From the NCBI GenBank assembly GCA_964486265.1, contig CAZAMW010000002.1:1-30017 (forward strand): 30,017 nucleotides of DNA, read 5' to 3'. A program made the position numbers and the translations under genes. Positions 1-30,017 of the stretch are shown here, in pieces. This DNA is from an uncultured Nitrosopumilales archaeon. GTDB taxonomy: Archaea; Thermoproteota; Nitrososphaeria; Nitrososphaerales; Gagatemarchaeaceae. Positions within the stretch are counted from its first letter, which is position 1. Every line of letters starts with the position of its first letter. The notes beneath the pieces are model-generated. The model had not been told where the DNA came from and ran no database searches. It was given only the letters and a program-made list of their open reading frames with translations.

Positions 1-48
<48 letters not shown>

Positions 49-237
49 CGATTATCGGGAGTTGGTTCGCATTACTGCGGAGTTAAAGCAAAGCCCATGT
101 CAGGTCTAACTATTCGTTAGAGCTCCATTTGTTGTACGCGCATCTGGAGGCCGTGCATATCACCGACCGGGCTCTGCCCAAAACTCAACGCAGGCGCCGC
201 CAAGCTATGCGCAAACTCAGCCGAGGCCAGAGGTGCG

Positions 238-245
238 CATATAAA
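238..245 (-). promoter_or_regulatory. Candidate TATA box of the rRNA operon; 49-~215 would be the 5' external transcribed spacer
   Basis: TTTATATG on the minus strand, about 190 nt upstream of the 16S 5' end, in an otherwise non-coding GC-rich region. Confidence 0.55.
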
Positions 246-324
246 CATTATCGCCAAACGGGCCGCGAATAGCCGAAAAACCGTCCCGATTTTCAGAAAC
301 TGCAAACATGTGGGGGCGAGTTTT

Positions 325-891
325 CTAGCCCCTGTTCTGCCCGTCCGACCACCAGGCCAGCGCCGTGATGACGACTCCTGTGATTAGGACGACTGCTCCT
401 GGTACGAGGAACCCGGCGGCTATCGGGAGGAATGATGCTCCCGCCGTCAGCAGGCCGACATACGCCAGCCTCTCCCACTTCCCGACCGAGAACACCTCCC
501 TTTCGATTTCCGCTCCGTTGGCGAAGAGCAGAATCAGCGCGAAGCTCAGGGCGACTATGGATACTACGACGAAATAGGTAAGGTCTGAGTGGTAATTTCC
601 GAGCGTGAGCAGGAGACCGGCTTCGTCTCCCACGAGCCCGCCTCCTAGGCCGAAGACAAAGGCGTACGCACGCCTGTAGGTTCCTTCCTGCGCTATTCCC
701 AGCCAGCCGGAGACCACTATCATCGCAAGGCCGTACCAGAAATGATGGAAGTGGATGCCGCTACTGACGACTACGGTGCTCGGGAAGAACGTCGTGAAGG
801 TACGTGAGAGGATGAAGCTTACCACGAACCCGGACAGGGCGACGAACGCCAGGCTGTGATGAGTGACCGGTCTCGGGGCTTGTCCCGACAT
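325..891 (-). CDS. Multi-pass membrane protein of unknown function with an HxHH motif
   Basis: 188-aa ORF with about six hydrophobic segments and motifs IHFHHFWYG and GLVGDE. Confidence 0.75.
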   Translation of the reverse strand: MSGQAPRPVTHHSLAFVALSGFVVSFILSRTFTTFFPSTVVVSSGIHFHHFWYGLAMIVVSGWLGIAQEGTYRRAYAFVFGLGGGLVGDEAGLLLTLGNYHSDLTYFVVVSIVALSFALILLFANGAEIEREVFSVGKWERLAYVGLLTAGASFLPIAAGFLVPGAVVLITGVVITALAWWSDGQNRG

Positions 892-990
892 GTGGTCTAT
901 GCCACGATTGGGCTATTAGAGCGTTGGAGGCCCTCGGGACGGCGTGGTGCCCTCTCTTCACGACAGCCAGAGTAATGAGAGAAAGCGCGT

Positions 991-1557
991 TTAGGGAAGC
1001 CCATACGTCTCTTCGTTAAGCCAGGGTACCAAGGCCATCGCGACACACTGTTCGGTCATCTGTAGCCTTGACGTCTTTCCCTTGGTCAGGTGATACACTA
1101 TCCCTTCTTCCTCGGTTATCTTCTCGGCGCGGGTGAGCTCGTGCGAATACTTGTCGAGTTCGCTGTCCTCGCTGCGCATCCTCTCGAGGAAGGAGGCGGG
1201 GATCATGAAGCCGGATGAGAACCCTATCCCCGAGCCGCCCTTCCTGTCCAAGATGAAAGCTACCTGTAGGTTGACGCTCCATCCATCGGCGAGAGTGGCC
1301 AAGCCGGCCTCTATCCCCACGCCAAAGTCGGCGCGACTCTCGGCCAGGGCGAATCTCGCCCTTGCGACCGCTCCCTCGGCCACCTGGTCCAACCCTATTG
1401 GTTGGGCCTTCGAGACCGTTCGCGTGTCGACCTCGACGAACCTGCAGCCCTTGAAGACGTGCTGGAAGGCATTCTGTGTTCCCCTGGTCTTCGCAGGGTT
1501 CCTCGAGCCGATTGCGACCGCGGGTTGTACGAAAGACTCCATGGAAACGATGCTCAT
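991..1557 (-). CDS. yjjX: Inosine/xanthosine triphosphatase (YjjX/DUF84 family)
   Basis: Motifs VAIGSRNPAK, QPIG...GAVARA and DFGVGIEAGL. Start re-assigned to ATG 1557 (or 1542), because the track's extension to 1731 overlaps the divergent alkA. Confidence 0.9.
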   Translation of the reverse strand: MSIVSMESFVQPAVAIGSRNPAKTRGTQNAFQHVFKGCRFVEVDTRTVSKAQPIGLDQVAEGAVARARFALAESRADFGVGIEAGLATLADGWSVNLQVAFILDRKGGSGIGFSSGFMIPASFLERMRSEDSELDKYSHELTRAEKITEEEGIVYHLTKGKTSRLQMTEQCVAMALVPWLNEETYGLP

Positions 1558-1597
1558 CGCAGGTGGCGATTTATAGCTCTGGTAGGTACTCCTCCCG

Positions 1598-2500
1598 TTG
1601 CATACGAAGACGGGAAGCCTGGGAGCGAAACCCCCGTTTGATTTTGACAAGAGCCTGCGGTTCATGGACAGATTCAGGCCGATGAACGGGGAGCAGGACT
1701 CTTCTGGAAAGACGCTCACCAAGGCGCTCATGGTGGAGGGCCAGACGGTCGCAGTAAGGCTGGGCGGTGAACGAGATGGGAAGGCAGGTGTATACTACGA
1801 GTTGTTCTCCGACAGGCAGTTGAGCGAAGGGCTCGCGAAGAAGGTCGCAGAAAGGGTGTCGTTCTTCCTCAGCCTGCAGGACGACCTGGCCCCGTTCTAT
1901 GCCATCGCTGCTAGGGACCCGAGTTTCTACCCCATCGTCAAGAAGCTCGTCGGATTTCATCATGCCAAATTCCCGTCCCTCTTCGAGATAACCTGCTGGG
2001 CCATTCTCGCACAGCGGTCGCAGATGCCGGTGGCCAAGAGGGCGAAGGATGCCCTGACGGAGAGGTTCGGCGGAAGCATAGAGCTGGAAGGCAAAGTCCA
2101 TTTGGCATTTCCAGACTACGAGACAATGAGGAACGCCAGGGCCGCCCAGATTCTGGCTGCGACCAAGAACAGGAGGAGTGCGGAGCGCCTCTCGAATCTG
2201 CTGTCCACTTTCGCCGATATCGATGAAGAGTTCCTGCTGACCGCCCCCTACGAGAAGGCGGAGGAGAGGCTGAAGAGGATCAAGGGAATTGGAGCCTGGT
2301 CGGCCCAGTTCATACTCTTCAGAGGGCTCGGCAGGATTGAGAAGCTCCGGTACAACATGGGACCGGTCGAGAAGATGATGAAGGAGCTCTATGGTCCCGA
2401 GATAACCCTCGACGAGATCAACATGACCTACGGGGAGTGGTGCGGCTACTGGTCCAGCTACCTCTGGGCGTCAAGCATGGTCTCGTCGCACGAGGACTGA
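1598..2500 (+). CDS. alkA: DNA-3-methyladenine glycosylase II (AlkA-like, HhH-GPD superfamily)
   Basis: FPSLFEITCWAILAQR, LAFPD, and the HhH motif LKRIKGIGAWSAQFILFRGLG; TATA-like TTTATAG near 1570. Confidence 0.85.
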   Translation: MHTKTGSLGAKPPFDFDKSLRFMDRFRPMNGEQDSSGKTLTKALMVEGQTVAVRLGGERDGKAGVYYELFSDRQLSEGLAKKVAERVSFFLSLQDDLAPFYAIAARDPSFYPIVKKLVGFHHAKFPSLFEITCWAILAQRSQMPVAKRAKDALTERFGGSIELEGKVHLAFPDYETMRNARAAQILAATKNRRSAERLSNLLSTFADIDEEFLLTAPYEKAEERLKRIKGIGAWSAQFILFRGLGRIEKLRYNMGPVEKMMKELYGPEITLDEINMTYGEWCGYWSSYLWASSMVSSHED

Positions 2501-2577
2501 CCAGAGTGGTTTGGATGTGGAGGCTCCCATCGCGTACGGCCGGAAGACGGCCTGGTTGGCGTCGTCCATGTCGACGA

Positions 2578-5491
<2,914 letters not shown>

Positions 5492-5561
5492 GAAGGCTTA
5501 CCTGATTTAGGCGCTCGTGCTTAACGTAATAAGAGTATTGTATATATAGTATATAGACATA

Positions 5562-6602
5562 ATGGCTATCATGAGCGAGCTCAGGAAGGTCCAGAAGGTG
5601 GGCTACTCCACGCTGACGGTCTCAATCCCGGCGGAATATGTCAAGAGCATGAAGCTCCACGAGGGAGACAGTCTGATGGTGAAGGAGGAGGCGGACGGAA
5701 CGCTCCGGCTGATTCCGCTCACAGGCAGCCTCAGGACGCTGAAGGCCTCGATCAAGGCTGACCAGGTCGAAAACGACGAGCTGCTCTCCAAGCTGATCGT
5801 CGGCTGCTACATGTTGGGGTACGACGCAATCGAGCTGACGTCCAGGAACAAGATTAGGCCGTCACTCCTGTCGCGGGGAAGCACGACACTACGCGGTCTC
5901 AGAGGAGTGGAGGTGGTGGAGTCGGGCGGCGACAGACTGCTTGCGCAGAGCTTCATGGACCCGACGAAGTTTCCAGTGGACTCGCTAATCAGGAGGCTGC
6001 AGCTGCTCGTCTCGAGGAGCCTCGAAGCTTCGATAGAGGCACTGCGGAGTGGTAGCCCCGGTCTTCTCAACGAAATCAGGAGAACCCAGCAGGAGGTCGA
6101 CGAACTCTACTGGCTCATCGTGAGGCAGCTGCTGGTCGCTCTGAGCAACCGGGAGATCTCCAGCAAGATAGGCCTCGAGAGCCCGCTTCACACGTCGGGC
6201 GACAGGGTCTCGGCCAAGACCATAGAGGAGATCGGCAGGATAATCCTGGAGGTCACGGAGGAGATTGTCAACTTCAAGGAGATTGGGATGAACGTCGATG
6301 AGAAAGCCCTGAGCAGGATCGAGGGTCTTTCCAGAAAGGCGCAGGAGACGTTCGAGAGCACCATGGACAGTTTGCTCAGTCCCGACGTCAAGACAATAGC
6401 GAGGGCGATGGAGCTCATAGAGAGCACGCTGAAGTTCGAGAGGGAACTGATGTCGGAATCGTTGGAGTCTGAGTACCCATACATGCGTGCCATAATCTCG
6501 GACTTCGGGCAGCTGGCGCGCTACTGCAACATCATCATCGAGATCGCGTTGAACAGGCTCCTGAGAAGGACCAGCAGAGTCTGTGTCATCACGAGCCAAT
6601 AG
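5562..6602 (+). CDS. phoU: Archaeal phosphate uptake regulator (AbrB/SpoVT N-domain plus PhoU domains)
   Basis: N-terminal RKVQKVGYSTLTVSIP...EGD...DGTLRLIP, then IVGCYMLGYD and helical PhoU repeats (EVDELYWLIVRQL). Confidence 0.85.
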   Translation: MAIMSELRKVQKVGYSTLTVSIPAEYVKSMKLHEGDSLMVKEEADGTLRLIPLTGSLRTLKASIKADQVENDELLSKLIVGCYMLGYDAIELTSRNKIRPSLLSRGSTTLRGLRGVEVVESGGDRLLAQSFMDPTKFPVDSLIRRLQLLVSRSLEASIEALRSGSPGLLNEIRRTQQEVDELYWLIVRQLLVALSNREISSKIGLESPLHTSGDRVSAKTIEEIGRIILEVTEEIVNFKEIGMNVDEKALSRIEGLSRKAQETFESTMDSLLSPDVKTIARAMELIESTLKFERELMSESLESEYPYMRAIISDFGQLARYCNIIIEIALNRLLRRTSRVCVITSQ

Positions 6603-6651
6603 AACAAGCGTTGAGAAACCCTTTTGACTGGTGGAGAGTCTCGCCCCGAAT

Positions 6652-6776
6652 GCGGGGATAGCTAAGCACGGCCAACGGCGGCGGACCGGGTGCCGAAACT
6701 CAAGATCTAGCTGACTCTAGGAGGAGTCATCCGCTCCCTTAGGGGTTCGTGGGTTCAAATCCCACTCCCCGCACCA
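6652..6776 (+). tRNA. tRNA-Leu(CAA) with two introns: 13 nt at 30/31 (6685-6697) and 24 nt at 37/38 (6705-6728); CCA encoded
   Basis: Acceptor GCGGGGA/TCCCCGC-A-CCA, T-arm GTGGG-TTCAAAT-CCCAC, long variable arm. The stem GCGGA/TCCGC with loop CT-CAA-GA forms only after both inserts are removed, and both show BHB-type pairing. Confidence 0.85.
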
Positions 6777-7258
6777 TGCGCAGGACTCTGCAGCTCTTTC
6801 GCCATGATCACGTTCGTGGCCCGATAGCCGAGGTCCTCGTACAGCTTGCGGGCGCGTACGTTGTGTCCGAACACATGGAGCGCAATCCTCCTCATCCCCG
6901 TCTCCTTCGCCCTGTCTTCGAGAAGCCTCAGAGCTGCTCTTCCATACCCCCTCCCTCGGAGACCCTGCTCGACCTCGATGTCGTAGATGAACATCGTGCC
7001 CTTCGGTTGGTTCTCTGCCTCCGTAGTGTACCAGATGATGCCCACCTTACGGTCCTTCTCGTTCTCGTCGGCTATGAAGTAGATGTAGTGGTCCTTGGTG
7101 CGCCGTCCCTGAGGGAGGAGGGATTCGAACTCTCTCCTTGACGCCTCTGGATCCTGGTCCTCGTTCCCGGCCTTGACCCTTTCAGCGAAGTAATCTGCAA
7201 TCGCGCGGTCTTTGCATTTTTGAAACTCCTCGTCGGTCATCTCGATGAAGTTGACCAT
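6755..7258 (-). CDS. GNAT family N-acetyltransferase
   Basis: Acetyl-CoA motif FIYDIEVEQGLRGRGYG and LHVFGHNVRARKLYEDLGY. Confidence 0.9.
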   Translation of the reverse strand: MVNFIEMTDEEFQKCKDRAIADYFAERVKAGNEDQDPEASRREFESLLPQGRRTKDHYIYFIADENEKDRKVGIIWYTTEAENQPKGTMFIYDIEVEQGLRGRGYGRAALRLLEDRAKETGMRRIALHVFGHNVRARKLYEDLGYRATNVIMAKELQSPAHGAGSGI

Positions 7259-7341
7259 GCCCGTCTCGATTCGCTGCGGAGGTTATTTCAGATTTCGTCG
7301 ATAGAACCGTTATAAGACGCGAGAAGCGGATCGACGCGTTC

Positions 7342-8235
7342 TTGGTGAATCGCAAGAGAACGAAGACCAGCTCCTTCGGTTCGCCGGGAAGGATAAGCCA
7401 CGACTCCAAGAAATTCTACCGCAGCAGACTCTACGAGGGGATGAAGGAGGAGGGCTCCTCGCGGAATCCTGAGAACCAGGTCGAGGAGAACGCGCTCGAT
7501 AGGATTGTTTGCAAGTCCAGCGAGGATATGACGGACCTGCCGGACAGCAGCATCCACCTCATGGTGACGTCGCCACCGTACAATGTCGGAAAGGAGTACG
7601 ACAGGGACCTGACTCTTGACGAGTATCGGGAGTTCCTGAAGAGGGTCTGGGCGGAGACGAAGCGCGTGCTCATTGACGGAGGACGATGCTGCATCAACAT
7701 AGCAAACCTCGGTCGCCGGCCCTACATACCCCTCCATGCTTTCATCATAGAGGACATGCTCGACTTGGGTTTCCTGATGAGGGGCGAGGTGATCTGGTCA
7801 AAGGAAGCGAGCAGCAGCCCCTCTACGGCCTGGGGAAGCTGGCGCTCGGCATCAAACCCTACCCTCAGGGATACTCACGAGTACATACTCGTCTTCTCAA
7901 AGGGTTCTTTCTCGCGGGACAAGTCGGGTAGAGAGAGCACAATCACGCGCAATGAGTTCCTGGAGCTCACGAAGAGTGTATGGCGCATCGACGCGGAACC
8001 GGCGAGAAAAGTCGGTCATCCTGCACCGTTCCCGGTCGAGCTTCCCTACCGTTGCATACAGCTCTATACGTTCAAGGGAGATATCGTCCTCGACCCATTC
8101 ATGGGCTCCGGCCAGACTGCCATTGCAGCGGTCCGGACTGGCAGACATTTCGTGGGGTACGAGACCGACCCCGACTACGTCAAACTCTGCGAGCGCAGGA
8201 TTTTGCAGAGCGCCCTCAGTACGACGAAGCCTTGA
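7342..8235 (+). CDS. Orphan site-specific DNA methyltransferase, N4-C/N6-A beta class
   Basis: Catalytic motif VTSPPY precedes SAM motif VLDPFMGSGQT; also HPAPFP; TATA TTATAAG about 27 nt upstream. Confidence 0.92.
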   Translation: MVNRKRTKTSSFGSPGRISHDSKKFYRSRLYEGMKEEGSSRNPENQVEENALDRIVCKSSEDMTDLPDSSIHLMVTSPPYNVGKEYDRDLTLDEYREFLKRVWAETKRVLIDGGRCCINIANLGRRPYIPLHAFIIEDMLDLGFLMRGEVIWSKEASSSPSTAWGSWRSASNPTLRDTHEYILVFSKGSFSRDKSGRESTITRNEFLELTKSVWRIDAEPARKVGHPAPFPVELPYRCIQLYTFKGDIVLDPFMGSGQTAIAAVRTGRHFVGYETDPDYVKLCERRILQSALSTTKP

Positions 8236-8512
8236 CAGGTTTGACTAGCATCTCCGTCAGGAATTCTTCTGTGCTCTTCAGGTCCGGAAACTCCTTCGCG
8301 AGCAGACGTTTGTCGGGAAGACTTTCCTTCTTGAAGCTCTTGATGCTGTAGATCATCGAAGTGAATCCGTTAGGCGACCTCGTAACGAAGACGAAGCACT
8401 TCTTTGCCTTGTACTTGCTCATCGCTCTGATACCGGCGTCGAGGTCGAGCATGCTGAGCTCCCTGACGACCTCAGGAAAGGAATTCAGCTTCTTCTCATA
8501 AATCAATGACAT
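8216..8512 (-). CDS. Small basic hypothetical protein (98 aa)
   Basis: ATG start, protein-like composition, fills the gap between the MTase and the divergent CysRS-like gene; no motif recognised. Confidence 0.7.
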   Translation of the reverse strand: MSLIYEKKLNSFPEVVRELSMLDLDAGIRAMSKYKAKKCFVFVTRSPNGFTSMIYSIKSFKKESLPDKRLLAKEFPDLKSTEEFLTEMLVKPVKASSY

Positions 8513-8515
8513 TGG

Positions 8516-8548
8516 TCGTTTTTACTCACATTTATACTTCAAAAACGA
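8516..8548. promoter_or_regulatory. Inverted repeat TCGTTTTT-N17-AAAAACGA enclosing a TATA box (TTTATACT)
   Basis: Perfect 8-bp arms in the 57-bp divergent intergenic region upstream of the CysRS-like gene. Confidence 0.45.
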
Positions 8549-8569
8549 AGGTAAGTTCAGGAAGAGCAA

Positions 8570-9799
8570 GTGGCCAGTTACTTCAAGCCGCCGGACCTCA
8601 AGCTATTCAATACGATGAGTATGCAGAAGGAAGCGTTCAACACCATCGTACCGGGGAAAGTGACTATGTTCGTGTGCGGACCGACGGTCCAGAGCTACCT
8701 GCACGTGGGTCACGCGAGGACGTATAACTTCTACGACATTGTGGCGAGATATCTGTCGCACCTCGGGTACGAGGTCAACTTCCTGATGAACGTCACCGAC
8801 ATTGACGACAAGATCACCCAAACGGCGAAGGAGGAAGGCATAGAGCCGATGAGGCTCGCCGAGAGATACACGAAGGCGTTCTTGGAGGATATGGAGAGCC
8901 TCAAAATCTACACCGTCACCAAGTACGAAAGAGTCTCGAACTACGTCCAGGAGACAATTAGTGAGGTCGCTTCTCTGATAAGAAGTGGGCACGCTTATGT
9001 TGTCGATGGGACGGTCTATTTCGACACCTCCAAGTTCCCAGACTTCGGTAAACTCTCTCACCAGACCCCGAGCCAGCTCTCGCTCGTCCCACTCGAGCTC
9101 TCCTTGAAGAAGAAGCACCTGCTCGACTTCGCTGTCTGGCGGTCGGTCGAACTCGTGCAGGGCAGATGGGACAGTCCGTGGGGAAGGGGTTCGCCGGGAT
9201 GGCACATACAGGACACTGCCGTGACCATGACCAACTTTGGTGCACAGTACGACATACATGGCGGAGCATACGACCTGATCTACCCTCATCATGAGGCAGA
9301 AATCGCTCAGGCAGAGTCTCTTACGGGAGTAAAGCCTTCAGTAAGATACTGGGTGCACACGAGTCTGGTCAACACCACCGGAAGTAAGATGTCCAAGTCG
9401 GCCGGCAACGCCCTCACGCTGAGGGAGGTACTCAAAGAGTACGGACCTGACACGCTCAGATTGTACTTGTTGTCATATCACTACAGGCAGGACATGGAGT
9501 TCGAGGAAAAGGGCCTGAAACAGATGCATGGGGTTTACACCGGCATGAAGGCGGACGCGAACACAATAGAGGAGAGAAGGGCTACGAAGGCTCGCAGACG
9601 CGACTCCGGCAAGGTGCTGGCGCCGTTCTATGCGTGTCTGAACGATGATTTTGATACTCCGGGAGCGATAGCCTTCATAAGAAAACTCCTCGAGAATGGG
9701 GCAACCGAGAAGGACCAGAACCAGGTCGAACTCTATTACGAAGCGCTCCGAATCACCTCGAACATCCTCGGTGTGAACATCTTTGGAAGATTCCGATGA
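8570..9799 (+). CDS. cysS: Cysteinyl-tRNA synthetase homolog, C-terminally short (catalytic plus DALR-type helical domain only)
   Basis: CGPT, HVGH, NVTDIDDKI, DFAVW, SPWGRGSPGWHIQD, DIHGGAYDLIYPHHEAE, KMSKS and LNDDFDTP; ends ILGVNIFGRFR at 409 aa. Identity as the housekeeping CysRS is uncertain. Confidence 0.8.
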   Translation: MASYFKPPDLKLFNTMSMQKEAFNTIVPGKVTMFVCGPTVQSYLHVGHARTYNFYDIVARYLSHLGYEVNFLMNVTDIDDKITQTAKEEGIEPMRLAERYTKAFLEDMESLKIYTVTKYERVSNYVQETISEVASLIRSGHAYVVDGTVYFDTSKFPDFGKLSHQTPSQLSLVPLELSLKKKHLLDFAVWRSVELVQGRWDSPWGRGSPGWHIQDTAVTMTNFGAQYDIHGGAYDLIYPHHEAEIAQAESLTGVKPSVRYWVHTSLVNTTGSKMSKSAGNALTLREVLKEYGPDTLRLYLLSYHYRQDMEFEEKGLKQMHGVYTGMKADANTIEERRATKARRRDSGKVLAPFYACLNDDFDTPGAIAFIRKLLENGATEKDQNQVELYYEALRITSNILGVNIFGRFR

Positions 9800-10538
9800 G
9801 ATCGGGTACGAGTTCAACGAAGTCTCCTGGTGGTCCGGCTGGACCGAGACCGTATGGCTCGGCAAGGATGCCTATCTGTTCTTCTCGAAAGACTTCGGAG
9901 AATATTTCTTCAATCGCGGCGGCTTCGTAAGAGTCACTGGGAAGGCTGCTTCTTTAGTCGACTTGATGGAAGTCGAGTTCGCGAAGCGCGACCTGAAATC
10001 CTACATCTTCCTCAGGAGCGACTCGCTCAATAGCCGTCTACTTCAGCATATGGAGAGGAAGAGGTACAAGATCGCGGACCAGATGTCCGTGATGGAGGTG
10101 GAGGAACCGTCGTTCGAACTTAATGGCGAGCTGGCACTGATCACTGGTGCGAAGGACGAGCTGCAGCGATGGGCAGAAGCCTATCTCAGGTCATTCTATG
10201 GTGACATGAAGCTTCTGGAGAAGGTGATAGGCATCCTGGAACGTGTCTCGCGTGACAAAGATACGAGCTTGGTACTTGCACAGCTCGAAGAGAAACCTGC
10301 GGGCGTCCTTGCGCTGCACAGGACGGAAGGGTTGCTGGGCGTTTACTGTGTCGGGACGGTCCCGGAGATGAGAGGGAAGCATGTGGCTAGCACGATGCTC
10401 GATTTTGCGAACAGGCTCGCCAAAGACGAAGGACGTAAGCTGATTCTGCAGACCATACTTTCGGACTTGGTTGAGCCGCTCTACGTCAAACTCGGGTTCC
10501 GACGGGCGTACACGAAAGAACTCTTTGTGAAAGGCTAG
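9783..10538 (+). CDS. GNAT family N-acetyltransferase (~250 aa, extra N-terminal domain)
   Basis: C-terminal GVYCVGTVPEMRGKHVAS and LYVKLGF; TTG start overlapping the cysS-like stop by 17 nt. Confidence 0.85.
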   Translation: MEDSDEIGYEFNEVSWWSGWTETVWLGKDAYLFFSKDFGEYFFNRGGFVRVTGKAASLVDLMEVEFAKRDLKSYIFLRSDSLNSRLLQHMERKRYKIADQMSVMEVEEPSFELNGELALITGAKDELQRWAEAYLRSFYGDMKLLEKVIGILERVSRDKDTSLVLAQLEEKPAGVLALHRTEGLLGVYCVGTVPEMRGKHVASTMLDFANRLAKDEGRKLILQTILSDLVEPLYVKLGFRRAYTKELFVKG

Positions 10539-10565
10539 GGACTCCTTAAATCACATGGATGGGGC

Positions 10566-11093
10566 ATGTCTTTGTTGTCCACAGGCGTCATCATGAAGCG
10601 TGACCTGGTCACGGGCTCCTTCCGATTTCTCGACATCTTCAAAGGATTCGAGTCCCTGGAGATTGTCAGGTCGATATTCGGTGACAGAACGGAGAAGGTC
10701 CTCGCTGACCTGAGGGTCGACGTCCAGGCTCGTCCGGGATACCTTCGGGTAGACGACGAGACTGGCAACATAGTGGTGAGTGGGGAATACCTCAAGACCG
10801 GAGACGAAAGATACCTCCATCTCGATGTCGTTCATGAGCTAGTGCACGTCAGGCAGTTCATGGAAGGGAAAGAACTGTTCGACAGAAGATACAGCTACGT
10901 CGACAGGCCGACCGAGATCGAAGCATACCAGACTTGTGTGAAGGAGGGAAGGAGACTCGGAATGGACGATGAAGAAGTGGTCGAATACCTCAGGGTCGAG
11001 TGGGTGACCGAGGACGAGTTCGGGCGCCTGCTCTCGAATGTTGGAGTGAATCGACGAGCTGATTCGACTCCAAAGAAGAAGCAGAATGTTTGA
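10566..11093 (+). CDS. HExxH zinc metallopeptidase-like protein
   Basis: VVHELVHVRQ with downstream TEIEAY as a likely third ligand. Start may be ATG 10593. Confidence 0.75.
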   Translation: MSLLSTGVIMKRDLVTGSFRFLDIFKGFESLEIVRSIFGDRTEKVLADLRVDVQARPGYLRVDDETGNIVVSGEYLKTGDERYLHLDVVHELVHVRQFMEGKELFDRRYSYVDRPTEIEAYQTCVKEGRRLGMDDEEVVEYLRVEWVTEDEFGRLLSNVGVNRRADSTPKKKQNV

Positions 11094-11467
11094 ATTTATA
11101 CCAGTCTCGAATGACTGAGGAGACGACTTCCGTGAGCAAGCTGAAGGCAATCGATATAGTGTACGCTAACTGGTGTCCGCACTGCGTTCCCACGACCATA
11201 GAGCCTATGAAGAAGGCGGCTGCGCGGCTAAGCGTTCCCCTCAACCTCTACGACATAGACACTGACGCTGTCAGGAAGGCAGATGAACTCGTCGAGAAAT
11301 ACGGCGACTGGACACCAGATTACATCATCCCGCAGGTCTTCCTTGAATTCGACGACGGGAAGGTCCAGCATGTCTTGACCGGGCAGCCCAGAGGGCTTGC
11401 TTACACCAAACAGGCCATCGACGACCTCTTGAGGAGCGACCTCTTCAGGAGCCTTTCCGCTGCGTAG
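11090..11467 (+). CDS. Thioredoxin/glutaredoxin-fold protein with a CPHC active site
   Basis: YANWCPHC and cis-Pro loop IPQVF; no signal peptide. Start is TTG 11090 or ATG 11111. Confidence 0.85.
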   Translation: MNLYQSRMTEETTSVSKLKAIDIVYANWCPHCVPTTIEPMKKAAARLSVPLNLYDIDTDAVRKADELVEKYGDWTPDYIIPQVFLEFDDGKVQHVLTGQPRGLAYTKQAIDDLLRSDLFRSLSAA

Positions 11468-11470
11468 GGC

Positions 11471-12859
11471 GTGGTCATGCGGGAGACTGGGATGTACATC
11501 AAGAACGCGCCTGTACTCGTTCGGAACGGAAAGAGCGACGTCGAGAGGCGGGCCAGGCGTCTCTGCCTTGATGCCATAGAGGCGGCGCTTAGTGCTGTAG
11601 AACCATCAAAGCTGGTCAAGTCTAAGGTGCGGGTCAAAGAAGGGAAGCTAATCGCTGATGGCAACAAGATTGATTTGACGAAGTTCAAGAAAGTCTTCGT
11701 CATAGGCGGAGGAAAAGCAGCGCTGCAGATGTCTGAGACCTTGGAATCGATTTTGGGCGACAGGATAGACGGAGGTGTCGTGAATGTCCTGGAGTCCCAG
11801 CTAGCCCCCGGGAATGGTCGACGTATCAGGTTGCATGGAGCAACTCATCCTTTGCCGAGCGCTATGGGGGAAGAAGGAGTCATGGAGATGCTGGAGATGG
11901 TTGGTAGACCGGACCGTGAGACCCTGGTGGTCTGCCTCGTCTCGGGAGGTGGGTCGGCCATGCTGCCACTCCCGGGGGAAGGGGTGAGCCTCTCCGACAA
12001 GGTACAAGTGACGCAGGGCCTTCTTCGGGCAGGAGCGACAATCCAGGAGCTGAACGTGGTCAGAAAGCATCTCTCGGCAATAAAGGGAGGCCGCTTGGCC
12101 CAAAAGCTCTATCCCAGTGTCGTGCTCTCACTCGTAATCTCCGACGTTGTAGGAAATAAGCTGGACTCAGTAGCATCAGGACCGCTCTATCCGGACCCTT
12201 CCACATTCAAGGATGCAGAACGGATTTTGAAGAAATACCGATTGTGGACGACGACGCCCCGGAGGGTGGAGCGCATGATTCAAGATGGTACAGACGGGAA
12301 GATTCCTGAGACCCCGAAACCCGGTTCGAAGTATTTTGAAAGGGTCATCAATGTGATTGTGGGCAGCAACGAGGACGCTTGCAACGCTGCATCGAGATAT
12401 TTCAGCCGCGTGGGATGTAGGTCGACCGTCCTGACCACGAGCTACGAGGGCGAGGCACGTTCTGCAGGAATCTTCATGGGCTCTGTGGTCCAGCATGGCG
12501 GCGCTGGCAGACGTCCCATTAGCTACATCGCAGGAGGGGAAACGACCGTGGTGGTGAAGGGGAGTGGCAAAGGGGGCCGAAATCAGGAGTTCGCTCTTGG
12601 AGCGTCGATGAAAATCGCTGGAAACGGAGGAATTGCACTCGTCTCGCTGGGGACCGATGGGTTGGACGGTCCCACGAACGCGGCAGGCGGTATCGTGGAC
12701 GGTTTCACGGTCTCCAGAGCTACCATCAAAGGTCTTCCAGTCGAGGATTCGTTACTGCGAAACGATAGCTATAGGTTCCTCGAGGAACTCGGGGACCTCG
12801 TCATCACAGGGCCAACCGGTACCAATGTGAACGACATCGTCGTGGCGGTAGCCGTCTAA
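11471..12859 (+). CDS. Glycerate 2-kinase (DUF4147/MOFRL family)
   Basis: IGGGKAA, ATHPLP, VSGGGSA, RKHLSAIKGG, ISDVVG, GGETTV, GGRNQE, GTDGLDGPT and TGPTGTNVND. Confidence 0.92.
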   Translation: MVMRETGMYIKNAPVLVRNGKSDVERRARRLCLDAIEAALSAVEPSKLVKSKVRVKEGKLIADGNKIDLTKFKKVFVIGGGKAALQMSETLESILGDRIDGGVVNVLESQLAPGNGRRIRLHGATHPLPSAMGEEGVMEMLEMVGRPDRETLVVCLVSGGGSAMLPLPGEGVSLSDKVQVTQGLLRAGATIQELNVVRKHLSAIKGGRLAQKLYPSVVLSLVISDVVGNKLDSVASGPLYPDPSTFKDAERILKKYRLWTTTPRRVERMIQDGTDGKIPETPKPGSKYFERVINVIVGSNEDACNAASRYFSRVGCRSTVLTTSYEGEARSAGIFMGSVVQHGGAGRRPISYIAGGETTVVVKGSGKGGRNQEFALGASMKIAGNGGIALVSLGTDGLDGPTNAAGGIVDGFTVSRATIKGLPVEDSLLRNDSYRFLEELGDLVITGPTGTNVNDIVVAVAV

Positions 12860-13554
12860 CCGACAGTTGTGCCCACCTTCTCCCTGTTGACCGCGCGTAT
12901 GACGTTCTCGGGTCTTGCTCCGTTGACTACGACCAGTTTGAGCCTGTTCTCTGCTATCCGTTGTACCGCAACAGGATCTATGATGCTGTGGATGCCAGGC
13001 GAGTGTTTCCCACCGAGTATCTCGACAAGCCTCTCGTATGATACCGTGCGCAAGAGCTTTGCACCGGGATGACTGCGCGGGTCGGCGTCGTAGATCCCCT
13101 CCTGGTCTGATGCCTTTACGATTAGGTCTGACTTCCACGCTTCGGCGACGAGGGTAGCCACGGTATCGGTCGTGATTCCAGGTTTCAACCCTCCCATCAC
13201 CGCGATGTGATTCTTCTCTGCCTTAGAGACCGCCCCCCTTAAGGTAACTGCGACATCATTGGTGCCGAGTGCCATACCGACAAGCCTCGCGTTGAGGCGT
13301 GAAGCCTGAATGGCGATGAGGTCTTGAGTCTTGGGAGGCAGGTCCATTCTCCTCGCCGTATCGATATACTGTCTGGCGGTGGCACCTCCGCCAATGACCA
13401 GCACGACGTTGTGCCCTTGCTTCAGGACCTTCGATATCACGTTGGAGTAGCGTTTCACCACTTCGGGGTCGAGTGGGGAGCCCAGAATCGAGCCACCCAG
13501 CCGCACGACTATCTTCAGAGCAATCGACCTGACAATCTGTGTCCGTTTCAACAT
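12856..13554 (-). CDS. pyrH: UMP kinase
   Basis: IVVRLGGS, VIGGGATAR, MGGLKPGITTD, GIYDADPR and IIDPVA, typical of archaeal PyrH. The exact start is uncertain. Confidence 0.92.
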   Translation of the reverse strand: MLKRTQIVRSIALKIVVRLGGSILGSPLDPEVVKRYSNVISKVLKQGHNVVLVIGGGATARQYIDTARRMDLPPKTQDLIAIQASRLNARLVGMALGTNDVAVTLRGAVSKAEKNHIAVMGGLKPGITTDTVATLVAEAWKSDLIVKASDQEGIYDADPRSHPGAKLLRTVSYERLVEILGGKHSPGIHSIIDPVAVQRIAENRLKLVVVNGARPENVIRAVNREKVGTTVG

Positions 13555-13662
13555 AATGATAGTTCTTATAAAGCAGAGGTGGGCAAAATTGCCCGTCCGT
13601 GACAGCCGTCTGTCCTACTTGCGATAGTAAGCACCTGAGCTGACCCAGAGGTTACCATAGTC

Positions 13663-16428
13663 ATGATTAGCAAGGCTGACTCTGTCAGGTTATACAAGAT
13701 AAGAAAGGCAATCTCAGAACTATCGAGCAAGGAAGGGCGAGGTACGGAACTGGTCTCACTTTACATCCCTCCGAAGAAGCCCGTACACGAAGTAATAGCC
13801 TATCTTAGGAACGAGTGGGGTACTGCCGGGAACATCAAGTCCGACACGACCAGGAATCACGTTCAGGATGCGCTCACAAAGACCATGCAGCGGCTCAAGT
13901 TGTATAGGGAAACGCCTGAGAATGGGCTTGTGATCTTCTCGGGCGCGCTTCCCACGAATGGTCCAGGTAGCGAGGTGATTAGGCTGAACGAAATCGTCCC
14001 ACCCAAGCCCGTCAACACCTTCCTCTACATGTGCCTAGCGCCCGAAACGAAGGTCCTGATGGATGATGGTAGTCAAAAGAGCATGGAGGAGCTTAAGAGT
14101 TCTTGGAAGGATGAAAGAGTGATGTCCTGGAATGCCAACGAGCACGAGCTTCAGGGCAGCATCGTCCGGGACTACCTCCGTATTCCAGCAGGTGACCGAA
14201 AGACATACCGACTGACCGTCGAAAGCGGCAGGAGTATACTGGGAACCGAGGATCATCCCTTCTGGACGGCAAGAGGCTGGGTCAGGCTGGGGCAACTGAG
14301 GAAGGACGACCTCGTCTGTTTGATGCCCGTTGCTGACCTAACAGCCTCCACAGGTGCGCATGAACCAAAGCAGAGGCGCGTGCTTCTCGACGAGGAGTCC
14401 ATACGAAGAGCATCTCATTCTTCCAAGAACGTTGGTCTGGTGATCAGGAGGCTGAAGAAGCAAGGGCTTCTTCCGCTATACACAGATGATCCACGGCTCG
14501 CGATAATCACCAGAATACTCGGGCACCTCTTTAGCGACGGTTCGTTCTATCTCACCGCCGAGAAGAGACGCAGCGGCCCGTATTCTTCGCATGTCTTCGA
14601 CTTTTGTCTTGGAAGCAAGTCCGATGAGGACGAACTCCGCACCGACTTTGCGAAGCTTGGTCGAAAGCTGCCCGCGGGTTTCGAGACTGCCCACAAAATA
14701 AACGTCGAAGGTAGGTCTTACCTCACCCGTACGAGGCACGTGAAACTGCGAGATACAGCAATGGCTGCCTTGTTCAGCGCTCTCGGAGCCCCGGTTGGGG
14801 ACAAAGCGAAGAGGGGAGCGGAGGTCCCATCGTGGTTGGCTGGAAGCTCTCCCGACGTCCTACGGGAGTTCCTGGCCGCATACTTTGGAGGCGATGGGAC
14901 AGTTCCAAGGATTGTTGGCCGGAATCTCGTCAGTCAATCGAGCGTGGGATTCCATAGGGTCATCCAGAAGAAGAGCTCGGGACTGAAGTTTGCGGAGCAG
15001 CTCACTTCCATCTTCTCAAAGCTCGGCATCGCCATCGACGGAATCGATTGTAAACCCGGATACATACGCAAGGATGGCGACCTGACAGTGGAGATTCGCC
15101 TTCGCATTACCATGTCCGAGGGGAACATCCTGAAGCTCTGTCACGGAGTTGGAATCAGATACTGTTCGAGGAAGGCCCTGACCTCTACGCTGGTGGGCGA
15201 GTATCTTCGGATTAAATCCCGAGTGCGCCAGCGGAATAGGGAGAAGGCGGCTATGGCGAAGCGTCTCCGAGAAGATGAGCTGCAGGTCAAGCAGATTGGT
15301 GAATTGCTGGCATCGCCCAACAGGACGGTGACGAATTGGATTCGAGGCACGACTGGTTCGCAGCTCGTAAAGGCCAGTCAGATGCCGACATTCGAGGAAT
15401 GGGCCAGGGTGGCGAGGACGGGTCTGCAGGAGCCTCTGCTGTGGGAAAGCGTGGTGTCAATCGAAAGCGAACAAATCAAGGACGTCAGAGACCTCATGGT
15501 CGACTCCGAAGGGCACAATTTCTTCGCCAATGGTTTCCTCGTCCACAACTGCGACGACCACTTCCACGTAGAGTACCTGCGCGACATGCTGAAGGCCGAG
15601 AAGGTCTACGGCATCCTCGCCCTCGACTCGAACGACGTGGGCATCGGAATCCTCGCCGGTGACAGGCTGGACATCGAGGACGTCATGACATCAGGCATCT
15701 CGGGCAAGACGAGGAAGGGAGGTCAGAGCGCCAGGAGGTACGAACGTGGACGCGAGATGGAGCTCACATACTTCTTTAACAGGGTCTCCGAGCACGTGAC
15801 CAGGATATTCATCAACGACCACAAGGTGAACGGCATCATCGTGGGTGGTCCCGGTCCGACCAAAGACAACTTCCTGAAGGACGGATATCTGGACTACCGT
15901 CTGCAGAACAACATCATCGAGGTCATCGACACCTCCTACGGCGGACGGGAGGGTGTACGGGAGATAGTCGAGAAGGCGGCGGACAAGCTCGAGAACGTAA
16001 GGCTGCTCGAGGAGAAGAAGCTCGTACAGAAGTTCCTCGGAGAGGTGAACCGGACGAACGGTCTCGCCGTCTATGGGCTCCCAAGGATAGTTGACGCCCT
16101 AAGTCGAAGCAATATCGACGTCATCCTGCTCTCGGACGACATCAACACGACCAAGGTCAAGATGACCTGCAAGAAGTGTCAGACGGTCAAGGAGAAGATC
16201 GTGGAGAACAGCAAGAGAATCAAGGTTACGCAGGAGATGCTCGCGGAGCCCTGCGCCAGCTGCGGCTCGACCGATTATGAGCTGGAGGAGGAGGATATCG
16301 TCGACGTGCTCGAGGAGAAGGCGATACAGATCGGCGCCAAGGTGGAGATGATATCCTCCGGGACCGAGGAAGGGATGATGCTTAAGTCATTCGGTGGTGC
16401 GGCGGGCTTCCTAAGGTACAAGATTTAG
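13663..16428 (+). CDS. prf1: Peptide chain release factor aRF1, intein-containing precursor (921 aa; 415 aa after splicing)
   Basis: GTELVSLYIPP, NIKS, GGQSARR, GPGPTK, YGGREG, C-domain Zn ribbon (CKKC/CASC) and FGGAAGFLRY. The YxCxxxF motif is restored by removing residues 124-629. Confidence 0.97.
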   Translation: MISKADSVRLYKIRKAISELSSKEGRGTELVSLYIPPKKPVHEVIAYLRNEWGTAGNIKSDTTRNHVQDALTKTMQRLKLYRETPENGLVIFSGALPTNGPGSEVIRLNEIVPPKPVNTFLYMCLAPETKVLMDDGSQKSMEELKSSWKDERVMSWNANEHELQGSIVRDYLRIPAGDRKTYRLTVESGRSILGTEDHPFWTARGWVRLGQLRKDDLVCLMPVADLTASTGAHEPKQRRVLLDEESIRRASHSSKNVGLVIRRLKKQGLLPLYTDDPRLAIITRILGHLFSDGSFYLTAEKRRSGPYSSHVFDFCLGSKSDEDELRTDFAKLGRKLPAGFETAHKINVEGRSYLTRTRHVKLRDTAMAALFSALGAPVGDKAKRGAEVPSWLAGSSPDVLREFLAAYFGGDGTVPRIVGRNLVSQSSVGFHRVIQKKSSGLKFAEQLTSIFSKLGIAIDGIDCKPGYIRKDGDLTVEIRLRITMSEGNILKLCHGVGIRYCSRKALTSTLVGEYLRIKSRVRQRNREKAAMAKRLREDELQVKQIGELLASPNRTVTNWIRGTTGSQLVKASQMPTFEEWARVARTGLQEPLLWESVVSIESEQIKDVRDLMVDSEGHNFFANGFLVHNCDDHFHVEYLRDMLKAEKVYGILALDSNDVGIGILAGDRLDIEDVMTSGISGKTRKGGQSARRYERGREMELTYFFNRVSEHVTRIFINDHKVNGIIVGGPGPTKDNFLKDGYLDYRLQNNIIEVIDTSYGGREGVREIVEKAADKLENVRLLEEKKLVQKFLGEVNRTNGLAVYGLPRIVDALSRSNIDVILLSDDINTTKVKMTCKKCQTVKEKIVENSKRIKVTQEMLAEPCASCGSTDYELEEEDIVDVLEEKAIQIGAKVEMISSGTEEGMMLKSFGGAAGFLRYKI
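14032..15549 (+). mobile_element. Class 1 intein with LAGLIDADG homing endonuclease and an HTH-like segment (506 aa)
   Basis: Block A CLAPETKVLMDDG, block B GTEDHPF, block C LGHLFSDGS, block E FLAAYFGGDG, blocks F/G VRDLMVD..HNFFANGFLVHN, then +1 Cys. Confidence 0.97.
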
Positions 16429-16479
16429 TCCATCTCCTTCAACTATAAGTAGAACATCAGAGTAGTTAGATCGGGTCCT

Positions 16480-17697
16480 ATGGTTATTCGTATCGGGTTA
16501 ATCGGGAAGACGAATGCTGGGAAGACTACATTATTCAATTCTATGACACTGCAGACGGCTGAGATTTCCAACTATCCCTTCACGACCAAGTCTCCGAACG
16601 AAGGTATCGCTCAAGCGGTGACCCTGTGCGTTCACAAGGAGTTCTCGGTCCAGGACAATCCCAAGAACTCACGGTGTGAGGATGGTTGGCGCTTCATCCC
16701 GATTGAGGTCACGGACCTGCCCGGGCTGATAAAGGGCGCTTGGATGGGTAAGGGGTTGGGGAACCAGTTCCTTTCGGTCGCGGCCCAGTCGGACGCGCTG
16801 CTGCACGTGGTGGATGCTTCGGGTAGTGTCGACAAGGACGGAAGGGTGACGGAGGCGGGTACTGGTGACCCGCTTGCAGATGTCGCTGATGTGGAACTGG
16901 AGCTGGTGCTTTGGTACACCAAACTCTTCACTAGCAACGTAGGCAAGATTGGAAAGCTGGCCAAGCTGCAGGGCTCCGACCTGCCCACCGCCGTAGCGGA
17001 GGTCATGCAGGGGATAGGGGTCCAGAGAGAGCACGTCGTGTATGCGTCGAAGGAGGCCCTTCTGGAGGGGAAGGATGTAGAGAACTGGACCGAGAAGGAG
17101 ACCCAGAACTTCTGCTGGATCCTAAGAGATGTGTCGAAGCCCACCCTTATCATCGCCAATAAGATGGACCTGCCCAATGCAGCAGAGAACTTTCAGAAGC
17201 TCAGAGAGCAGTACAAGGACCTAATCGTAGTTCCTACCAGCGGAGAGGCGGAACTATCTCTGAGAAGGGCTGAACAGAAGGGCCTGATCAAATATGTTCC
17301 GGGGGAAGAAAGGTTTGACGTCATAAAGCCGCAGGAGTTGAGCGACGCGCAACGTACGGCCTTGGCCTACATCAGGAGGAAGGTTTTCGGAGAGTATCTA
17401 CGGACCGGCGTACAGTTCGCACTGAGCATAATGGTGTTCAAACTGCTAAAGATGAACGCCGTCTACCCAGTCGCTGATCCCGAGAAGCTTACCGATAAAA
17501 TCGGGAACGTCCTACCGGACGTATACCTGCTGCCAGCGGGCTCCACGCTCGACGACCTGGCTAGGACAGTCCACACAGACCTTCACAAGGGGTTGCTCTA
17601 CGCCGTCGACGTCAGGACGGGTGTCCATCTCCCGACCGACTACGTGCTGAGGGACAGAGACGTGTTGTCCATAGTCTCCACCGCCAGAAGAGGGTAG
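16480..17697 (+). CDS. ychF: Obg-family translation-associated GTPase (archaeal YchF/Ygr210-like) with TGS domain
   Basis: GKTNAGKTT, NYPFTT, DLPGLIKGA..GKGLGNQFL, ANKMD and C-terminal TGS (ARTVHTDL). Confidence 0.9.
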   Translation: MVIRIGLIGKTNAGKTTLFNSMTLQTAEISNYPFTTKSPNEGIAQAVTLCVHKEFSVQDNPKNSRCEDGWRFIPIEVTDLPGLIKGAWMGKGLGNQFLSVAAQSDALLHVVDASGSVDKDGRVTEAGTGDPLADVADVELELVLWYTKLFTSNVGKIGKLAKLQGSDLPTAVAEVMQGIGVQREHVVYASKEALLEGKDVENWTEKETQNFCWILRDVSKPTLIIANKMDLPNAAENFQKLREQYKDLIVVPTSGEAELSLRRAEQKGLIKYVPGEERFDVIKPQELSDAQRTALAYIRRKVFGEYLRTGVQFALSIMVFKLLKMNAVYPVADPEKLTDKIGNVLPDVYLLPAGSTLDDLARTVHTDLHKGLLYAVDVRTGVHLPTDYVLRDRDVLSIVSTARRG

Positions 17698-17700
17698 GGC

Positions 17701-18675
17701 TTGTCGCAAGAAGAACCGGCGCTTTCTCAACTGATGGTGAGATATCCGTTCACGCCGAGCTCAAGGCTCTTCTTCGACAAACTGCCGATAGAGGAGAGCT
17801 TCTCCAGTCCGGAAGTCCTGAGGCAGAGTGAGAACAGGTTACTGGGAGCCATAAAGAGGCAGAGATACGAGAAGCATCTCTCCGAGCTCATCGAGTTCTC
17901 GAGTTTCTTTGTCGGCGCGCTGATTGCAAGCCAGGACCAGTTTCTCGGGCAGAAGTTCGCGGAGACGGAGAGCTTGACTGCGAAGGGACTCTTCGCAGAG
18001 GAGAAACTCCAAGACAAGCTGGCAATCTTGAGGGAGTGCTTCGAAACAAGACTCTCCCGTTCGGAGATTACTCCCTACGTTTGCAGTATCCCCGTCGTAG
18101 ACTATCTGCGGGCTACGACCAAGTTTGAGCTAAAATCTCAAGCCTGGAAGCTCGTAAACCGTCCTCTTGCAGAGGGGCTGGTCTATTTCACGGAAAATGA
18201 TGTAAACGACTTCTTCAAAAGTCTCTCGGAGAAGATGATCTATAGTGGAGTGAAGAACCTCCGCAAGGTAGCGTTCCCGAAGCAACTGTCCGGTATCCGC
18301 GAGAGGATTGTCCCATATCTTCCGCCACAGAAGGTCAGGTCGAACCGTGGGTACGTGTACATAGAGGAGCTGCTCAATCATCCCGTCTCAGATGGAAGAC
18401 ATAGGTTGACGTGGCTCGTACTTGCGCCCTATCTCGTGAACGTGAAGAAAATGGAAGAAAGTGAGGCGGTGGAGAGGATACGAGGCTTCGTCGCAGCGAA
18501 GGGGGAAATGAGCTCGATGAAACGCTTCATAGAGTATAATGTAAAGAGGGCGAAGAGGAACGGTCTAATGCCTCCGACGCTCGTGAAGCTCAGAACCGAA
18601 CATCCAGACATCTACGCTCTGCTCCCAAAGGAAATCGTCCAGCGATACAGGCAGGGACCTGAAGCCAAGTCCTGA
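17701..18675 (+). CDS. priL: DNA primase large subunit N-domain fused to a PriX-like C-terminal domain
   Basis: N-terminal RYPF and WKLVNRPLAEGLVY (PriL-N). C-terminal YIEELL..DGRHRL..YLVNVK..EA..GLMP resembles Sulfolobus PriX (recalled, not searched). Confidence 0.8.
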   Translation: MSQEEPALSQLMVRYPFTPSSRLFFDKLPIEESFSSPEVLRQSENRLLGAIKRQRYEKHLSELIEFSSFFVGALIASQDQFLGQKFAETESLTAKGLFAEEKLQDKLAILRECFETRLSRSEITPYVCSIPVVDYLRATTKFELKSQAWKLVNRPLAEGLVYFTENDVNDFFKSLSEKMIYSGVKNLRKVAFPKQLSGIRERIVPYLPPQKVRSNRGYVYIEELLNHPVSDGRHRLTWLVLAPYLVNVKKMEESEAVERIRGFVAAKGEMSSMKRFIEYNVKRAKRNGLMPPTLVKLRTEHPDIYALLPKEIVQRYRQGPEAKS

Positions 18676-18756
18676 CTAGAACGGTTATAATCGACTCTGT
18701 AAGTCCGTCTTGCTGGCGGGTGAGTGGACCTCCACCCGTTCCGCCAATGAACCCCG

Positions 18757-19482
18757 GTGTTGGAGGAGAGAAAAACGCAAAGAACGGAGAGCGAGTTACC
18801 AATTTCGGAAGTGTTTCTCAGTGTGCAGGGCGAAGGAATTAACATAGGTACGCCCAGCGTCTTCCTAAGGACCTACTTCTGCAACCTCACCTGTACCTGG
18901 TGCGATACGAAGTACACTTGGCTGAACCAGGACCGGTCGAAAGTTGGAATCGACTACCAGTCGATGACAGCCGAGGAGATAGTAAGCAGAGTGATGAAAT
19001 TCGACTGCAAGAACTTGGTATTGACAGGCGGAGAACCACTCCTGCACCAAAAGCCCCTCTTGCCGGTCCTTTCGCGACTGAAGGAGTACGGTATGCACAT
19101 CGAGGTGGAGACGAACGGCACTGTAAAACCTGGCGAAGAGACGTTGGATATAGTGAATCTCTTTAATGTGTCTCCGAAGACGTCGAACAGTCTCGTAGAC
19201 AAGCGATTGAGATTGCGCCGCGGGGTCCTCGAGGCATTTGTGGCCTCGCAGAAGGCCTGGTTCAAGTTCGTCGTGCGTGATCAGGACGACCTCTTAGAGG
19301 TAGAAAGATTAATCTCGGATTTTTCGATGCCAGCTGAAAGAGTGATTCTGATGCCCGAAGGTATCAACTCCGTTGTCCTAATGGAGAGAGGTAGATGGTT
19401 GATAGAAATCTGCAAGGAGAAGGGTTTCCGATTCACACCACGTCTCCACATAATGCTCTTCGGCAACAGGAGGGGAGTTTGA
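18757..19482 (+). CDS. queE: 7-carboxy-7-deazaguanine synthase (radical SAM)
   Basis: SVQGEG, CNLTCTWCDT, LTGGEPLL, ETNGT, VSPK, LMPEG and FTPRLHIMLFG. Confidence 0.93.
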   Translation: MLEERKTQRTESELPISEVFLSVQGEGINIGTPSVFLRTYFCNLTCTWCDTKYTWLNQDRSKVGIDYQSMTAEEIVSRVMKFDCKNLVLTGGEPLLHQKPLLPVLSRLKEYGMHIEVETNGTVKPGEETLDIVNLFNVSPKTSNSLVDKRLRLRRGVLEAFVASQKAWFKFVVRDQDDLLEVERLISDFSMPAERVILMPEGINSVVLMERGRWLIEICKEKGFRFTPRLHIMLFGNRRGV

Positions 19483-20252
19483 TGAAGTCTGACCCTCGTT
19501 CAGCGGTCGTCTTGACGTCCGGCGGAGTCGACTCGGTAACCACTGCATTCTACGTCAAGCACAGACTCAGAGCTCCACAAATGATGCTGATATTCGCAGA
19601 CTACGGTCAGAGGACCTATGAGTATGAGGGCTTCTGCATCAAGGCGGTGGGCAAAATCCTGGGTACGCCGGTGAAACTCATTGACCTGAGCTGGCTGGGG
19701 AAGCTCAGCACGAGTGTCCTGACCAAACCGAAAGTGTCCATAACAGAGACAAAGGAAGAGGATCTCTGGAATCCTGATAAGGCCAAGCAGCGCATACTGA
19801 AATGGTGGGACGTAGTTCGCAATCTCCAGCTCATTACCGTCGGTCTCGCGCACGCGGAATCTATTGACCTGAATGAGTATCTCGCCAAAGGGCGCCGTAA
19901 TGTCTGGGACGTCCACATCGGAATCAGGAGGGAGACCCCAGTGGCCATGAAGGATAATACACCGGAATTTCTTGAACTGATGGACAAGGTCGCGCAACAA
20001 TCGACCCACTTCGGCGACTATCACGTTAAGGCACCCCTGATAACCTACGACAAGGACATGGTGGTCAAACTAGGCGAAGAACTCGGAGTCCCCTGGGAGT
20101 ACACCTACAGCTGCTATTCCGGATATGGGTTCAGAACGGTGAACGGCAGAAAGCTTCCCGTCCACTGCGGAACGTGTTCTAACTGCAAGAGACGGAAGCT
20201 GGCCTTTTCCGATTCAGGCGTGAAAGATCCTTCAATCTACGCGAAGCCGTGA
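19482..20252 (+). CDS. queC: 7-cyano-7-deazaguanine synthase (preQ0, archaeosine precursor)
   Basis: PP-loop LTSGGVDS, DYGQR, KDNTPEF, TYSCY and HCGTCSNCKRR. ATG overlaps the queE TGA by 1 nt, so the track start at 19395 is rejected. Confidence 0.92.
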   Translation: MKSDPRSAVVLTSGGVDSVTTAFYVKHRLRAPQMMLIFADYGQRTYEYEGFCIKAVGKILGTPVKLIDLSWLGKLSTSVLTKPKVSITETKEEDLWNPDKAKQRILKWWDVVRNLQLITVGLAHAESIDLNEYLAKGRRNVWDVHIGIRRETPVAMKDNTPEFLELMDKVAQQSTHFGDYHVKAPLITYDKDMVVKLGEELGVPWEYTYSCYSGYGFRTVNGRKLPVHCGTCSNCKRRKLAFSDSGVKDPSIYAKP

Positions 20253-20779
20253 CTTCCCTCCGGCTCGACGTGAATGGAGTCTTTCGCTATCCTGAAGGTA
20301 CCGCCCAGTATGGACCTCTGACTCACCATCCCAATCGGTTTGCCTCCCTCCGTGACCAGCAAACGTCTTATGTGGTGCTTGGCCATGATCTTCAGAGCTT
20401 CATTTATCGAGGTGTCTGACGGCACAGAGAAGATGGTTGGTGACATTATCGCCTTGAGCGAAGTCTTGGACGGCAGCGAGTCAGTGGCTGCCAACCTGTA
20501 AAGGACGTCTCTTTCCGTTACAATCCCGGTTGTCTCTCCGTTCACCGTAACGAGAACGCTTCCTGCGTCGTTCTCCTTCATCAGCTTGGCGGCGTCTAGT
20601 ACAGTATTGCTGGCTTCCAGCTTGAGCAAGCCGGACCTCACAAAGTCTTTCACGGTAAGCTGGCTCTCTTCCACGTGCCCAATCCAGAAAGTCGCTGAGT
20701 GGTGGCAGCTGGGGCACTCGTCCGGAGGACTCTCACTCTGTGTGACGTAAGAGCACCGATAGCATTCCCACTTTTCCAT
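20237..20779 (-). CDS. Rubredoxin-like CxxC..CPxC domain fused to a CBS-domain pair (180 aa)
   Basis: MEKWECYRCSY...PPDECPSC, then GIVTERD and RRLLV...GMVSQRS. Start re-assigned to ATG 20779, with CATATAC about 30 nt upstream. Confidence 0.85.
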   Translation of the reverse strand: MEKWECYRCSYVTQSESPPDECPSCHHSATFWIGHVEESQLTVKDFVRSGLLKLEASNTVLDAAKLMKENDAGSVLVTVNGETTGIVTERDVLYRLAATDSLPSKTSLKAIMSPTIFSVPSDTSINEALKIMAKHHIRRLLVTEGGKPIGMVSQRSILGGTFRIAKDSIHVEPEGSHGFA

Positions 20780-20854
20780 GATAAAATTGGGAAAAAGAAA
20801 TTGTCCGTATATGTCTTCCTTTGATGATGCGTTGATGTCTGCAAATAGCGTATA

Positions 20855-20870
20855 AATTGCGATCGCAATT
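20855..20870. promoter_or_regulatory. Perfect 16-bp palindrome AATTGCGATCGCAATT overlapping a TATAAA box
   Basis: Read directly; lies in the AT-rich divergent region between the rubredoxin-CBS gene and valS. Confidence 0.55.
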
Positions 20871-20910
20871 ACCCAATCGCTAAATACTCCCCCTATGGAG
20901 ATTTTGCGAC

Positions 20911-23250
20911 TTGGATACTCCGGCTCTGCCCAAGCTTGAGGCAACGAGTTGGAATCCGGTCTTGGAAGAAGAAATCAGGAGGGTCTGGGAATCAGAGAAT
21001 AGCTTCGTTTTTCAACCAAATAGCGAAAAAAAACGCAATTTCGTGATAGACACTCCTCCACCGTATCCCTCAGGGAAGCCCTGGCACCCGGGTGCGCTCA
21101 CGCAGTATTCCCAGATTGACATGGTAGCGCGTTCAGCTCGCATGAGGAATTTTAATGTACTGTACCCCGTCGGGATAGACAGGAACGGGCTTCCCGTCGA
21201 GATTGCTACCGAACGCAAGTACAGGATACAACTTAGAAAGACCCCACGCGATGAGTTCATTGCGCTCTGCAAGCATGCGCTCGACGATATCGAAGCGTAT
21301 ATGCTCGAGTTACTGAGAAGGATGGGAATATCCGGCGATTTTGAGAACAGGTATAGGACAGATTCCGAAGATTACAGGAAACTGACTCAGTGGTCATTCA
21401 TAGAGCTCTGGAACAAGGGGTTGGTCTACATCGCGAACAGGCCGAACAACTACTGCACCGACTGTGGTACAACAATCGCCGATGCAGAGATAGAGTACGA
21501 GGAGCTTCCAACCTATCTTGTCACCAACAGATTCAAGCTGAAAGAGGGTGGTGAAGAATTGCTTGTCGCGACGACCAGACCCGAACTTCTGGAGGCCTGT
21601 CAAATGGTGGTGGTCAATCCGGATGATGACAGGTACAAAGCCATAATCGGTAGGCATGTGGTGGTCCCAATATTCGGAAGGGAAGTCCCCGTTGTGGCGC
21701 ACAAGAGTGTCGACATGGCGTTTGGTACAGGGGCAGTGATGGTCTGCAGCTACGGCGATTATCGCGATGTGCAGCTCTTCAGGGAACTTAGGCTGAAGGA
21801 GATAGTGGCGATAGACATCGATGGTAAGATGACTCAGGCGGCGGGTAAGTATACAGGTATGGTCATCAAGGACGCCCGTTCGCAGATAATCCAAGACCTT
21901 CAAGAGCAAAAGATAGCCGTGAAGGTAGAACAGATTCAGCACAGGACGCCATTGTGTGAACGGAGTCACACGGCTATCGAGATAATACCGATGGAGGAAT
22001 TCTATCTCAAGCAGCTCGAGTTCCTTCCAAAACTTAGGAAACTGGCCAAGGAGATGGTTTTCCATCCTGAGATTCACAGACAGATTCTGACCAACTGGAT
22101 GAACTCACTGACCACAGATTATCCCATCTCCCGAAGAAGATACTATGCCACCGAGATTCCGATCTGGTATTGCAGTAAATGTGGCGAACCTCACCTGCCC
22201 AAACCCGGCAAGTACTACAGACCATGGAGAGACCCTGCTCCTTTCAAGAAATGTAAGAAGTGTGGAAACTCGAAGTTTGTTGGGGAGACGAAGACGTTTG
22301 ACACGTGGATGGATTCGAGCATATCAGCTCTGTACGTGACCAAGCGGCTAAGGAACACGAAGTTCTTTCGCGCCACTTATCCAGCGACGATCAGGACGCA
22401 GGGGAAGGACATCGTCAGGACGTGGCTCTACTACTCGCTGCTGAGATGTTATCTGCTAACGGGTAAGGCGCCGTTCAAGCACGCCTGGATAGGTGGTCTG
22501 GGTCAAGATGCGCAGGGACGTGCCATGCGGAAGAGCTTGGGTAACTTCGTGGACCCGGAACCGCTGCTTGAGAAGTACGGGACCGACAATTTCCGTTTCT
22601 GGGGGGCCTCCGAAGCGAACCTCGGATACGACTTCAGACTGAGCGAGGACAGAATTGCAGGTACAGGTAAGTTTCTCACGAAGCTTTGGAACACGGCCCG
22701 CTTCATTGGGTCGTTCCCTGAACCTAAATCGGCCACGCCTACGCAGACAGACAAGTGGATACTAGCCGAACTGAGCAAACTAACCGCTGAATGTATTGGC
22801 GGCTACGAAGACTTCAACATGTTCGTTCCGAGCACGAAAATAAGGGAGTTCCTCTGGAACGTCTTTGCGGCCCATTACATCGAGATGGTGAAGGGCAGAG
22901 CCTACGGAGACGTCAACAGCGAGGCCGACAGGGATGCTGCGCGTTATACGCTCCATCGTGTGATGAGGAGCATTTTATTGCTCCTGGCACCGATAGTCCC
23001 CCACGTCACGGACTACGTGTGGCGCAAGCTCTATGGCACGACCGCTATTCATCTGGAACTTTTCCCGAAAGCTACAGGTCACAAAGTTGCTCCCTCGGTC
23101 ACTCGGACTCTGATAGAATTCAACATGCAGGTGTGGAAGGCGAAAAGGGACAGGGGACTAGCCTTGAAGGAGCCCATCCAGATCGAAGTTCCAAGGAAGC
23201 TCAATCCGTACCTTGCGGACCTAGTCCGGATGCATCATATCACGAGCTAG
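20911..23250 (+). CDS. valS: Valyl-tRNA synthetase (archaeal type)
   Basis: IDTPPPYPSG, ATTRPELL, FGTGAVM, ISRRRYYATEIP, FDTWMDSS, QGKDIVRTW and FLTKLWN. HIGH and KMSKS are degenerate. Confidence 0.93.
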   Translation: MDTPALPKLEATSWNPVLEEEIRRVWESENSFVFQPNSEKKRNFVIDTPPPYPSGKPWHPGALTQYSQIDMVARSARMRNFNVLYPVGIDRNGLPVEIATERKYRIQLRKTPRDEFIALCKHALDDIEAYMLELLRRMGISGDFENRYRTDSEDYRKLTQWSFIELWNKGLVYIANRPNNYCTDCGTTIADAEIEYEELPTYLVTNRFKLKEGGEELLVATTRPELLEACQMVVVNPDDDRYKAIIGRHVVVPIFGREVPVVAHKSVDMAFGTGAVMVCSYGDYRDVQLFRELRLKEIVAIDIDGKMTQAAGKYTGMVIKDARSQIIQDLQEQKIAVKVEQIQHRTPLCERSHTAIEIIPMEEFYLKQLEFLPKLRKLAKEMVFHPEIHRQILTNWMNSLTTDYPISRRRYYATEIPIWYCSKCGEPHLPKPGKYYRPWRDPAPFKKCKKCGNSKFVGETKTFDTWMDSSISALYVTKRLRNTKFFRATYPATIRTQGKDIVRTWLYYSLLRCYLLTGKAPFKHAWIGGLGQDAQGRAMRKSLGNFVDPEPLLEKYGTDNFRFWGASEANLGYDFRLSEDRIAGTGKFLTKLWNTARFIGSFPEPKSATPTQTDKWILAELSKLTAECIGGYEDFNMFVPSTKIREFLWNVFAAHYIEMVKGRAYGDVNSEADRDAARYTLHRVMRSILLLLAPIVPHVTDYVWRKLYGTTAIHLELFPKATGHKVAPSVTRTLIEFNMQVWKAKRDRGLALKEPIQIEVPRKLNPYLADLVRMHHITS

Positions 23251-23251
23251 A

Positions 23252-24061
23252 CTATTCGAATCTCTTCGAGAGGATTCGGTAGTCGGCTTGGGATATCCTG
23301 ACGTTGATTGCCGCGGCGTTCTCTTCTATGTGCGAGATCTGGCCAGCTTTGGGAATTGTGACCACAGGTTCCGGATAGGTTACCCAGTTCAGCATCACCT
23401 GGGCGGGCGTCATCTCGTACTTCTCTGTGATCTCCTTCGGAATCCTGCTAGCAGGGATGCTCCCGGTTTCGAGAGGACTGTATGCTATGACGGTGAGCTT
23501 CTCACGCTCACAGAACGGTAGAACGTCAGCCTCTATCGAACGCGAGGTAAGGCTGTATCTTACCTGATTAGAGACGAGTTCGCTGCGCGGTAGAGACTCT
23601 TGTGCTTGCATGGTCTGTTCTACGGAGAAGTTACTCACACCAATGTATCTCGTCTTACCAGTCGCCACCAGTTCTTCCATCGCCTTCATCGTTTCACGTA
23701 TTGGAATCCGTTGATTAGGCCAGTGGAGCTGGTAGAGGTCGACGAATTTCACCCCCAACCTCTGTATGCTGGCTTCGCAGGACCGGATTAGGTCGTCGTA
23801 GCCGAAATGCTCCGGGGCAACTTTGGTGGCAAGGAACACGCTCTCCCTCGACGGAGCGATTGCCTCGCCTACGAGGGTCTCCGACCTGCCGTGTCCGTAG
23901 ACCTCGGCTGTATCGATAAACTTCATCCCGAGCTCTATACCTCTCTGAAGCGCCATAATCTCGTCCCTGCGTCTTTCCCCGGTCAAGTTTCCGAGGGCGT
24001 AGGTGCCCATGCCTATCACAGAAATCCTCTCTCCCGTGCGTCCGAGCGGCCTGCGGTCCAC
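23252..24061 (-). CDS. Aldo/keto reductase
   Basis: IGMGT, FIDTAEVYG, FLATKV, DLYQLHWP, IGVSNF and YSPL. Confidence 0.93.
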   Translation of the reverse strand: MDRRPLGRTGERISVIGMGTYALGNLTGERRRDEIMALQRGIELGMKFIDTAEVYGHGRSETLVGEAIAPSRESVFLATKVAPEHFGYDDLIRSCEASIQRLGVKFVDLYQLHWPNQRIPIRETMKAMEELVATGKTRYIGVSNFSVEQTMQAQESLPRSELVSNQVRYSLTSRSIEADVLPFCEREKLTVIAYSPLETGSIPASRIPKEITEKYEMTPAQVMLNWVTYPEPVVTIPKAGQISHIEENAAAINVRISQADYRILSKRFE

Positions 24062-24167
24062 AGCACCGCAGGCGCGTATCCCCGTTTTATTCTATCTGAT
24101 GGAGTGCGATTACCATGACGGTGCTTACAAAAGGTTAAAAGAAAACGGAATGCGCAAAGGCCGATCG

Positions 24168-24965
24168 ATGTCTATTCTTGAGAGCCCTACTGATGAGGCT
24201 AAAAGGATAATTGAGGCCGCTCAGCAAAGGAAGATTACGCTCAGGCTGTTCGGAGGAGTGTCGTTCTTCTTTAGGTGCCCGTCGGCCAAACATAGGAGTC
24301 TTCAGAGAAACTACGTCGACGTAGACTTCATGGGTCATGCAAAGCAGTCTAAGGAAATCAAGCAGTTGTTCGTGGAACTTGGATATGTACCGCGGGACAG
24401 GTTCAACGCTATGCAGGGCTACCGACGCTTGATCTTTAACGATGTTGGGCATCAAAGACGCGTGGATATTTTCCTCGACGTCTTCGAGATGTGCCACAAG
24501 TTCAACTTCAAGGACCGCCTTGAGATTGATCAGTACACCATTTCCCTGGCCGATATGCTTGCGACCAAGCTACAGATAGTCGAGATCAATCAGAAGGACC
24601 TGAAGGACATCGTGAGCATGTTCTCTGACCACGACGTAAGCAACGGCGATGTTCCGGAAGCAGTTAATGGTGCATATCTTGCCAAGCTGTGTGGTGGCGA
24701 ATGGGGATTGTATAAGACGCTTACAATGAATCTGGACAAAGTCCTCAAGGTAGTCAATGAGTTCGAGCTCTCCGACCCTGAGAAGGCTCTAGTGACTGAG
24801 CGGGTCAACAAACTCAGGAAGATGATAGAGGATGCGCCCAAGAGCATGGGATGGAAGATGCGCGCCAGGGTCGGAGAGCGCGTACAGTGGTATGAGCTGC
24901 CAGAAGCAGATAAGGAGGTGGTGGATTCGCGCGTCTCCACCGAAAACGGAACGCAGGGCACGTGA
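24168..24965 (+). CDS. Uncharacterised Pol-beta-superfamily nucleotidyltransferase-like protein (265 aa)
   Basis: LFGGVS..DVDF and RVDIF fit the hG[GS]..DxD..D triad. Start set at ATG 24168 from the TATA TTAAAAG at 24135-24141. Confidence 0.7.
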   Translation: MSILESPTDEAKRIIEAAQQRKITLRLFGGVSFFFRCPSAKHRSLQRNYVDVDFMGHAKQSKEIKQLFVELGYVPRDRFNAMQGYRRLIFNDVGHQRRVDIFLDVFEMCHKFNFKDRLEIDQYTISLADMLATKLQIVEINQKDLKDIVSMFSDHDVSNGDVPEAVNGAYLAKLCGGEWGLYKTLTMNLDKVLKVVNEFELSDPEKALVTERVNKLRKMIEDAPKSMGWKMRARVGERVQWYELPEADKEVVDSRVSTENGTQGT

Positions 24966-24980
24966 GGTTTTAAAACCTCA
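24963..24980. promoter_or_regulatory. Perfect 18-bp palindrome TGAGGTTTTAAAACCTCA containing TTTAAA
   Basis: Read directly; starts at the NTase stop codon and lies just upstream of the phosphoesterase start. Confidence 0.6.
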
Positions 24981-24985
24981 AACTG

Positions 24986-25951
24986 GTGAGTCAGGCATTG
25001 GTCAAAACAAGGCTGTTCTTCGTCACGGACGTCCACGGATCGGACAGGTGCTTCCGCAAGTTCGTAAACGCAGGAAAGTTCTACAACGCGAGTATACTCA
25101 TACTTGGGGGTGACATCACTGGGAAGATGATTGTCCCAGTGGTCAAGCAACCCGATGGCAGCTACAAGAGTGAATTTGGTGGGACGGCATACGTGATAAA
25201 GTCGCCTGAGCAACTGGCCGACGTAGTCAAGAACATCAAGGACTCTGGTTTCTATCCATACTTGTCGGAGCCGAAAGATGTTGAGGAGTTGTCCGCAAAA
25301 CCGGAACTCGTTAATCAGTTGTTCAAAAAGCTGATGAAGGAAAGCATAGAAGGTTGGATGAGATTGGCCGAGGAGAGATTGAAGGGCACGGGCATCAAGT
25401 GTTACGTCTCGCCCGGCAACGACGATTTCTTCGAGATTGACGGGGCCCTTGACTCAGCGACCTACGTGATAAACCCCGAGGAAAAGACAGTAAACATTGA
25501 TGGTGAGCATGAGATGATTACGCTGGGATACGCCAATCATACCCCATGGAACAGCCCAAGGGAAGTCGATGAGGAAGTCCTGCAGCAGAAGATAGACAAG
25601 ATGGTGTCCCAGATCAAGGACATGAAGACGGCGCTGTTCAACCTCCACGTGCCTCCTATCAACACCGTAATCGACCAAGCTCCGAAGCTGGATGAGACAT
25701 TGAAACCAGTCATCTCTGGAGGCAGCATAGTCATGACGTCGGCAGGTAGCACTGCAGTCCGAGCAAGCATAGAGAAATATCAGCCTCTCGCCGGAATTCA
25801 TGGTCACATCCACGAATCACGCGGGATGGTCAAAATTGGTCGGACAGTTTGCTTCAATCCTGGAAGTGAATACAACTCGGGCATCTTGAAGGGTCTCCTA
25901 TGCGACTTGGACAAGGACAAAGTAAAGTCGTACATGCTCACGTCTGGTTAA
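24986..25951 (+). CDS. Calcineurin-like metallophosphoesterase (Icc-related)
   Basis: TDVHGS, GGDITGK, PGNDD, HVPP, HGHIHE and NPGS. Start may be TTG 24998. Confidence 0.9.
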   Translation: MSQALVKTRLFFVTDVHGSDRCFRKFVNAGKFYNASILILGGDITGKMIVPVVKQPDGSYKSEFGGTAYVIKSPEQLADVVKNIKDSGFYPYLSEPKDVEELSAKPELVNQLFKKLMKESIEGWMRLAEERLKGTGIKCYVSPGNDDFFEIDGALDSATYVINPEEKTVNIDGEHEMITLGYANHTPWNSPREVDEEVLQQKIDKMVSQIKDMKTALFNLHVPPINTVIDQAPKLDETLKPVISGGSIVMTSAGSTAVRASIEKYQPLAGIHGHIHESRGMVKIGRTVCFNPGSEYNSGILKGLLCDLDKDKVKSYMLTSG

Positions 25952-25955
25952 GAAG

Positions 25956-26055
25956 AGCCTCGGGAGGGATTTGGACCCTCGACCACCTGCTTACAAGGCA
26001 GGTGCTCTACCAGGTTACCCGAAAGGCACCGCGCCTTTCACTGAGCTACCGAGGC
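25956..26055 (-). tRNA. tRNA-Thr(TGT) with a 26-nt D-loop intron at 15/16 (26015-26040)
   Basis: GCCTCGG/CCGAGGC acceptor, CCTGC-CTTGTAA-GCAGG anticodon arm. The intron has hairpin GAAAGGC/GCCTTTC, central helix GCTC/GGGT, and bulges AG|T and AA|C. Confidence 0.9.
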
Positions 26056-26466
26056 CCCAGTATCAGACGGCCCGCTATTGTCTTTATCTTCTTTGTCCCC
26101 TTCACGCGCTAGAAGGTCTAATGAGATGAGCCTCAGGAAGTACAGGAATTCTTCATCGTGAAATACCGTTCTGGTCGTTAAGTTCCGGTCGCTGGCGATC
26201 GAGCTAGCGAGTAGATGATAGCATGTCTTGCTCCTGCCTCCCAGGACGCTGAAGAAGAAGTGATTACACGAGCAGAAGGGTAACTCTGGGTCGATGAATT
26301 CGTCTCCATTCCTCCCGACGACCGTACGGATAGCGTGATTGCTCGGAAGGAACACGTGTTCCTTCACACGGCCTTGTAGCACGGCGTCTACGGCCCTCTC
26401 TACGTACTTCGAGCTCGAGCGGTCAGCGTATTTCGAGAGAAGTTCATCTCTTGTTTGGGCTCGCAT
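26038..26466 (-). CDS. SWIM zinc-finger protein
   Basis: FCSCNHF...TCYHLLA (CxC..CxH). ATG 26466 is preceded by GGAG. The last codons overlap the tRNA-Thr 5' end. Confidence 0.85.
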   Translation of the reverse strand: MRAQTRDELLSKYADRSSSKYVERAVDAVLQGRVKEHVFLPSNHAIRTVVGRNGDEFIDPELPFCSCNHFFFSVLGGRSKTCYHLLASSIASDRNLTTRTVFHDEEFLYFLRLISLDLLAREGDKEDKDNSGPSDTGASVAQ

Positions 26467-26474
26467 GTTTCTCC

Positions 26475-27563
26475 TCACTCAAAGAACTCTGCGAGAGACC
26501 TCTGAGCTTTGGCCTTTGAGAGGTCACTTACTCGTATCCCGGCTCGTCTGAGCTCTCGTCCGTCGTCAACAAGCGAGGAGAAGAGTTCCGTCAGTACGTT
26601 CTCAAGCGACAGGAAGTCTCTAGTCGGAGCATTCAGCCTTCTGCTCCGTGTCTTCGTCGAAAGGTCTGTGAGCATCCCAATCACCGAGACTGAATGAAAG
26701 AACACTTCGTTGTTGGTTATCTTTCTCTGAAGATCGGCCATTGCAGGAGAGAGCTGGGCGACTATATCTTGTACTTCTCGAGAATTGCGCTTCAGGGTTA
26801 TCATCCTGCTCAATTGCGTTACCTCTCCACTCTCTACGACGGGTTCGTCATTAATCCCGTTCGCAGCGTTGTGCAGATAGATTGAGAACTTGTGGTCAAG
26901 CACGCGGTCGAGCTCGTCTAGGTTCTTCTCGGCGAGGTCGGCCACCGTAACTATCCCGATACTCTTGAGTATGTTCGCGCTCTTGGGGCCGACCCCGTAG
27001 AGCTTCTCTATGAGCATGGGGCCGAGGAATTGAGGGATCCGCAATGGAGGGACCGAAGTCAGGCCGTCGGGTTTCTTGAAGTCAGATGCCAGCTTCGCGA
27101 TGATCTTGTTAGGGGCTACGCCTATTGAACAGGTAAGCTTCTCTTTCTCTAGAATGGCCGTCTTTATCCCCACTGCAATCTTTGTGGCAGTCTCATAGTT
27201 TTCCGTTGATTTTTTCGTTATGTCGAAGAAGGCTTCGTCTATGCCGGTCTGCTCCATTGCATCGACGTGCCCTCTGAGGATTTCCATTACACGATTTGAG
27301 TAATCCTGGTACTTTCCGTGATTCATTGGTACGAATGTGGCAAGGGTCCCCTCAAGTAGTCTCTTGGCCGCTGCTATCGGGATAGCAGATTTGACACCGA
27401 GCTCTCTGGCCTTGTAGTTCGCGGTGCTGACGACCCCGCTGTCTTCTGTACGCCCAGAATATACGCACACCACGAGCGGAAGGTCTCTAAGAGCCGGATT
27501 CTCTATCTCTTCTACTTGGGCATAGAAGTAGTCAAGGTCCAGATGGCCTACAACCCGCGTCAA
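26475..27563 (-). CDS. dinB: Y-family DNA polymerase IV (DinB/Dbh/Dpo4)
   Basis: HLDLDYFYAQVE, STANYKARELGV, GIDEAFFD, SIGVAPNK, AKLASDFKKPDG and LYGVGPK. Confidence 0.95.
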   Translation of the reverse strand: MTRVVGHLDLDYFYAQVEEIENPALRDLPLVVCVYSGRTEDSGVVSTANYKARELGVKSAIPIAAAKRLLEGTLATFVPMNHGKYQDYSNRVMEILRGHVDAMEQTGIDEAFFDITKKSTENYETATKIAVGIKTAILEKEKLTCSIGVAPNKIIAKLASDFKKPDGLTSVPPLRIPQFLGPMLIEKLYGVGPKSANILKSIGIVTVADLAEKNLDELDRVLDHKFSIYLHNAANGINDEPVVESGEVTQLSRMITLKRNSREVQDIVAQLSPAMADLQRKITNNEVFFHSVSVIGMLTDLSTKTRSRRLNAPTRDFLSLENVLTELFSSLVDDGRELRRAGIRVSDLSKAKAQRSLAEFFE

Positions 27564-27601
27564 GCTTTCGCAAGCCTTGGGTCTCCGCTTAAGAGGTTTT
27601 T

Positions 27602-27680
27602 TGGTGGGGTCGGCCGGATTTGAACCGGCGCTCTCAAGCGCCCGAGGCTTGAAGCCTGGACCAGACTAGCCGACGACCCC
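27602..27680 (-). tRNA. tRNA-Pro(CGG), intron-less, CCA encoded
   Basis: GGGGTCG/CGACCCC-A-CCA, CAAGC-CTCGGGC-GCTTG and GCCGG-TTCAAAT-CCGGC. Confidence 0.92.
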
Positions 27681-27784
27681 GCTCGTGCCCCGACCTAAAC
27701 CGACGGTTATATCTCTGTAGCGGCGAACCGATGAAATTCTCGAGCGCGTAGGCGTTATAAGTGGGGTCGTTCGGTGTATCAGCT

Positions 27785-28084
27785 ATGCCGGAAGCTACGA
27801 AAACCGTAATCGTTGGTCAATCAAAACCCATACTGAACTACGTCACTGCGTGTATCACCATGTTCAACGGCGGAGCTGATCATGTGGTGCTTCGCTCGAG
27901 GGGAGAGGCTATCAATATGGCGGTCGACGTCGCACAGTTACTCAAGAAGAGGTTCTTCAGCCAGGTCCAAATTTCGAAGATTCAAATCGATGGTGAAGAC
28001 GTCGTATCAAGGGACGGAAGACAGCTCAGTCTCCCAGTGTTGGAGATTGAGCTATCGATGCCGAAGGCTCAGAGTACAACCTGA
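27785..28084 (+). CDS. albA: Alba DNA/RNA-binding chromatin protein
   Basis: VIVGQSKPILNYV, RSRGEAINMAVDVA and LEIEL; TATA TTATAAG about 30 nt upstream of ATG 27785. Confidence 0.88.
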   Translation: MPEATKTVIVGQSKPILNYVTACITMFNGGADHVVLRSRGEAINMAVDVAQLLKKRFFSQVQISKIQIDGEDVVSRDGRQLSLPVLEIELSMPKAQSTT

Positions 28085-28192
28085 GCAAGCAAGCTCCTGA
28101 GCCTCGTCGCTTAACTCCTTCCTCGCAATGGATGGATGGTTTGAGGCCGCCTGTACTTGTCGCATAGCAGAAAGGGGTCGTGATGGACGGCG

Positions 28193-30017: not shown

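What the first reader, a model, noticed from the sequence alone, without database searches (positions are those of the whole stretch)
6652..6776. Two-intron tRNA-Leu(CAA) with a minimal 13-nt non-canonical intron
Seen: the 44 nt between the anticodon-stem halves reduce to CT-CAA-GA by removing ACCGGGTGCCGAA (30/31; perfect central helix CGGC/GCCG, 3' bulge AA|A) and a 24-nt 37/38 intron (CTC/GAG pairing, inner TCTAG/CTAGG). Inference: the 13-nt intron is a bulge-helix-loop near the minimum size, so this single UUG decoder needs sequential processing.
Basis: partly seen in the sequence, partly recalled or inferred. Interest (0 to 1): 0.6.

Follow-up and report, generated by a model that had tools for sequence, protein, structure and literature searches.

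The report
Two-intron leucine tRNA gene, soil archaeon
This is a real leucine tRNA gene of an uncultured Nitrososphaerota archaeon, interrupted by a 13-base and a 24-base intron on either side of the anticodon; it is well supported, but such genes are already known to be common in this lineage.

Summary
Window 6652-6776 (+) is a tRNA gene. Removing 6685-6697 (13 nt, position 30/31) and 6705-6728 (24 nt, position 37/38) leaves a perfect 85-nt type-II tRNA-Leu(CAA) plus an encoded CCA.

- **Junctions.** Intron 1 pairs exon C25-C28 with intron GCCG (4/4), with a 3' bulge AA|A and the 5' site in a 9-nt loop. Intron 2 pairs CTC with GAG (3/4).
- **Relatives.** The gene sits downstream of the same PhoU-like gene across the family. 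It occurs with a 30/31 intron, with a 32/33 intron, or with no non-canonical intron. All 20 distinct non-canonical introns in the first ortholog set have a 4/4 helix in exactly one register. All spliced products fold as cloverleaves with compensatory changes.
- **Enzymes.** The genome encodes an EndA catalytic subunit with the specificity-loop lysine, a second EndA-family fragment, and RtcB.

The kind is known: tRNAscan-SE 2.0 reports 22 two-intron genes among 141 tRNAs in Nitrososphaerales. Thirteen nt is not shown to be a minimum. tRNA-Leu(UAA) also exists in the genome, so CAA is not necessarily the only UUG reader.

The scan had already noted a three-intron tRNA-Met in this same window.

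The parts
6652..6776 (+). tRNA-Leu(CAA) gene with two introns; CCA is encoded at 6774-6776
   Evidence: Rfam tRNA model, 35 bits over 6652-6773 with a 43-nt insert in the anticodon loop. The spliced product is called Leu(CAA) by ARAGORN.
6652..6684 (+). 5' exon, tRNA positions 1-30 (acceptor 5' strand, D-arm, G26, G27-G30)
   Evidence: Direct reading; cloverleaf pair counts over spliced orthologues.
6685..6697 (+). Intron 1, 13 nt, non-canonical position 30/31, bulge-helix-loop type. By sequence alone 6686-6698 or 6687-6699 would give the same product.
   Evidence: Register test: helix 4/4 only at 30/31, and 1/4 in the two other registers. The 30/31 junction is the only product-preserving register in orthologue L009.
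6679..6682 (+). Exon strand of the central helix of intron 1 (C25 G26 G27 C28); pairs with 6692-6695
   Evidence: CGGC/GCCG is conserved in 11 distinct 30/31-type orthologues, with one G-U (GTCG) in L009.
6692..6695 (+). Intron strand of the central helix of intron 1 (GCCG), followed by the 3' bulge A6696 A6697 | A6698
   Evidence: The 5' part of the intron varies among orthologues, while GCCG plus two further nt is kept.
6698..6704 (+). Middle exon, 7 nt: A31, C32, U33, anticodon C34 A35 A36, G37
   Evidence: The CTCAAGA island is invariant in all orthologues, including those that lack intron 1.
6705..6728 (+). Intron 2, 24 nt, canonical position 37/38, relaxed BHB. Helix: C6699-G6726, T6700-A6725, C6701-G6724, A6702xG6723. 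Bulges: AG|A and TC|A. Inner stem: 6706-6710/6717-6721, or 6706-6708/6720-6722.
   Evidence: Register test: 3/4 only at 37/38, flanking helix of 6 bp once intron 1 is removed. Orthologues score 2/4 to 4/4 at 37/38.
6729..6773 (+). 3' exon: A38, anticodon-stem 3' strand 6730-6734, 14-nt variable arm 6735-6748, T-arm 6749-6765, acceptor 3' strand 6766-6772, discriminator A73
6616..6632 (+). Possible archaeal TATA-like T-rich element (CCTTTTGA), about 26-29 nt upstream of the tRNA 5' end and just after the PhoU-like gene's stop at 6602
   Evidence: Inference only. Some orthologues have a T-rich TTCTTTATC / CTCTATATC motif upstream of the tRNA, but I did not align or test it.
5562..6602 (+). Upstream PhoU-domain / AbrB-like gene, the synteny anchor for orthology of the tRNA locus
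   Evidence: Pfam PF01895 and PF04014. tblastn finds it next to the tRNA in the ortholog loci that hold enough flanking sequence and in named Nitrososphaerota records.

Best explanation
The region is a functional tRNA-Leu(CAA) gene of a Nitrososphaerota archaeon. Its transcript has to lose two protein-spliced introns before it can work.

Intron 1 (13 nt, between positions 30 and 31) forms a relaxed bulge-helix-loop. Exon nucleotides 25-28 (CGGC) pair with the intron's GCCG. The 3' cut lies in the 3-nt bulge AA|A. The 5' cut lies two nucleotides past the helix, inside a 9-nt loop. Forming this helix borrows nucleotides from the D-stem and the top of the anticodon stem.

Intron 2 (24 nt, between positions 37 and 38) forms the usual anticodon-intron helix (CTC with GAG), with bulges AG|A and TC|A.

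The splicing endonuclease EndA, of the two-subunit type with the specificity-loop lysine, cuts at the four sites. RtcB then joins the ends. Because the two motifs compete for nucleotides 27-28 and 32-33, and because the middle exon is only 7 nt long, the introns are most likely removed one after the other, with ligation in between.

Shown here: the gene, the junction registers, conservation, and the presence of the enzymes. Inferred: actual splicing, the order of removal, and the heterotetrameric state of the enzyme.
For: - Splicing as proposed gives a perfect Leu(CAA) cloverleaf.
- Only the 30/31 and 37/38 registers give a BHB-type central helix.
- All 20 distinct non-canonical introns in orthologues have a 4/4 helix in exactly one register. 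Twenty more from named Nitrososphaerota/Nitrososphaerales records behave the same way, with some overlap between the two sets.
- The intron's 5' part varies freely, while GCCG plus two further nt is kept.
- Exon positions 25, 27 and 28 co-vary with intron type: GCGGA stem and C25 go with GCCG at 30/31; CGGGA stem goes with CCCG at 32/33.
- Spliced products of 27 orthologues (19 distinct) have no mispairs in the acceptor, anticodon, T or variable stems, with compensatory changes at 3-70, 4-69, 7-66, 10-25, 12-23, 27-43 and 28-42.
- Orthology is supported by synteny with the PhoU-like gene.
- EndA alpha (185 aa) aligns without gaps in the specificity-loop region to the A. pernix catalytic subunit 3p1z_B (E 1e-41), with K and K at the positions of K44 and R46 (role of K44 from PMC3241643).
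- A second EndA-family fragment lies at a contig end. Three of four relatives searched, including two single-contig genomes, have two separate EndA genes.
- RtcB is present.
- Literature: multi-intron tRNAs with adjacent introns that need iterative removal are known in Thaumarchaeota (PMC8450103).
Against: - There is no RNA evidence. Mature junctions and processing intermediates were not observed.
- Intron 2's central helix is only 3/4 here, which arises by chance in 18% of shuffles.
- Minimum-free-energy folding of the precursor does not give either motif cleanly, and it prefers a shifted CGGC/GCCG pairing with 6676-6679.
- The flanking helix of intron 1 is only 2 bp, and there is no inner stem.
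- The beta subunit in this genome is seen only as a 64-aa fragment at a contig end.
Confidence: 0.9

Rival explanations
1. There is one 37-nt intron (6688-6724), leaving the anticodon loop CCAGTCA. This is the tRNA-Thr(AGT) call that ARAGORN makes with its intron option.
For: ARAGORN -i reports exactly this.
Against: - The loop lacks U33 and has C37.
- The body is type II, with a 14-nt variable arm and A73, which fits Leu and not Thr.
- I checked the BHB helix for those junctions by eye (6682-6685 against 6719-6722) and found no pairs; this was not scripted.
- The supposed intron contains the CTCAAGA island, which is invariant. In orthologues without intron 1 that island abuts the anticodon stem directly.
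Confidence: 0.01
2. The gene is a decaying or non-functional tRNA copy, and the inserts are junk.
For: Default tRNA finders miss it. The Rfam score is low at 35 bits. The genome is only about 70% complete, so another Leu(CAA) gene could exist unseen.
Against: - The pattern search finds one copy per genome, including in single-contig relatives.
- The locus is syntenic.
- The spliced product has no mispairs in the acceptor, anticodon, T and variable stems, and the stems show compensatory changes across 19 distinct sequences.
- The intron helices are maintained.
Confidence: 0.03
3. Both introns are real, but the 13-nt intron is cut at 31/32 or 32/33. The product would be the same. EndA would recognise the intron's own CGG/CCG hairpin bulged out of an intact anticodon stem.
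For: The duplicated AC dinucleotide (6685-6686 and 6698-6699) makes three registers equivalent in product. The conformer with the anticodon stem formed and the intron hairpin extruded is feasible, at -41.6 kcal/mol. The sister lineage uses 32/33.
Against: - The 31/32 and 32/33 registers give only 1/4 helix pairs here.
- The internal CGG/CCG hairpin is not conserved; for example, the intron reads AATTCGTGCCGAA in L004.
- L009 admits only the 30/31 register.
- The conformer with the 25-28/GCCG helix is more stable, at -47.7 kcal/mol.
Confidence: 0.06

Closest known systems
Two-intron tRNA genes of Thaumarchaeota/Nitrososphaerales, as catalogued by tRNAscan-SE 2.0 (PMC8450103, Supplementary Table S7)
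   Same: One canonical 37/38 intron plus one non-canonical BHB-type intron in the same gene, close enough together that one must be removed before the other motif forms. Same phylum. The census counts 22 of 141 tRNA genes with two introns in three Nitrososphaerales genomes.
   Different: This gene comes from an uncultured lineage (relatives are labelled Thaumarchaeota / Nitrososphaerota MAGs; one is Ca. Gagatemarchaeum) that the record names give no sign of being in that census. I could not run tRNAscan-SE to see whether its Thaumarchaeota intron model calls this intron.
Multi-intron tRNA genes of Thermoproteales (SPLITSX; Sugahara et al. 2007, 2008, cited in PMC4090602 and PMC6379350)
   Same: Short non-canonical introns at many positions, including the anticodon stem. 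Relaxed hBH / HBh' / BHL motifs. Dependence on a two-subunit EndA.
   Different: Different phylum and a mesophilic setting. There are two introns here, whereas Thermoproteales genes have up to three.
BHL mini-helix of Cenarchaeum symbiosum pre-tRNA-Tyr, the standard relaxed substrate for A. pernix EndA (PMC3241643)
   Same: A thaumarchaeal bulge-helix-loop intron, in which one splice site lies in a loop instead of a 3-nt bulge. Cleavage requires the specificity-loop lysine, which is conserved in this genome's EndA alpha.
   Different: Different tRNA and different position. That substrate was tested biochemically; this one has not been.
Ordered processing of multiple BHB motifs in Cyanidioschyzon merolae pre-tRNAs (PMC3728597)
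   Same: Several BHB introns per pre-tRNA are removed in a defined order, and the anticodon-arm motif is processed last. Introns can be as short as 11 bp.
   Different: That is a eukaryotic nuclear system with a different endonuclease architecture.

Membership tests
tRNA-Leu (archaeal type II tRNA) | Cloverleaf with a 7-nt anticodon loop, U33, a purine at 37 and a Leu anticodon | tested here: met
   After removal of both inserts the loop reads C-U-CAA-G-A, and ARAGORN calls Leu(CAA).
tRNA-Leu (archaeal type II tRNA) | Long variable arm and an A73 discriminator | tested here: met
   A 14-nt variable arm at 6735-6748 with a 3-bp stem, and A at 6773. That these are Leu identity elements is established knowledge and was not tested here.
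Archaeal EndA-spliced intron (BHB and relaxed forms) | A 4-bp central helix between the 4 nt preceding the 5' bulge and the 4 nt preceding the 3' bulge | tested here: met
   Intron 1: 4/4 Watson-Crick (6679-6682 with 6692-6695). Intron 2: 3/4 (6699-6701 with 6724-6726; A6702xG6723). These hold only in the 30/31 and 37/38 registers.
Archaeal EndA-spliced intron (strict hBHBh') | Two 3-nt bulges, each cut after its second nucleotide, flanked by outer helices | tested here: not met
   Intron 1 has the 3' bulge AA|A, but its 5' site lies in a 9-nt hairpin loop with no inner helix, which makes it a BHL. Intron 2 has both bulges but a mismatch in the central helix. Both are relaxed forms, not strict BHB.
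Archaeal EndA-spliced intron (relaxed BHL / HBh') | One bulge replaced by a loop; requires an (alpha-beta)2 or epsilon2 EndA with a specificity loop (PMC6379350) | tested here: met
   The motif geometry is met. EndA alpha aligns to A. pernix 3p1z_B through the loop region, with Lys at the K44 position. A second EndA-family gene is present as a fragment here, and three of four relatives searched have two genes.
Archaeal EndA-spliced intron | An RtcB-type ligase to join the exons | tested here: met
   PF01139 match, 495 bits, at contig C110:4192-5391.
Archaeal EndA-spliced intron | Excision demonstrated at the RNA level | not testable with these tools
   No transcript or tRNA-seq data were available.
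Heterotetrameric (alpha-beta)2 EndA | Two distinct subunits that assemble, one catalytic and one structural | tested here: inconclusive
   Two EndA-family genes are seen. Which one is structural, and whether they assemble, was not examined.

The most novel reading that the evidence does not exclude
The syntenic tRNA-Leu(CAA) locus occurs across this family in three states.

- A 13-16-nt intron at 30/31, with anticodon stem GCGGA and C25. A 34-35-nt version of this form, which keeps an inner stem, occurs in a second family.
- A 13-16-nt intron at 32/33, with anticodon stem CGGGA.
- No non-canonical intron.

The states are patchy on two neighbour and marker gene trees. If the 30/31 and 32/33 introns are homologous, this would be a 2-nt intron slide made possible by co-evolving exon positions 25, 27 and 28, together with frequent precise loss. 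That would make the locus a natural series for studying how BHB introns move, shrink and disappear. The alternatives are independent gains, or replacement of the whole tRNA gene by recombination.
Probability: 0.3. Interest if true: 0.45.

Novelty: new member of a known kind. Interest (0 to 1): 0.2.

Why it matters
The practical point is about annotation. This tRNA is missed by ARAGORN and by Rfam with default filters, and ARAGORN's intron mode miscalls it as Thr(AGT). Genomes of this lineage will therefore look as if they lack the cognate UUG tRNA unless an intron-aware archaeal mode is used.

Biologically, it adds a clean, comparatively well-supported example of a bulge-helix-loop intron whose recognition helix borrows D-stem and anticodon-stem nucleotides. 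The orthologue series (three states at one syntenic locus) could also be used to study intron turnover. It does not change what is known about archaeal tRNA splicing.

Tried and rejected
- **Naive BHB scan.** Scanning the whole precursor for any 4-bp helix gives dozens of hits per sequence and is useless on its own. I replaced it with a test restricted to product-preserving registers.
- **Thermodynamic folding.** The minimum-free-energy fold of the precursor is not tRNA-like, and it pairs GCCG with the neighbouring CGGC repeat at 6676-6679. Cutting there would delete three nucleotides of the D-stem strand. Energies therefore do not decide the junctions or the order of removal.
- **Single 37-nt intron.** The Thr(AGT) reading is rejected.
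- **Gene trees.** Trees of the PhoU-like neighbour and of RtcB, built to place the intron states, disagree with each other and with the genus labels. They show only that the states are patchy and that the 30/31 type is clustered.
- **Shortest archaeal tRNA intron.** Literature look-ups failed: Marck & Grosjean 2003 and Sugahara 2007 are not held. A search for 'intron sliding' in archaeal tRNAs found nothing relevant, and a 2026 Asgard intron preprint does not mention this phylum.

Full report
**What is there**

Window 6652-6776 (+) reads as a tRNA.
- Acceptor stem GCGGGGA/TCCCCGC: 6652-6658 with 6766-6772.
- D-arm: 6661-6679.
- G26: 6680.
- Anticodon-stem 5' strand G27-G30: 6681-6684.
- Anticodon-stem 3' strand TCCGC: 6730-6734.
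- Variable arm, 14 nt: 6735-6748.
- T-arm: 6749-6765.
- A73: 6773.
- Encoded CCA: 6774-6776.

Forty-four nucleotides lie between the anticodon-stem halves, where seven are expected.

Default tools do not report the gene. ARAGORN finds only two other tRNAs in the window. Rfam with standard filters finds three others. Rfam with lax filters scores the region at 35 bits against the tRNA model (gathering score 29), with a 43-nt insertion in the anticodon loop.

**Checking the two-intron reading**

Deleting 6685-6697 (13 nt) and 6705-6728 (24 nt) gives an 88-nt product that ARAGORN calls tRNA-Leu(CAA), with loop C-U-CAA-G-A.

With its intron option, ARAGORN instead proposes one 37-nt intron and tRNA-Thr(AGT). 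That loop lacks U33, and the body is type II with A73, so I reject it.

Several registers give the same product, because short repeats flank each insert. I therefore scored every product-preserving register against the EndA geometry: a 4-bp helix between the four nucleotides before the 5' bulge and the four before the 3' bulge, with each cut after the second bulge nucleotide.
- Intron 1: only 30/31 scores 4/4 (C6679-G6695, G6680-C6694, G6681-C6693, C6682-G6692). The registers 31/32 and 32/33 score 1/4.
- Intron 2: only 37/38 scores 3/4 (C6699-G6726, T6700-A6725, C6701-G6724). Its flanking helix is 6 bp once intron 1 is gone, and it has a 3-5-bp inner stem.

Intron 1 has a proper 3' bulge, A6696 A6697 | A6698. 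Its 5' site lies in a 9-nt loop, G6683 G6684 | A6685 to T6691. That makes it a bulge-helix-loop, a relaxed form described in PMC6379350.

**Is it more than chance?**

On this sequence alone the evidence is modest.
- Shuffling the 13 nt gives a 4/4 Watson-Crick helix in 2% of trials.
- For intron 2, 3/4 or better arises in 18% of trials.

The comparative evidence is what settles it.

**Orthologues**

A DNA search of 60 relatives found full-length matches. Pattern searches across the order and the genus found one Leu(CAA) gene per matching genome.

In the family, the gene lies directly downstream of the same PhoU-domain gene, so these are orthologues by synteny. Three states occur.

| State | Intron 1 | Anticodon stem | Central helix | Distinct sequences |
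|---|---|---|---|---|
| A | 30/31, 13-16 nt | GCGGA | C25-C28 with GCCG | 11, including two 34-35-nt forms |
| B | 32/33, 13-15 nt | CGGGA | C27-G30 with CCCG | 9 |
| None | no non-canonical intron | CGGGA | not applicable | 12 |

- The window belongs to state A.
- The two 34-35-nt forms come from a second family. They keep a CCTCT/AGAGG-type inner stem and the same ...GCCGAG|A end.
- All 20 non-canonical introns have a 4/4 helix (one with a G-U) in exactly one register.
- In L009 the 30/31 junction is the only register that keeps the product.
- The 5' part of the intron varies freely, while the helix strand and the two bulge nucleotides are kept.
- A second, named collection gave 7 more loci at 30/31, 13 at 32/33 and 15 without the intron. 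Again every intron scored 4/4. Some of these records are the same genomes as in the first set.
- The titles of those records place the lineage in Nitrososphaerota / Nitrososphaerales (older label Thaumarchaeota). One relative is named Ca. Gagatemarchaeum.

**The spliced product is a good tRNA**

I spliced 27 orthologues in silico, giving 19 distinct sequences.
- No mispairs occur in the acceptor, anticodon, T or variable-arm stems.
- Compensatory changes occur at 3-70, 4-69, 7-66, 10-25, 12-23, 27-43 and 28-42.
- State A always has C25, G27 and C28, the nucleotides its intron helix needs.

**Enzymes**

- EndA alpha: the genome encodes a 185-aa protein with both endonuclease domains. Its best solved relative is the A. 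pernix catalytic subunit 3p1z_B (E 1e-41). The alignment is gap-free through the Crenarchaea-specific loop, with K and K at the positions of K44 and R46. K44 is the residue required for cutting BHL substrates (PMC3241643).
- Second subunit: a second EndA-family fragment lies at a contig end. Three of four relatives searched, among them two single-contig genomes and the nearest relative, have two separate EndA genes. This fits the two-subunit type reported for Thaumarchaeota (PMC4090602).
- Ligase: RtcB is present.

**How it most likely works**

Shown here: the gene, the junction registers, their conservation, and the presence of the enzymes.

Inferred: the order of processing.
- The helix of intron 1 uses nucleotides 27-28, which the anticodon stem also needs. 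The anticodon stem is the outer helix of intron 2.
- The 2-bp outer helix of intron 1 (C32-G24, U33-G23) uses nucleotides that the central helix of intron 2 needs.
- The middle exon is only 7 nt long. Cutting all four sites at once would release a 7-mer that is barely tethered.

One-at-a-time removal, with ligation in between, is therefore the economical reading. It has precedent: iterative motif formation in archaeal tRNAs (PMC8450103) and ordered processing in C. merolae, where the anticodon-arm motif goes last (PMC3728597).

Constrained folding favours the intron-1 helix conformer (-47.7 kcal/mol) over the cloverleaf with an extruded intron (-41.6 kcal/mol). The unconstrained fold is not tRNA-like, however, so I do not rest the order on energies.

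**What is overstated in the finding**

- 'Near the minimum size'. Relatives carry 13-16 nt. The motif geometry would allow shorter introns. Eleven-bp BHB introns are reported in C. merolae (PMC3728597).
- 'Single UUG decoder'. The genome also has tRNA-Leu(UAA), with a 23-nt canonical intron, at C72:2402-2509. By standard wobble it could read UUG. The genome is also only about 70% complete.

**Novelty**

The kind is well known. tRNAscan-SE 2.0 carries a dedicated Thaumarchaeota intron model. It reports, for three Nitrososphaerales genomes, 141 tRNA genes with 44 canonical and 53 non-canonical introns, 22 of the genes having two introns. This gene is a new member of that kind.

The only less ordinary aspect is the orthologue series. 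Two intron positions 2 nt apart co-vary with exon sequence, there is presence/absence variation within a genus (G009 lacks the intron that its close relatives have), and the distribution is patchy on the PhoU and RtcB trees. Whether that reflects intron sliding, independent gain or gene replacement is open.

Noticed in passing
L009:293-437 (genome G029): The orthologous Leu(CAA) gene appears to carry a third insert of about 21 nt, just after the acceptor 5' strand (GCGGGAG, then the insert, then TAGCC). I did not resolve its junctions.
   Followed up: partly
L034 and L035 (genomes G095 and G112, a different family): The same 30/31 site carries a 34-35-nt intron that ends in ...GCCGAG|A or ...GCCGAA|A and has a 5-bp inner stem. 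The acceptor 5' strand is not found in the 75 nt upstream, so these genes may have a further 5' intron.
   Followed up: partly
L051 (genome G054): This Leu(CAA) gene has no 37/38 intron. Instead it has an insert of about 19 nt in the 3' part of the D-arm.
   Followed up: no
window 6755-7258 (-): The open frame of a GNAT acetyltransferase runs 22 nt into the tRNA's 3' end on the opposite strand. The Pfam domain ends about 18 residues earlier, so the overlap is probably just a read-through tail.
   Followed up: partly
genome contigs C85:2603-2713, C80:2704-2817 and C228:2691-2780: These are Rfam tRNA hits of 90-114 nt that ARAGORN cannot call or calls implausibly (for example Leu(CAA) with a 7-nt intron). 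They are probably further genes with non-canonical or multiple introns.
   Followed up: no
genome contig C72:2402-2509 (-): tRNA-Leu(UAA) with a 23-nt canonical intron. ARAGORN miscalls it as Ser(CGA).
   Followed up: partly
window 25955-26025 (-) and 29798-29887 (+): The first is tRNA-Thr(UGU), whose D-arm matches Rfam only partially (model positions 6-65, 29.7 bits). The second is tRNA-Thr(GGU) with a 16-nt canonical intron.
   Followed up: no
RtcB loci L083, L089, L097, L102, L103 and L104: In several relatives the RtcB match sits in an open frame of about 1000 aa, against about 490 aa elsewhere, and the match starts at query residue 10-14. This could be an intein or a fusion near the N-terminus.
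   Followed up: no

What the first reader, a model, noticed from the sequence alone, without database searches (positions are those of the whole stretch)
14032..15549. Intein inside the YxCxxxF stop-codon-decoding motif of release factor aRF1
Seen: aRF1 is split as FLYM|CLAPET...FLVHN|CDDHF, and excising residues 124-629 gives Y-M-C-D-D-H-F in a normal 415-aa aRF1. Established: YxCxxxF is a conserved N-domain stop-recognition motif of eRF1/aRF1, and most inteins sit in DNA replication/repair or nucleotide-metabolism proteins. Here the motif Cys is itself the +1 nucleophile. I recall no release-factor intein but cannot confirm that. Inference: a rare or new insertion site in an essential translation factor, kept mobile by an apparently intact LAGLIDADG domain.
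Basis: partly seen in the sequence, partly recalled or inferred. Interest (0 to 1): 0.85.

Follow-up and report, generated by a model that had tools for sequence, protein, structure and literature searches.

The report
Mobile intein in archaeal release factor
The only stop-codon release factor gene found in this mine-drainage archaeon is interrupted, at the cysteine of its stop-codon-reading motif, by an ordinary self-splicing, self-copying protein element (an intein); I found no paper describing this insertion site, but it is common in public sequence data.

Summary
ORF 13663-16428 (+) encodes a 921-aa aRF1. Residues 124-629 (nt 14032-15549) are a canonical class-1 intein with a two-motif LAGLIDADG endonuclease. 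Removing it gives Y-M-C-D-D-H-F, which is what intein-free alleles in sister species read. The +1 Cys aligns with Cys127 of human eRF1.

A syntenic contig of the closest species (G015) matches the window at about 90% DNA identity on both sides and lacks only the 1518-nt insert.

All splicing residues are invariant in 58 homologues, and both endonuclease acidic residues are present here. The AlphaFold model is confident (pLDDT 91) and matches solved endonuclease-bearing inteins.

The lineage has been mobile. Intein state changes at least 28 times on a 106-allele extein tree, intein and extein trees conflict, and a roughly 0.9-kb recombination tract abuts the site.

The novelty claim holds only in part. 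At least 66 database clusters carry this intein at this site, some already auto-labelled "eRF1/intein". A second, unrelated intein sits at GGQ|S; this scan has reported that one many times on other DNA. Per genome the site-a intein is rare (9 of 401 in the order). No paper I could search describes it. It is a new member of a known kind, of moderate interest.

The parts
13663..14031 (+). N-extein of aRF1 (aa 1-123), ending ...NTFLYM. NIKS lies at aa 57-60 (nt 13831-13842).
   Evidence: Pfam eRF1_1 covers 15-122. N-extein DNA is 94.6% identical to intein-free G015.
14032..15549 (+). Intein, 506 aa, class 1: Cys1 ... His505-Asn506.
   Evidence: PF14890, TIGR01445 and TIGR01443 match. The empty-site comparison with G015 breaks exactly here. 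AF2 pLDDT is 90.9. Foldseek best hits are TliVMA, PI-PfuI, PI-PkoII and PI-SceI.
14032..14346 (+). N-terminal splicing region (intein aa 1-105): block A Cys1, block B T72-E-D-H75.
   Evidence: C1, T72, D74 and H75 are invariant in 58/58 homologues. It matches the Ssp DnaB intein 1mi8 at E 3.6e-16.
14347..15165 (+). Linker plus LAGLIDADG homing-endonuclease domain (intein aa 106-378). Motif 1 is RILGHLFSDGSF (nt 14512-14547, D169). Motif 2 is EFLAAYFGGDGTV (nt 14866-14904, D288).
   Evidence: D169 is D in 53 and E in 3 of 58; D288 is D in 53 of 58; the window has D/D. The domain fold matches I-DmoI with TMt 0.66-0.70. The Pfam LAGLIDADG_3 hit is only 18.2 bits, below the 22.5 cut-off.
15166..15426 (+). 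Helical, HTH-like region of the intein (aa 379-465), probably an accessory DNA-binding module.
   Evidence: AF2 predicts helices 379-414, 419-426, 430-438 and 454-462. There is a weak HTH_23 hit, E 0.0019 and below cut-off. The region is conserved in the uS12 intein homologue.
15427..15549 (+). C-terminal splicing region (intein aa 466-506): block F (VRDLMV..H495) and block G (NGFLVHN).
   Evidence: V485, D487, H495, F497, A499-F502, H505 and N506 are invariant in 58/58. The window has T489M at a position that is T in 56 of 58.
15550..16428 (+). C-extein of aRF1 (aa 630-921 plus stop). The +1 Cys codon is at 15550-15552 (equivalent to eRF1 C127). GGQ is at nt 15718-15726.
   Evidence: eRF1_2 and eRF1_3 match. 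TIGR03676 scores 289 bits on the C-extein alone.
15618..16517 (.). Mosaic tract. DNA identity to the syntenic intein-free G015 locus falls to 0.76-0.86 here, against 0.88-0.97 on both sides. One end lies within 90 nt of the intein site and the other at the end of the gene.
   Evidence: Sliding identity and three-way comparison with G012, G009, G001 and G014. The differences are mostly synonymous: 119 synonymous against 22 non-synonymous codons in the C-extein.

Best explanation
This is a selfish class-1 intein with a nested LAGLIDADG homing endonuclease, inserted between Met123 and Cys124 of aRF1. After translation, the 921-aa precursor should splice by the standard four steps. First, an N-S acyl shift occurs at intein Cys1. 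Second, the N-extein is transferred onto the thiol of the +1 Cys, which is the Cys of YxCxxxF. Third, Asn506 cyclises, aided by His505, and releases the intein. Fourth, an S-N shift forms the normal peptide bond. The products are a normal 415-aa aRF1 and a free 506-aa intein. The free intein, through its endonuclease and HTH-like domains, is expected to cut intein-free aRF1 alleles at ...TACATG|TGCGAC.... Repair from the intein-bearing copy then spreads the element. Shown here: the insertion, its exact boundaries, intact catalytic residues, the fold, the empty site in a sister species, and an evolutionary pattern of repeated gain and loss with lateral movement. Inferred, not shown: that this copy actually splices (very likely, since this is the only aRF1 found and its exteins are under strong purifying selection), and that this copy's endonuclease is still active (about even odds or a little better).
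For: The domain layout and family models pass their cut-offs. Cys1, TxxH, block F Asp and His, the terminal His-Asn and the +1 Cys are invariant in 58/58 full-length homologues, and the junctions are kept in all 66 homologues including the minis. The AF2 model has pLDDT 90.9 and pTM 0.88. Foldseek gives TliVMA 7qss at E 4e-16, PI-PfuI at 1.5e-14, PI-PkoII and PI-SceI; the endonuclease domain matches I-DmoI, and the splicing domain matches NpuDnaB and Mtu RecA at about 2 A. For the empty site, window 12000-14033 and 15539-17912 align contiguously to G015 at 92% and 89%, and the G015 target is 56/60 identical to the joined exteins. The exteins differ from G015 at 139 synonymous and 22 non-synonymous codons. 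Only one aRF1 was found in the genome; the other eRF1-domain hit is Pelota-like. Evidence of mobility: at least 28 state changes on a 106-allele extein tree, with the window's sister allele intein-free. AU tests reject congruence of intein and extein trees (p 1.5e-8 and 8e-6). The endonuclease region is as conserved as the splicing region (0.48 against 0.51), and 51 of 58 keep both acidic residues. Mini-inteins occur at the same site. A recombination tract abuts the site. Contigs from two independent metagenome runs reproduce the sequence.
Against: No experimental evidence of splicing or DNA cleavage exists. The Pfam LAGLIDADG_3 score is below its cut-off (18.2 against 22.5). The window's copy has 7 substitutions at the 104 columns that are at least 90% conserved, against 2 in each clade-mate. 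These include A71G next to block B and T489M in block F, and its terminal branch is longer, which could mean relaxed constraint. The AU-test groups were chosen after seeing the trees. The intein-bearing and intein-free alleles on the tree come from differently biased samples. The direction of the recombination event (gain here or loss in G015) is undetermined. The genome is only 70% complete, so a second release factor cannot be excluded.
Confidence: 0.88

Rival explanations
1. The intein still splices but has lost mobility. In this copy the endonuclease no longer cuts, and the element persists only because imprecise loss would destroy an essential gene. This is the late stage of the homing cycle.
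For: The window's copy has 7 deviations at conserved columns against 2 in clade-mates, and a long terminal branch. In the family, 7 of 58 full-length copies have lost an acidic residue and 8 of 66 are mini-inteins, so decay does happen at this site. The LAGLIDADG_3 score is below its cut-off.
Against: Both catalytic Asp residues and both LAGLIDADG helices are present, and none of the 7 deviations hits a known catalytic position. The whole endonuclease domain folds with high confidence. The endonuclease region is as conserved as the splicing region across the family.
Confidence: 0.35
2. The intein acts as a regulatory, conditional splicing switch. Splicing, and so the supply of active aRF1, responds to redox state or metal ions in the acid-mine-drainage habitat, for example through a Cys1-Cys+1 disulfide or Zn/Cu inhibition. 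This would tune translation termination.
For: Cys1 and the +1 Cys are adjacent thiols. The host protein appears to be the only release factor. The habitat is mine drainage. Conditional splicing of other inteins is known from the literature (from my own knowledge, not tested here).
Against: Presence or absence flips between near-identical alleles: the sister species G015, 95% identical in extein, lacks the intein. It occurs in only 9 of 401 genomes of the order. Its relatives sit in many unrelated hosts. This is the pattern of a selfish element, not of a conserved regulator. Nothing in the sequence points specifically to a sensor.
Confidence: 0.06
3. The aRF1 gene is disabled and the precursor does not splice. 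Termination is carried out by another release factor encoded in the unassembled 30% of the genome.
For: The genome is 70% complete. A congener (G006) has a second, divergent aRF1 paralogue.
Against: The reading frame is uninterrupted over 921 codons. All splicing residues are intact. The exteins show strong purifying selection, with 139 synonymous against 22 non-synonymous differences. The G006 paralogue lacks NIKS, YxCxxxF and GGQ (it reads EIKS, FDIDDHF and GGW), so it is unlikely to be a standard replacement. No such paralogue was found in this genome.
Confidence: 0.03
4. The insertion is an assembly or binning artefact, a chimeric contig.
For: The source is a MAG of 309 contigs. Logan contigs at about 4x depth break near the N-terminal junction.
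Against: The insert is in frame with canonical junctions. Contigs from two runs reproduce it and cross the C-terminal junction. The same architecture occurs in more than 60 independent database clusters, including a closed 2.25-Mb genome.
Confidence: 0.01

Closest known systems
Archaeal class-1 inteins with a LAGLIDADG endonuclease and solved structures: TliVMA (7qss), PI-PfuI (1dq3), PI-PkoII (2cw7) and yeast PI-SceI (1vde)
   Same: They share the bipartite build of a HINT splicing domain interrupted by a two-motif LAGLIDADG endonuclease plus an accessory DNA-binding region. They also share Cys1, TxxH and a terminal His-Asn. They are the best Foldseek matches (E 4e-16 to 3e-11).
   Different: The host proteins and sites differ (V-ATPase, RNR, PolB). 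Sequence identity is only 12-16%. The relative domain placement differs (global TM about 0.3).
Intein of intein-containing RtcB family proteins (NCBIfam NF038162), and the related inteins in RpoB and uS12
   Same: Homology runs the full length of the intein, covering the splicing, endonuclease and HTH-like regions. NF038162 matches aa 120-631 at E 2.7e-65. The uS12 intein is 30% identical over 506 aa at E 1e-68. The nearest profile hits are in RpoB, uS12, thioredoxin, RtcB and RpoA.
   Different: The host gene and target site differ, so the endonuclease must have a different DNA specificity. The uS12 intein ends in Lys-Asn instead of His-Asn.
The aRF1 intein at the GGQ|S site ('site b'), common in Nitrososphaerales-type (Thaumarchaeota) and DPANN archaea and reported repeatedly by this scan on other DNA
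   Same: It has the same host protein and also sits inside a catalytic motif. Both inteins occur together in about 14 database proteins of roughly 1450 aa.
   Different: It is a different site (after Gln182, with Ser as +1) and an unrelated intein lineage with HTH_3 + LAGLIDADG_3. BLASTP finds no similarity beyond the terminal motifs (E 0.078). The window's gene has no site-b intein.
Ssp/Npu DnaB and Mtu RecA inteins (1mi8, 4o1r, 3ifj)
   Same: These are the closest solved relatives of the splicing domain by sequence (E 3.6e-16) and by fold (rmsd about 2 A).
   Different: The solved forms are bacterial mini-inteins or inteins with the endonuclease deleted, and the host proteins differ.

Membership tests
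Class-1 intein (HINT splicing domain) | Nucleophile (Cys/Ser) at intein position 1 | tested here: met
   Cys1 is present and invariant in 58/58 homologues.
Class-1 intein (HINT splicing domain) | Block B Thr-x-x-His | tested here: met
   T72-E-D-H75; T72, D74 and H75 are invariant in 58/58.
Class-1 intein (HINT splicing domain) | Blocks F and G, with a penultimate His and a terminal Asn | tested here: met
   D487, H495, H505 and N506 are invariant in 58/58. The window has T489M at a non-catalytic block F position.
Class-1 intein (HINT splicing domain) | Cys/Ser/Thr at extein position +1 | tested here: met
   Cys at +1 in all 66 site-a homologues. It aligns with eRF1 C127.
Class-1 intein (HINT splicing domain) | In-frame insertion in a conserved host site, with intein-free homologues contiguous across the site | tested here: met
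   There are 27 intein-free alleles reading Y-x-C-D-D-H-F/Y. The syntenic empty site in G015 is shown.
Class-1 intein (HINT splicing domain) | HINT fold | tested here: met
   AF2 pLDDT is 90.9. The Foldseek match to DnaB and RecA inteins has rmsd about 2 A, TMt about 0.6.
Class-1 intein (HINT splicing domain) | Demonstrated protein splicing | not testable with these tools
   This needs expression with Western blot or mass spectrometry.
LAGLIDADG homing endonuclease (single-chain, two-motif) | Two LAGLIDADG helices, each ending in a conserved acidic residue | tested here: met
   RILGHLFSD169G and FLAAYFGGD288G are present, and 51 of 58 homologues keep both acidic residues.
LAGLIDADG homing endonuclease (single-chain, two-motif) | Alpha-beta-beta-alpha-beta-beta-alpha pseudo-dimeric fold | tested here: met
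   The secondary-structure order fits. The domain matches I-DmoI (TMt 0.66-0.70) and I-Tsp061I.
LAGLIDADG homing endonuclease (single-chain, two-motif) | Curated family model over its cut-off | tested here: inconclusive
   PF14528 scores 18.2 bits against a 22.5 cut-off, E 0.0029. Some homologues do carry the precomputed Pfam hit.
LAGLIDADG homing endonuclease (single-chain, two-motif) | Site-specific cleavage of the intein-free allele | not testable with these tools
   This needs an in vitro cleavage assay. The natural candidate target is in G015.
aRF1/eRF1 class-I release factor | Equivalog model TIGR03676 over its cut-off, with three eRF1 domains | tested here: met
   It scores 429 bits against 234.7, and eRF1_1, eRF1_2 and eRF1_3 all match.
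aRF1/eRF1 class-I release factor | NIKS, YxCxxxF (after splicing) and GGQ motifs | tested here: met
   NIKS is at aa 57-60, Y-M-C-D-D-H-F spans the splice junction, and GGQ is at C-extein aa 57-59.

The most novel reading that the evidence does not exclude
The intein is more than a parasite. Because Cys1 and the +1 Cys of the stop-codon-reading motif must both be free thiols, splicing of the cell's only release factor would respond to redox state or metals in acid mine drainage. This would give a post-translational throttle on translation termination. The same could hold for the related inteins in the uS12 decoding loop and at the aRF1 GGQ site.
Probability: 0.06. Interest if true: 0.75.

Novelty: new member of a known kind. 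Interest (0 to 1): 0.38.

Why it matters
The finding adds a translation-termination factor to the list of intein hosts, which is dominated by replication, repair and nucleotide-metabolism proteins. It also fits the rule that inteins settle in the most conserved functional motifs. In aRF1, two unrelated inteins sit in the stop-codon-reading motif (YxC) and in the peptide-release motif (GGQ). The locus offers a clean natural system for studying the homing cycle: full-length, endonuclease-mutated, mini and empty alleles occur among very close relatives, and a recombination tract lies next to the site. It also provides a candidate new LAGLIDADG specificity with a known natural target. It does not change how inteins or release factors are thought to work.

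Tried and rejected
- **Literature.** Nine full-text searches were run: intein with aRF1, peptide chain release factor, eRF1, GGQ, Nitrososphaera, Thaumarchaeota, and release factor plus archaea, plus one search for the intein-clustering survey and one for YxCxxxF. None turned up a paper on an aRF1/eRF1 intein. The intein surveys PMC4760082, PMC5784728 and PMC10710043 do not mention release factors in their main text. The supplement of PMC4760082 is not held. InBase could not be queried.
- **Second release factor in this genome.** The only other eRF1-domain hit (contig C14) is Pelota-like.
- **Common origin of the two aRF1 inteins.** Rejected; they show no similarity beyond the terminal motifs.
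- **Intein-free allele in the source metagenomes.** No intein-skipping contig was found, but depth is about 4x and only assembled contigs were available, so this is uninformative.
- **Compositional evidence of foreign origin.** Overall GC is the same in intein and exteins (0.555 against 0.554). Only GC3 is lower in the intein (0.652 against 0.776), which may simply reflect weaker codon optimisation.
- **Similarity of the N-extein end (VNTFLYM) to the intein end (ANGFLVHN).** Noticed through overlapping BLAST alignments and judged probably chance.
- **Direction of the recombination event.** It could not be settled. The G015 tract looks somewhat more foreign, but the evidence is weak.
Full report
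**Observation**

The window holds one long ORF, 13663-16428 on the + strand, of 921 aa.
- Pfam places eRF1 domain 1 at residues 15-122, an intein splicing domain across 131-629, and eRF1 domains 2 and 3 at 649-921.
- The NCBIfam aRF1 equivalog TIGR03676 scores 429 bits against a cut-off of 234.7. The intein N-terminal and C-terminal models both pass their cut-offs.
- Removing it gives a 415-aa protein reading Y-M-C-D-D-H-F.
- Twenty-seven intein-free aRF1 alleles fetched from related genomes read PKPVNTFLYMCDDHFHVEYL, or close variants, without interruption.
- Aligned to human eRF1 (PDB 1dt9), the intein-free orthologue places this Cys on C127 of Y125-x-C127-x-x-x-F131. That motif is documented as a stop-codon-recognition element (PMC3632111, PMC4381064).

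So the +1 nucleophile is the motif cysteine.

**Empty-site proof**

A contig of the closest species representative (G015; extein 95% identical in protein) is syntenic with the window.
- Window 12000-14033 aligns at 92.2% and window 15539-17912 at 88.8%, and the two blocks are contiguous in G015.
- The only structural difference is the 1518-nt insert.
- G015's uninterrupted site matches the window's joined extein DNA at 56 of 60 nt, and at 23 of 24 around the junction. It is a plausible natural target for the endonuclease.

**Anatomy of the intein**

I aligned 58 full-length homologues from the same aRF1 site (alignment A1).
- Invariant in all 58: Cys1, T72, D74 and H75 (block B), D487 and H495 (block F), and H505-N506 (block G). 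The +1 Cys and the HN|C junction are kept in all 66 homologues, including the mini-inteins.
- Two LAGLIDADG motifs are present, RILGHLFSD169G and EFLAAYFGGD288G. Both acidic residues are kept in 51 of 58 homologues, and both are Asp in the window.
- The endonuclease region is about as conserved as the splicing region. Mean identity to the window is 0.48 against 0.51.
- An AlphaFold2 model built on this alignment is confident (pLDDT 90.9, pTM 0.88).
- Foldseek's best PDB matches are endonuclease-bearing inteins: TliVMA 7qss at E 4e-16, then PI-PfuI, PI-PkoII and PI-SceI. The endonuclease domain matches I-DmoI (TMt 0.66-0.70). The splicing domain matches the NpuDnaB, Mtu RecA and Ssp DnaB inteins at about 2 A. 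By sequence, the Ssp DnaB intein is the best solved match.
- Between the endonuclease and the C-terminal splicing strands lies a helical, weakly HTH-like region (aa 379-465). It is probably an accessory DNA-binding module.

There are three caveats. The Pfam LAGLIDADG_3 hit is below its cut-off. The window's copy has seven substitutions at columns that are at least 90% conserved, against two in each clade-mate. None of these is catalytic, but A71G lies next to block B and T489M lies in block F.

**Is this the working release factor?**

- In the window's genome (1.7 Mb, 309 contigs, 70% complete) the only other eRF1-domain hit is Pelota-like.
- The exteins differ from G015 at 139 synonymous and only 22 non-synonymous codons. 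That is strong purifying selection.
- Together with the intact splicing residues, this makes splicing very likely, though it is not shown.
- Contigs from two mine-drainage metagenome runs reproduce the sequence and cross the C-terminal junction. An assembly artefact is therefore unlikely.

**How common is it?**

- *In protein databases it is not rare.* A word-indexed search of 5.8 billion proteins returned more than 100 aRF1 proteins with inteins. Mapping them on the spliced extein shows two sites.
  - Site a lies after residue 123 (Y-x|C), the window's site. It has 66 clusters: 58 full-length (about 500-510 aa) and 8 mini-inteins (185-250 aa).
  - Site b lies after Gln182 (GGQ|S). It has 50 clusters with an unrelated intein carrying HTH_3 and LAGLIDADG_3 domains, and it also occurs in DPANN archaea. 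BLASTP finds no similarity between the two inteins beyond the terminal motifs.
  - About 14 proteins carry both inteins. JGI's automatic names already read 'eRF1/intein/homing endonuclease' for some of them.
  - This scan has reported the GGQ-site intein many times on other DNA. For the YxC site, the sequence look-up returned only another reading of this same stretch, and the word searches listed none.
- *Per genome it is rare.*
  - Family: 8 of 97 species representatives, counting the window's own genome, carry it, in 4 of 10 genera; one of the eight is a mini-intein.
  - Order: 9 of 401, in two families.
  - Phylum: none of 400 further genomes sampled.
- *In the literature I found nothing.* Nine full-text searches and three intein surveys gave no mention of a release-factor intein. 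InBase could not be checked.

**Evidence that the lineage moves**

1. On an extein tree of 106 alleles, the intein state (present or absent) needs at least 28 changes, 24 of them forced by well-supported branches. The window's sister allele is the intein-free G015. The intein-bearing and intein-free samples come from different sources, so the count is a rough lower bound, not a rate.
2. Intein and extein trees conflict. The window's extein groups with P0007 and P0008 (90% identity), but its intein groups with P0003, P0005 and P0006. The inteins of P0007 and P0008 are only 60% identical to it. AU tests reject each tree on the other's data (p 1.5e-8 and 8e-6), although I named the groups after seeing the trees.
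3. All stages of the homing cycle occur at this site among close relatives: full-length, endonuclease-mutated, mini and empty.
4. DNA identity between the window and G015 is mosaic.
   - It is 0.88-0.95 upstream and through the first 68 nt or so of the C-extein. It drops to 0.76-0.86 over 15618-16517, then returns to 0.91-0.97.
   - Within the tract, the window is no closer to G015 than to the outgroup G012 (0.813 against 0.815). G015 is the more distant from all the others.
   - Most of the differences are synonymous.
   - This is a recombination tract with one end within 90 nt of the insertion site. That would be expected from co-conversion during intein gain, or from intein loss by recombination with an empty allele. 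Which lineage was converted is not settled.

**Relatives of the intein**

- A profile search of 1.84 billion cluster representatives found 411 at E 1e-30 or better.
- Among the 38 nearest non-aRF1 hosts, 14 are RpoB, 9 are ribosomal protein uS12 and 5 are thioredoxins. The rest include RtcB, RpoA, Pus10, MCM and HerA.
- The uS12 intein is 30% identical over the full length.
- NCBIfam's RtcB-intein model matches the whole intein at E 2.7e-65.

The aRF1-a intein is therefore one branch of a widespread archaeal intein lineage that has colonised many information-processing proteins.

**Mechanism and verdict**

The best reading (confidence about 0.88) is a standard selfish class-1 intein.
- Splicing should proceed by acyl shift at Cys1, transfer of the N-extein to the +1 Cys, cyclisation of Asn506 and a final S-N shift. 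This restores the YxCxxxF motif.
- The free intein's LAGLIDADG domain would then cut empty aRF1 alleles and spread by repair.
- That this particular copy's endonuclease is still active is roughly even odds, given its mildly accelerated divergence.
- A regulatory 'conditional splicing' role is not excluded, but the patchy, fast-turnover distribution argues against it (about 0.06).

It is a new member, at an undescribed insertion site, of a well-known kind of element.

Noticed in passing
L044 (G006:C1:595892-597136, minus strand), another genome of the same genus: This closed 2.25-Mb genome has an intein-bearing aRF1 and also a second 415-aa aRF1 paralogue, about 44% identical. All three signature motifs are changed: NIKS to EIKS, YxCxxxF to F-D-I-D-D-H-F, and GGQ to GGW. 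It was not found in the window's genome.
   Followed up: partly
L043 (G010:C124:4950-5665): MAG G010 holds an intein-bearing aRF1 on contig C23 and also an intein-free aRF1 fragment (...FLYMCDDHF...) at a contig end. This could be mixed strains in the bin or a population polymorphic for the intein.
   Followed up: partly
P0106 and about 9 further database proteins; G012:C197, G032:C1 and G061:C4 (663-aa frames), plus shorter frames of 617-657 aa in G068, G069, G070 and G087: A full-length homologue of this intein (30% identity, E 1e-68) interrupts ribosomal protein uS12 at ...PNSAIRK|C...KN|CVRTQL, next to the conserved PNSA decoding-centre loop. It ends in Lys-Asn instead of His-Asn. I know of no description of a uS12 intein.
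   Followed up: partly
G000 contigs C26, C30, C114, C204, C208, C234, C245: The window's 70%-complete genome carries intein splicing-domain hits in 9 other frames on 7 contigs, so it is intein-rich. The hosts were not identified.
   Followed up: no
window 15618-16517: Identity to the syntenic G015 locus drops from about 93% to about 81% over roughly 0.9 kb, with the differences mostly synonymous. The tract starts just 3' of the intein site and ends at the end of the aRF1 gene, which makes it a recombination mosaic.
   Followed up: yes
window 14011-14031 vs 15526-15549: The last residues of the N-extein (VNTFLYM) resemble the last residues of the intein (ANGFLVHN) closely enough that BLAST alignments of the C-extein start 6 residues early in most homologues. 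This is probably chance or shared beta-strand character.
   Followed up: no
window 12856-13554 (-) and 16480-17697 (+): The neighbouring genes are ordinary: an amino-acid-kinase-family gene (probably uridylate kinase) upstream on the opposite strand, and an Obg-like GTPase with YGR210-like and TGS domains downstream. Both are syntenic in G015.
   Followed up: partly
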